Source of the DNA: Candidatus Aenigmatarchaeota archaeon | Lineage (GTDB): Archaea; Aenigmatarchaeota; Aenigmatarchaeia; Aenigmatarchaeales; DAIDAN01 | Reading direction: 5' to 3' | Assembly: GCA_036171435.1 (NCBI GenBank) | Contig: JAVHRC010000073.1 | Location: 1 to 43,399, forward strand | Length of the DNA: 43,399 nt | Translations under genes and position numbers: made by a program | Shown here: positions 1-43,399 of the stretch, piece by piece | How the letters are laid out: each line of letters opens with the position of its first letter | Position numbering within the stretch: the stretch's first letter is position 1 | The notes under the pieces: generated by a model | What the model was told of the DNA's origin: nothing | The model's database searches: none | The model's input: the letters and a program-made list of their open reading frames with translations, nothing else

Positions 1-51
1 CCTGATTTCCTTCAGAATGAGCGGATTCAGTTCCATTTCCTCGAATTTCAT
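1..51 (-). CDS. 5' end of a CDS running off the window, possibly a DEAD-box RNA helicase
   Basis: The reverse strand has ATG at 51..49 followed by MKFEEMELNPLILKEIR. This resembles the F-x-E-L-x-L...L segment preceding the Q-motif of DEAD-box helicases. Only 17 codons are visible. Confidence 0.3.
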   Translation of the reverse strand, partial: MKFEEMELNPLILKEIR

Positions 52-100
52 ATTTTGCGCCTTTTATTGTCTTTCTGCTGCAGTTTATTCTATTTTCAAT

Positions 101-120
101 CTTTAAAAGGGCGGTTGGTT
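101..120. promoter_or_regulatory. Copy A of a shared TATA-like plus GC-rich motif (CTTTAAAAGGGCGGTTGGTT)
   Basis: Matches 2449..2467 with one indel and one mismatch. It lies about 50 nt upstream of the reverse-strand ATG at 51. Confidence 0.3.
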
Positions 121-178
121 GAATGACAAAGAAGAATAAGGAAAAATATTTAACAAAACCGAGGAAGAAAGTGTAGAA

Positions 179-442
179 TCATTCTTTCATTTCTTTTATT
201 TTGTTCAAAACATTTTTACCTAAAGCTGTTATTCTATAATATTTTTCCACCCTTTCCTTTGGCGTTAGACATTCCGCAAGACCTTTTTCTGTTAGCTCTT
301 TCAAGGCTCTCGAAACATGGGTAAGATACAGCCCTGTTTCTTTGGATAACTGGCTCGGCGTGATAGGCTTTTCCAATGCCGAAAGAATCTTCTTTCTCTG
401 CTGGCTCCTGTTCACAAAAGATACTAGTTCCCATTTTACCAT
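179..442 (-). CDS. Small winged-helix DNA-binding protein (ArsR/MarR-like transcriptional regulator)
   Basis: 87-aa ORF. The segment RKKILSALEKPITPSQLSKETGLYLTHVSRALKELTEKGL is a typical wHTH recognition region, followed by a wing (YYRITALG). Confidence 0.65.
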   Translation of the reverse strand: MVKWELVSFVNRSQQRKKILSALEKPITPSQLSKETGLYLTHVSRALKELTEKGLAECLTPKERVEKYYRITALGKNVLNKIKEMKE

Positions 443-562
443 AAATTAGGTTTTTAGAACCTAATTGTTAATCATATATGACCAGACTATTACCAACATT
501 CAGATATGTATTTATAAATGTGAAATCGTAAGTAAATTATAAGAGCAAGATGAGGTTATGGT

Positions 563-1504
563 ATGGCAAAAGTCAAGAATACTATTCTTTTATTTTTCTT
601 ATTTGTGATTGTAATATTTTCAGGCTGCGTGAGCCAATCAGAAAAAATGACACCGCAAACTATGCCAAATTCTTCTGAAATGCCGATTGTTAACAATGTT
701 ATTGAGGAAAAATGCGAGCCAATTTGGAGATGTTCGGAATGGGGCGAATGCTCTAAAAACGGTTTTCAAACAAGAACCTGCAACGATACTAACAATTGTA
801 ATGAATCTAAACCATTAATAATGCAAAGCTGCAATTATATATCAAAAATAGGAGATTTTATAGAACAAAACTCTATTAAAATAACACTGATGTCAGCAAG
901 GGTGGAAAATCATATAGGAGAGTTTAATATCTATACAGGATATGATTATCTTCCGGACGAAGGATATAAATTTCTGATTGTTAAAGTTTCTGCGAAAAAT
1001 GATGCGCAAAAATCTAAATACATCTCTTTTGGAATGATTACGGATTCAAATAAAAACCAATATGAAGATAATATCGCATCATCTTCCCTTGAAGATAAGT
1101 TCGAAATAAAAGAATTGCTGCCTAACGTGAAAGAAGAAGGGGAAATAGCGTTTGAAGTGCCTATTAACGAAACTTCTTTTAGATTTATATATCCCTTTAA
1201 CAGCTATGCTGGAGAATATGGAGAATGGGAAATAAACATAGGAGATAAAATATCAAGCTTACATTGCGGAAAAGAGAAAGAATTACCATGCTCTGGAAAA
1301 TGTTATTATCTTTTTGAGGTAGTTAATGGAACATGCACGAGAGAATGTGGTTATATTCAGGTAAGGATTGATGGAAATTGTATTGATTGTGGCGGTCTTA
1401 ACCAGCCATGTTGCGAAGGAGTAGAATGTTTTGGAATGAGAAAATGCGATAATAATAAATGTAGAGATTGCACTTTTGAGGAAATAATACAGAAACTTTG
1501 TTAA
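563..1504 (+). CDS. Secreted or lipobox-anchored Cys-rich protein with a DUF4352-like Ig-fold core
   Basis: N-terminal hydrophobic segment ending in FSGC (lipobox-like). A Trp/Cys motif (CEPIWRCSEWGECSKNGFQTRTCNDTNNC) follows. The central segment KFLIVKVSAKND...GEIAFEVP resembles DUF4352. The C-terminal module is Cys-rich. Confidence 0.55.
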   Translation: MAKVKNTILLFFLFVIVIFSGCVSQSEKMTPQTMPNSSEMPIVNNVIEEKCEPIWRCSEWGECSKNGFQTRTCNDTNNCNESKPLIMQSCNYISKIGDFIEQNSIKITLMSARVENHIGEFNIYTGYDYLPDEGYKFLIVKVSAKNDAQKSKYISFGMITDSNKNQYEDNIASSSLEDKFEIKELLPNVKEEGEIAFEVPINETSFRFIYPFNSYAGEYGEWEINIGDKISSLHCGKEKELPCSGKCYYLFEVVNGTCTRECGYIQVRIDGNCIDCGGLNQPCCEGVECFGMRKCDNNKCRDCTFEEIIQKLC

Positions 1505-1772
1505 CATGTTGCGACACACATAGAACGAGACACTTTCCGCCCACTATAAAGAGACTATTTTTACAAGCTTTTTCTTGTGCCATATCCTGTATAGAGCTTT
1601 TGTAATGAACCAAATCATGTTCGGCAAAACAATTATGATGTTTTTATTACACCTTATTACTCAAAAATATATTAGGAAAAACTTTTGTCATAACTCTTAT
1701 AACAAAAGCAAAAACAAACTTTAAATACTATACATTTCATTATATACATAAAATGTATACAGGTGAGTGTAA

Positions 1773-2339
1773 ATGAAATTAAGTGATTTGGATTTTGTTA
1801 ACATGTCGGTATTAGAAATTGAAGCTGTTTTCAAAAAGAATGGTGTTAAGTACAAAGATGGTAGTGTTGAGCTTCTCAAAGATGACCCGCGGCTGGTCAT
1901 CATTTATCGAAGCCGTGAGGATGAAGGTATTGGAGGACAGAGAGCCTTGTTTGCCACATGGGGCAACTTTGATCCTGATTGGGATATTGATAATAAACTG
2001 GAGGTGGCTATCTTACCCACTTTCCGCTGTAAGCGTTGTGAACACAGGTGGCATGCCAAAGCAGACAAGAAACCGATAACTTGTCCACGATGTCGTTCGC
2101 CTTATTGGGACACATGGCGAATTCAGAAAGTAATCAAAGAAGAACTGGAGCATATTCCACGTGGCAATTTCGCACAGAATATGTTAAGAGAATATTACAC
2201 TGTATTCCGGATGAATTCATTAGGAAAGAAAGCCAAAATGATAATGAGTGCTAAAGAAGTGCTGCAAAAAAGTATGGTGGCTTTGAAAAAAAGTTATACA
2301 GACTTTGATCCTCAGTATGACAAAGAGTTCTTCTCTTAA
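1773..2339 (+). CDS. Hypothetical protein with an internal zinc ribbon
   Basis: 188-aa ORF in an AT-rich patch. It carries CKRCEHRW...CPRCRSPYW (CxxC-x17-CxxC). No family was recognised. Confidence 0.45.
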   Translation: MKLSDLDFVNMSVLEIEAVFKKNGVKYKDGSVELLKDDPRLVIIYRSREDEGIGGQRALFATWGNFDPDWDIDNKLEVAILPTFRCKRCEHRWHAKADKKPITCPRCRSPYWDTWRIQKVIKEELEHIPRGNFAQNMLREYYTVFRMNSLGKKAKMIMSAKEVLQKSMVALKKSYTDFDPQYDKEFFS

Positions 2340-2448
2340 CACGTCCGATTTCCGCAAGCTTTAAATATACTCACATATACATATACTTTTACAATCAATA
2401 ATTTCTAGAAACAATATGGAATGAAACAGAGAAACTCTAATTTTGACG

Positions 2449-2467
2449 CTTTAAGGGCGGTCGGTTT
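2449..2467. promoter_or_regulatory. Copy B of the shared motif (CTTTAAGGGCGGTCGGTT) upstream of the thermosome gene
   Basis: Near-identical to 101..120. It is embedded between inverted 8-mers TGGAATGA (2417..2424) and TCATTCCA (2475..2482), about 75 nt upstream of the thermosome ATG. Confidence 0.3.
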
Positions 2468-2528
2468 TTTCAACTCATTCCATACTTTCGAATTAAAAAC
2501 AAAAAAATAAAAAACAACAGGTGATATC

Positions 2529-4187
2529 ATGAACGGACAAGGACAAATGGGAGGGCAGAATATATTCGTGCTGCCGGAAGGGACTTTGAGGACTTTGGGA
2601 AGGAACGCACAGCACGCGAACATCGCCGCTGCGAAAGCCGTTGCTGACGCAGTCCGCACAACGCTCGGCCCGAAGGGAATGGACAAGATGTTAGTTGATT
2701 CAATGGGCGACGTTGTGATAACAAACGACGGGGTAACAATTCTTGAGGAAATGGAAATAGAACACCCGGCGGCAAAAATGATGGTTGAGGTTGCAAAGAC
2801 GCAGGAAGAAGAGGTTGGAGACGGGACAACAACAGCCGCAGTTCTTGCTGGAGAACTTCTGAAAAAGGCGGAAGTGTTGCTTGACCAGAACGTGCATTCA
2901 ACCGTGATAACGAAAGGTTTCAGGCTTGCAAAGGAAAAGGCGCTTGAGCTCATGAACAGCATTTCAAAGGAGATAAAGCCGAGCGACAGCAGCACGCTGA
3001 AAAAAATAGCAATAACCGCGATGACAGGAAAAAGTGCTGAGCGCGCAAGCGAGCATCTCGCGGACATAGCAGTGCAGGCAGTGAAAATGGTCATGGACGA
3101 GGAGAACGGCAAGATAGAGGTTGACACGGACAACATACAAATCGAGAAGAAGCACGGAGGAAGCATCGAAGACACTGAATTGATAAAAGGAATAGTCATA
3201 GACAAGGAAGTTGTGCATCCTGGAATGCCAAAACATTTGAAGGACGCGAGAATCGCGCTCGTGGATTCAGCCCTTGAAGTAAAAGAAACTGAGACTGACG
3301 CGGAGATAAGGATAACTTCGCCGGAACAGATGCAGGCATTCATAGAGCAGGAGGAAAAAATGCTGAGAGACATGGTGGAAAAGGTCGCGGCAAGCGGAGC
3401 GAACGTCTTGCTCTGCCAGAAAGGCATTGACGACATAGCGCAGCACTATCTTGCGAAGAAGGGAATAATGTCCGCAAGACGCGTGAAAAAATCCGACATG
3501 GAAAAACTCGCTCGCGCAACAAAGGGCAGGATTGTGACAAGCCTGAAGGACATTTCAAAAGAAGACTTGGGATTCGCTGCGATTGTAGAAGAGAAAAAGA
3601 TAGCGGGAGAGCAGATGATTTTCGTTCGCGAGTGCAAGGACCCGAAAGCTGTTTCAATACTCATCCGCGGCGGAACAGAGCACGTGATTGAAGAGGTAAA
3701 AAGGGCAATGGACGACGCAGTCGGCGGTGTCGCGTCCTCGCTTGAAGTTGGGAAAGTTGTCGCGGGAGGCGGAGCTCCTGAAGCTGCAGTTGCAAAAGGC
3801 TTGCGCGAGTTTTCCCAGAAATATTCGGGAAGGGAGCAACTTGCAATACAGGCGTTCGCTGAAGCGCTTGAAGTAATACCAAGGTCGCTTGCGGAGAACG
3901 CAGGGCTTGACCCGATAGACATTCTTGTGGCTTTGCGCGTAGCGCACGACAGCGGAAAAACGACGGCGGGCGTTGACGTGTTTTCCGGAAAAGTGATAGA
4001 TATGTGGGAAGCCGGAGTGATCGAGCCGCTAAAAATAAAGACGCAGGCAATCAAGTCAGCGTCAGAGGCTGCGGAAATGATTTTGAGAATAGATGACATA
4101 ATTTCCGCGGGCAAGCTCTCGCACGGCGGCGGAGGAATGCCGGGCGGAATGCCTCCCGGAATGGGCGGTATGGAAGGGATGGAGTAA
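2529..4187 (+). CDS. ths: Thermosome subunit (group II chaperonin)
   Basis: 552 aa with [65 protein letters not shown] and a Gly/Met-rich C-terminal tail ([20 protein letters not shown]). GGTGA lies 5 nt upstream of the ATG. Confidence 0.97.
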
Positions 4188-4195
4188 TTTGCTTA

Positions 4196-4230
4196 AGGAA
4201 GGGCAAAGCCCCTTCCTATTTTCTTTTTCT
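4196..4230 (+). terminator. Hairpin plus T-rich tract after the thermosome gene
   Basis: AGGAAGGGC-AAA-GCCCCTTCCT stem with one bulged C, followed by ATTTTCTTTTTCT. Confidence 0.45.
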
Positions 4231-4417
4231 CGGTTCAGTTTTTGTTTTGCATCCAGAATCTTAATTGCGCATTATTTCCAAGTTTCTTTTCGGTTCCGCA
4301 GATTTCCCTGCCAAAGATTTATATAGCGGCATAACGAACTTAATGATAATACATTTTTAGCAGGGGATTCTTATCGAAGAAGTTGAATTAGAGGACAAGG
4401 GAGGAGATGACATTGAG

Positions 4418-4891
4418 ATGATTCAGGTCTCGCCAGTGCGAAGGTTGGAAGGGCGCATAAGGCAGCTTGAACAGGCATCCGCTTATTCCGGATTGCCGCA
4501 ACTTCAGGGTTTGATAACGCAGATAATCGAGCTTGTGAAAGGCAACCAGAAAATAGTTGACGAGGTTATAAAAGCAAACTCGGAGCTAAGAAACGAGCTT
4601 GGCAGACTGCCCTCCAAAATAGACGAACTCATATTTCAGATGAAAAGCTTCATGAACATTATCAGGATGGCAGGCGAAGAAAGCTCGGTTTCAATCCCTC
4701 CCGAGATGATGAATCCTGTGACGGATCAGCTCCAAAAAATATCAGACCAGAACATTAAGGTATTGGAGAGCAACCAGGAAGTGATAGGCTCGCTGGAAGA
4801 GCTGAACAAAAAAATCAAGTCGGGAACGCCGGTGTCGCAACTGCTTTCAGCATATCCGAGAATCAACATAAGAAGTCTGCAAAAGCAATAA
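4418..4891 (+). CDS. Hypothetical coiled-coil protein heading the pilus locus
   Basis: 157-aa ORF with heptad-like Leu/Ile/Glu/Gln-rich sequence. It has the same orientation as the pilin and ATPase genes and lies immediately upstream of them. Confidence 0.45.
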   Translation: MIQVSPVRRLEGRIRQLEQASAYSGLPQLQGLITQIIELVKGNQKIVDEVIKANSELRNELGRLPSKIDELIFQMKSFMNIIRMAGEESSVSIPPEMMNPVTDQLQKISDQNIKVLESNQEVIGSLEELNKKIKSGTPVSQLLSAYPRINIRSLQKQ

Positions 4892-4946
4892 ATGCCGCAT
4901 GCAATTGAAATGTACTAAATCACATTTTCTTTAATATGGGGATTAA

Positions 4947-5369
4947 ATGAAAGGAGTATCAACCATCATAGCCGTTATTTTGCTTCTGATGATAACCGTT
5001 GCGCTAATGTCATTATTCTGGGGTTTCTCCACGGGAATGTTTGGCTCCATCACAGCCGGAGTGGGCAGGCAGACGGATATGGCCATAACAAGGGCAGGCA
5101 CAGCATTTACCATAATCAACGCAAGAAACACTTCTCTTACAAGCATAGATGTTACAATCAGAAACGATGGAACACAGAATATGGACTTAGGCACTCTTGT
5201 CGCATTTGTTGACGATAACAAAGCTTCCGAAACAGCTTCCGCCACGCTTTTTCCCGGCGGCAGCGCAAATTTTACAGTTGTCTCGCCGGTTTCAATGTCA
5301 AAATGCAACCACGTGCTCAGGCTTTCTGTTGCTTATGCGTCTGACATATATTACACAATAAAATGTTGA
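4947..5369 (+). CDS. Archaeal type IV pilin-like protein (class III signal peptide)
   Basis: The N-terminus MKG/VSTIIAVILLLMITVALM is the KG-(V/Q) prepilin peptidase site plus hydrophobic helix typical of the archaeal pilin N-terminal domain. Confidence 0.7.
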   Translation: MKGVSTIIAVILLLMITVALMSLFWGFSTGMFGSITAGVGRQTDMAITRAGTAFTIINARNTSLTSIDVTIRNDGTQNMDLGTLVAFVDDNKASETASATLFPGGSANFTVVSPVSMSKCNHVLRLSVAYASDIYYTIKC

Positions 5370-5486
5370 CGGTTAGAATCTAATTCACATTTATTGATAT
5401 GTTCTGGAACCACTGTATCAAATAACCAAAATAAGGCAGATAATTTAAAAGAAAAGTTAATAACACAGCAATGCCATTATTAACCT

Positions 5487-5909
5487 ATGAAGGGACAATA
5501 CATAACTCTTGAAAACATGTTCTTTTTTGCAGTTGGAATTGCCATGGTAATTGCGATATATGCGGTTTTTTCCAACATATCCGACAGCGTGCGCTCCGCA
5601 GCCCTGCAAGACCAGCTGGAAAAGGAAGGGGAAAACATCCGTTCTGGAATAGTAAAAACTTTCATGGCAGGCAATTCCACAAATTCTACCATAACTCTTT
5701 CCATGGAAATTCCCAGACAATTATCAGGCTGCAACTATAAGATAACCGCGGATGCGAAAAGCCTTTATATGAACTGCGCGGATGAATCAATAAGTTCAAA
5801 CGCCATAAATTTATATGGAATTGAAACAAGAATTAAGAACGGCGCTGCGTATGGCAGCTCGGGAAAAATAGATATTTTCTACTCGGGCGGAAATGTTCTA
5901 ATAAGCTGA
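5487..5909 (+). CDS. Type IV pilin-like protein (class III signal peptide)
   Basis: The N-terminus MKG/QYITLENMFFFAVGIAMVIAIYAVF has a KGQ cleavage-type motif followed by a hydrophobic helix. Confidence 0.6.
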   Translation: MKGQYITLENMFFFAVGIAMVIAIYAVFSNISDSVRSAALQDQLEKEGENIRSGIVKTFMAGNSTNSTITLSMEIPRQLSGCNYKITADAKSLYMNCADESISSNAINLYGIETRIKNGAAYGSSGKIDIFYSGGNVLIS

Positions 5910-5919
5910 AGGTGATTGA

Positions 5920-7704
5920 TTGAAAGATATGAAAATAACGCTTAAAAGAAAAGAGAATAAAATAAGCCTTTCAAAGGTTTTCAGAAAAGCCGTGAAGGGA
6001 TATAAAATCATGTCCGCGGCAACAGCGGGCAAAGTCTCCGAATCCGGCGCCATGATGCCTGAGAATTTCTTGGAATTGTTGGCCAAAATGGGGTTTGGGT
6101 CGCAAAAATCAGAAAGCGAAAAAAAGGAACAGATAAAAGGCATTGAAATAACCGCGGCAGAAGAGATTAAAATAGCGGGGAAAAAAATCCATGAGGAAGA
6201 GGAAAAAAGGATGAGCATGACTTATCCGCTTATTCCGAAACACCCTTCCGCCAGCCAGAAGATATTCTCTTCCGCCAACATATTGTGGTCGGCAAAAGAA
6301 TCGTCCCTTGTCTATATTGTGTCGGAACCAAAACTGAACGACCAGGAAAAATTTCTTCTGGACAAGATAAAAAATTCGATCATAGAAAAATTTGACGTGG
6401 ACTTCACCAAGCTCAGGAAAGGCGAGGCGCACGCCTACCTTAGGAAAGGGTTTGAGGAAATCATCAGGCTTATGGCAAGCACCTTCCCGCTGGAAAGACA
6501 GCATGATATCCTGTATTTTGTGGAAAGGGATTTTATAGGGCTTGGCAAAATCGAGCCTCTTATGCAGGACCCGAACATCGAGGATATAAGCTGCGACGGC
6601 ATCCAGATACCCATATTCATTTATCACAGAAACCCGACCATTGGCACGCTTCGCACAAACATATTCTTTGAAAGCGCGGACGAGCTTGATTCGTTCACAA
6701 ACAAGCTTGCACAGCGCTGCGGAAAAACAATCTCGGTAGCCGCGCCTTTGGTGGACGCATCGCTCCCCGACGGCTCAAGAATACAGCTGACGCTGGGAAC
6801 GGACATAGCAAAACGCGGCAGCAATTTCACAATAAGAAAATTCACGGAAGAGCCGCTGTCCCCGATACATATGCTGAAGTTCGGGACTGCAGACCTGAAA
6901 ATACTCGCATATCTTTGGATGCTCACGGAATATGGAAAATCAACGCTTGTGGGTGGAGGCACGGCCACGGGAAAAACCACTCTTCTTAACGCGCTCTCGC
7001 TCTTCATCAAACCCGACCTGAAGATTGTCACTATAGAGGACACTTCCGAATTGAGGCTCCCGCACTCGCATTGGGTTCCGCAGGTTGCAAGGCAGCCCAT
7101 GGCAGAGGTCGGCGGCAGGAAGCTTGGAGAAGTTGACATGTTTGATTTGCTGAGGGAATCACTGAGGCAAAGACCTGATTTCATAATAGTGGGAGAAGTA
7201 AGAGGCAAGGAGGCTTACGTGCTTTTCCAGCAGATCGCGACAGGCCACCCCGGACTTGCAACCATACACGCGGACACAATTGAAAAGCTTGTGGACAGGC
7301 TGACCACTCCGCCAATAGAGCTGCCGCCCAGCCTTATAGAAAACCTTGACATCATAGTGTTTCTTGTAAGAATAAAATACGGCAACAAATACGTGAGAAG
7401 AATCTCGTCCATTCTCGAAGTCACGGGCTTTGACAGGAAGACTGACTCACCGCTGACAAACGAGGTTTTCAGGTGGAATCCTGTCGGAGACAAGTATGAT
7501 ACCGTGAACCCGAGCATTATACTGAGAAAGATATCCAACGCCTCGGGCGCAAGCGAAACTTCCATTCAGAAGGATATTGGCAAAAGGATAAAAATACTGA
7601 AATGGCTTTCAGATAAGAATTTCTCGGACTACAGGATATTCGCAAACGTCATGAAAATGTTTTACACGCAGCAGAACAGGCTTGATGAAATCATGGAAAG
7701 GTGA
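5920..7704 (+). CDS. Type IV pilus / archaellum-type assembly ATPase (FlaI/PilB/VirB11 superfamily)
   Basis: Walker A GGGTATGKTTLLNAL, Walker B DFIIVGEVRGKEA and His box GHPGLATIHAD. The ORF-track start is TTG at 5920 with GGTGA upstream; an alternative ATG is at 5929. Confidence 0.9.
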   Translation: MKDMKITLKRKENKISLSKVFRKAVKGYKIMSAATAGKVSESGAMMPENFLELLAKMGFGSQKSESEKKEQIKGIEITAAEEIKIAGKKIHEEEEKRMSMTYPLIPKHPSASQKIFSSANILWSAKESSLVYIVSEPKLNDQEKFLLDKIKNSIIEKFDVDFTKLRKGEAHAYLRKGFEEIIRLMASTFPLERQHDILYFVERDFIGLGKIEPLMQDPNIEDISCDGIQIPIFIYHRNPTIGTLRTNIFFESADELDSFTNKLAQRCGKTISVAAPLVDASLPDGSRIQLTLGTDIAKRGSNFTIRKFTEEPLSPIHMLKFGTADLKILAYLWMLTEYGKSTLVGGGTATGKTTLLNALSLFIKPDLKIVTIEDTSELRLPHSHWVPQVARQPMAEVGGRKLGEVDMFDLLRESLRQRPDFIIVGEVRGKEAYVLFQQIATGHPGLATIHADTIEKLVDRLTTPPIELPPSLIENLDIIVFLVRIKYGNKYVRRISSILEVTGFDRKTDSPLTNEVFRWNPVGDKYDTVNPSIILRKISNASGASETSIQKDIGKRIKILKWLSDKNFSDYRIFANVMKMFYTQQNRLDEIMER

Positions 7705-8585
7705 CGAATTTGTGGGACTCTTTAAAAAATGCCGCATTCAAGTTGTTTGGAAAATCTTTGGAGCCTTACATAGACTACTTCAGCAGCATCAAGCCCGACC
7801 TTGAGATGTCAAACATATCTCTGAGTCTTGCAGAATACGTTTATGTCATAATATTTGTGCCTTTTATCATTTTTGCGGCAGAGTTTCCGCTCCTTGCGCT
7901 TATCCTCAGCATACTGACGCACAATATGATTGTATCGTTTTTTCTTTCATTCACTTTGACAATTTTCATTTCATTGCTGGTATTTTTCATATTCTACTCA
8001 TACCCTTCCATGATTTCATCCGGAAGGAAAAAAAACATTGACGGAGCGCTTCCTTTTGCAACAACATACCTGGCTACGGTGGCGGGAAGCAGGGCGCCGC
8101 CTTTGACCATGTTTAAAGTGCTTTCGCAATTCAAGGAATACGGGGAAATAGCAAATGAAGCCAAGAAAATATACAGGGATGTTTCTGTGTTCGGCATGGA
8201 CTTGACGGCAGCCATAAGAAAAACCGCGTCAAGGACGCCGTCCATGCAGCTGAAGGAGCTGCTTTGGGGAATGACAAACGTCATGACAACGGGCAGCGAT
8301 ATGCCGACATTCCTCAGGGAAAAGTCAAGGGCTTTTATGCAGGAATACAGAAGAAAACTTGATGAATTCTCGCAAAAGCTGTCAACGATTATAGAAATTT
8401 ATCTTACGGTTCTGATAGTTGGCTCCATATTTTTCGTAATATTAAGCTCCATAATGTCACTTTTCAGCAGCGATATGAGCCTTACGCTTTCGTTCGCGCA
8501 GTTCGTTGTAATTTTTCTGGTGATGCCTGCGGTATCGGTCGGCTTTATAATGCTGTTAAAATCAATCTCGCCTTCAATGACATGA
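7701..8585 (+). CDS. Pilus platform membrane protein, single T2SS-F (FlaJ/TadB/TadC-like) domain
   Basis: Overlaps the ATPase stop by 4 nt. It is polytopic, with a cytoplasmic helical segment (PFATTYLATVAGSRAPPLTMFKVL...EYGEIANEAKKIYRDVSVFGMDLTAAIRK) typical of GspF/FlaJ repeats. Confidence 0.8.
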   Translation: MTNLWDSLKNAAFKLFGKSLEPYIDYFSSIKPDLEMSNISLSLAEYVYVIIFVPFIIFAAEFPLLALILSILTHNMIVSFFLSFTLTIFISLLVFFIFYSYPSMISSGRKKNIDGALPFATTYLATVAGSRAPPLTMFKVLSQFKEYGEIANEAKKIYRDVSVFGMDLTAAIRKTASRTPSMQLKELLWGMTNVMTTGSDMPTFLREKSRAFMQEYRRKLDEFSQKLSTIIEIYLTVLIVGSIFFVILSSIMSLFSSDMSLTLSFAQFVVIFLVMPAVSVGFIMLLKSISPSMT

Positions 8586-8645
8586 TATTAACAATAAAAT
8601 GGCAATAATGTAAGCAATATTGTATGCGAAATAAAAGGTAATTTT

Positions 8646-9614
8646 ATGAAAGAGTCTTCAGATAAAAGCAAGAAAGGGTTTTTTTCAAACCCCATGCATA
8701 TTACCCTGGTCATCGGAGGAATCTTTCTTCTGGTTGGGATTGTATTTTTTGGAAATGACGTCGGCTTGCTTGGAAATTTCGTCATAATATCAATGCTTAT
8801 CGGTTTCATGCCCTTCGTAATGGTTGCATACTTCAAACATGAAAGAATCAAGGCCGTGGAAGAACAGCTGCCTATCTTTTTGAGGGATTTAGCCGAGTCG
8901 CAGAAGGCTGGAACAAACCTGCCTGACGCGCTTAGATTCGCGACAAAAACCGATTACGGAAAGCTGTCAAACGAGATTAAAAAATTAAGCGACCAGCTTT
9001 CGTGGGGAATACCGCTGCAGGAAGTGCTCAACAGGTTTTCTGAAAGAATGAAGGGGTCTGAAATAATCACCAGGTCAATAAGAATAATCAATGAAGCCTA
9101 CAGCAGCGGCGGCGACATAGCCGACACAATGGAATCCATAGCAATAGACGTGAACATAATAAGGGAATCACAGAAGGAAAGAGCCAGCAGCATGACGCAG
9201 CACATAACCATAATGTACATAATTTATTTTGTGTTCATTTCCATAGTCATATCGCTTTCCAACACGCTTTTCCCGATGATGCAAATGAATTTCGGGACAG
9301 GCGGTTTTCTGGGCGTTTCAGGCGGGACGGGCGGGTTTACCAATCCCTGCGACGTCTGCACAGGCGGGAATTTAATGTGCGTTTCCTGTTCAACGTTCTC
9401 GGTGCTTTCCTTGATATTTTCCTTTGGCACGGGAGCCACAAGCTATTACAGGTCGCTCTTCTTTTCAATGATAATAATACAAGGAATTTTCAGCGGGCTG
9501 ATTGCGGGACAGATAAGCACAAACTCCGCAATAGGCGGGCTAAAGCACAGCCTGATACTAACGGCAGCCGGCTTTGGAATATTCATGATAGCATTCAGGC
9601 TTGGAATGGCCTAA
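8646..9614 (+). CDS. Second pilus platform membrane protein, single T2SS-F domain with a Gly/Cys-rich loop
   Basis: Carries a GspF-like cytoplasmic segment (LPIFLRDLAESQKAGTNLPDALRFA...WGIPLQEVLNRFSERM) and multiple TM helices. An unusual insert GTGGFLGVSGGTGGFTNPCDVCTGGNLMCVSC is present. Confidence 0.8.
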   Translation: MKESSDKSKKGFFSNPMHITLVIGGIFLLVGIVFFGNDVGLLGNFVIISMLIGFMPFVMVAYFKHERIKAVEEQLPIFLRDLAESQKAGTNLPDALRFATKTDYGKLSNEIKKLSDQLSWGIPLQEVLNRFSERMKGSEIITRSIRIINEAYSSGGDIADTMESIAIDVNIIRESQKERASSMTQHITIMYIIYFVFISIVISLSNTLFPMMQMNFGTGGFLGVSGGTGGFTNPCDVCTGGNLMCVSCSTFSVLSLIFSFGTGATSYYRSLFFSMIIIQGIFSGLIAGQISTNSAIGGLKHSLILTAAGFGIFMIAFRLGMA

Positions 9615-9633
9615 CTATGTGCAAAAATTATAG

Positions 9634-10011
9634 GTGATAAATTTGAATACAAAAGTTGTGAAGGGGCAATTCTTCATAATATCGGCTGTTATAATAGCCT
9701 CAATGCTACTTGTAGTCAGCCAGCATTTTTCCGGCTTTAGCAGAATATTGCTTACAAAAAATACGGAGATGGGCGAGCTTGAATACATCGGCATGATTAA
9801 AAAAAGCCTCAACAATACAATCAGGATTTCAGACTGCAGCAGACTTGAAGACGAGATTTCCGCTGCCGAAAGTTTCATGTCGAAGGAGCTTGTCGAGCAA
9901 GGCATTGAAATGTCAGCCAAGCACCAAATTATTTCGTGCGGCAGCGTGAAATTAAATTTCAACCTCTCAAGCCAGAATTTTTTCAGTTCCACCGAATTCC
10001 TGTATCCTTGA
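9634..10011 (+). CDS. Pilin-like protein (class III signal peptide), GTG start
   Basis: The N-terminus ...KVVKG/QFFIISAVIIASMLLVV has a KGQ motif plus hydrophobic helix. It is the last gene of the pilus cluster. Confidence 0.55.
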   Translation: MINLNTKVVKGQFFIISAVIIASMLLVVSQHFSGFSRILLTKNTEMGELEYIGMIKKSLNNTIRISDCSRLEDEISAAESFMSKELVEQGIEMSAKHQIISCGSVKLNFNLSSQNFFSSTEFLYP

Positions 10012-10019
10012 TTTCCTGA

Positions 10020-10033
10020 TTATATTTAAATAA
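10020..10033 (+). promoter_or_regulatory. TATA-like box for tRNA-Val(CAC)
   Basis: TTATATTTAAATAA is centred about 29 nt upstream of tRNA position 1, the usual archaeal TATA spacing. Confidence 0.4.
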
Positions 10034-10055
10034 ATCAGTGCATCATTTCTATTAT

Positions 10056-10201
10056 GGGTCTATAGTCTATCGGTAGGATGCTACCCTCACACGGTAGAGA
10101 GCCTGGTTCAATAAGCCCTTTTCTTTTTAATCCGAAAGTGCAAAAGAAAAGCGCTTGCGGAAAAGAAAATAAAGAAACTGAGATTCCGGGTAGACCCACC
10201 A
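10056..10201 (+). tRNA. tRNA-Val (anticodon CAC) with a 72-nt intron in the T-loop (59/60); CCA encoded
   Basis: Hand-folded. Acceptor GGGTCTA/TAGACCC, discriminator A. Anticodon arm CTACC-CTCACAC-GGTAG. T-stem CCTGG (10102-10106) / CCGGG (10186-10190). Spliced T-loop TTCAATT. Confidence 0.85.
10113..10184 (+). other. tRNA intron at 59/60 (hBH motif); diverged member of the shared intron family
   Basis: The T-stem forms the outer helix. The central 4-bp helix is TTCA (10107-10110) with TGAG (10179-10182). The 3-nt bulges are AT|A and AT|T. The core hairpin GCCCTTTTCTTTT/AAAAGAAAAGCGC and the purine-rich tail are homologous to 37068..37132 and 38531..38590. Confidence 0.75.
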
Positions 10202-10238
10202 TTAAACCATTTTCTGGCGGAAAGACAACTGATAATTG

Positions 10239-11042
10239 CTATTCGCTCTTTCCCGCATACGCCTCGCTAAACACAAGAAGCCCTTCCGCATCGCGCAGGT
10301 AAAGCGTGTCCCCGTTGTTGTTCCAGATTGCTTTTTTGCTGCACCAGAACAATTCCGCGCCCGCATTATTGCCGCATCCTGAGCGGATTTTTACGCTTTG
10401 GTTTGGCTCAATAAAAAGATTTCCGAACTTGTAAATCTTTGTCCCGGAATTTTTCACGGTCCAGCCAGCCATGTTTATTGTCATGCTGCAATTGTTTTTT
10501 AGATAAACAAACTCGTCGTTCAGGTTTTCATTATCATTGCCAAGCGCATCCCAATGAAACTCGGGGACGGAGATGCAATCAATATAATTTTCATCCGTTC
10601 TCCATAAACCGATATTACTTTCCCTTGCATATACCTCGGCTTTTTCAAGCTCCGCGGAATATTTTCCGTTCGGGGGAATGATGTAAACATTCGCAAACCC
10701 GTTTCTTATTATTTTTTCGTTTACAAATTCTCCGCCTATGAAGACATACCTGAGATGCCTCCCGTATTTGTCCATCTCTACAATATCCTTCTCCAATGTG
10801 ACATTCTTCCCGCCAATGAGGTTTTTCAAAAAAGTCGAGGCGTTATCATACAGCGGCTGCTTTTTTTCAGGCGTATTTATCCCGAGTATGCGCACAACAC
10901 CTCCGCCTTCAATCTCGAATGTGTCGCCGTCTATCACTCTTGCCACGAAAGCCGTCTCCGTGGAGGGTTTTGCAACCGCCTGTTGAATAAAAAATACGGA
11001 CACGGTAATCAAGATAGCAACGGCAAACGCAAGTTTGTTCAT
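10239..11042 (-). CDS. Secreted thermonuclease (SNase-like) fused to a lamin-tail-like (LTD) domain
   Basis: Signal peptide MNKLAFAVAILITVSVFFIQQAVA. SNase motifs VIDGDTFEI...RILGINTPE...DKYGRHLRYVF. The C-terminal segment FVYLKNN...MAGWTVKNSG...IRSGCG resembles LTD. Confidence 0.85.
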   Translation of the reverse strand: MNKLAFAVAILITVSVFFIQQAVAKPSTETAFVARVIDGDTFEIEGGGVVRILGINTPEKKQPLYDNASTFLKNLIGGKNVTLEKDIVEMDKYGRHLRYVFIGGEFVNEKIIRNGFANVYIIPPNGKYSAELEKAEVYARESNIGLWRTDENYIDCISVPEFHWDALGNDNENLNDEFVYLKNNCSMTINMAGWTVKNSGTKIYKFGNLFIEPNQSVKIRSGCGNNAGAELFWCSKKAIWNNNGDTLYLRDAEGLLVFSEAYAGKSE

Positions 11043-11104
11043 GATATTATTTCGGAATCCCGATTGAAAAGCATTTATTTAAAGATTGGATTTTATCTTT
11101 TATT

Positions 11105-11272
11105 ATGACAGATCCCGTTGTATTGAAAGTAACAGGCACCAAAGAAAATGGAACGTATTCTGTTAAAGATAAACTCGGAAGGGACTTATTTTCAATCTCG
11201 GTTAAAGAGGAAGAAAAAAGAGGAGTTATTTACAAAAAAGGTATTCCTCCCATTGAATTGATTATTGTATAA
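11105..11272 (+). CDS. Possible small ORF (55 aa), hypothetical
   Basis: ATG..TAA ORF below the ORF-track cutoff (MTDPVVLKVTGTKENGTYSVKDKLGRDLFSISVKEEEKRGVIYKKGIPPIELIIV) in an otherwise empty 240-nt gap. No family was recognised. Confidence 0.25.
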   Translation: MTDPVVLKVTGTKENGTYSVKDKLGRDLFSISVKEEEKRGVIYKKGIPPIELIIV

Positions 11273-11281
11273 ATAAAATAT

Positions 11282-12433
11282 TTACTCTTCCCTTATATTC
11301 GTTGCGCGAATCCTGTGCATGACTTTGTCGCGCTTTCTTTCCTTGTTCCTGATTATTATCTTTTCAATCTCGTCCAGGGCCTGCCCGGCGGCGTCGCGCA
11401 AGTCCCAGCCGATTGCGCGGCTTATGAAAATTCCCTTGTCCGTCATGAGCCTGCAGCGGATGGAATATTTTGTTTTTCCGCCCTTGTCATATCTTTTTAT
11501 GTGCATGAAAAGGAACTGGACCGGCAGGAACGAGGATATTTTCTGAAGCGTGTCGCGAATCATCCTGTCCGCGGTAGCTGCAACTATCGAGTCTTCCTTT
11601 CCGAGACCGGTAATCTGGACATACGCGCCCTTTTTCTGCCTTGTGCTAAGATAAAATTCTAGCAAGTCCCTTGTTGTCACAACACCTATTGGAATATCAT
11701 TTTCAATTATCACAATGCCCGAATTCTTGTACTTTATCATCATGTTTGATATTTCATTTAATTTTGTCTGCTTTACTGCGTACAGCGGCTCGTTGTTCAT
11801 AATCGTTGATACCTGCACCCCCATTATGGTTTCCTTCTCCGCGGCCATGGAATACCAGGTCATCTTCTCGCTTGGTTTTACCGCCTTAAGCAGGTCAAAA
11901 GTCGCAACCACACCACGCAGCTTCCCCTCCGCGTCAACGACAGGCAGCCGCGAAATATTTTTCTCCCTCATAAGAACGCGCGCTTTCCCTATGTCACTGT
12001 CAATGTTTATCACTTCGGAAGCGCTCATTATGCTTTCCGCCGAAGCTTCCTTGAATTCCGGCTGCTTGGAAAACGCGTTAAGAAGGTCAAAAACGGAAAT
12101 TATTCCCGATATGCTGCCGCCTGAACAGACGGGAACGGCGCGGAATCCGGCCTGAAAAATCGTATCCGCAGCCTCCTCAAGTGTGCTGTCCTCGTTCAAT
12201 GCCTGAATTCTTGTAATGAGAGGCTCAAGCTTTTCCTTGGAAGGGTCTGAAAATCTTTTTGCCGCGATTGTCTTATAATGGACTATGCCGAGAAACTTTT
12301 TCCCGTCAACTATCGGAACTTCGTGCACGTGATGCTGATCCATCAGGCCGATGAACTTGCTCACCGTGTCCTTCGGGCCGAGCGTCAGCACATTTTTGCT
12401 CATAACGTCCTTTACCAGCATAATAATCAACAA
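11282..12433 (-). CDS. Four-CBS-domain protein fused to a C-terminal HPF/RaiA (ribosome hibernation factor)-like domain
   Basis: Repeated CBS signatures (VMSKNVLTL..., HEVPIVDGKKFLGIV, ISRLPVVDAEGKLRGVVATFDLL, SGIVIIENDIPIGVVTTRDLL). The C-terminal ~100 aa (YVQITGLGKED...RDTLQKI...FMHIKRYDKGGKTKYSIRCRLMTDKGIFISRAIGWDLRDAAGQALDEIEKIIIRNKERK) follows the beta-alpha-beta-beta-beta-alpha pattern of YfiA/HPF. Confidence 0.7.
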   Translation of the reverse strand: MLIIMLVKDVMSKNVLTLGPKDTVSKFIGLMDQHHVHEVPIVDGKKFLGIVHYKTIAAKRFSDPSKEKLEPLITRIQALNEDSTLEEAADTIFQAGFRAVPVCSGGSISGIISVFDLLNAFSKQPEFKEASAESIMSASEVINIDSDIGKARVLMREKNISRLPVVDAEGKLRGVVATFDLLKAVKPSEKMTWYSMAAEKETIMGVQVSTIMNNEPLYAVKQTKLNEISNMMIKYKNSGIVIIENDIPIGVVTTRDLLEFYLSTRQKKGAYVQITGLGKEDSIVAATADRMIRDTLQKISSFLPVQFLFMHIKRYDKGGKTKYSIRCRLMTDKGIFISRAIGWDLRDAAGQALDEIEKIIIRNKERKRDKVMHRIRATNIREE

Positions 12434-12590
12434 TATTTTTGGTTTCGAGATTATTTAAATAGAAATTATTTGGAATATATGCTTGAACTTGATTCTCCGC
12501 CATCAACGGAATATAATCCGCCGGTTACGTAATTCGCTTCATCTGATGCAAGAAAAGCTGCGACATTATTACGTTTGATTTTTCTATAAT

Positions 12591-13457
12591 TCATCCACTT
12601 AACTTTTTGCTTAAATAATTCTTCTTGAAATCAGCCATCAAATATGCTCCTGCAATATTATCTGTCTTGAATGCCAAATAAAGATATGCTTCCTTTGGAA
12701 AGAAACGATACAATTTTGAGAAATAGCTGTCTTTCACTGGCTTTGTTTCAACATAGCCTTTTTCCTCAGCCAAATCCAATAATTCTTTACCTTTACTGTT
12801 TCTTATAAAAGCTATTGACCAGCCTTTTGGAGCGCCAAGAGTGCCAAAAGAAATATCAGAATCCTTACCAAGATAATCATTGCATTTCTTGCAATTATCA
12901 TGTATGCAATCAACAGTCCTGCTCACGGGAATATCTATCCTTTTGTCTTCAGTTTCAAAATGAAAATACGGCATAAAATTTCTCGTATTTCTTAAAGCAT
13001 ATCTCTTTATCTCGGAAGGTTCGATTCCATTCTTTTTTATGAGACTTACGAATTTCTTATAGTTGTAATTTGTTCCGCATGCTATTCCAATAAGGTATTT
13101 TATATTGAACTTATCGCGCAACTTGCTGGCGGCGGCAACATGGCAGGGCAATCCGACAAATGCTATCTTTTCATTTTTCTTTACTTTTGACAAAGCGGGA
13201 ATATGCGAAGAATAAGTGTGTCTCATCCCGGCGCCTGATAAAATCTCTTTCTGGGATTTCGCGTAAATCGGTTCCGGTTTTAGCGGATTTTCTCCGTCTT
13301 TTGTCGCAATTACCCCGTCTATCTTGCCGCTTTCAAAAGCTGATAGCAAGACGGAAGTGACAGAGCCAGAATAAGATGAACCCGAGCAAGAACTGTCTGC
13401 CTTTACCCCTCTTACAAGAACCGCTTTCTCATAATTCCCGAGAATATTTCTTTGCAT
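12591..13457 (-). CDS. FrhB-family protein (coenzyme F420 hydrogenase/dehydrogenase beta-subunit-like flavo/FeS protein)
   Basis: SVTSVLLSAFESGKIDGVIATK, IAFVGLPCHVAAASKL, IGIACGTNY and CKKCNDYLGKDSDISFGTLG match the conserved FrhB N/C-domain blocks. It overlaps the upstream radical SAM gene by 29 nt. Confidence 0.75.
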   Translation of the reverse strand: MQRNILGNYEKAVLVRGVKADSSCSGSSYSGSVTSVLLSAFESGKIDGVIATKDGENPLKPEPIYAKSQKEILSGAGMRHTYSSHIPALSKVKKNEKIAFVGLPCHVAAASKLRDKFNIKYLIGIACGTNYNYKKFVSLIKKNGIEPSEIKRYALRNTRNFMPYFHFETEDKRIDIPVSRTVDCIHDNCKKCNDYLGKDSDISFGTLGAPKGWSIAFIRNSKGKELLDLAEEKGYVETKPVKDSYFSKLYRFFPKEAYLYLAFKTDNIAGAYLMADFKKNYLSKKLSG

Positions 13458-14538
13458 CTGTATCTACCCAAAGACAGAATGGGTCGGGAGCTTTTATATC
13501 TCCATAATATCCCACAGCAGCACACCTGCAGCCTCCCACGCATTCTTTTCCGTAATCACACTGATTACAAGCATCAATGTTTTTAACATTTCTAAAATAG
13601 TCAAAATGTTTGGCATCTTTCCAAAGATTTGTTATATCATCTGTCAGTATATTTCCAACTTCAAACTCTTTAAAGTTTCCTATAGGACACGGAAGTATGG
13701 TTCCTTCTGGCGATAATGCGCAGACGAGCTCTCCTTGCAGGCATGAACGATAAGATATTTTTTCAACATTTCCAGTTTTCTGCAATTCTAATTCTTTTAC
13801 ATAGCTATAGGGCTCTTCAACATCTATCAAGCCGACTTTTTCAGTTGTAATGTCATTTTCCAATAAGCTTTTCAGTAAGTTACAATAGCTTGATTTGCCG
13901 ATGCTTAAGTCATTATAATCTGTCTTTCCTTTTCCTGCAGGCATTAGTCTCATTATTCTATACTCGTCTGCTCCAATGCTTTCAGAAAGTTTTAGTAAGT
14001 TCACTATATCATTATGATTAATTTTCATGATTGTTGAGCAAACGCTTGTTCTTATTCCGGAATCTATAGAGCTTTTGATAGAATCAACAGCTTTTTTGAA
14101 CGAGCCACTCCTTCTGCGTATCATGTCATGCAAGCTTTCATAACTCCCGTCAAGGCTTATCTGTATTCTGCCTATTCCTGCTTTTTCTATTTTGTTTATA
14201 TTGTCTTTTATTTTCAGCCCGTTTGATATTAACGATAATCCTAGTCCTATATTATTCGCATGCTCAGCTATCTCAAAAAAATCACTCCTTTCTATAGGTT
14301 CTCCTCCGCAGAAAGTCACAAGTTTTGCGCCACTTTCAGCTATTTTATCCACAACTTGAATTGCTCTTTCTGTTGAGAGTTCGGTGTTCATATCAGTATG
14401 CGCATAGCACTGTATGCAATTCTGAGAGCATTTGTGTGTAAAGTTCCAATAGAACTGTTTTATTTTTCCATCTCTAATTTCTTTAATCTTTGTATAGGAT
14501 TTTAGTTCCTTAGAGAAGTTGAATTTCCATCTTACCAT
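13429..14538 (-). CDS. Radical SAM enzyme with a C-terminal SPASM-like Cys cluster
   Basis: CSQNCIQC (CxxxCxxC) near the N-terminus and a GGEP motif (FCGGEPIER). The C-terminus carries CALSPEGTILPC...CNQCDYGKECVGGCRCAA. Confidence 0.85.
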   Translation of the reverse strand: MVRWKFNFSKELKSYTKIKEIRDGKIKQFYWNFTHKCSQNCIQCYAHTDMNTELSTERAIQVVDKIAESGAKLVTFCGGEPIERSDFFEIAEHANNIGLGLSLISNGLKIKDNINKIEKAGIGRIQISLDGSYESLHDMIRRRSGSFKKAVDSIKSSIDSGIRTSVCSTIMKINHNDIVNLLKLSESIGADEYRIMRLMPAGKGKTDYNDLSIGKSSYCNLLKSLLENDITTEKVGLIDVEEPYSYVKELELQKTGNVEKISYRSCLQGELVCALSPEGTILPCPIGNFKEFEVGNILTDDITNLWKDAKHFDYFRNVKNIDACNQCDYGKECVGGCRCAAVGYYGDIKAPDPFCLWVDTDAKKYSREL

Positions 14539-14588
14539 AGTCTCACTTTCTTAATTCAAAAAATTAGATTTTTTTCTTTATATTTAAA

Positions 14589-15236
14589 TCACGGCTTGAA
14601 GAACGTCACGGAGAAATATCTGACCTTGTTTTCATCGTCAACGACAGCCCAGAGCATGTTCGCGCGGATGTTGTGCGCAAGGCGGACGGCGCGCGACATT
14701 TCCTGAAATCCGAAAACGAACTTTTTCGGCACAGCAAAAACAATCCATTTCGTGTGCTCGTGCGCCTGCTTCTGCCCGCGCTTCAGCGGCTTGACGCCGC
14801 GGTTGTATACGCGGAAATCGCAGCCGAACTTGAATCCGGTTCTTGTCGGCAAACCGCGCTCTCGCAAGTCCTTGTAGACAATGTATCTTTCCCAAAACCG
14901 CGGGTCAATCTCGGAGCAATATTTGTAAAATTCGCCGGATGCAATATTTTTTCCATTATCCAACAATTCAATTTTATTTTTCTCAAGCAAAAGCGCAGCC
15001 TCTATCAGCGCAAGTTCTAACCTATCCTCCTTCAGCTTCCCGTAAAAGTCATTCTCGAAAATATCTTTCGCTTCCTCCCTGTCCCAGACAAAAACCTTGT
15101 CTTCCGCGAGCCGCGCCTCTATCTTCTTTTGCGATTTTTGTTCTTCTTTTTGAAGTTCTGGAAGACGCACTTCCTCTTTCCTCTCTTTTTTCTGCTTGTT
15201 TTTCTTGGGCATAATCATCACATTATTTATTTTCAC
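14589..15236 (-). CDS. endA: tRNA-splicing endonuclease, catalytic-type (alpha-like) subunit with a Lys/Glu-rich N-terminal extension
   Basis: YKDLRERGLPTRTGFKFGCDFRVY...AHEHTKWIVF...AVRLAHNIR matches the EndA C-terminal catalytic domain, including the Tyr (FRVY) and His (EHTKW). The start is uncertain: GTG at 15236 overlaps the upstream stop, and ATGs at 15218/15212 are possible. Confidence 0.85.
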   Translation of the reverse strand: MKINNVMIMPKKNKQKKERKEEVRLPELQKEEQKSQKKIEARLAEDKVFVWDREEAKDIFENDFYGKLKEDRLELALIEAALLLEKNKIELLDNGKNIASGEFYKYCSEIDPRFWERYIVYKDLRERGLPTRTGFKFGCDFRVYNRGVKPLKRGQKQAHEHTKWIVFAVPKKFVFGFQEMSRAVRLAHNIRANMLWAVVDDENKVRYFSVTFFKP

Positions 15237-15754
15237 GGCTGGAGCTCGTTCAGAATATAATACGTGCAGTCCGAATCGTTGTCAACAATCGCCCATAACG
15301 CTATCGTCCTGATGTTCTGCGCGAGTTTTGTGGCGCGCTCGAGCAAATCAAGGCCGCAGGGATAGTCCTCGCCCGCAACGAAAACAATCCATTTCACGTT
15401 CTCGGCTTTTTCCGGCTTCGCGCCGCGCTCGTAAACGCGGAAGTCGCTTCCCTTGAAGCCTATCCGGACCGGCAGACCGCGCTCGCGCAGGTCCTTGTAA
15501 ACCGCGTAAAGCGATGCAAACCTCTTGTTCCTTGAGCAGAAATGGTAGAAATCCGCGAACTTCATTTTCTTTCCATCAAGAATTATGTCAAGCCTTCCGC
15601 GCTCCTGCAGAAGCAGTGCCTCCGCGAAACCAAGCTCAAGTTTCTCGTCTTTCAGATTTCCATACCAGCCCGAATCGAAAATATCCTTTGCCGCTGAAGC
15701 GTCCTCCACAACCACTTTATCATCAATCACTTTTCCTTCCGCCATTTTTATCAC
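15233..15754 (-). CDS. tRNA-splicing endonuclease paralog, structural-type (beta-like) subunit
   Basis: Same fold signature (YKDLRERGLPVRIGFKGSDFRVYERGAKP...VKWIVF...ATKLAQNIR), but the His-containing insert of the neighbouring paralog is absent. It is translationally coupled to 14589..15236. Confidence 0.8.
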   Translation of the reverse strand: MIKMAEGKVIDDKVVVEDASAAKDIFDSGWYGNLKDEKLELGFAEALLLQERGRLDIILDGKKMKFADFYHFCSRNKRFASLYAVYKDLRERGLPVRIGFKGSDFRVYERGAKPEKAENVKWIVFVAGEDYPCGLDLLERATKLAQNIRTIALWAIVDNDSDCTYYILNELQP

Positions 15755-15835
15755 TTGACAAATCTTTAGCTCTAAAAGAATCTCTTTGAAGGCTTATAAA
15801 TGCAAATTGTCTCCAAGAAATAAAACCGGCGGTTT

Positions 15836-16402
15836 TCAGTCAATATTCACTCCCCTGACAGCGAGTTTTATCCTGCAGCTTTTGCAGAAGTCCTTCTGCT
15901 TCGCGTCAACGTCGCGCGCGCTCGGGGAAAAACTCATTACGCAAAAAGGGTGTATGCAATGGTCAAGACCGATATGATGGCCGATTTCATGCATTACTTC
16001 CTTTACGGCGCGGTCTTTCAGCACCATGCTGTTCGGATGCTCCTTGTAGAACTCGGGCTTCAACCTTGCCGTCGAAACAAGAAGGCAGCTGGCTTGCGGC
16101 TCCTCAATCCCGAAAACAAAATTCATCCCGTTATAATAAATGTCATCCTCGGTTATCCCGAGCGTTGGCATGTCCTTCTCGATAAAAACTCCCTTGGATG
16201 TTTTTGAAAGAATATCTATCACTTTCGCGGAATCATACTGCCTTCTCATCTGGTTCCAGGAAATTCGCGGGGTTTCTATTCCCGCCAATATCTTGAACCT
16301 CACGTTTATGAATTCCTCCACTTCGCCGCACACTTCCACCACGAATTTTCCGCTTATCCTCCCAACAGGCACCACTCGCACAAACATGATATTATTTGGC
16401 AT
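15836..16402 (-). CDS. amzA: Archaemetzincin (M54 zinc metallopeptidase)
   Basis: The signature HEIGHHIGLDHC...PFCVM...CKSC matches HExxHxxGxxHCxxxxCxM...CxxC. Confidence 0.9.
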   Translation of the reverse strand: MPNNIMFVRVVPVGRISGKFVVEVCGEVEEFINVRFKILAGIETPRISWNQMRRQYDSAKVIDILSKTSKGVFIEKDMPTLGITEDDIYYNGMNFVFGIEEPQASCLLVSTARLKPEFYKEHPNSMVLKDRAVKEVMHEIGHHIGLDHCIHPFCVMSFSPSARDVDAKQKDFCKSCRIKLAVRGVNID

Positions 16403-16460
16403 GACAAAGTTAAAAAGGTTCGCGTTTATAACAGGTTACGGTAATTATGATGTGATTATT

Positions 16461-16931
16461 ATGGAAGAGATACTTGTGCCTGCGGACAGGATAGGCGTGT
16501 TCAACAGAAACACAATCGAAGCGATAGAAAAAGAGGCTGGCGTAAGATTGGAAAGAAAGGACAACATAATAATTGTTTCAGGGGAAGGCATGGAAGTTTA
16601 CCAGGCAGCGCTTGTTGTCAAGGCAATAGGAAGGGGGTTCGCCCCGATACGTGCCATGAAAATTCTTCTAAAGGAAATGCAGTTCGAAATTATAGAGATA
16701 GACGGCAGCGAGAAGCAGGTTAAAAGGATAAAAAGCAGGATTATCGGAACCTGCGGAAAAGCCAGAAGGAGAATGGAATACCTTTCCGATTGCATGATTT
16801 CCGTTTATGGGAACACCGTCTCAATTATCGGCCCGCCTGAAAAAATATTCAACACGAAAAAGGCAATTGAAATGATTATCAAGGGCTCAACCCACAACAC
16901 GGTTTACATGATTTTGGAGAAAGCGAAATGA
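16461..16931 (+). CDS. KH-domain RNA-binding protein (Pno1/Dim2-like)
   Basis: MEEILVPADRIGVFNRNTIEAIEKEAGVRLE...AIGRGF...IIGTCGKARRRMEYLSDCMISVYGNTVSIIG shows two KH-like repeats. The ORF-track start at 16140 overlaps amzA antisense, so I use the in-frame ATG at 16461. Confidence 0.7.
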   Translation: MEEILVPADRIGVFNRNTIEAIEKEAGVRLERKDNIIIVSGEGMEVYQAALVVKAIGRGFAPIRAMKILLKEMQFEIIEIDGSEKQVKRIKSRIIGTCGKARRRMEYLSDCMISVYGNTVSIIGPPEKIFNTKKAIEMIIKGSTHNTVYMILEKAK

Positions 16932-16977
16932 ATTATCTTTAAATCGTTTATTCGCCATTTATTCTTTGTGATATTTT

Positions 16978-17220
16978 ATGCTGGAATATTATTATAATAT
17001 GATTGTTCCTGCAATCGGTTTAGGCACTTATTTTGCAACTCAGATAATTCATTATTCAATTGTTAAAGAAGATTTGAAATTTCTAAATAAACTTAATATA
17101 ACAACTGCAAAAAGAGAGTCTGAAATATTCTTAATGATTACAGATAATATTACAGCGAAAATTTTAGTTCCCGGCTCAAGATTAGCATACGCGCAGTATT
17201 TGCAGAAAAAATCTTTATAA
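16978..17220 (+). CDS. Hypothetical small protein
   Basis: 80-aa ORF with one hydrophobic segment in an AT-rich gap. No family was recognised. Confidence 0.3.
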   Translation: MLEYYYNMIVPAIGLGTYFATQIIHYSIVKEDLKFLNKLNITTAKRESEIFLMITDNITAKILVPGSRLAYAQYLQKKSL

Positions 17221-17367
17221 GGCTTGCGACATAAAAATATTTTACAAGGTTTCTTAAAAAATTCTTGAATCGTGTTTTCCGTGCAGAAACGCTTTTATAT
17301 GCTTCTCACGAATTAAAGGAAGCCTTACATTTTTGGCAACAATCAGCAAATAATCGAATTTTAAAAG

Positions 17368-19044
17368 ATGATAATCATGGCAAAGGAAAAAGCCGAAACA
17401 ATAAAGACTGCGGAGGAAATGGCTGGCGAGCAGAGGGAGATATCCGTGGCGGAATTTTTCGAGAAGAACCGCCACCTGCTCGGCTTTGACAATCCCGCGA
17501 AAGCGCTGCTTACCGTTGTCCGCGAAGCCGTTGACAACTCGCTTGATGCAGCGGAAGAGGCAAGAATATTGCCGGAAATTGAAGTAAAGATAAAACAGCT
17601 CTCGGATGACAGGTTTTTTGTGGCAGTGCAGGACAACGGCCCCGGCATAGTGAAGGAACAGATACCGAGAATATTCGGGAAACTTTTGTACGGAAGCAAG
17701 TTCGGAAAAGGAAAACAAAGCCGCGGCCAGCAGGGAATCGGAATAAGCTCGGCTGTTCTTTATTCCCAATTGACAAGCGGAAAGCCCGCGATAATTTATT
17801 CCCGCACTTCGGAGAAGAAGCCTGTAAATTTTTTCCATCTCAGGATTGACACAGTAAAAAACGAGCCGCAAATAGTGAAGGAGGGAACGGAGCAGGACAA
17901 AATAAAGGAGCACGGCATAAGGATTGAAATGGAACTGGAGGGAAAATACATACAGAGACAGCAGTCCGTGGAAGAATATTTGAAACAGACATCAATCGTG
18001 AATCCTTTTGCAACTATAATTTATTCCGGCCCCGAGGGAATAAAACTGAAATTCACAAGGGTAACGGACAAGCTGCCTGTGCAGCCGGTAGGAATAAAGC
18101 CCCATCCTCACGGGGTTGAAATCGGAGTGCTGGAAAGAATGCTGAAACTTACAAGCTCAAGAAACCTTTCCAGTTTTTTGCAGAATGAATTTTGCCGTGT
18201 CGGTTCCGGCACAGCGCAGGAGATTTGCAAAAACGGTGGAATTGACTCGGACTTGAAACCGAAGGAAATGCAGCAGGAACAGATAGAAAAATTATGGAAG
18301 GGAATACAGGCAACTCAAATAATGAAGCCGCCCCTCGATTGTTTGTCGCCGATAACCGCGCCGCTTTTGGAAAGCAGTTTGAAAAAGGAGTTCAAGCTTG
18401 AATTTGTGGCAAGCATTACAAGGCCTGCAACCGTGTATCGCGGCAACCCGTTCCAGATAGAATGCTGCATTGGCTACGGCGGCGATCTGAAATCTGACGC
18501 GCCCGCGAAAATAATGAGATTCGCAAACCGCGTCCCGCTAATGTATCAAGCCTCGGCGTGCGCAATGACAAAAGCGCTTGCAAAGGTGGATTGGCGGCAT
18601 TACAAGATAGACCAGCAGGGAGGAATGCCTCAGGGTCCGATAGTTGTCCTTGTCCATATCTGCTCCGCTTGGGTGCCTTACACTTCGGAAGGAAAGGAAG
18701 CTATAGCAAGCTATCCCGACATAATAAAAGAAGTGAAGCTTGCGGTGCAGGATTGCGCGCGCAAACTGGGATATTATCTTTCCGGAAGGAGAAGGCTGCT
18801 TGAGCAGAAGGAAAGGCAAAACCTGTTCGAGAAATACATTCCGGAAGCAGCTGTCACGCTTTCATACTTGTCGGGCACGCCAAAGGAAAAAATAATAAAA
18901 GGCTTGGAGGCGATGCTAAAGAAGGTTGACGTGATAGCGACAGACAGCTTTGGAAATGATGCAACAAAAGAAGAGAATAAAAATGAAATAGAAACTGGCG
19001 GCAAAAAGAAAGAGAAGGCTGAAGAAAAAAGCGAAGATGAATAA
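17368..19044 (+). CDS. top6B: DNA topoisomerase VI subunit B
   Basis: GHKL ATPase motifs (VREAVDNSLDA, DNGPGI, GQQGIGIS) and a transducer domain. It lies immediately upstream of top6A. Confidence 0.95.
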   Translation: MIIMAKEKAETIKTAEEMAGEQREISVAEFFEKNRHLLGFDNPAKALLTVVREAVDNSLDAAEEARILPEIEVKIKQLSDDRFFVAVQDNGPGIVKEQIPRIFGKLLYGSKFGKGKQSRGQQGIGISSAVLYSQLTSGKPAIIYSRTSEKKPVNFFHLRIDTVKNEPQIVKEGTEQDKIKEHGIRIEMELEGKYIQRQQSVEEYLKQTSIVNPFATIIYSGPEGIKLKFTRVTDKLPVQPVGIKPHPHGVEIGVLERMLKLTSSRNLSSFLQNEFCRVGSGTAQEICKNGGIDSDLKPKEMQQEQIEKLWKGIQATQIMKPPLDCLSPITAPLLESSLKKEFKLEFVASITRPATVYRGNPFQIECCIGYGGDLKSDAPAKIMRFANRVPLMYQASACAMTKALAKVDWRHYKIDQQGGMPQGPIVVLVHICSAWVPYTSEGKEAIASYPDIIKEVKLAVQDCARKLGYYLSGRRRLLEQKERQNLFEKYIPEAAVTLSYLSGTPKEKIIKGLEAMLKKVDVIATDSFGNDATKEENKNEIETGGKKKEKAEEKSEDE

Positions 19045-19082
19045 ACCGAATAGTGTTTTGATTCAATCAATATCGTAATAAT

Positions 19083-20183
19083 GTGATAATTATGACAGAA
19101 GAAAGAAATATCGAGCCGAAGAAAAAGCTTGAAGGCTTGGGAAAGAAACTCGTGAAGGATATTGATGAAAAGAAAAACCCGTCCATGGAAATTCCCGTGC
19201 GCTCGCTTTCCAACGTCTCGTTCGACCAGAAGACGAAAATGCTCGCACTTGGCGCCGCAACTTCGAACAGATATTTTTTCAACGTCTCCCACATAAGGAA
19301 ATTCGTGCAGACAATAGAAGTCGCCGGCACGGCAAAGGAGCTGATGGAATCAAACAAGCACATATCGCTGCGACAGGCTTTCTACAAGATGAAAAGGACA
19401 ATACCAAATACAACCATAGATATTGTTGAAGAACAGTCCGAGTCGGACAGCGCGCTTGAGGATTTGGAATTGATAACAGGATGTTCAAGGGAGCAGATGC
19501 ACATCAACGCGAAAAAGGCGGGCTCGATAGCCGGAAATGTCATAATAGAGGATTCCGGCGATGTGATAGACTGGTCAAAAATGGGAAGCGGGGGCTGGTC
19601 AATCCCGAGCAACGTGGAGGAAATAAAATTCAAGAAGGTTGACGCGAAGTTCATAATCTACATGGAAAAGGACACAATGTGGACGAGAATAAACGAGGAC
19701 AAGTACTGGAAAAAGGCGAACTGCATTATTGTCGCCTCGCAGGGGCAGTCAACCCGCGGCATAAGAAGGCTTTTACAGAGGCTTCATCTTGAATATGGGT
19801 TGCCGATTTATGTGCTTGTTGACGCAGACCCCTGGGGAGCTTACATTTATTCAGTGTTGAAATTCGGCTCCATCAGCCTTGCGCACACATCCGAGACAAT
19901 GGCAATACCAGGCGCGAGATTTCTTGGCTTGAGCGCGGAGGATATAGAAAAATATGATTTGAAAAGGCACATCATAAAATTCAAGGACGTTGACAAGGCA
20001 AGGATAAAGCAGATACGCAACTATGACTGGTTCAAGAACAACAAGGACTGGCAGAAACAGTTCGATTTGTGGGAGAAATTCGGGGGCAAGGTTGAGTTGG
20101 ACGCTTTGGTTGCGAAAGGTGTGTCGTTTATCTCAGAAACGTATCTGCCCGAGAAGCTGAAGAACAAGGAATGGCTGGAGTGA
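19083..20183 (+). CDS. top6A: DNA topoisomerase VI subunit A (Spo11 family)
   Basis: A 5Y-CAP region (ISLRQAFYKMK) and Toprim motifs (FIIYMEKDTMW, VLVDADPWGAYIY). Confidence 0.95.
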   Translation: MIIMTEERNIEPKKKLEGLGKKLVKDIDEKKNPSMEIPVRSLSNVSFDQKTKMLALGAATSNRYFFNVSHIRKFVQTIEVAGTAKELMESNKHISLRQAFYKMKRTIPNTTIDIVEEQSESDSALEDLELITGCSREQMHINAKKAGSIAGNVIIEDSGDVIDWSKMGSGGWSIPSNVEEIKFKKVDAKFIIYMEKDTMWTRINEDKYWKKANCIIVASQGQSTRGIRRLLQRLHLEYGLPIYVLVDADPWGAYIYSVLKFGSISLAHTSETMAIPGARFLGLSAEDIEKYDLKRHIIKFKDVDKARIKQIRNYDWFKNNKDWQKQFDLWEKFGGKVELDALVAKGVSFISETYLPEKLKNKEWLE

Positions 20184-20286
20184 GAATGGATTAACCAGCA
20201 TATTTATAAATTCGCGTTTTCAGTATATTTGATATAAACTGCACACAAGCAACAAAAATATGCCCTTGTTAAAGTCTTATGCGGTG

Positions 20287-20436
20287 TCAAAAATGATTTA
20301 TTAAGCTCATTCTGTGAAAATTAGGGTTTTCGCTCGAGTAGAATTCTTTTCCGCAGTCGTTGCATACGAACAATCCTTGTATAGAAGATGCTATAGACTG
20401 TGTATTTACGCTTGAGCAGAATCTGCATCGTGCCAT
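20287..20436 (-). CDS. Possible 49-aa zinc-ribbon protein
   Basis: Hand translation gives MARCRFCSSVNTQSIASSIQGLFVCNDCGKEFYSSENPNFHRMSLINHF (CxxC-x18-CxxC). It is below the ORF-track cutoff and sits in an otherwise unassigned gap. Confidence 0.35.
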   Translation of the reverse strand: MARCRFCSSVNTQSIASSIQGLFVCNDCGKEFYSSENPNFHRMSLINHF

Positions 20437-20475
20437 ATCTTTATTTTAGCAAAAACATAGATTTTAAGGCAATGG

Positions 20476-21465
20476 GTGGTTGTTACGGCAATAATCGAAG
20501 TTGAAAATCTCGTAAAACAGTTCAAAATTTCTGAAAAGAAAGAAGGTTTGAAAGGGGCGCTGGCAAGCTTGGTAAGAAGGAAACAGAAGATTGTGAAAGC
20601 CGTGGATGGGATAAGCTTCAGGATTGAAAAAGGCGAGATGGTAGGATTTATCGGCCCGAACGGAGCGGGAAAATCAACAACAATAAAGATGCTCACGGGA
20701 ATTCTTTTTCCATCCGGCGGAAAGATAAAGGTTCTTGATTACGTGCCGTTTGAGCAACGCGAAAAGTATACAAAACATATCGGCGTTGTCTTTGGCCAGC
20801 GCACGCAACTCTGGTGGGACTTGCCAGTTGTAGAATCATTCAATCTACTGAAGCATATTTATGAAATTCCTGAAAATGTTTTCAAAAAGAACATGAAAAG
20901 ATTTGCGGATGTCTTGGGAATAAACGAACTTCTGAATATACCCGTAAGAAAGCTCTCCCTCGGGCAGAGAATGCGCTGCGACTTGGCCGCCTCGCTTTTG
21001 CATAATCCGCAGATTGTTTTTCTTGACGAGCCAACCATCGGCTTGGATTTGATAGCAAAGGAAAAGATAAGGGAATTCATAAAAGAGAAAAATCGCGAAG
21101 ACGGGACAACTTTTATCCTCACCACGCATGACATGGCTGATATTGAGGAAATCTGCAAAAGAGCGATAATCATTGACAAGGGAAAAATAATCTATGACGG
21201 CACCATTGAGAGTATTAAAAAGCTGGCTGGAGAAAAAAGGATTGAAATAGAATTTGAAAATCCGCCGAAAAATTTCAAAATTAAAGGGGCGAGAGTTATG
21301 GAAAAGGACAATTGCAGGTTTGTTCTCGGTGTGAGAAAGAAGCACAAAATCTCGGATGTTGTCAGCAAGATTCTTTCGCGCTATGAAGTCGTTGACATCA
21401 CGATTGAGGAGCCGAAGATAGAGGAGATAATAAAAAAGATTTACAGGAAGAATCGGAAGAAATGA
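20476..21465 (+). CDS. ABC transporter ATP-binding protein
   Basis: Walker A GPNGAGKST, Q-loop FGQRTQLWW, signature LSLGQRMR and Walker B IVFLDEPT. GTG start. Confidence 0.9.
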   Translation: MVVTAIIEVENLVKQFKISEKKEGLKGALASLVRRKQKIVKAVDGISFRIEKGEMVGFIGPNGAGKSTTIKMLTGILFPSGGKIKVLDYVPFEQREKYTKHIGVVFGQRTQLWWDLPVVESFNLLKHIYEIPENVFKKNMKRFADVLGINELLNIPVRKLSLGQRMRCDLAASLLHNPQIVFLDEPTIGLDLIAKEKIREFIKEKNREDGTTFILTTHDMADIEEICKRAIIIDKGKIIYDGTIESIKKLAGEKRIEIEFENPPKNFKIKGARVMEKDNCRFVLGVRKKHKISDVVSKILSRYEVVDITIEEPKIEEIIKKIYRKNRKK

Positions 21466-21484
21466 AATCAAGCAATGTGATATT

Positions 21485-22279
21485 ATGCGGAAATATCTGG
21501 AACTTCTGCTGACGAGCTTCAAAAGAAGTTTGATGTTTAAATTTGAACTCATTATTACTGTAATTACGCCTTTCATATTCATGTTTGTCTACTTTTCTGT
21601 ATGGAACTCAATATACACTTATAATAATCTTACAGAAGTTGGCGGATTAACGCTTCTGCAGATGATAGCATATATGAGCATAAGCATGAGTATTTCATTT
21701 GCTATCATATCAGGAGCAGATGGCTATCTTTCATATGAAATCAGGGAAGGCAAGTTCTCATCAACAATGGCAAAACCAATGGGAATTCAGAAATATGTTT
21801 TTCTCAGGAACAGCGGAGAAATTCTATTCAGATTTCTTTCTGTAAGCTTGCCTGCCATTGCAGGCGCGTTTTTAATTTTTCATGTTCCCATTCCAGAAAC
21901 AGGAACATTCCTTCTTTTTTTGGTTAGCATAATGTTTTCTTACATTCTGTCATTTTCCATAGCGTTCATTGTAGGGCTTTTTGCTTTTCATACGGAATTT
22001 TCAAGAGGCATAATAAGATTCAAGGAGATTCTGGAAGTTTTCTTTTCAGGAATGTTCCTCCCTATTTATCTTTTTCCGGAGCCCCTAAAATCCGTAGCGT
22101 TTATTCTGCCGTTCCAAGCTGTAGTCAATACTCCAATTTCAATATTCATAGGAAAAATCAGCGGAGCAGAAACAGTATTCTCAATAATTGAACAAATAAT
22201 CTGGATTATTGTTTTGGTTGTAGTTGGAAAGATTTTCTTGAATTACTCGCTAAAAAAATACAATGCGCAGGGTGGGTAG
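21485..22279 (+). CDS. ABC-2-type transporter permease
   Basis: 264-aa polytopic membrane protein directly downstream of the ATPase. The ATPase plus two unrelated permeases arrangement is typical of an uncharacterised ABC-2 system. Confidence 0.7.
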   Translation: MRKYLELLLTSFKRSLMFKFELIITVITPFIFMFVYFSVWNSIYTYNNLTEVGGLTLLQMIAYMSISMSISFAIISGADGYLSYEIREGKFSSTMAKPMGIQKYVFLRNSGEILFRFLSVSLPAIAGAFLIFHVPIPETGTFLLFLVSIMFSYILSFSIAFIVGLFAFHTEFSRGIIRFKEILEVFFSGMFLPIYLFPEPLKSVAFILPFQAVVNTPISIFIGKISGAETVFSIIEQIIWIIVLVVVGKIFLNYSLKKYNAQGG

Positions 22280-23063
22280 AATGAATGGTTTAAGATTATA
22301 TCTTGAAATGATGAAAGTGCAGCTTCAGTCCGTCATGGAGTATAAGACAGACTTTATTATAAACATGCTGTCGGAAATTATAAGCAATGGCTTATGGATA
22401 TCTTTTATCTGGATTATGTTTTTGAACATACCTTCTATAAACGGCTGGTCTTTGCAACAGATTTTATTTATTGTCGGCTTATCATATTTTTCTTGGGGCA
22501 TAGTCTTATTAATCTTTCCTATTTTTGAATTGGAAGAATATATTTTGGAAGGCACTCTTGATAGGTTTATGACAAAACCGATAAATATAATGATTCAGTT
22601 CATGACGTCAAGAGTAAACTTTACCCAAGCAGGGAATATAATTACGGGGTTCGCCTTGATTTTGATTACTTCCAGCATGCTTGGAATACACTGGAACATC
22701 TTTAACACTTCATTATTTGTGGCTCTTATTGCAAGCGGCACAGTTATAATATTTTCCTTGCTCCTAATACCTGCATCTATTGGTTTTTGGACAACAAAAT
22801 CAAATGCCTTAATAAGCATAGTCTCCAAATTTTCCAGCATTTCAGAATATCCTCTTGAGATATACAATCTTGCAACCGTGTTTTTCATCTCGTTCGTGAT
22901 GCCTTTCGCCTTCGTGAACTATTATCCGGCGCAGCTTTTCATAGGCAAGGGAATAGCGCCGAGTTTTGCATATCTCACGCCGGTTGTTGCGATAATAACT
23001 TTCGCTGTTGCTTACAGCATTTGGAAGCTCGGTTTGAAGAACTACCAGTCAACTGGAAGCTGA
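22263..23063 (+). CDS. ABC-2-type transporter permease (second component)
   Basis: 266-aa polytopic membrane protein that overlaps the previous permease gene by 17 nt. Confidence 0.7.
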   Translation: MRRVGRMNGLRLYLEMMKVQLQSVMEYKTDFIINMLSEIISNGLWISFIWIMFLNIPSINGWSLQQILFIVGLSYFSWGIVLLIFPIFELEEYILEGTLDRFMTKPINIMIQFMTSRVNFTQAGNIITGFALILITSSMLGIHWNIFNTSLFVALIASGTVIIFSLLLIPASIGFWTTKSNALISIVSKFSSISEYPLEIYNLATVFFISFVMPFAFVNYYPAQLFIGKGIAPSFAYLTPVVAIITFAVAYSIWKLGLKNYQSTGS

Positions 23064-23081
23064 CAAAAGTAAGAATATAAA

Positions 23082-23297
23082 TCAATAGCTCCTGTTCGGA
23101 TGCCAGATGAATTCTTCCGGATAGCCTTCCTCCATCACTTCAAATTCCTCGCCGCAATCCTCGCATTCCGCGGAATCATTCATCAAGCCAACTCGCATTT
23201 CAGAATCGCATTTTGGACATAGAACAAGCCTTGTTTTTCTCGCTTCCTCGCTTACCTTCAAAGAAGAATCAGAAAGAATCATACAAAATATTATCAT
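23082..23297 (-). CDS. Small zinc-ribbon protein, hypothetical
   Basis: CPKCDSEM...CEDCGEEF (CxxC-x14-CxxC) with an acidic C-terminus. Confidence 0.45.
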   Translation of the reverse strand: MIIFCMILSDSSLKVSEEARKTRLVLCPKCDSEMRVGLMNDSAECEDCGEEFEVMEEGYPEEFIWHPNRSY

Positions 23298-23433
23298 ATC
23301 AAGTATTTAATGCTATTCGCGTTCGGCAATCGCACAATATTTGTGTTATGTGTTTAATTATATTTCTTAAATTATTTCCGCTCGCGCGATTCGCAGACAT
23401 TTTTGCACATGTTAGATTTTTCTTCCGGCCGTA

Positions 23434-24669
23434 ATGCGGCGAAACCATTATAAAACAGCCTTCCAATCTAAAAGTATGGCGCGCAAAATTTCAAGATTCA
23501 TTTCCGAGAGGGAAAGCGAACTGCCCGGAGCTATGATTGTCAAGCTTTTGAAGATTGCGGAGGAGGCAAAAGACATTATCTCGCTTGGTCCCGGCGAGCC
23601 TGACTTCGTTCCCGACAAATCAATAACGGATTTCGCAGCGCAGAAGCTGAAGGAAGGCTTCACTCATTATTCGCCTGCACAGGGAAGGCTTGACTTGCGC
23701 GAAGCTCTCGCAAAAAAACTGAAAAAGGAAAACAAAATAAATGTTGAGTCAAGCCAGATTGCAGTCACGTGCGGAAGTCAGGAGGCGATTTTTCTCGCGC
23801 TCGCATCATTGGTTGATCCTGGAGAAAGCGTTCTTGTTCCTGACCCTGGATTTCTCGCATACAGGCCTTGCGTGGAGCTTTTGAACGGGAGCGCAGAATC
23901 CATCGAGTTAAGGGAGGAAGACGGGTTCCAGATAACTGGCGATGCAATAAGAAAAGCAATCACAAACAAAAACAGGACAAAAGTTCTGGTAATAAATTCT
24001 CCTGGAAACCCGACGGGAACGGTTTTCAGCAGAAAAACTTTTGAGGAGATTGCCGACATTGCAATCGAATATGACTTGACTGTTCTTTCGGATGAGGCTT
24101 ATGAAAAATTTGTTTACAAAGGGAAACACATTTCTTTCGCAAGCCTGAGCGGAATGGAAGAGCGCACGATAAGTTTTCACAGCTTTTCAAAATCATACGG
24201 AATGCCGGGTTTCCGCGTAGGCTATGCTTCCGGCCCGAGGGAGCTGATAGAAGCGATAACAAAAATCCATCCCTACACAACGCTTTGCTCGCCAACTGTT
24301 TCACAGGAAGCAGCGCTCGCAGCGCTGAACGGCCCGCAAAAATGGGTTGACAAGATTGTTGGGGACTATGACAGGAGAAAAAAGTTTATCGTGAAGCGCC
24401 TGAATGAAATCCGCGGGTTCCATTGCTTTGAGCCTGACGGCGCTTTCTACGCTTTCCCGAGAATCGATTTCAAATTGTCCGGAAAGAAAATGGAATCCCT
24501 CCAGTTCTGCGAATGGCTTCTGAAGGAGGCGAAAGTGGCATGCGTTCCGGGAACCGAGTTCGGAAAATTCGGGGAAGGATTTGTCCGGTTCAGCTATGCA
24601 ACAGCATTTGACAAAATTGAAGAAGCGATGGAAAGGGTTGAGAAAGCGGTGAAGAGGCTGAAAGTTTGA
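23434..24669 (+). CDS. PLP-dependent aminotransferase, class I/II (aspartate/aromatic aminotransferase-like)
   Basis: The PLP-lysine motif SFSKSYGMPGFRVGY, plus NPGNPTG and a LGPGEPDF N-terminal block. The true start may be the ATG at 23476 (MARKIS...). Confidence 0.9.
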   Translation: MRRNHYKTAFQSKSMARKISRFISERESELPGAMIVKLLKIAEEAKDIISLGPGEPDFVPDKSITDFAAQKLKEGFTHYSPAQGRLDLREALAKKLKKENKINVESSQIAVTCGSQEAIFLALASLVDPGESVLVPDPGFLAYRPCVELLNGSAESIELREEDGFQITGDAIRKAITNKNRTKVLVINSPGNPTGTVFSRKTFEEIADIAIEYDLTVLSDEAYEKFVYKGKHISFASLSGMEERTISFHSFSKSYGMPGFRVGYASGPRELIEAITKIHPYTTLCSPTVSQEAALAALNGPQKWVDKIVGDYDRRKKFIVKRLNEIRGFHCFEPDGAFYAFPRIDFKLSGKKMESLQFCEWLLKEAKVACVPGTEFGKFGEGFVRFSYATAFDKIEEAMERVEKAVKRLKV

Positions 24670-24780
24670 ACAAGCTGGCACTGCTTCCCAAAATCTCTGA
24701 AAATTAATATTGTTTTCTGAAAGCTTATATGCCCGTTTTCCCAATTATGGAAAAGCGAGCTGTTTTCTAAAGGTGATACT

Positions 24781-26214
24781 ATGCCAGCATTAGACGTATT
24801 GTTCAAGCCCAAAAGCGTTGCTGTTATCGGCGCCAGCAGGACTCCCGGAAAAATAGGCTATGCCATTCTTGACAGCATTAAAAGAAGCTTTTCAGGCAAA
24901 ATATATCCCATAAATCCTGAAGCCGCTGAAATAATGGGTTTAACTGTTTATCCTTCCGTATTAAATGTTGAAGAACCTGTTGACTTGGCTGTAATAGCAA
25001 TCAAGGCTGAAAAGGTAAAAGACATCATTCTAGAGTGCAAAAAGAAGAAGATAAAGGCTGCAATAATAATAACAAGCGGTTTCAGCGAGATAGGAAACAA
25101 GGAAGGCGAATTAGAGCTTAAAAAAGCCGGAAAAGATATCAGGATTCTCGGACCTAACTGCGTAGGCGTTTTCGCGCCAAAAGAAATGGATACTCTTTTC
25201 ATGCCTCATGAGAGGCTAAAAAGGCCGGAAGTGGGGGGAATAGGATTTATAAGCCAGTCGGGAGCTTTCGGCACAGCTCTAATAGACTTGGCAGCAAGCG
25301 AGGGTGCGGGAATAAGCAAATTCATTTCCGTTGGCAACCAGATAGACATCAACGAGACAGATATGATTGAATACTTGGGAAAAGACCCAAGCACAAGAGC
25401 CATAGCGGTTTATCTTGAATCAATAACAGATGGAAAGGCTTTTGTCAGCGCTGCAAAAAAGGCTTCAAAAATAAAACCGATTATAGTACTGAAAGCAGGC
25501 AAGACAAAAGCTGGAGCGGAGGCTGCAGCATCGCACACGGGAAGCCTTGCAGGCGAGGCGCAGGTTTATTCGGCGGCTTTCGACCAGGCCGGAATAATAG
25601 AAGCCATGACAACGGAAGAGGTTTTTGATTATTCAAAAGTCCTGGCAAGCCAGCCGCCGCTGAAGGACGGAAGAATTGTAATAGTGACGGATGGAGGGGG
25701 TTTCGGAATATTGGCTGCGGATGCCGCCGAATCATGCGGACTTGAGCTTGTAAAACTTGATGAAAAATCCCTTTCCGGATTAAGTCAATTCCTTCCTTCT
25801 TATGCATCGTTGAAAAATCCCATAGACTTGACAGGGGACTCGACATCGGAAAGGTACCAGAAAGCATTGGAAATTGTTTTCAAGGACAAGAATGTTTCCG
25901 GGGTTGTTGTGATAGCGCTGCTCCAGATAGCGACGCTTGACGAAAAGATAATTGACGTTCTCAGGGATTGCAAGCTTTATGGAAAGTCTTTTGTAGTATG
26001 CGCAACCGGCGGCGAGTACACGCAAAAAAGAGCATCCAAACTTGAATCGCTTGGAATTCCTGTTTACCCGACGCCCGAGCGCGCAGTGAAAGCGATGTGC
26101 GCGCTGCGTGATTATGGGAAGATAGTTGAAGCCGGAAAGCCCGCACCAAAACCGGAAGAGAAAAAGCTGGAAAAAAAGAAAACCGCAAAGCATTCAAAGA
26201 AAAAGAAGAGATAA
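24781..26214 (+). CDS. ADP-forming acyl/acetyl-CoA synthetase, alpha subunit (CoA-binding plus CoA-ligase domains) with a Lys-rich tail
   Basis: KSVAVIGASRTPGKIGY (CoA-binding Rossmann fold) and the phosphohistidine loop ASHTGSLAG. GGTGA lies 6 nt upstream. The C-terminus is KPAPKPEEKKLEKKKTAKHSKKKKR. Confidence 0.85.
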   Translation: MPALDVLFKPKSVAVIGASRTPGKIGYAILDSIKRSFSGKIYPINPEAAEIMGLTVYPSVLNVEEPVDLAVIAIKAEKVKDIILECKKKKIKAAIIITSGFSEIGNKEGELELKKAGKDIRILGPNCVGVFAPKEMDTLFMPHERLKRPEVGGIGFISQSGAFGTALIDLAASEGAGISKFISVGNQIDINETDMIEYLGKDPSTRAIAVYLESITDGKAFVSAAKKASKIKPIIVLKAGKTKAGAEAAASHTGSLAGEAQVYSAAFDQAGIIEAMTTEEVFDYSKVLASQPPLKDGRIVIVTDGGGFGILAADAAESCGLELVKLDEKSLSGLSQFLPSYASLKNPIDLTGDSTSERYQKALEIVFKDKNVSGVVVIALLQIATLDEKIIDVLRDCKLYGKSFVVCATGGEYTQKRASKLESLGIPVYPTPERAVKAMCALRDYGKIVEAGKPAPKPEEKKLEKKKTAKHSKKKKR

Positions 26215-26216
26215 AG

Positions 26217-26564
26217 ATGAAAAAAGATTACAAAGGCACAATAATTGAAGAGAGTTTGGAGGATAACAGAATCTTGAATGAATTGAAAATTGTTGGCTTC
26301 AGAATAACTGAAGAAGAAAATCATGATGAAAGATGGCATATCTACAAAATCAGAGTTTCTAGGGATGAAATACAAAAATTATCCAGAATAATTAAGCCTT
26401 CAAAATGGTATATGCATTTTTGGAAAAGCAGAAATGTTATTGCTGTCTTTAAAAATAAGATATTTGAATTTAACTTTGATGACAAGGCAACATGGAAACC
26501 TGCTGTAGAGTATGGATTATCTGTAGGCATACCGAAAGAGCAGCTGGATTTTCTTATCGATTAA
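26217..26564 (+). CDS. Hypothetical protein
   Basis: 115-aa ORF starting 3 nt after the upstream stop. No family was recognised. Confidence 0.45.
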   Translation: MKKDYKGTIIEESLEDNRILNELKIVGFRITEEENHDERWHIYKIRVSRDEIQKLSRIIKPSKWYMHFWKSRNVIAVFKNKIFEFNFDDKATWKPAVEYGLSVGIPKEQLDFLID

Positions 26565-26767
26565 GATTTTTTAAACGTTTAAATACCTTACCTGCCAATA
26601 TATTTTATTACAATTACAGAAGCAATACAGCAGGAATCAGATTACCTTTTTCTCCCGAGGTAACTTTTCAGTTAGACTTGTTAATGTAAGATTTAGTAAA
26701 AATCATAATAAAAGACGGTTTGAATTTTTAAAATAGAAGTTTGAACCATAATTCGAGGTGAATTAGA

Positions 26768-28612
26768 ATGAGAAGAAAAGCAGTACAGAAGCCGGAAGGC
26801 ACAAAAGAAAAGATTTTGAAGGCGGTGCCAGACACTTCAACAATAATAAACGGAAAATTGACAGAGTTCGCAAGCAAGGGCGACCTTGACGGCGCGGAAA
26901 TTCTGATTCCGCAGATAGTTATCGATGAGCTACAGGCGCAGGCGTCAAAGGGAAGGGATATAGGATTTATCGGTCTCGCGGAAATAAAGAAATTGCACGA
27001 GATGGCTGCGGAGCACAAGATAACTGTGAAGTTCATAGGCGAGAGGCCGAGCTACGAGGACATTCTTCTTGCAAAATCCGGAAGGATTGACGCGCTTATA
27101 CAGGATGTTGCGAAAAAGGAAAAGGCAACATTGGTAACATCAGACTTGCCGCAGGCGCTTGTGGCGGAAGCGGAAGGATTGCAGGTTAAATTTTTTGAAA
27201 GATACATGGTTGGCAAAAAAATAAAATTGCACGAGCTGCTCACGCCTGACACAATGTCCCTGCACTTGAAAGAAGGCGCGATTCCTTTTGCGAAAAGGGG
27301 AAAGCCAGGAGCAATGGAACTTGTGGCATTGAGCAAGACGCCTTTTACAGGCGATGAGATTGACTTCATCATAAAGGAGATTATGGAAGCGCTCCGCTAC
27401 GAGGAGGACACTTTCCTTGAGATTTCCGAGATAGGAACATCCGTCATCCAGTACAAGGACTTGAGGATTGCGATTGCGCGGCCTCCGTTTTCCGACGGAC
27501 TTGAGATTACTGTTGTAAGGCCCATAACAAAACTCTCGATTGCCGATTACAAATTGTCTGCAAAGCTGAAAGACAGGCTTATGAAAAAAGCGGAGGGTAT
27601 TCTGATAGCTGGGCCGCCAGGCTCGGGCAAAAGCACTTTCGCAGCTTCCATTGCGGAATTTTTCCTGAATGAAAAGAGGGCGATTGTAAAAACAATGGAA
27701 AGCCCGCGCGATTTGCAGGTTCCTCCGGAGATAACACAATACGCGCCGCTCAACGGGAGTTTCGTGAAAACAGCGGACATACTTTTGCTTGTAAGGCCTG
27801 ACTACACGATATTCGACGAGATTCGCAAGCCAAGGGATTTTGAGATATTCGCTGACATGAGGCTCGCAGGAGTTGGAATGGTCGGGGTTGTGCATGCTTC
27901 AAACCCGATAGACGCGGTGCAGAGGTTTATCGGAAAAATTGACTTGGGAATGATACCGCACGTCATCGATACCATAATCTTCATCCGCGACGGGAAGATA
28001 GAAAAGGTTTACGAGCTGGGGCTTGTTGTGAGAACTCCTTTCGGAATGACTGAAACTGATTTGGCAAGGCCTCTGGTTGAAGCGCGCGACTTTGAAACCA
28101 AGAAGCTGGAGTATGAAATCTATACGTACGGCGAGGAGAAGGTTGTAATACCGATAAAGGAGGAGAAAAAATACGCGCGCTCAAAGCTTGCTGAGGAAAG
28201 GGTCCTGCAGGAGATAAAGAAGTTCGACCCGCGCGCGGACATCGAGTTCCTCTCGGACAACAAGGTTGTGGTCCGGGTAAAGAACGAGGCGATAGCGAGG
28301 CTTATCGGGAAAGAGGGAAAAACGATTTCCGAGATTGAGAAAAGGCTCGGCGTGCATATAGAAGTGCAGCCTGCTGTTGCAACTCTCGGGAAGGAAGTTC
28401 GGTTTGAGGCGAGCGAGACCGGCGCCTACCTCGTCTTCAACTTCGACAAGAAAATGATCGGCAAGAACGCGAACATCTACATAGACAACGAGTATCTTTT
28501 CACCGCAACGGTCGGCAGGACATCGCAGATTCGCGTCAACAAGGACGCAGACTTGGGCAAGGCGCTGTTAAGGGCTGCCACGAACAAGAAAGATGTTAAG
28601 GTGTTTGTTTAA
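26768..28612 (+). CDS. PIN domain - PilT-like ATPase - KH domain protein (COG1855/PINA-type)
   Basis: N-terminal PIN-like segment (VPDTSTIINGKL...ILIPQIVIDELQ), Walker A GPPGSGKST, and a C-terminal KH domain (ARLIGKEGKTISEIEKRLGVHIEV). GGTGA lies upstream. Confidence 0.85.
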   Translation: MRRKAVQKPEGTKEKILKAVPDTSTIINGKLTEFASKGDLDGAEILIPQIVIDELQAQASKGRDIGFIGLAEIKKLHEMAAEHKITVKFIGERPSYEDILLAKSGRIDALIQDVAKKEKATLVTSDLPQALVAEAEGLQVKFFERYMVGKKIKLHELLTPDTMSLHLKEGAIPFAKRGKPGAMELVALSKTPFTGDEIDFIIKEIMEALRYEEDTFLEISEIGTSVIQYKDLRIAIARPPFSDGLEITVVRPITKLSIADYKLSAKLKDRLMKKAEGILIAGPPGSGKSTFAASIAEFFLNEKRAIVKTMESPRDLQVPPEITQYAPLNGSFVKTADILLLVRPDYTIFDEIRKPRDFEIFADMRLAGVGMVGVVHASNPIDAVQRFIGKIDLGMIPHVIDTIIFIRDGKIEKVYELGLVVRTPFGMTETDLARPLVEARDFETKKLEYEIYTYGEEKVVIPIKEEKKYARSKLAEERVLQEIKKFDPRADIEFLSDNKVVVRVKNEAIARLIGKEGKTISEIEKRLGVHIEVQPAVATLGKEVRFEASETGAYLVFNFDKKMIGKNANIYIDNEYLFTATVGRTSQIRVNKDADLGKALLRAATNKKDVKVFV

Positions 28613-28617
28613 AGTCT

Positions 28618-28645
28618 AAGAGGGTTAATTCCCTCTTTTTCTTAT
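28618..28645 (+). terminator. Hairpin plus T-tract after the PIN-ATPase gene
   Basis: AAGAGGG-TTAATT-CCCTCTT followed by TTTCTTATATTT. Confidence 0.45.
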
Positions 28646-28685
28646 ATTTATTAATCTGCATTTTAATATTCTTGTAGGTGAAATT

Positions 28686-29180
28686 GTGGCTAACAGCTCT
28701 CTTGTTGTTCTTGGCTTGTTGATGATTATCGGTATGTTTTTCTTCTCCAATGTTATGATAACACCGCAACAAAGAAGCCAAATAGATTTGGCAAATTCTG
28801 CATGCGGTTCCGCATTTGGAAAAATCGGCAGTGCCATAAGCGGACAAGTTGCAGAAGGTTGTCAGCAAGCGACTATATACAATCAAGTTCTTTCGCTATC
28901 GGGACCTGTTTATTTGTTTGGATTTATTTTATTGTTAGTAGGTTTAGTGATAGGAGGAAAGAAAGAAATTATAAGAGAAAGAGTTGTAAAACAACCCAAG
29001 ATTAGGCAACAAGCAAGGGAAGAGTCCGAAGAAGAAATAGATGAAGTAAATCCCAAAGTAAAAGAAGCTAAAGAATCAAACGAAGAAAAAACAAGAGAAA
29101 GCAAAAAATTAAAATTTTGCAGCGATTGCGGAGCAAAAGTTAAAGGAAAGTTTTGTCCAGACTGCGGTGAAAAGATATGA
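28686..29180 (+). CDS. Membrane protein with a C-terminal zinc ribbon
   Basis: Two hydrophobic helices, a Glu/Lys-rich linker, and FCSDCGAKVKGKFCPDCGEKI at the C-terminus. GTG start. Confidence 0.55.
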   Translation: MANSSLVVLGLLMIIGMFFFSNVMITPQQRSQIDLANSACGSAFGKIGSAISGQVAEGCQQATIYNQVLSLSGPVYLFGFILLLVGLVIGGKKEIIRERVVKQPKIRQQAREESEEEIDEVNPKVKEAKESNEEKTRESKKLKFCSDCGAKVKGKFCPDCGEKI

Positions 29181-29860
29181 AATACTGTAAAAACTGCAAA
29201 AAGGAATATCCTGAAACAAAGAACTTTTGCGAAGATTGCGGTGGCAAACTATCAAAGTTCATTGAACATTCAGAAACGCCTAAAAAACCAAATATAGAGG
29301 AAAAACAAAAAGAAATTTCTCATAAGAGAGAAATAAAACAAGATATTTCAAAAAATAACAGAAATATCATTATCGTTGCTGGGGGTGTTATAATACTGAT
29401 ATTTTTTATGTTCTATATATCTGGAGGTGGGGTAGTATCAAGCAGCACAGGCTCATCTTCTTCAAATCAGCTTTCAAGCAACACTTGTAGAGATGTTCAG
29501 GAAGCATACCAAGAGCAGGAAGCATACCAGACGCCTCTTTCTTATTCAGTATTATCAAGCTCTTTGAAAGAGGAATGGGACCTTCAAAAAGGATATTATT
29601 ATAGATACGATATTACAGTTTCAAACAGCGATGATAATGGCGGACAATTCACAGTAAATTTCGTATTGCAGACTTCAAAACACGGAACTTTGTCTGATTC
29701 TTCTACACAATATGTTTCCTCGCACTCTACACAAATATTTGAAAAAATATTTGACACTGATATGGGTGAACAAGTTTCTGGCACTCATTCCGTGGTGCCA
29801 CCTACAAAAACGGAGTATAGAACCGTAACGAAATACAGAACAGTTAGGAAGTGTGATTAA
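29177..29860 (+). CDS. N-terminal zinc ribbon - TM helix - extracytoplasmic domain protein
   Basis: MKYCKNCKKEYPETKNFCEDCGGKL, then IIIVAGGVIILIFFMFYI, then a Ser-rich linker. It overlaps the upstream gene by 4 nt. Confidence 0.55.
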   Translation: MKYCKNCKKEYPETKNFCEDCGGKLSKFIEHSETPKKPNIEEKQKEISHKREIKQDISKNNRNIIIVAGGVIILIFFMFYISGGGVVSSSTGSSSSNQLSSNTCRDVQEAYQEQEAYQTPLSYSVLSSSLKEEWDLQKGYYYRYDITVSNSDDNGGQFTVNFVLQTSKHGTLSDSSTQYVSSHSTQIFEKIFDTDMGEQVSGTHSVVPPTKTEYRTVTKYRTVRKCD

Positions 29861-30092
29861 TACGAAACTCTTAACCTGCAAAAAATGCGGCGCAGAGATA
29901 GGCGGGCACAACCGGTTTCTGCACGATAGGATGTGTGATGACTGCTTCTTTGAGGAATATTTTCCGGAAGAAAAGATAGAAGGTCAAGAAATTGTAAAAA
30001 CCGCGCTGAAAAGATTGAAGGGTTTAAAAGATGGAAAGGTAAAAGCTTTTGGAGAAAAAGAATTTAACAAACTGCTAAACAAAGAAAAATAG
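29853..30092 (+). CDS. Small zinc-ribbon protein
   Basis: CKKCGAEIGGHNRFLHDRMCDDC. It overlaps the upstream gene by 8 nt. Confidence 0.45.
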   Translation: MINTKLLTCKKCGAEIGGHNRFLHDRMCDDCFFEEYFPEEKIEGQEIVKTALKRLKGLKDGKVKAFGEKEFNKLLNKEK

Positions 30093-30131
30093 AGTTCTGT
30101 CGGGTGCCCACAAAACAGCAATCTTATAAAT

Positions 30132-31070
30132 GTGGTCACCCATAATAATCCCATGTATCTGGAGAAAAGGAAAGAGGGAAAGGGAATAAAGTATTATCTT
30201 GTCCATTCTTACAGGAAAGGCGGGGAAGTAAAGAAGATAAGGAGATATCTCGGCTCAGGCCTTTCAGGCAGGGAGCTTGAAGCCGCAAAAAAGCGCGCGG
30301 AGCAGGATATAAAGGAGATGCTGGAAAGCATTGAAATATTCAATTTCTCATTAACAAAAAGGCAGATTGAAAGGCTGAACAAATACGATGAAAAGATAAG
30401 GATTCACCATCTGGAAGGGCTGGACTGGAGACGCTTCACGGAGCAGTTTGCATACAACACAAACGCGATAGAAGGCTCTACCATACAGCTAAACGAAGTC
30501 CCGGAAATCCTGCACAAGAAAATAATAAAAAACTCGGAGGAGATGGAAACAAGAGGCGTTGCAAAAGCCGTCGAGTTCATCAGGAGTACAAGGGATGATT
30601 TGAGCCTAAGCCTGATAAAAAAGCTCCATAAGCTGTGCTTTGAGGGCTCGAAGCCGTTTGCAGGAGAGTTCAGGAAGACAGAGGTTGTGATAAAAAACGC
30701 GAAAGGCGAAATCGTTCATGCGGGAGCCCCCGCCTCCCGTTTGAATTATGTTTTGAATGACATGATTGGTTGGCATAAGAAGAACAAAAACAAGTTCAAA
30801 CCGCTGGTCTTGGCTGCGATAATCCATAACCAGTTTGAGCACATACACCCGTTTCAGGACGGGAACGGAAGGGTCGGAAGGCTTCTGCTGAACTTCATAC
30901 TTGTTAAAAACAAATATCCGCCGATAAACATCTCCCTGGAAGACAGGGCTGAATATTATAGCGCGTTGCAGGAGTATTCCAAAAAGCAGAACTTGAAGCC
31001 GACAATATTGTTCCTGATAAAACAATACAGAAAAACACTAAGGCAGGTGACCACAAAAAGGAAAAAGTAG
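30132..31070 (+). CDS. Fic-domain protein (AMPylase family) with an intramolecular inhibitory helix motif
   Basis: Fic motif HPFQDGNGRVGR. Upstream, TNAIEG fits (S/T)xxxE(G/N). GTG start at 30132, with an alternative ATG at 30153. Confidence 0.9.
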   Translation: MVTHNNPMYLEKRKEGKGIKYYLVHSYRKGGEVKKIRRYLGSGLSGRELEAAKKRAEQDIKEMLESIEIFNFSLTKRQIERLNKYDEKIRIHHLEGLDWRRFTEQFAYNTNAIEGSTIQLNEVPEILHKKIIKNSEEMETRGVAKAVEFIRSTRDDLSLSLIKKLHKLCFEGSKPFAGEFRKTEVVIKNAKGEIVHAGAPASRLNYVLNDMIGWHKKNKNKFKPLVLAAIIHNQFEHIHPFQDGNGRVGRLLLNFILVKNKYPPINISLEDRAEYYSALQEYSKKQNLKPTILFLIKQYRKTLRQVTTKRKK

Positions 31071-31089
31071 GATTGTGGTCACTTTTTTT
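31046..31089. terminator. Hairpin plus T7 tract shared by the convergent Fic and cdd genes
   Basis: GGTGACCACA (31046-31055) pairs with TGTGGTCAC (31074-31082) across an 18-nt loop, followed by TTTTTTT (31083-31089). Confidence 0.5.
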
Positions 31090-31543
31090 AATCGCTAACC
31101 TTTTCAGGCCAAGGATAAGGCATCAGTTCCGAGATTGGAACCTGCTTTATCCTGCCGTTCTCTTCTATGACTATGACAGTATCAATTCCAGACCTCAGGC
31201 TGCTCTCATAAATCAGCTGCTTGCAGATATGGCAGTTCGGACCGGTAATTGCTGATATCTCTTTCTCTCCGTGAATCGCGGCATGAGCCAGAGCGGTTGC
31301 TTCGGAATGCATTGTCAAAGTTTCCGTATCTGAACCGTATGAAACGCCGGTATAGATGTTTCCTTTCTTTGTCATTAACGCGACGGCAAAACCGTCTCCG
31401 CTTTTAGGAAATGTGTTTATCATGGCTTCTTTTGCGACTTTCAGCAACTTCTTGCATTCCTCTTCAGAAAGCACAAACAGTTTTTTGTTGCCAGAAATTT
31501 TTTCTATCATAGTTATCTTTTGCATAAACAATCTTTTAAACAT
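31088..31543 (-). CDS. cdd: Cytidine/deoxycytidine deaminase
   Basis: HSEATAL (zinc His/Glu) and GPNCHICKQL (PCxxC-type). The start is placed at the ATG preceded by GGGAGG. The longer ORF-track version (to 31951) overlaps the opposite-strand radical SAM gene. Confidence 0.8.
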   Translation of the reverse strand: MFKRLFMQKITMIEKISGNKKLFVLSEEECKKLLKVAKEAMINTFPKSGDGFAVALMTKKGNIYTGVSYGSDTETLTMHSEATALAHAAIHGEKEISAITGPNCHICKQLIYESSLRSGIDTVIVIEENGRIKQVPISELMPYPWPEKVSD

Positions 31544-31564
31544 TCTTCCTCCCAACTCTTTCCT

Positions 31565-32368
31565 ATGATAATCAAAGAAGTCAAAGCCAAGAGCATCATC
31601 ACGAAGTCGAATCTGCCTGACTCGGATTTTGTGATAAACCCTTATGTTGGCTGCGTGCACTCCTGCATTTACTGCTACGCTAGATTCATGAAGCGGTTTA
31701 CCGGGCACGAGGAGAAATGGGGGCATTTCATTGACATGAAAATCAACGCGCCCGAGCTGATTCCGAAAGGCATGAAAAAGTACGATGGCAAGAGCATTTT
31801 CCTCTCTTCCGTGACAGACGCGTACAACCCGCTGGAAAAGAAATACGGGCTTACGAGAAAGATTCTGGAAAAGCTGATTCCGCTGAGTCCTGCGCTGGGA
31901 ATCCTTACAAAGTCGGACTTGGTTCTGCGCGATATTGACCTGCTGAAGCAATTCAAAAGCTGCGAAGTCGGACTGACAATAACCTCGCTTGATGACAATA
32001 TCAGAAAAGAAATCGAGCCGTTTGCCTCGCCTCCTGAAAAAAGGATTGAGGCGCTGAAAAAGTTGAAACTGGAAGGAATAACAACTTACGTTTTCATCGG
32101 ACCGATTCTGCCGTTCGTGACGGATTGGAAAAAGATAATCGAGCGGACAAATGCTTTCGCGGACTTCTACATGTTCGAGAACTTGAATGTGCGCGGCTCA
32201 ATATGGCGCAGCATAGAAGTATGGCTGAAGGAAAAGCATCCCGAACTTCTGGAGAAATACAAAAAGATTTATTTTGCGAAAAACGATTACTGGGACAAAG
32301 TAGAGAATGAAATAAAGAAATTCTGCAAAGAGAAAAAGATTGACGGAAGGATTTATTTCCACCATTAG
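31565..32368 (+). CDS. Radical SAM protein, SplB/DNA-photolyase-like (COG1533-type)
   Basis: INPYVGCVHSCIYCYARFM (CxxxCxxC in the context typical of this family). The start is taken at the ATG at 31565 (MIIKEVKAK). Confidence 0.8.
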   Translation: MIIKEVKAKSIITKSNLPDSDFVINPYVGCVHSCIYCYARFMKRFTGHEEKWGHFIDMKINAPELIPKGMKKYDGKSIFLSSVTDAYNPLEKKYGLTRKILEKLIPLSPALGILTKSDLVLRDIDLLKQFKSCEVGLTITSLDDNIRKEIEPFASPPEKRIEALKKLKLEGITTYVFIGPILPFVTDWKKIIERTNAFADFYMFENLNVRGSIWRSIEVWLKEKHPELLEKYKKIYFAKNDYWDKVENEIKKFCKEKKIDGRIYFHH

Positions 32369-32377
32369 GCTTTATTC

Positions 32378-32611
32378 TTAAATATCTTCGCTACAGCCAG
32401 GACAGTATTGCTGATGCTTTTTCATGTTTTTCTGGTGTTCAAGCGTAGGCTCGAAACAATTGTCCAAGCCGCTCTTCCGATACGAGCACTTCAGGCTTGT
32501 TCCAGCAAGATTGCAAACTGGGTAATATTCACACTGGGGCGAGTTCATGTCTATATCTTCCACTACTATAACATTGCCAAAAGTCTTCGAAATGTTTCCC
32601 TGATTTACCAT
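32378..32611 (-). CDS. Hypothetical Cys-rich small protein
   Basis: 77 aa with seven Cys, including a C-terminal CPGC. No family was recognised. Confidence 0.4.
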   Translation of the reverse strand: MVNQGNISKTFGNVIVVEDIDMNSPQCEYYPVCNLAGTSLKCSYRKSGLDNCFEPTLEHQKNMKKHQQYCPGCSEDI

Positions 32612-32643
32612 ATAGCTACTTTAAGCGCTAAAAGGATTTAAGC

Positions 32644-35064
32644 TTATTGCGCAACATTCATCCTAATCTTCTCGCTAACGGAAATCTCATCGGCTTTTCC
32701 ATATCCTATCTCTTTCACTTTCATTGTTCCTTTTATGTCAGGCTCTACATACTTTAATTTCTCTTGCGTTTTCTTGTCGCAGTCGATAACAATCTTTTTC
32801 AATTCCGTATTCAGCGCGAGCTTGCGCGAGCTTTTGTACTGGCGAAGCGCAGAGATTACCTGCTTTGCCAGCTCGCCGATTTCCTCGCTTTTCTCGTCAA
32901 TCATTTTCTCGTCAAACTCTGGCCATTTTGAAATGTGAATGGAAACATCCTTTTCAGTTTTCCTGAAATAAATCTGGTAAAGCTCTTCCGTTATGTGGGG
33001 AATTATCGGCGCGAAAAGCTTCAGCAAAGCCAGCAAGGATGTGTAAAGAGTGTATTTTGCAGAATCATCGCCGCCCTCATACAATCTGTATTTTACCATT
33101 TCAAGATAATTGTCAGCAAACTCGCGCCAGAAAAATATTTCTGTTTCTGTTTTCGCGCGCCCGTACTCGCAGATTTTAAAATGCTCCGTGGAGAACTTAA
33201 CGAGTTTCGCCAATTTGCTTAACAGCCATTTATCCATTATTTTCAAATCCTTCGGTTTCTTGCCGCTCAAGTTCGGGCCAGCAAGCTTTGATGCATTCCA
33301 GAGCTTTGTCAAGAGCTTTTGCCCTGTCGCGACATCCTTCTCTTGGTATGGGAAATCCTCGCCCAAGTTGGCTGACGAGGACCAGAACCGAACAGCATCA
33401 GCGGAATATTTCTCCTTTACGGGAAGCGGCTCAACTATGTTGTCCTTTGACTTTGACATTTTCTTCCCATGCGGGTCAAGCCCGTGTCCTGAAATCATTA
33501 CAGTCTTCCACGGGACTTGATTTGTGTGCATGTAGCACTTTGCAATCGTGTAAAAAGTCCACGTCCTGATTATGTCATGCGCCTGCGGCCTCAGCGACAT
33601 TGGATATATTTTGTCCATTATCGAATCCTTCTCTTTCCATTTTCCGTTTATCAGCGGCGTGACAGATGACGTTGTCCATGTGTCCATCACATCCTTTTCA
33701 GGCTCGAAATCAGACGAGCCGCAGGAGCATTTCTTCTTTGGCTTTGAGTGAAGCGGGTCAACAGGCAAATCAGACTCGTCGGCAAGAATCGTCTCTCCGC
33801 ATTTTTTGCAAAACCAAACAGGAAAAGGAACGCCGAAAAATCTCTGCCTTGATATAAGCCAATCCGCATTCAATCCTTGAACCCATTGCTCATATCTTAC
33901 TTTCATATGGAAAGGATACCATGTTATCTGGTTTCCAAGCTCCAAAAACTTTTCCTTCATGTCAAGAATCTTTATGAACCATTGCACTGATATGAGAAAC
34001 TCGACTGGCGTTCCACATCGCTCATGGACGTTGACAACATGATTAATTTTCTCCTGCTTTTCAACCCTTCCCTCCTTCTTCAGGTCTTCGATAATCTGCT
34101 TTCTTGCTTCCTCCACTTTCAAGCCCTGATATTTTCCGGCATTCTCATTCAAAGTCCCGTTCTTTTTCATAACTTTGATTATCGGCAGGTTGTATTTTCT
34201 TACCCATTCAATATCATCAGCATCTCCGAATGTGCAATGATAGACGGCGCCTGTCCCGAATTCCATATCAACTGATTCGTTTGCATAAATCTGGACTTCC
34301 CTGTTGAAGAACGGTATTTTTGCTTTCTTTCCGATAAGCTTTTTATACCTTTCATCGTCAGGATGCACGAATATTGCAACACAAGCAGGCATGAGCTCAG
34401 GCCTCGTAGTGGCGATTGTTATGCTGTCTTTTCCAACATCAAATTTTATGTAACTGAAAAAAGATTCCTTCTCGCTGTCCTCAAGCTCTGCCTGAGCGAC
34501 TGCTGTCTGGCAAAGCGGGCACCATGTCACAGGTGCTTCTGCCCTGTAAATTCTTTTCTTGTTGTATAACTCCAAAAATGATTTTTGTGAAATTCTCTGG
34601 CTCAATGGATTGATTGTGCTGTAAAGCAAAGACCAGTCAACGGATATTCCCAGTTCTTTCCAAACTTTCCTGAAATCTTCCTCGCCTTTTTTCGTTTCTT
34701 GCAAACATAGCTTCACAAAATCCTGCCTTGGCATCGTGTTAGCCCTTACGTTCAGTTTCTTTTCCACATACCGCTCCGTTGGCAAGCCATTATCGTCAAA
34801 CCCCATAGGATAGAAAATATTGCATCCCATCATTCTCCAGAATCGCGCGACAAATTCTGCCTGGCTGTAGCTCATCGCATGCCCCATGTGAATCAGCCCG
34901 GATATTGTCGGGGGCGGCGTGTCTATCGAAAAAACCGGCTTCTTACTGTTTTTGTCAAAAGCGAATATCTTCTGCCCTTCCCAGAACTTCTGTATCCTCG
35001 GCTCGACCTCCTTCGGGTCATACCTCTCCGGTTTTTGTTTTTCTGAATTTTCCATAAAAATCAC
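32644..35064 (-). CDS. valS: Valyl-tRNA synthetase (class Ia aaRS)
   Basis: DTPPPTISGLIHMGHAMSY (HIGH region in the ValRS-type PPP context), WCPLCQTAVAQAE, and KMSKS (GKKMSKSKDN). The 806-aa size fits archaeal ValRS. LeuRS or IleRS is less likely, but I could not exclude them without an alignment. Confidence 0.85.
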   Translation of the reverse strand: MIFMENSEKQKPERYDPKEVEPRIQKFWEGQKIFAFDKNSKKPVFSIDTPPPTISGLIHMGHAMSYSQAEFVARFWRMMGCNIFYPMGFDDNGLPTERYVEKKLNVRANTMPRQDFVKLCLQETKKGEEDFRKVWKELGISVDWSLLYSTINPLSQRISQKSFLELYNKKRIYRAEAPVTWCPLCQTAVAQAELEDSEKESFFSYIKFDVGKDSITIATTRPELMPACVAIFVHPDDERYKKLIGKKAKIPFFNREVQIYANESVDMEFGTGAVYHCTFGDADDIEWVRKYNLPIIKVMKKNGTLNENAGKYQGLKVEEARKQIIEDLKKEGRVEKQEKINHVVNVHERCGTPVEFLISVQWFIKILDMKEKFLELGNQITWYPFHMKVRYEQWVQGLNADWLISRQRFFGVPFPVWFCKKCGETILADESDLPVDPLHSKPKKKCSCGSSDFEPEKDVMDTWTTSSVTPLINGKWKEKDSIMDKIYPMSLRPQAHDIIRTWTFYTIAKCYMHTNQVPWKTVMISGHGLDPHGKKMSKSKDNIVEPLPVKEKYSADAVRFWSSSANLGEDFPYQEKDVATGQKLLTKLWNASKLAGPNLSGKKPKDLKIMDKWLLSKLAKLVKFSTEHFKICEYGRAKTETEIFFWREFADNYLEMVKYRLYEGGDDSAKYTLYTSLLALLKLFAPIIPHITEELYQIYFRKTEKDVSIHISKWPEFDEKMIDEKSEEIGELAKQVISALRQYKSSRKLALNTELKKIVIDCDKKTQEKLKYVEPDIKGTMKVKEIGYGKADEISVSEKIRMNVAQ

Positions 35065-35582
35065 TTATCAAAATTGTAAATCTCTTTGCTAATCCATGGA
35101 ACGAGCGCGCACTTTACCGCATCCTTCAGCAAATCGTCTCTCGATATCAAATTATTTGACAAAATTTTTATAGCACCGCCTTCATGCTTTATGTTTTTTG
35201 TCTTGAAATATTCGTCTGCCACAGTTCCGAATTCCTTCCCTGACAAAATCTCTTTTTTGAAAATTTCAGGCAGCTCAAATATCGGCTGCGAGCCGATGGA
35301 ATATCTTCCTGTTTTATCCATTATCACGCAGTAAGCTGTATTGCAGAGTTTTCCTTTTATCTCATACGTCCCAGCTTCTATTCCTACGCCGAAATCGTTT
35401 CCTTCATGAACTGCTTTTGCCCTGTTTATGGCGCCTTGAAGTATTTGCTCTTCTTTCGGCTGCGCGGGAACTCCGCTGTCCGCGTCTTTTGGGAAAATCT
35501 GAACATCTTTGAAAGCGAGCTTAAACATCTCTTCCACAGCCCTGACTTTGGACGGGTTCTTCGTGGCTATTCCTACTTTCAT
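35061..35582 (-). CDS. Non-canonical purine NTP phosphatase (YjjX / inosine-xanthosine triphosphatase family)
   Basis: MKVGIATKNPSKVRAVEEMF...SGVPAQP...GVGIEAG matches the DUF84/YjjX signature. It overlaps the valS start by 4 nt. Confidence 0.8.
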   Translation of the reverse strand: MKVGIATKNPSKVRAVEEMFKLAFKDVQIFPKDADSGVPAQPKEEQILQGAINRAKAVHEGNDFGVGIEAGTYEIKGKLCNTAYCVIMDKTGRYSIGSQPIFELPEIFKKEILSGKEFGTVADEYFKTKNIKHEGGAIKILSNNLISRDDLLKDAVKCALVPWISKEIYNFDK

Positions 35583-35605
35583 ACTATCATCAATTGAATT
35601 GATTC

Positions 35606-36412
35606 ATGTATCTATTTAAATTTAGCCATAAAATCCTTGTTATGAACTTTGATTTGCTTGGAATATGCTTTGACAGGACGCAGACGTGCAGGAAAGGCGC
35701 AGCGAAAGCTCCAGCCCTGATAAGAGGCATTTTTCCAAAACTGGAAACGTTTGTTTCCGGGATTGACTTGGCTGAAAAGGCGTTCATGAACGATATGGGA
35801 AACATAAAGCCGAAAAATATGGAAATCATGATTGAAGAAGCAAAAGCGAAACTGGAAAATACAAAAAGCTTTCCAATAATTCTCGGCGGAGAGCATACGA
35901 TAAGTCTGGTTGGAGTAAAAACGCTGCCGCAGATAAAGTCGTTTGTGAGCTTTGATGCGCATCCCGACTGCGAAAATTCAGAGAAACACGACGGTGTTGT
36001 GAGAAATATCGCAAAAGAAATCGGAGAAAAGAATGTTTATCTTTATGGCATACGGTGCTGCTCAAAGGAGGAGAATGCTTTCCTGAACAATTCAACAATC
36101 AATATTGTAAAAAACCTTTCAGAATTGAAAAAAATTCCCGCTCCTGTTTATCTTTCAATTGACTTTGATGTTTTAGACACTTCAATACTTCCGACCGTCG
36201 GCAATCCCGAACCGGACGGGTTGAGTTTTAAGGAAGTTATGGAAGCGGTAAGAATTCTTGCGCCGAAGCTCACGGCTGTTGATTTCGTGGAGTTCACGCC
36301 ACTTGGCATAAAGGAGCTTGACGAAATTTATGCAATGATTGCTGGAAAGATGGTTTATGCTACTATGGCGGAGATTGTTAAGGCAAAAGAGAACCGGCAG
36401 CATATTCGATAG
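35606..36412 (+). CDS. speB: Agmatinase / arginase-family ureohydrolase
   Basis: Mn-binding blocks GGEHTISL, SFDAHPD and LSIDFDVLD. A possible later start is at 35642. Confidence 0.85.
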   Translation: MYLFKFSHKILVMNFDLLGICFDRTQTCRKGAAKAPALIRGIFPKLETFVSGIDLAEKAFMNDMGNIKPKNMEIMIEEAKAKLENTKSFPIILGGEHTISLVGVKTLPQIKSFVSFDAHPDCENSEKHDGVVRNIAKEIGEKNVYLYGIRCCSKEENAFLNNSTINIVKNLSELKKIPAPVYLSIDFDVLDTSILPTVGNPEPDGLSFKEVMEAVRILAPKLTAVDFVEFTPLGIKELDEIYAMIAGKMVYATMAEIVKAKENRQHIR

Positions 36413-36547
36413 AAGTATCAGTATCATATGGGCTTTTCCAGTTGCCTCTTACCGCACCCGGACTTAGAAAATACGCCTTCGTTATTTCTTTCAATAAATG
36501 CATCTGCTTAACAGTCGAAGGATTCAAACCCATATTATTCACTCTAT

Positions 36548-36874
36548 TTAGAACATACTTGCCGGTGATGTTGGCTGCTCCATTGCAGGCTCCTCGGGCA
36601 TGCTTGGCGTTGAGAAGTGCTTTATTATTACCACGTCTCCGACGCTGTCAACATACTGGTAAGGTACTACCACTCCTTTCTTTCCCCCGACCATATTGGC
36701 GAGGAACGAGCCTTTCGCAGACTCAATCACAAGCGAGCGAACGCGGAATTTTGCCAGGTTTATGTCCATGTCTATAATCTTGCCGCAGTATGCGCCCCTG
36801 TTTGTAAATACGTCCTTGCCGAACATCTCAGAAAGATCCTTGACTGTTACTCCCATAAAATCACCTTTTAACAA
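36548..36874 (-). CDS. PRC-barrel domain protein
   Basis: VFTNRGAYCGKIIDMDINLAKFRVRSLVIE...VVPYQYVDSVGDVVII is a typical archaeal PRC-barrel sequence. Confidence 0.7.
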   Translation of the reverse strand: MLKGDFMGVTVKDLSEMFGKDVFTNRGAYCGKIIDMDINLAKFRVRSLVIESAKGSFLANMVGGKKGVVVPYQYVDSVGDVVIIKHFSTPSMPEEPAMEQPTSPASMF

Positions 36875-37067
36875 AAATTATTTTTGATTATTAATTACCT
36901 ATCTATTGGACAAATATGTATATAAAGTTAAGCGGCTGCTTTCAAGTGGCAACTTTTCGCAAGAAATTAAAGCATTAAATAGGTTTCAACCAAAATAAAA
37001 CTTACGCTGAGGTAGCCAAGCGGTACGGCGCTAGCCTGCTAAGCTAGTTCCCGCAAGGGATCGTGGG

Positions 37068-37132
37068 AGGCCTTTTTCTTTACAAAAGAAAAACGCCTGC
37101 GAAAAAGAAAGAATAAGAAAAAGGTCCGCGAA
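37068..37132 (+). other. tRNA-Ser intron 1 at 53/54 (HBh' motif); member of the shared intron family
   Basis: The central helix is CGTG (37062-37065) with CGCG (37127-37130). The 5' bulge is GG|A. The 9-bp inner helix is GGCCTTTTT (37069-37077) with AAAAAGGTC (37118-37126). The 3' cut falls 2 nt after the helix (AA|T), which puts TTCGAAA at the start of the next exon. Confidence 0.7.
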
Positions 37133-37138
37133 TTCGAA

Positions 37139-37225
37139 ATTGGGATAGGGAAAGAAATTTCCTTTGGTTGATGCTCTTCAAGAGGAAGAGGTTACCCAAA
37201 GGGGAAACCTTAGGTTTCCCCTGGT
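37139..37225 (+). other. tRNA-Ser second T-arm insertion (putative intron 2, boundaries approximate)
   Basis: It must be removed to join TTCGAA (37133-37138) to T60 plus CCCAT. The insert is highly structured, with helices 37149-37153/37158-37162, 37163-37167/37196-37200, 37174-37179/37185-37190 and 37201-37209/37213-37221. I could not find a complete BHB by hand. Confidence 0.45.
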
Positions 37226-37261
37226 TCCCATCCTCAGCGCCAATAATTTTAAAGTGGTTTC

Positions 37262-37579
37262 ATGAAGGTTGTCTATGTTTGCTGCCCGAAAAACTTTGAG
37301 GCAATGGAAACTTTGTCAAGGGCTATGGGGCTTGATACGCTTCCGCTCGTCCCGCATTTCGTGTTTTCCGGATTTGAGCAGAAGTTCGGGAAGAAATACG
37401 CGGACATGTGCAGGCTGAATCTGATGGAGAAATGCGAGGAGATTTGGGTACTTACCTCATACAGCTCGCAGGAAATGAAGGAGGATTTGGAGCACGCGAA
37501 GAAAAACAACATTCCCGTCGTGAACAAGTGGCAGGAAATCATAAGACAGGAGGAGGAGAAATTGAAACTGAAACTGTAA
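37262..37579 (+). CDS. Hypothetical protein (possibly DUF4406 / nucleoside-deoxyribosyltransferase-like fold)
   Basis: 105-aa ORF between two tRNA genes. The segment CEEIWVLTSYSSQEMKEDLEHAKKNNIPVV loosely resembles the C-terminal block of DUF4406/DUF1937 proteins. Confidence 0.45.
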   Translation: MKVVYVCCPKNFEAMETLSRAMGLDTLPLVPHFVFSGFEQKFGKKYADMCRLNLMEKCEEIWVLTSYSSQEMKEDLEHAKKNNIPVVNKWQEIIRQEEEKLKLKL

Positions 37580-37591
37580 AACTATTAAAAC

Positions 37592-37706
37592 GGGCCGGTG
37601 GTCTAGTTCGGTTATGACGCCAAGTCAATACGCATGAATTTTTATGCGTGGACGCGGACCCCTTACAAGGTGGATACCGCAAGTTCAAATCTTGCCCGGC
37701 CCACCA
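37592..37706 (+). tRNA. tRNA-Val (anticodon UAC) with a 37-nt intron at 29/30; CCA encoded
   Basis: Hand-folded. Acceptor GGGCCGG/CCGGCCC, discriminator A. Intact T-arm GCAAG-TTCAAAT-CTTGC. The anticodon arm CCA|CC-CTTACAA-GGTGG forms only after removing 37623-37659. Confidence 0.85.
37623..37659 (+). other. tRNA intron at non-canonical position 29/30
   Basis: BHB-like fold. The inner helix is GTC (37624-37626) with GAC (37651-37653). The 5' bulge is CA|A. The central helix is CGC (37618-37620) with GCG (37654-37656) plus an A-G mismatch. The 3' bulge is AC|C. An internal hairpin ACGCAT/ATGCGT is also present. Confidence 0.7.
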
Positions 37707-37710
37707 AATT

Positions 37711-38400
37711 TTATTTTTTACTTAACTGTTTACTGCCAAGAAGTACAGCTATAAAAATCGAAGTGAATATACCTGTTGCATAATAAGGGTCTATATTGAA
37801 TCTCATAATCATACTTAGAGAGATGTATAAAATCTCGAAAATAGCTGCAAGGAATAAAGAATATCCCCAAATCTTCACCCCTCCAAAGAACTCTATCATT
37901 TCTCTAAAGATTTTAATATTCTTATATATTCTGTCAAATATTTCCTTAAAAATTATCAGTGTAATACTTCCTAGAAAAAACGGAATAAAAAATCCCATCA
38001 AAATAAAATAATTAAAACCATCCGGGTTATTCAGATTAATATTAGCTTGAATATGTAGATAAGGAAAAATTATCGAAAGTATAACAATTCCTACTGGCCC
38101 CGCAAGCACAATAAAAAAAGCCGGGTTGAAAGTATCTACTAAACCACTAAACCTTTTCTCATGTCCAACTGGTATGTATACATTGAATGTTCTTGGCTTA
38201 ATTAATATTTGGTTATTTTCCATATTGTTCAGAACTTTTCTAAGCTTTTTTTCATCTACTTCATGATTCTTTTGAGTTTCATTCAAAATTGCTTTAAATG
38301 AAAAATCTTCAGGACTAAACTGTTCTGATTGAGCCTTCTTCCTAAGCAACTCTACAAGAAATTCTTCTAAATGTGAATCTGAGATGTATTGCTTTTCCAT
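37711..38400 (-). CDS. Hypothetical membrane protein with a soluble N-terminal domain
   Basis: 229-aa ORF with a ~95-aa hydrophilic N-terminus followed by about 4 TM helices. The coding sequence is conspicuously AT-rich and is wedged between tRNA-Val(UAC) and tRNA-Ala. Confidence 0.5.
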   Translation of the reverse strand: MEKQYISDSHLEEFLVELLRKKAQSEQFSPEDFSFKAILNETQKNHEVDEKKLRKVLNNMENNQILIKPRTFNVYIPVGHEKRFSGLVDTFNPAFFIVLAGPVGIVILSIIFPYLHIQANINLNNPDGFNYFILMGFFIPFFLGSITLIIFKEIFDRIYKNIKIFREMIEFFGGVKIWGYSLFLAAIFEILYISLSMIMRFNIDPYYATGIFTSIFIAVLLGSKQLSKK

Positions 38401-38484
38401 ATTTTTTAATGATTATCTGTGTATTTATATTCTTTGCAGGAAAACTAATATTTGACTTGAAATATGGGCTGGTAGATCAACGGA

Positions 38485-38497
38485 AAACGATCGTTAA
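38485..38497 (+). other. 13-nt mini-intron in the D-loop of tRNA-Ala (hBH motif)
   Basis: The D-stem GATC (38475-38478) / GATC (38499-38502) is the outer helix. The central helix is AACG (38479-38482) with CGTT (38492-38495). The bulges are GA|A and AA|A. The spliced D-loop is AACGGAA. Confidence 0.55.
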
Positions 38498-38530
38498 AGA
38501 TCGCCACCTTGGCATGGTGGAGGTTCCGAG

Positions 38531-38590
38531 AGGCCTTTTTCTTTTCAAAAGAAAAACGCCTGCGAAAAAGAAAGAATAAAGGCTCGGGAG
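38531..38590 (+). other. tRNA-Ala intron at 53/54 (HBh' motif); member of the shared intron family
   Basis: The central helix is TCCG (38525-38528) with CGGG (38585-38588). The 5' bulge is AG|A. The inner helix is GGCCTTT (38532-38538) with AAAGGCT (38578-38584). The 3' cut is AG|T. The first 49 nt match 37068-37116 with one substitution. Confidence 0.7.
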
Positions 38591-38596
38591 TTCGAA

Positions 38597-38684
38597 AATG
38601 CACGAGAGAAAAACGCAAGTTCAACGGAACGGGGGTATCAGGAAAACCCTTGAACTGAAGGGGGCGGAGCCCCCTGCGGTTCGG
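38597..38684 (+). other. tRNA-Ala second T-arm insertion (putative intron, boundaries approximate)
   Basis: It lies between TTCGAA (38591-38596) and T60 plus CTCGG. The structured helices are 38603-38607/38685-38689, 38614-38616/38676-38678, 38618-38624/38650-38656 and 38660-38665/38669-38674. No complete BHB was found by hand. Confidence 0.45.
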
Positions 38685-38745
38685 TCTCGGCCAGTCCACC
38701 ACTTCTTCAAAAGCTATTTAAAACATAAAACAAAATCTTGATTCT

Positions 38746-40005
38746 ATGTCCGACTTTATTGAGGTTAATGCGGATTTGCATTTGCACGGGCTTTATTCTG
38801 CGGCTGTGAGCAGCGAGATGGTGCCGAGAAAAATCGGCGAGCAGGCGCCGCTGAAAGGGCTGCACCTCGTCGGAACCGGCGACATTCTGAACGAGAGATG
38901 GATAAGACTTTTGAAAGAGCAGCTGAAACCTTTGAACGACTCGATGTTCGAGCATGAGAACGGGACAAAATTCGTTTTGCAGACGGAAATTGAAGACAAC
39001 AATCGCGTCCACCATATAATATTGTTTCCGAGCCTGAGCAAGGTTTATGAAGTGCGCGAGAAGATGAAAAAATCCTGCAAAAACCTTGACTCCGACGGCC
39101 GCCCGAAGATATGGCTCAACGGGGAGGATATAGCCGAAATCTGCCTGGAAGCAGGCTGCCTTCTCGGCCCTTCCCATATGTTCACCCCTTATTTCGGAAT
39201 TTATTCAAAATACAACTCCTACAAGGACTGTTACGGAAAATATTGGGATAAAATTTATTTCGGCGAACTCGGCCTTTCAGCAGACACTGACATGGCTGAC
39301 AGGATTGAGGAGTTGCGTGGATTGACTTTCCTGAGCAACAGCGACTGCCACAGCCCTTGGCCAAACAAGCTCGGAAGGGAATTCACAAGATTTCTTATGA
39401 AGGATATTTCCTTTGATGAGCTGGAAAAAGCAATAAAGCGCGAGGACGGAAGAAAACCGATTCTTAATATTAAATTCGACCCGCGAGAGGGAAAATACCA
39501 CAAGACGCGCTGCACAGGCTGTTTGCTTTTTTTCAAGCCAGAAGAAGCAATACAGTTAAAATGGCGCTGCCCGGTTTGCAAGAAGACAATAAAAAAAGGC
39601 GTTGACTTCAGAATTTATGAATTGTCCCACGGCGCCGAAACCTCTCACCCGGAGCACAGGGCAAAAACGGTTCATATAATTCCGCTCTCGGAGATAATCG
39701 CCGTTGCGCTCGGAATAAAACAGTCGTGGTCTTTGAAAGTGCAGGAACAGTGGAAACTTTTTGCCAGCAAATTCGGAAACGAAATAACAGCGCTTGTTGA
39801 TACACCTATTGAAAAATTGGCCGAAGTTGACAAAAAAACAGCAGAGCTTGTCAAGGCTTTCAGAAAGAGCGAGTTCAATTATGTTCCTGGCGGCGCGGGC
39901 GTTTACGGTATTCCCGTTCCTCCCGGAAAGAAAGCTGAAACAAAATATTATGAGCAGTCGCAAAGAGCGGAGCAGAAAAGCCTTGGGGATTTCAAGAAAC
40001 AATAA
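38746..40005 (+). CDS. Endonuclease Q-like protein (PHP-domain phosphoesterase with zinc ribbon, COG1379)
   Basis: N-terminal ADLHLHGLYSAAVS (PHP metal site). The CHSPW block and the CTGC...CPVC zinc ribbon are in the position seen in EndoQ. The 419-aa size fits. Confidence 0.8.
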   Translation: MSDFIEVNADLHLHGLYSAAVSSEMVPRKIGEQAPLKGLHLVGTGDILNERWIRLLKEQLKPLNDSMFEHENGTKFVLQTEIEDNNRVHHIILFPSLSKVYEVREKMKKSCKNLDSDGRPKIWLNGEDIAEICLEAGCLLGPSHMFTPYFGIYSKYNSYKDCYGKYWDKIYFGELGLSADTDMADRIEELRGLTFLSNSDCHSPWPNKLGREFTRFLMKDISFDELEKAIKREDGRKPILNIKFDPREGKYHKTRCTGCLLFFKPEEAIQLKWRCPVCKKTIKKGVDFRIYELSHGAETSHPEHRAKTVHIIPLSEIIAVALGIKQSWSLKVQEQWKLFASKFGNEITALVDTPIEKLAEVDKKTAELVKAFRKSEFNYVPGGAGVYGIPVPPGKKAETKYYEQSQRAEQKSLGDFKKQ

Positions 40006-40026
40006 ATATCGGTATGCCGCCGTTTA

Positions 40027-41397
40027 TCAGGAAGATGTTGTGAAGCTCCAAGTGTTTGCATCGCCTGCAACAAGCGCGTTTCCGGCAATATCGTGCGCTC
40101 CGGTGGAAACAGTTGCCTTATATTCCGTGCTTGCAGCCAAATCGGATGCCGGATTCAATGTCAAAACTTTTCCGTCAGAGCTCCAAGAATAAGCAACAGC
40201 AACGCTTGAACTGTCAGATTTCTTTACCAGAGTTGTCGCACTCTGGGTTGCGCTCTGGTCCATTGCCTCGCTGAATGTTACAACAACATTCGCGTCCTTT
40301 GCCACTGTTGAACCTTCGGGGGATTTGCCTGATATTGTAGGTGCAGTTGTGTCCGAGGAAGAAGTTCCCTTGACACAGGATAATGCGTCCTTGCTCTTTT
40401 TTCCGCTTACGGTTATTGGAACTTCATTGCTGTCGATAAAGTATCCATAGCTTGCCGTCAGAAGTATCGGGAAAGACTGAAGTTTTGTTATCTGCCTGTT
40501 TATTTTTATATCGCACGGAATCGTAACAGTCGAGCCCCTTCTAAGCTCGACGTTCTTCAAATCAGCATTACAGAATCCTCCTTCGCTGTCGCCGCCCGCA
40601 TTCAGGCTTGTGTCAACTTTTATTGTTATCATGTTCAGCTTGTCCTCCATGATGGAAGGGACAGAAGAAGCATCGCTAAAACTTATTGCGCTTGGGTCAA
40701 ACACGGTGCCTCCTCCGACATTTGACAATGTGACTTTCAATGTGAACGTGTCGCCGCTATCTCCGATAACCGGCTGGCTGACATCGACGGATATGTCAAC
40801 AGGCGAGGATGTTTTCTCTATCTCCGGAACGGAAGGCAGCGCCTTCCCAGTTTGTTTTGCCACCGCAAGTTCGCTCTCGGAAATTACAAAAATTGTTGCC
40901 GAAGTCCTGCTCGCATATTTGTAGAACACCCTTCCTTCAAACCCGTCCGTCCGCGTGAGCGGGAAAGGCACGTACGGCGAGGAAACAGTCCACTTGAAGC
41001 TTGCGGCGCCTCCAGGTATGTTCTTTACAGTGTCGGGCGCATCAAGTTTTTTTGCCAGAGACTGGCAAACCTTTCCCGACTGCGTTGAATCAATAGCCCA
41101 CATCTGCTCCTTTGTAATTCCCGGGAAATTCTTTCCGCTGAGGCATGCCAAGAGCTCGTTTATAGAAATAGATTTTCCTCCATTGTTCTCAATATCAAGA
41201 TTTACCCTGACCGATTTATCGCAGTCCGAAGCCTCCGAGACGGAGGAAGCAAACTCGTTTATTAATATGCCGTTTCCCATCGTTGAAGAAGTTGTGCCCC
41301 CGCTGATGCAGCCGGAAACCGCGACAACCCCTATCACAAGAAGAAGCAGAAAAACATTGCGTGAATTGTTATGCCTTGAATTTGATTCTTTGCGCAT
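40027..41397 (-). CDS. Lipobox-anchored surface protein, paralog 1, with a C-terminal SbsA-Ig/Big_5-like domain
   Basis: LLLLVIGVVAVSGC lipobox-like signal. The core is shared with 41479..42396 and 42404..43399. The C-terminal segment DTTAPTISGKSP...VVVTFSEAMD...VLTLNP...EYKATVSTGAHDIAGNAL is typical of Big_5. Confidence 0.7.
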   Translation of the reverse strand: MRKESNSRHNNSRNVFLLLLVIGVVAVSGCISGGTTSSTMGNGILINEFASSVSEASDCDKSVRVNLDIENNGGKSISINELLACLSGKNFPGITKEQMWAIDSTQSGKVCQSLAKKLDAPDTVKNIPGGAASFKWTVSSPYVPFPLTRTDGFEGRVFYKYASRTSATIFVISESELAVAKQTGKALPSVPEIEKTSSPVDISVDVSQPVIGDSGDTFTLKVTLSNVGGGTVFDPSAISFSDASSVPSIMEDKLNMITIKVDTSLNAGGDSEGGFCNADLKNVELRRGSTVTIPCDIKINRQITKLQSFPILLTASYGYFIDSNEVPITVSGKKSKDALSCVKGTSSSDTTAPTISGKSPEGSTVAKDANVVVTFSEAMDQSATQSATTLVKKSDSSSVAVAYSWSSDGKVLTLNPASDLAASTEYKATVSTGAHDIAGNALVAGDANTWSFTTSS

Positions 41398-41478
41398 TAA
41401 AAAACACCCGAGCTTATGAAACGCATTTTTCAGCGGATGCGCCTTTTTAGCGGTAAGATAATGTTTATTATTTCAATA

Positions 41479-42396
41479 TCATTTCTGTTTTATTTTCACA
41501 TTAATAGAGTTGTCTATAGCATATAAATAGTTAGCGGTAATCTGAAGCGTTTTCGAGTCCACATCCTGCTGCGCATTTGTCGTGAGCTTGCATGTACTTT
41601 TTTTCGCAGTTCCATCGATAAATACCAAGTCCCTGTTGAGCGTAAGCTTGTTTCCTCCCGCCACATAATCATCGCAGGTAATTTTCACATTGTTCGGGAT
41701 TGTGAATTGGACAGAGCCTTTTGAAAGCTTTTCCAAGCCAGAGCCCGCGGAATACTGCATGTACATGAACTCCTCGGTATCGTTCTCGAACGGCTGCGGG
41801 TTTGAAAAGGAAAACGCTATCTGCAAAGGATTGTCGGTGGAAGCAAAATTGGGCTGCCTTTCACTTATTTTTCCAGTGCGCTGTTCCGTCAGGAACTCTG
41901 TCTCGCTGAGAACGATTATGTCCTGCGCTGCCATAAGGGTTGAATTATAGGAAGCCCTGAACCTTATCTGGCAGTTTGTATCAAAATTCACAATACCCGC
42001 TGTAAGCGTTAACTTGAAGTCCTTGCTCCTGTTTGCCTTCAGTTCCTGATTTTCAAAACCGCCCATATCCCCGGAAAAAAGGCAGCTGTCCGTCACGGCA
42101 AAGGAAACATTTTTCAAATCCTTCAGCGCGTCCAGTTCAAAATACAAGTCAAGCCTTTTTCCGCTCCTGACTTCCAGCGGAACTGCCTCCGCTTTCAGCA
42201 CAATATCCTGCGTTTCGGAAGTGACTGTCGGATTTAATATTCCCGCCTGCTGGGTTCCAGTAAAATTCGCGATACATCCCGATACCAATACGACCGCCAA
42301 TATAGAAAGGATTAACAGGAACACTGTTTTCGGACTTTTTCCTTTTCTGCTTTCTCCCGCATTATTTTTTTGCCTTTTCAAGATTAACACCATCAA
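41479..42396 (-). CDS. Lipobox-anchored surface protein, paralog 2
   Basis: LILSILAVVLVSGC signal. It shares the blocks IIVLSETEFLTEQRTGK, PLQIAFSFSNPQP and a C-terminal ANYLYAIDNSINVKI with its neighbours. Confidence 0.6.
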   Translation of the reverse strand: MMVLILKRQKNNAGESRKGKSPKTVFLLILSILAVVLVSGCIANFTGTQQAGILNPTVTSETQDIVLKAEAVPLEVRSGKRLDLYFELDALKDLKNVSFAVTDSCLFSGDMGGFENQELKANRSKDFKLTLTAGIVNFDTNCQIRFRASYNSTLMAAQDIIVLSETEFLTEQRTGKISERQPNFASTDNPLQIAFSFSNPQPFENDTEEFMYMQYSAGSGLEKLSKGSVQFTIPNNVKITCDDYVAGGNKLTLNRDLVFIDGTAKKSTCKLTTNAQQDVDSKTLQITANYLYAIDNSINVKIKQK

Positions 42397-42403
42397 TATT
42401 TTA

Positions 42404-43399
42404 TCATCCGAATGTCATCGGCCTTATCGCGACATTGAAGTCGTTGTCAATCTGGTATGTGTATTTCACTTCAGACTGAATTGAATAAACTTTCTGTTCT
42501 GATACTGTCGTGTCGGACGGTGACGTAAGTTCGCACCTGAAAATCTGGGATTTGTCCTTCACGAAATCGATTTTCTTGGTTAAAGTCAGTTTGCATTTAT
42601 CTGTTCCTTCAGCAGAGCCTGTAAAGAAGCCGTCGCAGATTATCTCTCCGCATTTTGTTGTATCGCCTGAAGAAGTAAGAGCCGCAGGAATTTTAATATT
42701 CAGTTCCGTATTTGATTTTATGCAGCCGTTGTTATTACATAAAGAAGTATCAACAGATTTGCTGCTGTCTGTATTCTTTCCGCAGTGCTCTATATTGCCA
42801 TTGTTGCAAAAATAAGTATCTGCCTTGTTGCCAAAACAGTCGCCCGAATTAAAAGGTAAGCCGCCGGAATCAGTGCATTTTTTGTTGTTGGATACGAATG
42901 CTGCACTTCCCAATACCGCTTTCCCGCTTCCCTTGTTCTCAACCGTGATGTACATTGGGATTTTTATTATGTTGCTTTTTGACGTGTCTGCATCAATAGT
43001 GGAAGTCCTGACCGGCTGGTTCACACCGAAGGAGAAATCAACCTTTATCGGGCCGCGGCTTTTTGACTGTGTGGAACTGACAAAAGGCGTCTGCCCTGCG
43101 CGCTGCATTTCCTGGAATTTCTTGTTTGATATCACGTTCAGCTCGGTTGTTGTTATTCCGGAAAAATCATAAGTAAGTTTGTACCTTATCGGGCAGTTTG
43201 CCTGCAACCCGCCGATTTTTTCCGAAGGCGGTGACTTGAACTGGCATTCTATCTGCTGGACATCCTTCGGGGAAATGTCATTAAAGGCAATCGAATAGGA
43301 TGTTTTTTTGCCGTCAATGCCCCAGTCTGAAGGATTGCAGGAAGAAGGCGCGCATACACCCCAGTCATAAAGCTCAATCTTCACGTTTTTCGCATCGTC
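42404..43399 (-). CDS. Cys-rich surface protein, paralog 3 (5' end outside the window)
   Basis: The reading frame stays open to the window edge. The ORF-track start at 43384 is an internal GTG, and no signal peptide is visible. It shares the blocks NVISNKKFQEMQRAGQ, PIKVDFSFGVNQP and a C-terminal VKYTYQIDNDFNVAI. Confidence 0.6.
   Translation of the reverse strand, partial: DDAKNVKIELYDWGVCAPSSCNPSDWGIDGKKTSYSIAFNDISPKDVQQIECQFKSPPSEKIGGLQANCPIRYKLTYDFSGITTTELNVISNKKFQEMQRAGQTPFVSSTQSKSRGPIKVDFSFGVNQPVRTSTIDADTSKSNIIKIPMYITVENKGSGKAVLGSAAFVSNNKKCTDSGGLPFNSGDCFGNKADTYFCNNGNIEHCGKNTDSSKSVDTSLCNNNGCIKSNTELNIKIPAALTSSGDTTKCGEIICDGFFTGSAEGTDKCKLTLTKKIDFVKDKSQIFRCELTSPSDTTVSEQKVYSIQSEVKYTYQIDNDFNVAIRPMTFG

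Follow-up and report, generated by a model that had tools for sequence, protein, structure and literature searches.

The tRNA-Ser(GCU) gene

The stretch of DNA analysed here (hereafter the window; 43,399 nt) carries a class II tRNA layout on its plus strand at 37006..37242. In-silico splicing, ARAGORN, and comparison with orthologs identify it as a tRNA-Ser(GCU) gene of 237 nt, with an encoded CCA and a mature product of 85 nt. The acceptor stem is formed by GCTGAGG (37006-12) and CCTCAGC (37232-38) and is followed by G73 at 37239 and CCA at 37240-42. The D-stem has 3 bp, the anticodon arm CTAGC-CTGCTAA-GCTAG presents the anticodon GCU, and the variable arm reads CCC-GCAA-GGG. A distance of 159 nt separates the T-stem strands, GTGGG at 37063-67 and CCCAT at 37227-31, and between them, at 37133-38, is TTCGAA. 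Both observations had been made in the initial annotation and are confirmed in the sequence.

The gene divides into three exons and two inserts. Exon 1 (37006..37067, plus strand, as for all features of this gene) corresponds to tRNA positions 1-53, from the 5' strand of the acceptor stem to the 5' T-stem strand GTGGG, and also holds the D-arm, the anticodon arm, and the long variable arm. It is followed by intron 1 at 53/54 (37068..37132), which is 65 nt long and has a relaxed BHB motif of the HBh' form. The micro-exon TTCGAA (37133..37138) supplies T-loop positions 54-59; it is invariant among the split genes, and its flanks are variable. The second insert, at 59/60 (37139..37225; 87 nt), is a long form that we call type A, in which three hairpins are closed by a helix termed P. 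Exon 3 (37226..37242) starts with T60 and continues through the 3' T-stem strand CCCAT and the 3' acceptor strand to G73 and CCA.

When both inserts are cut out in silico (37068-37132 and 37139-37225), the remaining 85 nt are called as tRNA-Ser(gct) by ARAGORN. The program finds no tRNA in the raw gene, nor in the gene with intron 1 alone deleted, and it reports 0 tRNAs for the raw 43-kb window. The Rfam tRNA model aligns with just the 5' part of the gene, below threshold; at the gathering threshold, one of the window's four tRNA genes is matched. Near or within the locus Rfam returns nothing besides tRNA, and no group I or group II intron. Since there is no ribozyme match and the inserts are just 65 and 87 nt long, they do not qualify as introns of either group. 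A split or permuted tRNA gene was also considered and rejected, the three exons being colinear inside 237 nt.

The locus had been described before as a functional-looking tRNA-Ser(GCU) with G73, a variable arm, and CCA, and the ARAGORN call after splicing and the orthologs bear this out. The same is true of TTCGAA as a 6-nt exon (54-59) joined to T60-CCCAT (from 37226) over 87 nt, since the island and its junctions recur in seven other orthologs. The statement that TTCGAAAT is the sole TTCRANN motif has to be corrected. TTCAAGA at 37177 also matches and sits in a hairpin of the repeated insert element, not in the conserved island. An intact second tRNA-Ser(GCU) copy, raised by the initial annotation as a question about the genome, is absent from the 43,399-nt window, to which this answer applies. 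Taken together, the sequence makes it likely that this is a working gene for tRNA-Ser(GCU) whose T-arm is encoded in three pieces, the first ending with G53, the second comprising U54-A59, and the third starting with U60.

Orthologs and empty sites

Orthologs were obtained by scanning metagenomes with the 5' part of the tRNA and from contigs carrying homologs of the syntenic downstream DUF7768 gene; individual lineages are given L numbers below. The tRNA-Ser gene is present in more than 10 independent assemblies (JGI, NCBI, ENA, and Logan). A split T-arm is found in eight distinct orthologous genes, including that of the window, from independent metagenome and MAG assemblies. The mature 85-nt sequence is identical in seven of these eight, and the remaining one (L071) differs by a single D-loop substitution. 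Across the eight lineages the exons are 99-100% identical. Intron 1 is 26-79% identical to that of the window and ranges from 65 to 225 nt, and the site-2 insert (at 59/60) measures 13, 78, 83, 87, or 88 nt. TTCGAA is invariant in 8/8 split tRNA-Ser and 5/5 split tRNA-Ala genes.

Relatives with empty sites serve as controls. The L057 ortholog is without any intron and has the T-arm CTGGG-TTCGAAT-CCCAG, and the L063 tRNA-Ala has the uninterrupted T-arm CCGAG-TTCGAAT-CTCGG; in both genes the T-loop TTCGAAT begins with the same 6 nt as make up the window micro-exon. The L058 ortholog shares the acceptor and has introns elsewhere, and its T-arm, GTGGG-TTCGATT-CCCAT, is uninterrupted. In L055, L056, and L062 there is one intron only, inside the T-loop. 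At the other extreme, the L072 tRNA-Ser is interrupted at four sites, and deleting 50, 47, 84, and 83 nt from it yields exactly the mature tRNA of the window. Judged by these alignments, strong purifying selection acts on the micro-exon as well as on the remaining exons.

The intron at 53/54

The BHB criterion used here is a 4-bp central helix (H) with each cut 2 nt 3' of a helix strand; the hBH and HBh' forms were accepted as relaxed. In intron 1 of tRNA-Ser(GCU), the central helix consists of C37062-G37130, G37063-C37129, U37064.G37128, and G37065-C37127. With the cut marked by a slash, the bulges are G37066 G37067/A37068 on the 5' side and A37131 A37132/T37133 on the 3' side. The inner helix has 12 bp, including one G.U, between 37069-80 and 37115-26. 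There is no outer helix, so that the motif is the relaxed HBh' form. The initial annotation had proposed this form, with cuts right after G53 and right before T54, and its 4-bp central helix and bulge are found again; the inner helix is longer than the 9 bp it gave.

The central helix is 4/4 in all 12 tRNA-Ser and tRNA-Ala genes (12/12), in which the cuts are fixed by the exons, and the inner helix is long in each. The common pattern is CGUG-GG/N on the 5' side and CGCG (or CACG)-AN/U on the 3' side. In tRNA-Ser, CGUG is paired with CGCG or CACG, and in L054 the U.G pair of the helix is changed to U-A. In tRNA-Ala, exon nucleotides 48-51 are UCCG and are matched by the intron strand CGGG. The intron strand of the helix thus follows the host exon, which is the behaviour expected of a splicing motif. 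By its sequence, intron 1 is clearly a relaxed BHB intron of the HBh' form at 53/54, with a central helix built from exon nucleotides 48-51. The intron has a core, AAAAACGCCTGCGAAAAAG, at 37089-37107, copies of which occur at 10147 and 38552.

The insert at 59/60

In L054, L063, and L070 the site-2 insert is a mini-intron of 13 nt, UUCGAA/A(U)UGGGA(A)GAAAA/UCCCAU. In the 59/60 register its outer helix is the 5-bp T-stem, and its central helix has the pairs U54-A, U55-A, and C56-G and a mismatch in the fourth position. The 3' bulge has the form NN/U60. The arrangement fits a one-step 59/60 hBH motif with three of four central pairs and an outer helix of five, and AGAA-NN/U is also how the one T-loop intron ends in L055 and in L062. 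This motif would form only once intron 1 is gone, because G49-G53 must adjoin U54. The site-2 intron of these relatives is, by motif and length, a 13-nt hBH/BHL mini-intron.

The insert of the window has no such motif. When it is treated as a single intron, UUCG faces CCUG and the central helix is reduced to 2/4; the one-step 59/60 motif fails in 10/10 long forms of tRNA-Ser and tRNA-Ala, and no strict BHB was found for the second insert in any register. It probably corresponds to a mini-intron of the 13-nt type with an extra repeated element of ~72 nt, and it would be the position of this block inside the mini-intron that leaves the window without a one-step splice motif. The closely related L070 (short) and L060 (long) differ by a block that is placed just before U60. 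What sets the 59/60 register itself are the orthologs with the short form and the mature T-loop UUCGAAU, which is the same as that of the intron-less L057 gene.

Helix P and a candidate nested intron

All split genes have, directly downstream of the micro-exon, an intron segment of 5-6 nt that pairs with U60 and the 3' strand of the T-stem. In the window this segment, P5' (TGGGA), lies at 37141..37145 on the plus strand and pairs with 37226-30. Helix P is matched to its host, with (A)UGGGA/UCCCA(U) in tRNA-Ser and CGAGA/UCUCG in tRNA-Ala, and is found with both type A and type B inserts. As two base pairs differ on both sides between the Ser and Ala hosts, the helix is seemingly under selection. 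The predicted MFE fold of the precursor is dominated by P, which closes the three-hairpin junction. P5' is followed by AGGG (type A) or GAA (type B), complementary to the 4 (or 3) nt ahead of the bulge before U60. The bulge lies directly 5' of U60, has 2-3 nt, and is variable (GGU, GGA, UGG, GG, CG). With P as the outer helix, this pairing of AGGG or GAA gives an hBH(B)-like motif.

A relaxed motif search, combined with shuffling and folding, points to a candidate nested intron of 72 nt at 37153..37224 on the plus strand. Its central helix would be formed by 37147-50 (AGGG) and 37219-22 (CCCT), with bulges at 37151-53 and 37223-25, an inner helix between 37154-59 and 37213-18 (up to 7 bp among type A copies), and P as outer helix. 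The type A motif reads AGGG-AA/A on the 5' side and CCCU-GG/U on the 3' side. Cutting at these positions would leave a 15-nt mini-intron (AUUGGGAUAGGGAA+U) in which GGGA-AU/U faces UUCG with three pairs and a final mismatch, as in the short forms.

The score of the nested motif is matched by 15/400 shuffles for the window, 0/400 for L071, 3/400 for L072, and 5/400 for the L061 tRNA-Ala, and in 4/5 genes it exceeds 96-100% of shuffles. Under the relaxed rules, 14-40% of shuffled inserts also yield some nested path. The nested conformer costs between 0 and +6.6 kcal/mol relative to the MFE (+3.9 for the window) and is the unconstrained MFE itself in L072. A type A copy at 37/38 of the L071 tRNA-Ala, a canonical site at which the anticodon loop dictates the cuts, forms a BHB at a comparable cost of +4.7 kcal/mol and uses the same 3' strand. 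The helices of the inner motif are invariant among the copies and therefore offer no covariation for it. Covariation backs the competing local hairpins, namely hairpin C (GGGGAAACC/GGUUUCCCC vs GGGGAAAAC/GUUUUCCCC) and, in L072, hairpin A. For the type B insert (L060 tRNA-Ser and the tRNA-Ala of the window) no nested candidate exceeds the thresholds; one constructed by hand has 2-nt bulges and a 3-bp helix, and the outer intron is left 1 nt too long.

Other boundaries were tried and rejected. A 'mirror' BHB with a central UGGG/CCCA helix would have its bulges 5' of the strands, whereas real bulges lie 3' of the strand (as in the canonical 37/38 motif), and it gives T-loops of 6, 8, and 10 nt. 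An AGAAAU/U look-alike at 37153-59, a TTCC repeat (37159-62 and 37225-28), and a 37/38-type UUGG/CUGG helix yield either central helices of 2/4 or a T-loop that is not 7 nt. A search with strict geometry returned one unrelated, weaker nested candidate in the window and none in L060, and a naive all-pairs BHB scan was uninformative, being swamped by A/U-rich tracts. Inspection by eye for a C/D-box sRNA found a partial C-box-like UGAUG in the insert and no D box.

We propose that the extra element separates the central-helix strand of the mini-intron from its 3' splice site. The element would be excised first, as a nested intron (~37153-37224) whose outer helix is P (37141-45 and 37226-30) and whose central helix is AGGG/CCCT, and the residual 15-nt mini-intron would be removed last to give the T-loop UUCGAAU. 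The motif and its shuffle statistics give this two-step removal a little less than an even chance. The fuller scheme, in which the T-arm would mature through three ordered cut-and-ligate cycles and a mobile ~72-nt BHB intron would reside within a 13-15-nt mini-intron under a host-tuned P, is put forward more tentatively.

Related introns in tRNA-Ala(GGC) and tRNA-Val(CAC)

The same design is found in the tRNA-Ala(GGC) gene of the window (38466..38701, plus strand), which ARAGORN calls as tRNA-Ala(ggc) after three removals. These are an intron at 53/54 (38531-38590) of the same family as Ser intron 1, an 88-nt 'type B' insert at site 2 (38597-38684), homologous to the L060 tRNA-Ser insert, and a D-loop insert of ~10 nt (~38484-93). 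The micro-exon TTCGAA lies at 38591-96, and exon 3 starts with T60 at 38685. The tRNA-Val(CAC) gene (10056-10201) has a 59/60 intron that contains the intron 1 core (at 10147) and forms a proper hBH beside the T-stem, with UUCA/UGAG pairing 4/4.

Copies of the type A element are located at 59/60 in tRNA-Ser of L061, L071, and L072 and in tRNA-Ala of L061, L064, and L071, the last of which also has the copy at 37/38; its T-arm contains the second insert only. The type B element is shared by the L060 tRNA-Ser and the tRNA-Ala of the window. An extra 48-nt block in the L070 tRNA-Ala shows no convincing BHB and probably does no more than lengthen the linker before P5'. Introns related in sequence are thus spread over several tRNAs and positions, as reported for Thermoproteales (PMC4033280), and in this DPANN lineage the families seem to be mobile from one tRNA gene to another.

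The splicing endonuclease and the host

Two adjacent ORFs on the minus strand, overlapping by 4 nt, both belong to the EndA family, as had been suggested for the pair at 14589..15754. The first (14589..15236; 215 aa) is an alpha-like subunit whose nearest match is the alpha subunit of N. equitans (3IEY, 4e-31). The two share a Lys-rich insertion, GVKPLKRGQKQAHEH, just before the catalytic His, which is missing from the M. kandleri endonuclease. The Tyr and His are present in the alpha-like subunit, and the column of the catalytic Lys is occupied by Ala (AHNIRAN vs AHSTRKK). The second protein (15233..15754; 173 aa) does not conserve the catalytic His and Lys and therefore looks like a structural beta subunit. 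The DPANN insertion has been named 'L3' and associated with more tRNA gene disruption (Kaneta et al. 2018, PMC5829648). The ValRS of the window (32644-35064, minus strand) is 89% identical to that of a Candidatus Aenigmatarchaeota MAG (DAIDAN01) and 53% identical to that of another, which places the window in a DPANN archaeon.

We propose that the tRNA-Ser(GCU) precursor is transcribed as one RNA and would be matured by the EndA pair (14589-15754) together with an RNA ligase. To the explanation as a whole, in which a three-exon T-arm would be matured by EndA with nested removal at site 2, we assign a probability of about 0.78 from the genomic evidence.

Alternative explanations

The three-exon T-arm could also be kept with a simpler route, in which the 87-nt insert is removed in one step by an EndA of broad specificity and there is no nested intron; the enzyme might, for example, read the 2-3-nt bulge beside P on the 3' side and an unstructured 5' site. 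Relaxed motifs are frequent in this genome, the covariation favours three local hairpins plus P (that is, the MFE fold) over a long-range inner helix, type B inserts lack an acceptable nested path, and weak nested paths are frequent in shuffles. On the other hand, every known EndA cut pair is related by a 4-bp central helix, which is the established BHB geometry (PMC3239211). The 59/60 intron of tRNA-Val(CAC) and all the short forms have a proper central helix, so the organism appears to follow the normal rule, and a one-step route leaves unexplained why AGGG or GAA after P5' is constantly complementary to the 4 nt before the bulge. On balance we consider one-step removal unlikely. A shift of the second junction is less probable still. 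ARAGORN calls tRNA-Ser for all three products, so 58/59 (TTCGA; T-loop UUCGAUU) and 60/61 (TTCGAAA; T-loop UUCGAAA) both give an acceptable tRNA. The L058 T-loop is TTCGATT, as 58/59 would produce, 60/61 has 3/4 central pairs in the window, and the bulge beside P would set a cut before T37225. But three central pairs together with the 5-bp T-stem as outer helix occur in the short forms at 59/60 only, and the flanking helices are absent at 60/61. U60 is preceded by A in L061 and L071 and by G in L072, so that 58/59 would make the T-loops differ in otherwise identical tRNAs. Either shift is therefore a poor candidate next to the 59/60 junction.

A reading of the gene as an artefact of assembly or as a pseudogene in decay, with inserts that are never removed, would agree with its being missed by standard detectors and with a second insert that has no clean splice motif. 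The recovery of the gene from more than 10 independent assemblies, the compensatory changes in the central helix of intron 1 and in helix P, and the same design in tRNA-Ala all speak against it, as do exons that are 99-100% identical beside diverged introns of variable length. It is this constancy of the mature exons, set against introns that change in length and sequence, that leads us to rule out such a reading for practical purposes.

Comparison with known systems

The closest known case is the ARMAN-2 pre-tRNA-Pro(GGG), in which introns at 53/54 and 59/60 enclose an exon of 6 nt (Fujishima et al. 2011, NAR 39:9695, PMC3239211, Fig. 1C). The two systems agree in both insertion positions and in the 6-nt exon 54-59. 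ARMAN-2 likewise belongs to DPANN, many of its tRNA genes are disrupted, and its endonuclease is of a non-alpha4 type with a Lys-rich insertion in the C-terminal domain. The present genes differ in belonging to Aenigmatarchaeota and in being tRNA-Ser and tRNA-Ala. In contrast to the ARMAN-2 tRNA-Pro, described as strict hBHBh', intron 1 is HBh' and the 59/60 motif is hBH at best; in the window the extra element of the second intron abolishes the one-step motif. The enzyme is a two-gene alpha/beta pair here and the three-unit epsilon2 in ARMAN-2. For the ARMAN-2 pre-tRNA-Cys(GCA), in vitro cleavage has been reported at a 13-nt 59/60 intron of the hBH/BHL type (PMC3239211, Fig. 4). It is equalled in length (13 nt), position, and motif type by the short site-2 introns that L054, L063, and L070 show in their sequence, whereas the window has an 87-nt composite form.

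Because ARMAN-2 pre-tRNA-Pro(GGG) was published with this exact arrangement, the layout is not of a new kind. The initial annotation, which took a micro-exon flanked by introns on both sides within a single arm to be undescribed, was largely right on the anatomy, wrong on the novelty, and incomplete on the second insert.

Ordered, 'nested' BHB formation in archaea has been linked to the multiple introns of Thermoproteales (Sugahara 2007/2008), according to PMC8450103 and PMC3728597. Relaxed motifs and a heteromeric endonuclease are common to that case and the present one; the organisms there are Crenarchaeota, and a maximum of three introns per gene is stated. Unlike the nested introns in those accounts, the inner intron proposed here would lie inside another intron, and its outer helix would be P, an intron/exon pairing matched to the host. 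Transposition of tRNA introns in Thermoproteales (Fujishima et al. 2010, MBE 27:2233), as cited in PMC4033280, likewise involves related introns in different tRNA species and positions. In contrast to that case, the present lineage is DPANN; the intron 1 core occupies site 53/54 of tRNA-Ser and tRNA-Ala and site 59/60 of tRNA-Val(CAC), and the type A element is at 59/60 of tRNA-Ser and at 59/60 and 37/38 of tRNA-Ala. Reviews give up to three introns per archaeal tRNA gene (PMC4033280, PMC8450103). In the literature searched, tRNA introns are tied to Aenigmarchaeota by a passing mention only.

Implications

The combination of introns at 53/54 and 59/60 around a micro-exon is already known from ARMAN-2, and is found here in a new phylum, in new tRNAs, with relaxed motifs and an alpha/beta endonuclease. 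The micro-exon design now extends from ARMAN-2 to Aenigmatarchaeota and to two further tRNA species. The host-matched helix P, the intron-inside-intron arrangement, and the insertion sites per gene in relatives are possibly new. Through the dispersed families, the L072 tRNA-Ser reaches four sites (five introns if the nesting is real), which is above the stated three.

Standard tRNA finders miss the true structure of all four tRNA genes in the 43-kb window. A published survey had suspected hidden, interrupted tRNAs in DPANN (PMC5829648), and where tRNAs seem to be lacking from a DPANN genome, the genes are probably present but heavily interrupted. One site with short, long, and empty alleles, together with a host-matched helix, makes a natural test set for the order in which a broad-specificity endonuclease cuts. 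If the nested step is true, the tRNA-Ser(GCU) gene would be a clean case of obligatory three-step splicing in one tRNA arm.

Interrupted tRNA genes in the window

The twice-split T-arm of the tRNA-Ser(GCU) gene is also found in a second gene of the window, a tRNA-Ala(GGC) at 38466–38701 on the plus strand. It carries an intron at 53/54 (38531–38590), the micro-exon TTCGAA (38591–38596), an 88-nt insert after the micro-exon (38597–38684), and a D-loop insert of ~10 nt (~38484–38493), all on the plus strand. The gene at 38466–38701 was reported by no detector, and ARAGORN calls it as tRNA-Ala(ggc) only when all three inserts are taken out. In the tRNA-Ala of two related loci, L064 and L068, from assemblies that are otherwise identical, the intron-1/micro-exon junction differs by one G (GGGAG|TTCGAA in L068 vs. 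GGGA|TTCGAA in L064). This difference would make the 3' bulge one nucleotide shorter; it may reflect true sequence variation or a mistake in assembly.

The tRNA-Val(CAC) gene (10056–10201, plus strand) contains a 72-nt intron at 59/60 (10113–10184) that shares its core with tRNA-Ser intron 1 (AAAAGCGCTTGCGGAAAAG at 10147). This intron forms a clean hBH motif (UUCA/UGAG, 4/4) in which the T-stem is the outer helix, and the Rfam match (10056–10119) covers only the portion of the gene 5' of the intron. The tRNA-Val(UAC) gene (37592–37706, plus strand) has a 37-nt anticodon-stem intron at ~29/30 (37623–37659), a site which is also filled in the tRNA-Ser of the related loci L070, L071, and L072. 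Each of the window's four tRNA genes has an interruption outside the canonical position.

By eye, TATA-like AT-rich boxes lie about 25–40 nt upstream of the tRNA-Ser gene (TTAAATA, 36975–36981) and the tRNA-Ala gene (TTTATATT, about 38424–38431). Judged from these boxes, the arrangement fits the two genes being separate archaeal transcription units.

Number and growth of inserts

The tRNA-Ser(GCU) ortholog in L072 (1781–2129), on contig DAIDAN010000038.1 of the MAG nearest to the window, has four insertion sites: the D-loop (50 nt), the anticodon stem at 29/30 (47 nt), 53/54 (84 nt), and 59/60 (83 nt). Once these four inserts are removed, the sequence is identical to the mature tRNA of the window. 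Reviews give three introns as the maximum for an archaeal tRNA gene (PMC4033280, PMC8450103). The tRNA-Ser genes of L070 and L071 have three insertion sites each. The L071 tRNA-Ala, as read from its sequence, appears to have four (D-loop, 37/38, variable region, and 59/60); detailed examination covered the 37/38 and 59/60 sites only.

Splicing endonuclease

The EndA gene pair (14589–15754, minus strand) consists of a beta-like gene followed by an alpha-like gene with a 4-nt overlap. In NCBIfam, the two genes correspond to the two separate halves of PRK09300, a model of the two-unit (alpha'2-type) enzyme. According to published surveys, the EndA types of DPANN archaea are alpha4, (alpha-beta)2, and epsilon2, and the absence of alpha'2 is noted (PMC5829648). 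Two catalytic residues are retained in the alpha-like subunit (14589–15236, minus strand): the Tyr (in FRVY) and the His (in EHTKW). Where M. jannaschii (K156) and N. equitans have the catalytic Lys, its aligned residue is Ala (AHNIRAN vs. AHSTRKK). The role of this Lys may be taken over by a different residue, perhaps one in the Lys-rich loop, or else a separate catalytic subunit may be encoded elsewhere.

Expansion of the introns

The introns in L060 (385–772, minus strand of the locus), L061, and L070 are themselves read as gaining further blocks. The window's intron 1 measures 65 nt, whereas its length is 116 nt in L061 and reaches 225 nt in L060, and a hairpin, CGAAAACGAAGTTTTCG, recurs within the extra segments. 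In L060, the second insert ends 3' in a sequence (CCCCCTGCGGTTCGGT) that resembles a degraded version of the junction between intron 1 and the micro-exon (CCCGCGAGTTCGAAT).

Follow-up and report, generated by a model that had tools for sequence, protein, structure and literature searches.

How do archaeal tRNA genes come by their introns? The gain of introns in archaeal tRNA and rRNA genes has been an open question since 'intron transposition' was reported in the Thermoproteales, and its mechanism is still described as unknown (PMC4090602). The question is raised afresh by a 43,399-nt stretch of DNA from a Candidatus Aenigmatarchaeota archaeon (GCA_036171435.1, contig JAVHRC010000073.1, forward strand; the whole stretch is called the window below), in which nearly one and the same sequence lies inside two unrelated tRNA genes. 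Has a whole intron moved between them, or is the repeated unit something smaller?

A pattern search of the window for the shared 49-mer, allowing up to 3 mismatches, returns exactly two copies, at 37068-37116 in a tRNA-Ser gene and at 38531-38579 in a tRNA-Ala gene, spaced 1,463 bp apart; 100 shuffles of the window gave no match. A sequence-only reading of this DNA had noted that the two 49-nt cores differ at one position. This is correct, and with the preceding G counted the pair reported by a repeat finder is 50 nt long and 98% identical (37067-37116 versus 38530-38579). The same reading had proposed a third, diverged copy with the same arms in a tRNA-Val(CAC) gene. Such a copy exists (10113-10169), sharing a 28-nt block with the pair at 89% identity and retaining the 5' and inner arms, the GCG linker and the purine tail, with a 13-nt insert in its loop; its start, however, is 10113 and not 10115. 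The identity between the Ser and Ala copies ends exactly where the repeated module ends, with a GAATAA extension common to both that runs to 37116 and 38579, respectively, and the 3' adaptors that follow are different. The features concerned are as follows.

10056..10202, forward strand: tRNA-Val(CAC) gene with one intron (Rfam tRNA match 10056-10119; ARAGORN after intron removal)
10113..10184, forward strand: Val(CAC) intron, 72 nt, position 59/60 (BHB rule, then ARAGORN)
10113-10128, 10129-10141 and 10142-10156, forward strand: 5' arm, loop insert and inner arm of the Val module, type 1
10157-10159 and 10160-10169, forward strand: GCG and tail of the Val module
37006..37242, forward strand: tRNA-Ser(GCT) gene with two introns and encoded CCA (read by hand; spliced form accepted by ARAGORN)
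37068..37132, forward strand: Ser intron 1, 65 nt, position 53/54, module plus 3' adaptor (BHB rule)
37068..37110, forward strand: core module of Ser, type 2 (hairpin fold; covariation, 23 distinct copies)
37068-37081, 37082-37084 and 37085-37098, forward strand: 5' arm, loop and inner purine arm of the Ser module, with the C72.C94 mismatch
37099-37101 and 37102-37110, forward strand: GCG linker and mirror purine tail of the Ser module
37117..37132, forward strand: Ser-specific 3' adaptor GAAAAAGGTC-CGCG-AA, complementary to the module 5' arm and to exon 37062-37065
37592-37706: tRNA-Val(TAC), the fourth tRNA gene of the window, with one intron
38466..38701, forward strand: tRNA-Ala(GGC) gene with three introns, G3.U70 and encoded CCA (spliced form accepted by ARAGORN)
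about 38485-38497, forward strand: Ala D-loop mini-intron, 13 nt (central helix AACG:CGTT plus the D stem)
38531..38590, forward strand: Ala intron 2, 60 nt, position 53/54 (BHB rule)
38531-38573, forward strand: Ala module

Are these inserts introns at all? Splice sites were assigned by a BHB rule: the central helix must have 4 bp, each of the two 3-nt bulges is cut after its second base, and one outer helix or more must be present. In the first Ser intron, the central helix pairs 37062-37065 (CGTG) with 37127-37130 (CGCG), the bulges are GG/A and AA/T (the slash marks the cut), and helix h' is a 12-bp pairing of 37069-37080 with 37115-37126, that is, of the module's pyrimidine arm with the adaptor GAAAAAGGTC. 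The second Ala intron ends in a different adaptor, A-GGCT-CGGG-AG (38580-38590), and has a central helix of 38525-38528 (TCCG) with 38585-38588 (CGGG) and an h' of 7 bp (GGCC:GGCT). In the Val intron the T stem supplies an outer helix of 6 bp, the central helix joins 10107-10110 (TTCA) to 10179-10182 (TGAG), and the bulges are AT/A and AT/T. Ser and Ala therefore carry the relaxed HBh' motif, and Val the hBH motif. The flanks change in a compensatory way, as had been claimed: CGTG:CGCG plus GGCC..:..GGTC in Ser, and TCCG:CGGG plus GGCC:GGCT in Ala. Folding also supports both of the partners that had been suggested for the 5' arm, the inner arm and the 3' adaptor. The minimum-energy RNAfold structure of the Ser context is the splice-competent form, and the fold of the Ala context keeps the core hairpin.

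With the inserts taken out, all four tRNAs of the window, Ser(gct), Ala(ggc), Val(cac) and Val(tac), become canonical cloverleaves with encoded CCA according to ARAGORN, and tRNA-Ser shows its long variable arm. The copies in Ser, Ala and Val alike combine BHB geometry with a canonical tRNA upon removal of the insert, and they sit at the two positions that the sequence-only reading had given (59/60 and 53/54). Its identification of the insertions as tRNA introns with splice motifs is thereby borne out, and the three copies appear to be the 5' parts of genuine BHB introns that would be spliced from the transcripts. In the unspliced window ARAGORN calls none of the four genes, and Rfam 15 gives partial tRNA matches over exons only (for the Ser gene a weak one, 37006-37084), with no family matching the module. 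Since standard finders miss such genes, the tRNA complements of Aenigmarchaeota MAGs are likely to be under-called. An automated BHB and ARAGORN solver for multiple introns was right for Val and gave spurious solutions for Ser and Ala, whose exons were set by hand and then verified with ARAGORN. For Ser intron 2 and Ala intron 3 the strict rule fixes no borders, finding only 3-bp or mismatched central helices.

An enzyme that could remove these introns is encoded in the window itself.

14589..15236, reverse strand: EndA catalytic alpha-like subunit, 215 aa (Pfam tRNA_int_endo_N and tRNA_int_endo)
15233..15754, reverse strand: second EndA paralogue, 173 aa (the same two Pfam domains)

Among solved structures, the alpha-like protein is closest to the N. 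equitans alpha subunit (3IEY_A, E 4e-31), and the catalytic-motif His is retained (EHTKW). The 173-aa paralogue can be aligned to either half of the fused M. kandleri enzyme 5X89, with the better match in the first, EndA-like half; it has an Asn aligned to the catalytic His (ENVKW) and is probably a structural beta subunit. Judged by these sequences, the window genome has a two-subunit splicing endonuclease of the alpha/beta type, encoded by adjacent genes (14589-15754). Endonuclease diversity in DPANN archaea is already known, and two-subunit endonucleases have been reported to cut relaxed, non-canonical motifs (PMC5829648); by analogy with that literature, the window enzyme may well have a broad specificity.

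How widespread is the repeated sequence? The sequence-only reading had proposed a search for further copies, and the outcome was strongly positive. A 23-nt signature, GAAAARCGCYTGCGRAAAAGAAA, was found at 36 loci in contigs from one genome per species. Three of these are bacterial chance matches, and the non-bacterial loci are labelled as Candidatus Aenigmatarchaeota, as other DPANN or as unclassified archaea, and a single MAG has as many as 13 of them. A looser pattern found 45 loci in metagenomes, almost all from Aenigmarchaeota or other DPANN, and the viral contigs had no copy. All collections together contain about 69 non-redundant copies, nearly all on contigs of Aenigmarchaeota or other DPANN; in its lineage, then, the pattern is not the Thermoproteales one to which it had been compared.

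The flanks, when read, reveal at least 12 tRNA species with introns that bear the module at their 5' edge: Ser(GCT), Ala(GGC), Val(CAC), Val(GAC), Arg(GCG), Arg(CCT), Ile(GAT), Leu(GAG), Leu(CAA), Leu(TAA), His(GTG) and Thr(TGT). It is also found in introns of 16S and 23S rRNA, where the SSU and LSU hosts were confirmed by Rfam. The tRNA introns occupy four classes of position (D-loop, 37/38, 53/54 and 59/60), and a single gene has as many as four of them; the earlier claim of one sequence in unrelated tRNAs and at different positions holds far beyond the window. In all well-formed introns, G3 of the module follows the 5' splice site by 1-3 nt.

Not all copies are in introns. About 17 of the 69 non-redundant copies adjoin an ORF (of at least 60 codons, for the count that follows), and in 15 of these the stop codon, TAA or TAG, is formed by a T plus bases 1-2 of the module. 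Several have co-directional genes on both sides, and the Shine-Dalgarno sequence of the following gene lies 10-20 nt further downstream; in L008/L010 successive spacers between co-directional small genes are filled by sister-family and main-family modules. One copy (L039) follows a tRNA 3' end directly, and another (L066) lies in a spacer about 40 nt past the 16S 3' end. The ORF-adjacent copies have no conserved BHB; the candidates there are at chance level and are not kept between orthologues. The window itself has no extragenic module, none following its approximately 45 protein genes. Modules in opposite-strand genes of L066 each take the orientation of their own gene, which ties orientation to transcription and not to one DNA strand; a cause in the direction of replication was rejected on the same grounds. 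For one copy (L011), the only adjoining gene appears to be on the opposite strand.

What is conserved is a module of 40-50 nt and not the whole intron, the 3' adaptors being specific to each locus. In order, the module comprises a pyrimidine arm (RRGCCY-TTTTCTTT), a variable loop and a purine arm that is complementary to the pyrimidine arm and ends in CGCYT; after a GCG turn comes a second purine tract. This second tract mirrors the first purine tract instead of repeating it directly; put differently, the tail complements the 5' arm base by base when the two are read in parallel register. The mirror relation of the two purine tracts had been overlooked in the sequence-only reading.

Folded by itself, the core forms a hairpin of 13 bp (-11.8 kcal/mol, z -3.1) in which a C.C mismatch is constant. 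In an alignment of 23 distinct module sequences, 95% of the hairpin positions are paired and 8 of the 13 pairs show double changes, values reached in none of 500 shuffles. The 5' arm and the tail, compared in parallel register, are 92% complementary versus 81% after shuffling (four variable columns), with 14 double-change cells versus 3.5; slid registers fall to 45-68%. The base triples (T,A,A) and (C,G,G) account for 147 and 36 cells, respectively, or 183 of 207. The mirror relation was recovered also by a family-blind scan that asked only for a Y-tract, a Watson-Crick partner and a mirror partner: it gave 74 matches in about 300 kb versus 0-2 in shuffles. Where tracts are non-symmetric, the downstream tract is a mirror in 35 cases and a direct repeat in 5, and at least 8 asymmetric tract designs with different stem bases all keep the mirror relation. 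Sister families likewise differ in stem bases (AAGC, AAGG, GAGG, GAGC, GGCC, GGGC) and in the positions of C while retaining the mirror rule. Elements defined by structure number 109 distinct ones in 491 kb.

The conserved mirror repeat beside a purine/pyrimidine hairpin is what leads us to consider a triple-stranded fold. A mirror-symmetric third tract whose covariation keeps isomorphous triples is what a triplex element would be expected to show in its sequence, and the joint covariation of hairpin and mirror tail suggests, without proving, a triple helix. The segment between the purine tracts is usually palindromic (GCTTAAGC, CCTTAAGG, CGCTTAAGCG; CGCYTGCG in the main family). It could form a mini-hairpin, CG[CYTG]CG, that would compete with the triplex; this has 2 compensatory cells and is also predicted by RNAfold in the splice-competent Ser fold. 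Wobble pairs, counted as a guide to which of the two strands folds (G.T versus A.C), number 7 versus 3 in the curated alignment and 39 versus 38 in the broad set. By eye, no C/D-box, H/ACA or K-turn motif fits the module, nor does a bacterial-type terminator (a hairpin followed by a U run). An archaeal oligo-T terminator is also unlikely, because the T-tract occurs inside rRNA and tRNA genes and between the cistrons of operon-like clusters.

How fast do modules come and go? The contig L074 is syntenic with window positions 36867-39400, with 91% identity in ungapped columns, and almost all structural differences between the two fall in tRNA introns. L074 carries in its Ser intron an extra module of about 51 nt, from another family, nested in the hairpin loop. 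Its Ala D-loop intron contains a 53-nt sister module of the AAGG type, where the window has the 13-nt mini-intron with the same adaptor, and in place of the third Ala intron L074 has the family to which the second Ser intron belongs. In L074 the intron of Val(TAC) is at 37/38, and in the window it lies inside the anticodon stem. A Val(CAC) D-loop intron is present in L028 and L030 and absent from the window; the one in L030 has a main-family core and an adaptor that fits the sister-family arm of its L028 orthologue, which points to a core swap with the old adaptor retained. These comparisons suggest that modules are gained, lost, exchanged and nested quickly. The Ser intron is identical at 63 of 65 positions between the window and L027, with flanks that align at only about 64%. 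Across MAGs whose flanking sequences agree to no more than about 64%, the 23-mer is unchanged, and copies at orthologous positions are conserved in L007/L015 and in L019/L033; identity of the 23-mer across such divergent MAGs can mean purifying selection rather than recent movement. At two filled/empty sites (window versus L074) there is no target-site duplication, and the idea of a TAA duplication proved inconsistent across copies. Neither a transposase nor a reverse transcriptase was seen among the window proteins, and none is tied to the module.

The explanation that we favour, with a probability of roughly 0.6, is that modules are gained, lost and exchanged at the DNA level under selection at the RNA level, the three window copies being the 5' parts of introns. 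A module and a short locus-specific 3' adaptor would then suffice to make an intron. Four adaptor bases would pair with the upstream exon to build the central helix and, in the 53/54 introns, the adaptor purine run would pair with the module's pyrimidine arm to build the intron-side helix; the alpha/beta-type EndA of the window should be able to excise all three introns. Modules would enter permissive transcribed sites, such as pre-existing mini-introns or positions a few bases past a stop codon, most likely by DNA-level insertion or recombination rather than by reverse splicing. Since the 3' half of a mini-intron is the essential adaptor, an insertion there would have to land beside the 5' splice site, and this obligatory landing would explain the constant position of the module. 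Selection on the RNA would retain only copies in sense orientation and correctly folded, and splicing would render those in tRNA and rRNA genes harmless. Anatomy and covariation, splice motifs, the distribution and orientation of copies and their presence or absence between genomes are observations; the insertion route, the splicing itself and any benefit to the host are things that we infer. An adaptor at 53/54 that matches exon and module at once is awkward for a simple insertion model, and strict sense orientation and exact stop overlap are accounted for by a selected RNA function no less well than by selfish spread.

Could the whole intron be what moves, with point mutation later adapting the adaptors? 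The sequence-only reading had likened the pattern to the intron transposition of the Thermoproteales. On this view an excised linear or circular intron would re-enter BHB-like sites of other tRNAs, through cleavage and ligation run in reverse, and be copied into DNA, or tRNA genes would be converted by one another. Part of that claim stands, in that the inserts are BHB introns and the same sequence recurs in different genes, but the repeated unit is the 5' module, and it occurs also without a splice motif. The Ser and Ala modules do share one position, and a single C-to-G change makes the Ser central-helix strand fit Ala; the second-intron family occupies the same T-loop site in Ser (window) and in Ala (L074). 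The central helix at 59/60 uses the T-loop bases TTCA/TTCG and, because these are universal, one adaptor fits any tRNA, while sense-only orientation is what an RNA-level route predicts. It is nevertheless difficult to see how whole-intron movement would leave copies lacking a BHB after stop codons and tRNA 3' ends, insert or remove a sister-family module within an otherwise conserved intron, swap cores while keeping the old adaptor, or produce an identity that stops exactly at the module end; the window also shows no reverse transcriptase. We regard whole-intron transposition as unlikely. Far more improbable is a trivial origin, in which the Ser/Ala identity reflects local gene conversion or an assembly artefact, or the genes are pseudogenes. 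The short distance between the two copies and the failure of ARAGORN and Rfam to call the unspliced genes would suit it. Gene conversion alone and pseudogenes are, however, excluded as a full explanation by the dozens of further copies, which come from independent assemblies and samples; the syntenic contig shares the genes together with their introns, the predicted products of splicing are canonical down to the Ala G3.U70 identity pair and the encoded CCA, and the endonuclease genes are present.

Perhaps, instead, the module is kept because it serves the host, as an RNA cap (hairpin plus mirror tail, possibly triple-stranded) that is maintained by purifying selection and spreads only slowly; the proposed role is to block exonucleases or to mark a processing site at the end of an ORF, a tRNA or a first exon. 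The identical signature in divergent MAGs, the near-identical Ser intron in L027 and the copies conserved at orthologous positions would all be expected of such a cap, as would the three-way covariation, the copies between cistrons of operon-like clusters and an orientation that follows transcription, and the module always starts 0-3 nt past the end of the upstream functional unit. Yet a protective cap has no obvious use in a discarded intron, presence/absence and swapping at 91% identity show the module to be dispensable at a given site, and none of the approximately 45 protein genes of the window genome is followed by one. Purine-motif triple helices in which all strands are RNA are regarded as weak in vitro. 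We consider the host-beneficial cap possible though doubtful. The same caution applies to a bolder proposal: the module would be a natural intramolecular triple helix, built of the pyrimidine arm, its Watson-Crick purine arm, a mini-hairpin turn and the mirror purine tract as third strand. On the transcribed strand it would serve in DPANN as a general end cap after ORFs, tRNAs and first exons, and it would also be the means of creating and enlarging BHB introns, being self-contained and tolerated in any place where the RNA downstream is expendable. This can be offered only tentatively. If true, it would provide a concrete mechanism for archaeal intron gain, and no repeat family before it would have shown a purine-motif triplex signature.

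Under the favoured module-level reading, intron gain would become separable into its parts: a module, an adaptor of 6-16 nt, mini-introns free of the element, and near-identical genomes that differ by single modules. The presence of the same module at stop codons links the evolution of introns with the biology of intergenic repeats, and the covariation of the mirror repeat hints at a triple-stranded fold, something not described for elements of this kind. Within the incomplete coverage of our literature searches, no earlier description was found of the module, of its extra-intronic copies or of the mirror-tract architecture.

Several known systems invite comparison. Non-canonical, multiple and transposed archaeal introns are already known (PMC4090602), and passages of that source dealing with the transposed tRNA introns of the Thermoproteales (Fujishima et al. 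2010) present their movement as thought to occur at the DNA level. The likeness is considerable: as those passages describe them, the Thermoproteales introns also come several to a gene, at BHB-type sites and with a broad-specificity two-subunit endonuclease, and near-identical sequences are found, there as here, in non-orthologous tRNAs at different positions. The present elements differ in belonging to Aenigmarchaeota/DPANN, in repeating a 5' module that is neither a whole intron nor confined to BHB sites, in occurring also in rRNA introns and, outside introns, at stop codons, and in their architecture of hairpin and mirror tract. Bacterial REP sequences, small hairpin repeats and MITEs (PMC3184786) are similar in being short, multi-copy imperfect palindromes after stops and between cistrons, with several sequence families per genome and nested and tandem copies; in our collections, too, many short hairpin copies stand at extragenic positions. 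For the module, however, neither terminal inverted repeats with target duplication nor a linked transposase was found, and unlike those repeats it is strictly oriented with the transcript, lies inside spliced tRNA and rRNA introns and has the additional mirror purine tract.

The mirror tract recalls H-DNA mirror repeats (PMC11667243), which likewise combine a homopurine/homopyrimidine duplex with a mirror-symmetric third tract, in the sets (T,A,A) and (C,G,G). A location at RNA ends is reminiscent of the 3'-end protection by ENE/MALAT1 triple helices (PMC13541005), the triplex of the module being hypothetical. In the ENE type, two U-rich tracts clamp one A-rich tract, whereas the transcribed strand of the module has one U-rich and two A-rich tracts, a purine motif; U.A-U triples would be possible only on the antisense strand. 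The purine motif is listed for RNA triplexes (PMC13541005). Finally, population-level gain of tRNA introns has been described in Caldiarchaeum subterraneum, where the agent is a 1.8-kb element bearing a recombinase (PMC3293823), and 16S rRNA introns of Thermoproteales encode homing endonucleases (PMC4496867). Those cases share with ours the differences between close genomes in the number and position of introns, and BHB introns in rRNA genes; the units described here differ from them in being 40-90 nt long, non-coding and modular.

Besides the main module, a structured repeat of 40-50 nt (a hairpin with a mirror purine tail) at the 5' edge of introns, two more repeated intron families were found at the T loop, on its 3' side. 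They also occur in three other contigs from the collection scans (L012, L030 and L074), and in the window they lie as follows.

37140-37226, T-loop 3'-side intron region of tRNA-Ser
38598-38685, T-loop 3'-side intron region of tRNA-Ala

One family, GGGAAAGAAATTTCC...GGTTTCCCCTGG, constitutes the second Ser intron in the window and the third Ala intron in L074, while the other, GGGGTATCAGGA...CTGAAGGGGGCGGAGCCCCCTGCGGTTCGG, constitutes the third Ala intron in the window and recurs in L012 and L030. The 5' ends of both families pair with the 3' strand of the T stem, and the strict bulge-helix-bulge rule does not fix the exact splice sites of either.

A third module family, with the layout GCACG-AAAA-hairpin-TTTTCG-GCGGAGCC-AAAAC-hairpin-GTTTT-GTGC, is repeatedly nested in the main-module loop (in the Ser intron loop of L074, reverse complement, and in L002, L003, L024, L035, L050-L052 and L063), and a single T-loop intron of L080 (reverse complement, about 9200-9330) holds three tandem module copies. 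Many module copies also carry a conserved apical insert of roughly 13 nt, with a consensus near GGYRWYGARCWYG; carriers include L005, L006, L014, L026, L030, L035, L040, L044, L045 and one copy in the window.

10129-10141, apical insert of the tRNA-Val(CAC) module

The insert of this Val copy complements the GCGCTTGCGG turn, giving the module a predicted alternative fold. Mini-introns of 12-13 nt that lack any module occur both in the Ala D loop (window 38485-38497) and in the T loops of relatives (L004, L034). These may represent an ancestral state that later received module insertions.

A fourth tRNA gene, called by none of the finders, lies between those for Ser and Ala.

37592-37706, plus strand, tRNA-Val(TAC)

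Its 37-nt intron (37623-37659) falls within the 5' strand of the anticodon stem (about 29/30). The counterpart in L074, a syntenic contig 91% identical in ungapped columns, has an unrelated intron at 37/38. Between tRNA-Val(TAC) and tRNA-Ala is a segment of roughly 720 bp (37713-38430), which encodes a minus-strand ORF of 229 aa with no Pfam match. The segment is missing from L074, which suggests that it may be an insertion adjoining tRNA genes.

Several protein genes also deserve mention.

14589-15754, minus strand, two neighboring splicing-endonuclease (EndA) genes with a 4-nt overlap
10239-11042, minus strand, secreted SNase-lamin-tail nuclease gene adjoining tRNA-Val

The alpha-like EndA copy has the catalytic His, and the beta-like copy has Asn at that position; this side-by-side pair implies that the genome, which is Aenigmarchaeota-like, has a predicted EndA of the heterotetramer type. 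A cluster resembling type IV pilus/archaellum loci (5920-9614, plus strand, and 4418-5909) contains a PilB-like ATPase, two T2SSF membrane proteins and small DUF7266/CARDB proteins.

Two ribosomal RNA genes elsewhere in the collection are heavily interrupted. The 16S gene of L066 (9300-10000) carries three or more introns with a module, one of which interrupts the conserved GTGCCAGC/CGCGGTAA region where primers bind, and the 23S gene of L078 (637-6804) spans about 6.2 kb, compared to 2,987 nt for the model. Interruption on this scale is relevant to amplicon surveys.

Follow-up and report, generated by a model that had tools for sequence, protein, structure and literature searches.

The window, that is, the whole 43,399-nucleotide stretch of Candidatus Aenigmatarchaeota archaeon (GCA_036171435.1 JAVHRC010000073.1) that was analysed, contains four disrupted tRNA genes: Ser(GCT), Ala(GGC), Val(TAC) and Val(CAC) (Table 1). 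ARAGORN called none of the four in unspliced form. At the Rfam gathering threshold, only the 5' part of Val(CAC) was reported, and Ser, Ala and Val(TAC) were missed. According to ARAGORN, in-silico splicing restored a canonical cloverleaf and an intact T-loop in Ser, Ala and both Val products. The spliced Ser product, of 85 nt, was called tRNA-Ser(gct) and the spliced Ala product, of 75 nt, tRNA-Ala(ggc); to obtain the latter, 13 nt in the D-loop must also be cut out. The T-stem of the Ser product is formed by GTGGG (37063-67) and CCCAT (37227-31), with U60 at 37226.

In both the Ser and the Ala gene, the T-arm is interrupted at positions 53/54 and 59/60, with a 6-nt micro-exon, TTCGAA, in between (38591-96 in Ala). 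The sequence TTCGAAT is also found in the intron-free Ala T-arms of the relatives L001, L016 and L026. The second splice site was placed at 59/60 because this always yields TTCGAAT; placement at 58/59 or 60/61 was rejected since it gives T-loops that are inconsistent across homologs. The second T-arm inserts of the preliminary description were confirmed as introns at 59/60 whose removal yields canonical tRNAs, and its coordinates and named helices were all correct on recheck.

Table 1. Features of the window, with positions counted from its first nucleotide (↓, cut)
Feature	Position	Strand	Remarks
tRNA-Val(CAC)	10056..10201	+	72-nt intron at 59/60 (10113-10184); spliced product called tRNA-Val(cac) by ARAGORN
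tRNA-splicing endonuclease pair, adjacent	14589..15754	-	alpha-like 14589-15236 (215 aa), beta-like 15233-15754 (173 aa)
tRNA-Ser(GCT)	37006..37242	+	CCA encoded; exons 37006-37067, 37133-37138, 37226-37242
Ser intron 1, 65 nt, position 53/54	37068..37132	+	mobile intron family; BHB scan
Ser micro-exon TTCGAA, 6 nt	37133..37138	+	T-loop positions 54-59; needed to restore T-loop TTCGAAT
Ser insert 2, 87 nt, position 59/60, Ser-type (S) body	37139..37225	+	homologs in relatives
Predicted Ser composite	37139-37152 (outer core), 37153-37225 (inner module)	+	register ±1 nt
TGGGA, Ser copy of the T-stem 5' strand	37141..37145	+	pairs with TCCCA 37226-37230 (U60, C61-A64); in MFE
TAGGG, short helix beside the Ser copy	37146..37150	+	pairs with CCCTG 37219-37223; bulge G37224 T37225, then 3' site 37225↓37226
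Three hairpins of the Ser-type body	37148..37222	+	37148-63 (GNRA-type loop), 37164-99, 37200-22 (10 bp); MFE
AAA, candidate second bulge (B1), Ser	37151..37153	+	predicted cut 37152↓37153; h' GAAATTT 37154-60 / AGGTTTC 37212-18
tRNA-Val(TAC)	37592-37706		intron at 29/30; spliced product called Val(tac) by ARAGORN
tRNA-Ala(GGC)	38466..38701	+	G3:U70, CCA encoded; interruptions 38485-38497 (D-loop), 38531-38590 (53/54), 38597-38684 (59/60)
Ala D-loop mini-intron AAACGATCGTTAA, 13 nt	38485..38497	+	absent from the L001 Ala gene
Ala intron 1, 60 nt, position 53/54	38531..38590	+	H TCCG/CGGG, bulge AG↓A, h' 7 bp; BHB scan
Ala insert, 88 nt, position 59/60, Ala-type (A) body	38597-38684	+	
Predicted Ala outer core AATGCA-CGAGA-GAAAA	38597..38612	+	spacer, copy (38603-07), GAA
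CGAGA, Ala copy of the T-stem 5' strand	38603-07	+	complementary to TCTCG 38685-89
Predicted Ala inner module, Ala-type body, BHB-like bounds	38613..38684	+	constrained fold; register ±1 nt

The interruptions at 53/54, intron 1 of each gene, are ordinary introns. In both genes, a 4-bp helix (H) joins exon positions 48-51 to the 3' end of the intron, the 5' site lies in a 3-nt bulge, and a long inner helix (h') is followed, 2 nt past its end, by the 3' site. The Ser motif is a relaxed HBh' (H CGTG/CGCG; bulge GG↓A; h' of 12 bp; 3' site AA↓T), and H is compensated between the Ser (CGTG/CGCG) and Ala (TCCG/CGGG) hosts. A 33-nt core of intron 1 is identical in Ser and Ala and recurs in metagenomic contigs in other tRNAs and at other positions, including the canonical 37/38. 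The 59/60 intron of Val(CAC) belongs to the same family and shows, as a positive control within the window, what an ordinary intron in the T-loop looks like: its unconstrained MFE structure combines the T-stem, the helix UUCA:UGAG and the 3-nt bulge AU↓U60, a textbook hBH. The D-loop mini-intron of Ala is likewise a perfect hBH, in which h is the D-stem (GATC/GATC), H comprises 4 bp (AACG/CGTT) and the bulge is AA↓A; its boundaries are ambiguous inside runs of A. Larger introns are nested in the loop of this mini-intron in L002, L014, L016 and L024. Both 53/54 and 59/60 are recognized as non-canonical intron positions (PMC4090602).

Each of the two 59/60 inserts carries a copy of the T-stem 5' strand of its host and a structured body. 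The MFE structure of the Ser insert was a four-way junction made up of the copy helix and three hairpins. Its fold had a z-score of -2.8 for the insert alone and -3.5 with flanks; that of the Ala insert was about -2.1. Eight Ser-type elements, including seven T-loop inserts, were aligned with guidance from the structure, and partner-slid controls were prepared. In this alignment, 95.5% of the cells pair and six pairs change on both sides, against none in the slid controls. Of the Ser fold as first described, the four-way junction and the multi-hairpin body are borne out, the latter by compensatory changes; the 9-bp arm is not, as the third hairpin has 10 bp. For the AGTTCAA/TTGAACT arm described for the Ala insert, support comes from L002, where an A-U pair is exchanged for U-A, as read from the sequences. 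By contrast, the helix CGAA:TTCG (38593-96 with 38680-83), put forward as a candidate for the Ala 5' site, is not conserved: TTCG is replaced by TTCC in L002 and L023.

Rfam searches with both inserts, comprising E-value scans of both genes and of L029, returned no family, no ribozyme and no known catalytic core of a group I intron. Two candidate identities were rejected: a hammerhead, suggested by a CUGAUGA...GAAAC string in L029, and a C/D-box small RNA, which would have conserved C (RUGAUGA) and D (CUGA) boxes and a terminal stem but for which the UGAUGC of the Ser insert is not conserved among homologs, no D box is present and no Rfam match was obtained. A within-window search for further copies found each body once.

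Ser and Ala genes of relatives were gathered by a metagenome scan with the intron-1 core, by look-ups of homologs of the flanking proteins and by a genome scan. A search with a syntenic protein placed the window in Candidatus Aenigmatarchaeota (DPANN), the closest contig sharing 95% identity in the neighbouring protein. The exons are identical across relatives in which a neighbouring protein is 77-92% identical, and they remain so while the flanking DUF7768 protein diverges down to 77% identity; the 59/60 inserts of these genes range from 0 to 185 nt. Site 59/60 is empty in the Ala genes of L001, L016 and L026-28. It is occupied by a 13-nt mini-intron in the Ser genes of L016 (ATATGGGAGAAAA), L017-22 (ATTGGGAAGAAAA) and L023 (AAATGGGAGAAAG), and by a mini-intron with further small introns inside in L001-Ser and L023-Ala. 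A Ser-type body is found in Ser of L014, L024 and L025 and in Ala of L014, L017, L024 and L029; an Ala-type body is found in Ala of L002 and L023 and, with the Ser copy, in Ser of L026. The Ser-type body also occupies the canonical site 37/38 in the tRNA-Ala gene of L024. L001 and L026 carry intron-poor Ala orthologs, and the more distant relatives L003-L007, identified by synteny, had no informative tRNA genes.

The presence of the same bodies in different tRNAs and positions, together with empty or 13-nt sites in relatives, indicates on comparative grounds that the 59/60 inserts are mobile tRNA introns. As the exons are identical while the inserts vary, the genes are under selection and the inserts must be removed. 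Furthermore, as a body can be swapped, shrunk or missing with the exons unchanged, any particular body is dispensable.

We then examined the copy of the T-stem 5' strand in each insert. In the window alone, a host-matched 5-mer starting within the first 12 nt was found in 2-3% of shuffles per gene, and in 0.2-0.3% once the bulge and helix were added. On this evidence the copy is only suggestive, but the comparison of sequences leaves no doubt: among the distinct 59/60 inserts of related contigs, 16/16 have a copy that matches the host, TGGGA in Ser and CGAGA in Ala. Ser-type and Ala-type bodies each occur in both hosts, and the copy is swapped accordingly. In the Ser-type alignment every cell of the copy helix pairs, and from Ser to Ala hosts two of the five pairs change in a compensatory manner (UA<->CG and GC<->AU); the partner-slid controls contained no both-side changes. 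The 5-mer of the other host also occurs in two large inserts, deep in the body (position 36 of L025-Ser and position 23 of L024-Ala). The host matching and compensatory changes thus uphold the proposal that an intronic mimic of the T-stem pairs with the 3' exon, and, to judge from these sequences, the copy is functional. It is conserved in the stand-alone mini-introns too, where the hBH model has no need of it. All 16 inserts share only the spacer, the copy helix and the unpaired nucleotides before U60.

Beside the copy lies a short helix. It reads TAGGG/CCCTG in Ser hosts and, where a Ser-type body sits in an Ala host, AGGG/CCCT; Ala-type bodies have GAA/TTC, next to which the 2-nt bulge is GG in the Ala insert of the window. 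Ser-type bodies in Ala hosts have lost one nucleotide per strand, such that a 4-bp helix and a 2-nt bulge are preserved. Two nucleotides are unpaired before U60 in all large inserts except L025-Ser, for which the best-supported register gives three. The helix, 2-nt bulge and helix that had been noted before U60 are therefore conserved among the large inserts; the bulge and short helix after the copy are absent from the stand-alone 13-nt forms and from L001. In constrained folds, the helix-plus-bulge conformers lay 3-3.5 kcal/mol above the MFE (3 in Ser, 3.5 in Ala).

No comparable structure was found at the other end of the inserts. A strict BHB scan of both genes yielded only the intron-1 motifs and chance matches, and no strict hBHBh', with two 3-nt bulges around a 4-bp helix, spanning 37138↓39 and 37225↓26 or 38596↓97 and 38684↓85 was found, nor any in the homologs. 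A relaxed scan (H of 3-4 bp, h' of at least 3 bp) recovered good inner introns in L001 and L023 and none at TTCGAA↓. The original failure to find a canonical bulge at TTCGAA↓ was thus reproduced by strict and relaxed scans of the window and its homologs. In the standard 59/60 design, U54-G57 pair with the last nucleotides of the insert; this pairing is missing from all large inserts. The micro-exon does not depend on pairing with intron 1, a reading excluded by L002-Ala, where insert 2 is present and intron 1 is not. U54-C56:GAA and the copy helix could, topologically, form a pseudoknot; this was set aside on reasoning only, since it would have the wrong geometry for the endonuclease.

Comparison with the mini-introns points to a composite organization. 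The mini-intron at 59/60 consists, in its 13-nt form in relatives, of a spacer, the copy and GAAAA. Likewise, the core of the inserts comprises a spacer of 2-6 nt, the 5-nt T-stem copy and a purine tail, and the structured module lies on the 3' side of this core. The Ala core is collinear with stand-alone Ser mini-introns such as ATATGGGAGAAAA, and the first 13 nt of the L002-Ala insert (ATACGAGAGAAAA) and of the L026-Ser insert (TAATGGGAGAAAA) are mini-intron sequence. L001-Ser and L023-Ala are mini-introns that hold two tandem small introns, each with good H and h', from which it follows that nesting is common in the lineage. Clear nesting is also seen in L029-Ala and in the D-loop mini-intron, and relatives have up to three or four intron layers. 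The nested model predicts a stand-alone Ala mini-intron (ATACGAGAGAAAA); a search of L026-L032 did not find one and found instead the Ser gene with an Ala-type body. On these sequence comparisons, the inserts are composite, consisting of a mini-intron core and a mobile module.

The two parts also differ in how they present splice sites. When the T-stem was imposed in RNAfold, 3/3 stand-alone mini-introns folded into the T-stem, the helix U54U55C56:GAA and a 3-nt bulge, AA↓U60 or AG↓U60, with the 5' junction in a loop, 2 nt past the helix. This is a relaxed hBH, or bulge-helix-loop. The full inserts have their 3' site after a 2-nt bulge between helices and no such structure at the 5' junction, and the 13-16-nt core alone gives an hBH. 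The Ala core GAA can pair with U54-C56, leaving AA↓U60. In the Ser-type remainder after the predicted first step, the U54-C56 pairing would comprise only a C-G and two G-U pairs. Every insert has GAA or GGG 0-4 nt past the copy.

In the established motif, the order along the exon strand is outer helix, 4-bp helix, two nucleotides, cut. As the pairing strand here is intronic and the endonuclease acts at a fixed spacing, the cut that partners the 3' bulge should fall inside the insert and not at TTCGAA↓. The predicted position is AAA in both bodies. In the Ala insert, the resulting BHB-like motif has h CGAGA/TCTCG, bulge GG↓U60 (38683-84) and H GAA 38608-10 / TTC 38680-82, and, further in, bulge AAA 38611-13 and h' CGCA 38614-17 / TGCG 38675-78. 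These motifs depart from the standard in having 2-nt bulges with U60 paired, an H of 3 or 5 bp rather than 4, and a register defined to ±1 nt. The full BHB-like fold of the Ser insert has a constrained energy of -33.9 kcal/mol versus -40.9 kcal/mol for the MFE, and that of the Ser-type body in general costs 7-9 kcal/mol over the MFE. Ser h' shows no covariation; one compensatory change breaks it and favours a competing local hairpin, and covariation in the Ser-type body supports such local hairpins. The Ser internal bulge and the cut at 37152↓37153 are accordingly putative and derive from modelling.

The enzyme that removes the inserts is presumably the two-subunit endonuclease encoded at 14589-15754. 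Pfam PF01974 and PF02778 matched both proteins. The 215-aa protein is most like the catalytic subunit of the Nanoarchaeum equitans heterotetramer, and the nearest solved structure to this alpha-like subunit is N. equitans 3IEY_A. It keeps the catalytic Tyr and His, with a Lys-rich insertion between them, and the endonuclease clade involved has alanine at the position of the canonical catalytic lysine. The alpha-like subunit contains a loop GVKPLKRGxK, a lysine of which might substitute for the missing canonical one. The 173-aa protein, without the catalytic His and Lys, resembles a structural beta subunit. Relaxed BHB motifs are cut by heteromeric or loop-bearing endonucleases, and sites that are missing one bulge are cut by endonucleases of broad specificity (PMC5829648). 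The endonuclease of the window therefore belongs to a class that can cut relaxed motifs, the link between class and specificity being taken from PMC5829648.

Together, the 59/60 inserts are mobile, composite introns of the T-loop, probably BHB-type and recursively spliced, with an intronic stand-in for the exon strand as the guide. As to the path, we lean towards protein splicing in which the inner module is removed first and the mini-intron thereafter. We infer that the motif of the neighbouring 53/54 intron sequesters the true 5' strand of the T-stem, such that the copy can hold U60-N64 of the 3' exon and display the 3' site. The copy helix and the short helix would set this site behind the 2-nt bulge, and the partner cut would fall inside the insert, past the AA of the AAA bulge, at approximately 37152↓37153 in Ser and 38612↓38613 in Ala. 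Ligation would leave a mini-intron of 14-16 nt that ends in AA, the predicted remainders being AATGCACGAGAGAAAA (Ala) and ATTGGGATAGGGAA (Ser) joined to U60. These would be collinear with the stand-alone mini-introns in spacer, copy, purine tail and AA. The predicted intermediate junctions run from ...TAGGGAA to TCCCAT in Ser and from ...GAGAGAAAA to TCTCGG in Ala. Once the 53/54 intron was gone, the real T-stem could form and U54-U55-C56 could pair with the core, through its GAA in Ala and its GGG in Ser. AA↓U60 would then be the 3-nt bulge of a relaxed hBH, TTCGAA↓ would be cut in the loop and the exons would be joined, giving the mature junctions GGTTCGAATCCCAT (Ser) and GAGTTCGAATCTCGG (Ala). 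The enzymes would be the endonuclease at 14589-15754 and a ligase. The cleavage at these bonds, the two-step order and the Ser register are model-based predictions. By reasoning, the 6-nt micro-exon would be lost if the two introns next to it were cut out together, so splicing should be ordered. The early suggestion of a relaxed motif or ordered splicing points in the right direction.

The same final product would be reached if each insert were a single relaxed intron removed in one round, the 3' site being cut in the copy-helix conformer and TTCGAA↓ independently in the T-stem conformer, where U54-C56 pair with the GAA or GGG beside the copy; there would be no religated intermediate, and any internal cut would be incidental. 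The two conformers are within a few kcal/mol of each other, GAA or GGG follows the copy at 0-4 nt in every insert, and endonucleases of broad specificity do cut sites without one bulge (PMC5829648). With the body still attached, however, the U54-C56 helix has no intact bulge to anchor the enzyme, and the conserved AAA bulge and the exact collinearity with the 13-nt mini-introns would be coincidental. We consider one-round removal rather unlikely. A different agent at the 5' junction, either a small self-cleaving ribozyme in the body or an RNase that reads the copy hairpin, would account for the lack of a BHB-type bulge at TTCGAA↓; the spacer, copy helix and unpaired nucleotides before U60 are all that the 16 inserts have in common. 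The body is nevertheless not the catalyst, because three unrelated bodies and the body-less 13-nt forms share the same junctions, and the Rfam searches returned no ribozyme. As for RNases, the archaeal RtcB-type ligase joins 2',3'-cyclic phosphate and 5'-OH ends, which other RNases would not leave. The probability of such an agent is very low, marginally lower even than that of the independent function discussed next.

The fold of the body, which beats shuffles and has compensatory changes in three hairpins, would suit an RNA with a function of its own, as had also been suggested: a stable circular or guide RNA released by splicing, or an expansion that the mature tRNA retains. The outward orientation of position 59/60, away from the core of the tRNA, also speaks for this reading. 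Against it, the body is replaced, cut to 13 nt or missing in close relatives with identical exons, and another tRNA has it at 37/38. No Rfam family matches it, its UGAUGC is not conserved and is accompanied by no D box, and there is one copy per body in the window. A function of the insert itself is thus most unlikely. Finally, the genes might be decaying pseudogenes whose inserts are never processed, as could be imagined from the failure of standard tRNA finders to call them. The exons, however, are perfectly conserved and cloverleaf-competent in more than 10 lineages while the introns turn over, and no damage is seen in the G3:U70 identity pair or in the encoded CCA; of the readings considered, decay is scarcely credible. 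We return, then, to ordered removal of a composite intron. Its generalization, recursive tRNA splicing, can be offered only tentatively: a 13-nt adaptor with a stem surrogate would dock mobile modules where the invariant T-loop cannot evolve pairing, the module being cut on the surrogate and the adaptor then on the real T-arm.

The arrangement may be compared with several known systems. The multi-intron tRNAs of the Thermoproteales (Crenarchaeota) likewise use the 53/54 and 59/60 sites with several introns per gene, have near-identical introns across tRNAs and positions, HBh' and hBH motifs and a heteromeric endonuclease, and intron transposition is documented there, according to PMC4090602, which summarises Sugahara 2008 and Fujishima 2010. 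Unlike in the Thermoproteales, the host here belongs to the DPANN, a single T-arm holds two introns separated by 6 nt, introns are inserted in or onto introns, and the outer helix of the 3' motif uses an intronic copy of the exon strand rather than two exons. The Val(CAC) intron (10113-10184) shares site and genome with the Ser and Ala inserts and belongs to the family of intron 1; its last six nucleotides (UGAG-AU) include direct pairing to U54-A57, which the 3' ends of the Ser and Ala inserts lack. The substrates of the (alpha-beta)2 endonuclease of N. equitans and of the epsilon2 enzyme of ARMAN-2 are of the BHL type, with one bulge, a central helix and the other site in a loop; these enzymes have an extra Lys-bearing loop and their hosts are DPANN, as here (PMC5829648, PMC3239211, PMC12397907). 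The 13-nt mini-introns and the Val(CAC) intron fit this bulge-helix-loop motif. In the 87/88-nt inserts, by contrast, the intact bulge is partnered with a site internal to the intron, and one round therefore cannot free the 5' exon junction.

The proposed scheme also resembles that of twintrons, that is, introns within introns, which occur in Euglena plastids and in some group I/II systems. The recursive logic is the same in that the inner intron must be out before the outer one is spliceable. Unlike twintrons, which are self-splicing or spliceosome-like, both layers here would depend for cleavage on a protein, an endonuclease that recognizes the shape of the RNA. The literature searched yielded no account of BHB introns nested in one another, which is not proof of absence.

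DPANN genomes contain many disrupted and partly unpredicted tRNA genes, and their apparent lack of tRNAs has been ascribed to undetected disrupted genes (PMC5829648). In the set compared here, tRNA genes are hidden by stacked, mobile and partly nested introns, including two in one T-arm. The host-matched copy provides a testable handle on what guides the endonuclease at sites where exon and intron cannot pair, and on how introns spread between genes. If splicing is recursive, the search rule for archaeal introns, by which each intron has a single BHB that contains its two junctions, is incomplete, and tRNA finders need an iterative mode. If true, the combination of an adaptor, layered introns and a 6-nt micro-exon that forces the order of splicing would be a mode of splice-site presentation not yet described for the archaeal endonuclease.

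The DUF7768 protein, the tRNA cluster and the TIGR00375/MJ0043_C-family protein remain syntenic over Aenigmatarchaeota contigs, so that a comparative series of the disrupted tRNA genes was feasible. The features considered are listed below.

Features of the window and of two related contigs
Feature	Location	Strand	Remark
tRNA-Val(CAC)	10056-10201	+	fourth disrupted gene; 72-nt intron at 59/60
Intron of tRNA-Val(CAC)	10113-10184	+	72 nt, at 59/60; intron-1 family
tRNA-splicing endonuclease subunit, catalytic type	14589-15236	-	homologs P0011-P0130
DUF7768 protein, conserved	37262-37579	+	flanks tRNA cluster
tRNA-Val(TAC)	37592-37706	+	37-nt intron at 29/30
Intron of tRNA-Val(TAC)	37623-37659	+	37 nt, at 29/30
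Mini-intron, tRNA-Ala D-loop	38485-38497	+	13 nt; perfect relaxed bulge-helix-loop (hBH) motif
TIGR00375/MJ0043_C-family protein	38746-40005	+	flanks tRNA cluster
tRNA-Ala, contig L023	2570-2940		extreme insertion case
tRNA-Ser, contig L026	39-375		extreme insertion case

ARAGORN made no call for tRNA-Val(CAC), and Rfam reported its 5' part alone, at threshold score. The orthologs of tRNA-Val(TAC) in contigs L001, L014 and L023 lack the 29/30 intron and carry instead one near 38/39; those in L016, L024 and L025 possess additional introns in the D-loop or variable region. Introns turn over rapidly among close relatives.

The D-loop mini-intron of tRNA-Ala is absent altogether from L001. In L002, L014, L016 and L024, its loop houses a nested, 50-60-nt element resembling intron 1, the mobile-family intron at 53/54. 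Two cases are extreme: in L023, the 59/60 insert of tRNA-Ala is 185 nt long, with inserted modules in no fewer than three layers, and in L026, small two-hairpin modules known from L001 sit inside intron 1 of tRNA-Ser. Small GAA-loop hairpins of the GCGAAGC type recur in such modules.

The intron-1 core also occurred in L011 (about 3777-3805, -) and L013 (about 8070-8098, +), in surroundings that do not look tRNA-like (GATACCTGCAAAGTGTCCTGAAAAGGACATACCCGCAAGGGCGG...TGAGTCCTG|AGGCC...). Here it may be an intron of a different structured RNA.

Finally, we aligned 12 of the 1157 homologs of the endonuclease subunit found at E<=1e-10. At the site of the canonical catalytic lysine (K156 in M. jannaschii), within AHNIRANMLW, the subunit has an alanine, and between the catalytic tyrosine and histidine it has a conserved Lys/Arg-rich loop, GVKPLKRGxK. 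Both features were present in all 12 aligned homologs. Together, these alignment data suggest that the catalytic lysine has been relocated into the GVKPLKRGxK loop in the DPANN clade of this endonuclease.

Follow-up and report, generated by a model that had tools for sequence, protein, structure and literature searches.

A tRNA-Ala(GGC) gene interrupted at three sites was found at 38466-38701 (+) of the window, the whole stretch of 43,399 nucleotides that was analysed. Its 236 nt include inserts of 13 nt in the D-loop (20|21), 60 nt at 53|54 and 88 nt at 59|60, 161 nt in sum. It is likely that this is a functional tRNA gene of a DPANN (Aenigmatarchaeota-like) archaeon, that its three sites are spliced through bulge-helix-bulge (BHB) motifs, and that the 59|60 insert comprises two nested introns. 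Splicing in silico, with the three inserts taken out, gave a perfect 75-nt tRNA-Ala(GGC) cloverleaf in ARAGORN, with G3:U70, A73 and CCA. The alanine identity set is complete, the third acceptor pair being formed by G and T, the discriminator being A and the anticodon GGC.

The four exons were assigned from the cloverleaf and from orthologs. Exon 1 (38466-38484, +), which is identical in five orthologs, begins at 38466 with the acceptor strand GGGCTGG (GGGCUGG in the RNA) and continues with U8, A9, the 5' D-stem strand GAUC and the D-loop bases AACGGA. Exon 2 (38498-38530, +) holds the 3' strand of the D-stem, the anticodon arm CCACC-TTGGCAT-GGTGG with the anticodon GGC, the variable loop AGGUU and the 5' T-stem strand CCGAG. 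Exon 3 (38591-38596, +) is a 6-nt island, UUCGAA, that provides T-loop positions 54-59; orthologs are uninterrupted here and its boundary is exact. Exon 4 (38685-38701, +) supplies the last T-loop base, U60, followed by CUCGG, CCAGUCC (with U70 opposite G3), A73 and an encoded CCA.

The T-arm region reads CCGAG (38526-38530), then AGG and a conserved element from 38531, CTCGG (38583-38587), AG and TTCGAA; 3' of TTCGAA follow the structured insert, T (38685), CTCGG (38686-38690), CCAGTCC, A and CCA ending at 38701. A first-pass annotation had proposed this layout for 38526-38690, and it is present as described, except that the exonic part between the two interruptions is TTCGAA (38591-38596) only and the insert is 38597-38684, as fixed by an uninterrupted ortholog. 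Both T-arm introns of that annotation were found; a D-loop intron at 38485-38497, outside the coordinates it covered, also exists. Its proposal that the gene is under selection as tRNA-Ala, which cited G3:U70 and A73, agrees with the cloverleaf obtained after splicing and with exons that are identical at 75/75 positions in four orthologs.

A possible TATA-like box (TTTATATT; 38424-38431, +) was read from the sequence some 38 nt before the tRNA 5' end, and the orthologs in L029 and L160 are preceded by the same conserved block, ttatattctttgcaggaaaactaatat; box and block may have a promoter role. The window is otherwise an ordinary archaeal chromosome encoding Topo VI A/B, a thermosome and a class I aminoacyl-tRNA synthetase. 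Neither EndA nor RtcB was found among the 14 of 39 window ORFs (at least 110 codons) that were compared with Pfam.

Fixed exons and changing inserts in five orthologs

Orthologs were located by tracing homologs of the downstream protein on contigs (94, 87, 86 and 82% identical; L159-L162), and L029 was included. tRNA-Ala(GGC) is present in four of these loci, L162, L159, L029 and L160, and its exons are identical at 75/75 positions across all five genes; L161 contains a tRNA-Ser ortholog and gave no tRNA-Ala match. The inserts at 20|21, 45|46, 53|54 and 59|60, in that order, measure 13, 0, 60 and 88 nt in the window; 13, 0, 59 and 131 nt in L162; 66, 29, 0 and 0 nt in L159; 0, 29, 0 and 0 nt in L029; and 14, 0, 0 and 0 nt in L160. 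The T-arm is uninterrupted in L160, L029 and L159, where it reads CCGAG-TTCGAAT-CTCGG, and L162 has a different 59|60 insert. This comparison, which the first-pass annotation had called for, revealed clean presence or absence of the inserts and no decay.

Inserts were placed by prefix and suffix comparison against the uninterrupted orthologs. The 59|60 insert is exactly 38597-38684, 88 nt, with zero positional ambiguity. The orthologs allow four placements of the 53|54 intron and three of the D-loop intron (ambiguity 2 nt), in each case including the one predicted from the BHB motif; the L029 D-loop is AACGGAA, without the intron. A 29-nt intron at 45|46, with a GUGG/CCAC central helix paired at 4/4 positions (direct reading), was observed in L159 (1615-1784) and L029 (3637-3740, -) and is absent from the window gene. 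At the D-loop site, L159 carries a 66-nt intron resembling element A (described below) where the window keeps 13 nt, suggesting that mini-introns are deletion remnants.

Splicing motifs were searched for with a script built on the following geometry: the central helix (H) has 4 bp, each of its strands is followed on the 3' side by a bulge of 3 nt, and the cut falls after the second bulge base. The 13-nt D-loop intron (20|21; 38485-38497, +), absent from L029, has a strict hBHBh' motif in which H is AACG/CGUU, 4/4 paired, the outer helix h is the 4-bp D-stem and the bulges are GA|A and AA|A; its BHB fold lies within 0.2 kcal/mol of the MFE. The 60-nt intron at 53|54 (38531-38590, +), termed element A, is absent from L160, L029 and L159. 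It consists of a U-rich/A-rich hairpin, AGGCcUUUUUCUUUU..AAAAGAAAAAcGCCU, a purine tail, UGCGAAAAAGAAAGAAUAAAGG, and CUCGGGAG.

The cuts at 53|54 fall where the first-pass annotation had put them, in a relaxed HBh' motif with H formed by UCCG (38525-38528) and CGGG (38585-38588), 4/4 paired, an h' of 7 bp and bulges AG|A and AG|U. The AG that had been described as a 2-nt bulge is present and corresponds to the first two bases of the 3-nt bulge AG|U. Co-variation of CGGG with the T-stem had also been claimed, and CGGG is indeed the intron strand of this helix, which is paired at 4/4 positions in 8 of 9 tRNA genes with 7 distinct exon tetramers, compared with only 15% for mismatched gene pairs. 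The conserved element of the 53|54 intron has 2 matches in the window, against 0.01 expected. The D-loop intron (strict) and the 53|54 intron (relaxed HBh') both belong to the archaeal BHB introns; excision in silico restores a canonical tRNA, and intron-less relatives have matching junctions.

The 59|60 insert as a probable pair of nested introns

The 59|60 insert most likely represents two nested BHB introns. The first-pass annotation had described a single structured intron of about 88 nt; the length is exactly 88 nt, and in place of one intron there are probably two, the body of the insert (its 3' two-thirds) being a copy of an element designated B. The 5' part of the insert would be an outer mini-intron of 16 nt (AAUGCACGAGAGAAAA; 38597-38612, +) that becomes BHB-like after removal of the inner intron and contains a decoy T-stem strand, CGAG (38603-38606), and a dual-use tetramer, AGAA (38607-38610). 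The putative inner intron of 72 nt (38613-38684, +) sits at the 3' junction of the mini-intron and comprises an ACGCA box, a small hairpin and the element B core (38631-38684).

In the inner motif, h is the 4-bp helix CGAG (38603-38606):CUCG (38686-38689), H is AGAA (38607-38610):GUUC (38679-38682), which pairs at 2/4 positions, h' is the 4-bp helix CGCA (38614-38617):UGCG (38675-38678), and the bulges are AA|A and GG|U. In the outer motif, formed without the inner intron, h is the T-stem itself, H is UUCG (54-57)/AGAA, 3/4 paired, and the bulges are AA|A and AA|U; the helix of the outer mini-intron always has the R57 mismatch. The helix between the decoy CGAG and the 3' T-stem strand is present in the unconstrained MFE fold, in keeping with the pairing of CGAGA with that strand that had been noted at first, and equivalents occur in Ser, Arg and Val genes. 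Under the nested scheme, which covers eight genes, CGAGA provides the outer-helix strand of the inner motif.

When enforced, the inner BHB conformer was less stable by 10.6 kcal/mol than the MFE fold, where the long hairpin of element B stays intact, and adding a helix between the first G-run and the C-run of element B gave it no energy benefit. The motif of element A lies 8.4 kcal/mol above its own MFE, however, and the 4/4 motif of the D-type inserts (see below) 7.9 kcal/mol above its own, so fold energy alone does not discriminate.

Nesting is suggested by relatives in which the mini-intron stands bare and by a pair of genes that differ exactly by the presence of B. Bare mini-introns of 13-16 nt, with the arrangement X, AGAAAA, U, where X is a copy of the 5' T-stem strand, occur in L007, L036 and the tRNA-Ser gene of L159, and in Aenigmatarchaeota-like genes element B has AGAAAA on its 5' side and, on its 3' side, the U destined for position 60. 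Between the tRNA-Ser gene of L160, which has B, and that of L159, which lacks it, the difference is exactly one 65-nt unit, ACGCC...GGTTCGG, at the predicted inner cuts. The nested pattern, an inner motif and an outer 3/4 motif that share one purine tetramer, was recognized in eight genes with two unrelated inner elements. Five of the eight carry an inner B with 2-3 of 4 pairs in H (2/4 in the Ala gene and 3/4 in three other genes). The remaining three, the window tRNA-Ser (37153-37224), L161 Ser and L162 Ala, carry element D, with H AGGG/CCCU 4/4 paired in all and an inner helix of 7 bp in both Ser genes and 2 bp in L162 Ala.

The transcript would be spliced at three sites by a BHB-recognising archaeal splicing endonuclease and an RNA ligase. 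The 13-nt D-loop intron would leave through its strict BHB with the D-stem as outer helix, and the 53|54 intron through its relaxed BHB, in which exon bases 48-51 would pair with CGGG at the 3' end of the intron. The inner 72 nt would be presented by a BHB built from the decoy CGAG with the 3' T-stem strand, AGAA:GUUC and CGCA:UGCG. After inner excision, the 16-nt mini-intron would refold such that the real T-stem forms and UUCG of the T-loop pairs with the same AGAA, and the cuts would fall after A59 and before U60. The final T-arm, CCGAG-UUCGAAU-CUCGG, would equal the uninterrupted T-arm of the relatives. Splicing itself is predicted from sequence, as are its two-step order and the use made of the inner helix; this holds above all for the nested step, because the inner central helix is weak (2/4).

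The possibility was considered that the 88 nt are removed as one intron, by single cuts after A59 and before U60 on half-motifs or a very relaxed motif, with no ligated intermediate. The final product would be the same, the inner central helix is weak at 2/4, and broad-specificity endonucleases that accept hBH/HBh' are known (PMC4090602, PMC5829648). However, no one motif connects the two outer junctions: in a scan run both with element A in place and with it removed, which tolerated 2-4 nt in the bulges and 3/4 pairing in the helices, no single BHB motif with at least 3 pairs in H and a supporting helix joined 38596|38597 to 38684|38685, and only noise-level candidates appeared. A later relaxed BHB scan gave many chance matches and was used solely for confirming specific motifs. 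Moreover, AGAA cannot pair with both of its partners simultaneously, and each D-type insert has its own complete inner motif. Removal as one intron is therefore considered unlikely, though it comes closest of the alternatives to the nested reading.

Three other pairings were rejected. T-loop UCGAA with UUCGG of the B tail (5 bp) as a central helix would imply cuts after which the T-loop has 8 nt or the T-stem 4 bp, and together with the T-stem it makes one unbroken, bulge-free hairpin. The B tail UUCGGU as the real T-loop has only 6 nt and no A58, and the hairpin of decoy and T-stem with the loop AGAAAAU was examined as the mature T-arm; orthologs have UUCGAAU in place of either.

Elements A, B and D in tRNA genes and beyond

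A metagenome scan for the element B hairpin returned at least 120 loci (L039-L158). The consensus consists of a G-run, (A/U)AUCMGGA, a 2-bp closing helix, AACUG-A-A-G-run, a loop and C-run-U-G-CGGUU. One closing pair covaries strongly (CG 29, GC 11, UA 5, AU 4), and the window copy of the core scores 73 bits with covariance model R1. A search of 268 kb of Aenigmatarchaeota loci with R1 yielded no further copies, and a regex search for diverged copies yielded no material for covariation of the main hairpin. The lengths of the 5' G-run (38631-38635 in the window), the hairpin G-run (38660-38664) and the C-run (38670-38674) co-vary across copies, which suggests an alternative helix between the first G-run and the C-run and hence a two-state RNA; for a typical copy this alternative state is about 5 kcal/mol less stable. 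In the literature, searches with the sequence motifs of element B returned unrelated papers only.

Among the 125 B copies listed, 57 are flanked by direct repeats of the target of 12-74 nt. At five B loci, 14/14 base differences between the repeat copies are synonymous in one frame. It is as if B travelled together with part of the neighbouring gene, taken from a diverged allele.

Alternatively, B might exit independently of the splicing endonuclease, as a self-cleaving RNA or as a tRNA-like minihelix cut by other RNases, the BHB-like pairings being incidental. B is autonomous, widespread and structured, with a conserved unpaired 5' motif; its own fold is far more stable than the BHB conformer, and by direct reading its 12-bp hairpin is as long as an acceptor-plus-T minihelix. 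However, a search of the 88-nt insert against Rfam found no family, whether ribozyme, C/D or H/ACA guide or other, at E<=10 beyond chance-level matches (E>=2.5), and the core positions of the hammerhead are unsatisfied (direct reading). Hammerheads and other known ribozymes, C/D guides and group II domain V were rejected as identities for B, for want of Rfam support and because core positions misfit. RNase P or RNase Z ends, furthermore, do not suit an RtcB-type ligase.

Outside the lineage, B lies inside ordinary BHB introns. In L149, it is in a tRNA-Gly(GCC) intron at 59|60 with a perfect hBHBh', in which H is UCCG/CGGA and the T-stem is the outer helix, and in L117 and L152 it is in BHB introns at 37|38. 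An ARAGORN deletion-scan around B copies was too permissive for defining junctions and served to pick tRNA-linked copies for manual reading. Since ordinary BHB introns carry B in these three loci, B has no need of self-excision, and an independent exit is given only a small chance.

The possibility that the locus is a tRNA pseudogene filled with repeats, the cell using another Ala tRNA gene, was prompted by gene finders that fail to recognise it and by 161 nt of inserts that include mobile repeats. ARAGORN reported 0 tRNAs in the whole window, and Rfam gave no tRNA match at 38466-38701 even at E<=10; its sole tRNA match in the window was the 5' part of tRNA-Val, 10056-10119 (5' 64 nt). Of at least three tRNA genes in the window, ARAGORN therefore detected 0 and Rfam 1, in part. 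Removing only both T-arm inserts was insufficient for ARAGORN; the 13-nt D-loop intron had to go as well. Against a pseudogene, the exons are intact and match those of the four orthologs at every position, in contrast to flanks and a neighbouring protein that have diverged by up to 18%, the identity elements and the encoded CCA are intact, the splice-motif pairings of each insert are adapted to its own exon context, and the promoter-like upstream block is conserved. Identical exons with clean, differing inserts and a perfect cloverleaf make a pseudogene very unlikely.

Returning to the gene as a spliced tRNA gene, its 53|54 intron belongs to a family that is shared with other genes. A scan with a 21-base core pattern, one genome per species, placed the element A core at 34 loci, nearly all in Candidatus Aenigmatarchaeota MAGs, and the element occurs in tRNA genes of 30+ loci at D-loop, anticodon and T-arm sites. 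In the window, it is found at 53|54 of tRNA-Ala and tRNA-Ser and, in a diverged form, at 59|60 of tRNA-Val. Near-identical introns in different isoacceptor genes and at different positions define an intron family of the Thermoproteales type, and element A is such a family.

tRNA-Ser(GCT) (37006-37242, +) carries element A at 53|54 (37068-37132), followed by a T-loop island (37133-37138) and a nested insert whose inner intron is the copy of element D described above. At the nested site, its orthologs have B in L160 and L143, D in L161 and a bare mini-intron in L159. BLAST of the window tRNA-Ser insert against the collected loci other than the relatives L161 and L162 gave no match. tRNA-Val(CAC) (10056-10201, +) has a single diverged element A intron at 59|60 (10113-10184), with H UUCA/UGAG paired at 4/4 positions and the T-stem as outer helix; ARAGORN called this gene only after in-silico splicing.

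Copies of element A were also observed inside 23S and 16S rRNA genes (L009 3312-3335; L020 3524-3547; L019 7757-7780), indicating that one intron family colonises tRNA and rRNA. In eight loci (L005, L010, L011, L014, L018, L022, L026 and L035), element A starts exactly on a TAA stop codon (TA|AGCCC...), and the protein ORFs that end on it have 90-280 codons. The T5 run of element A could terminate archaeal transcription, which in the tRNA gene counts against the splicing reading, and with T5 on one strand and T-rich runs on the other, element A may act as a terminator at ORF ends.

A split gene, in which separately transcribed pieces are joined in trans as in Nanoarchaeum with the T-run of element A as terminator, has a next to negligible probability, for although element A has T5, sits on the stop codon of eight protein genes and has arms that could pair like leader and trailer, those arms are joined by a 1-3 nt loop with no room for a promoter, the pieces follow one another without gaps in their order and in one orientation within 236 nt, unlike those of split or permuted genes, and element A also lies within 16S and 23S rRNA genes.

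In contigs of the same organism (Logan L001-L004), short-read assemblies are broken within element A, some 190 nt upstream of the neighbouring gene; the contig is present in the Logan runs SRR25490525/35/37/40. Such breaks are expected of a multi-copy repeat, and assemblies will often lose tRNA genes of this kind.

A small module, GCACG-hairpin-CGGCGUGCC-hairpin, was seen in L029 (reverse complement, 3672-3723), L015, L032 and L005/L006/L026; it makes up part of the tRNA-Ser insert of L029 and elsewhere lies in the loops of element A and within element B, in its variable region. The introns have a mosaic build, being put together from A, B, D and this small hairpin module.

Relation to known introns and implications

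The architecture is an instance of the known non-canonical, multiple and nested BHB introns of archaea. In Crenarchaeota, it is established that introns occur at 20/21, 45/46, 53/54 and 59/60, that motifs can be of the relaxed hBH/HBh' type and that different tRNAs share intron families (PMC4090602). The multi-intron tRNA genes of Thermoproteales and other Crenarchaeota (Sugahara et al. 2007, 2008; PMC4090602) use the same positions and relaxed motifs, have up to 3 introns per gene and are invisible to standard finders, as is the window gene. Compared with the genes described there, the present one belongs to a DPANN lineage, has two interruptions in one T-arm with a 6-nt exon between them and, if the nested reading holds, contains four BHB motifs.

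Nested archaeal tRNA introns, in which the last BHB forms only once the others have been removed, have been described (PMC3728597, citing Sugahara 2008). They share with the arrangement proposed here a motif that needs prior excision and an ordered splicing. The features that set the window gene apart from that account are an inner intron placed exactly on the 3' junction of a 13-16-nt mini-intron, a purine tetramer that would form the 5' strand of one central helix and later the 3' strand of the next, and a decoy T-stem outer helix. No description of a dual-use tetramer, a decoy strand or a junction-sited inner intron was found in the literature searched. The nuclear tRNA genes of Cyanidioschyzon merolae also have ectopic and multiple BHB introns (PMC3728597), in a eukaryotic host and with introns that are stated not to be nested.

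The transposed intron families of Thermoproteales (a 2010 study, as summarized in PMC4090602) are likewise near-identical introns in different genes and positions that are rapidly gained and lost between close relatives. Element A differs from the families in that summary in its additional occurrence in 16S/23S rRNA and on protein stop codons, and the introns here are modular. In ARMAN/Micrarchaeota and other DPANN, non-canonical, multiple introns co-occur with loop insertions of the endonuclease (PMC3488258, PMC5829648); these papers describe no Aenigmatarchaeota genes, none of the present intron families and no double T-arm interruptions, and a literature search for papers on Aenigmatarchaeota tRNA introns found none. 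What appears to be new is the lineage, an exon of 6 nt flanked by T-arm interruptions on both sides, the dual-use tetramer together with the decoy strand, and modular families that also occupy rRNA genes and gene ends.

A wider reading, which is tentative and given less than even weight, is that 38631-38684 is an undescribed mobile structured RNA that spreads with a piece of the host gene and for which BHB introns are safe landing sites. The window gene would then be a four-intron gene with a decoy-dependent nested excision, and the element would be a two-state RNA in which two G-runs compete for a single C-run.

The findings bear on how DPANN genomes are interpreted. Incomplete DPANN tRNA sets have been attributed to unidentified disrupted genes (PMC5829648). 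With ARAGORN and Rfam detecting 0 and 1 of the three or more tRNA genes in the window, the "missing" tRNAs of DPANN bins can be heavily interrupted genes rather than losses, and hidden tRNA genes of this kind affect completeness estimates and claims of host dependence for such bins. The dual-use tetramer and the decoy strand lead to specific predictions on the substrate range of the DPANN splicing endonuclease, and a common environmental RNA-like element without family assignment has been brought to light. Finally, invariant exons, one to three interruption sites, swappable modules and a neighbouring protein that is 82-94% identical make the orthologs a clean natural series, useful for studying the gain, exchange and loss of archaeal introns.
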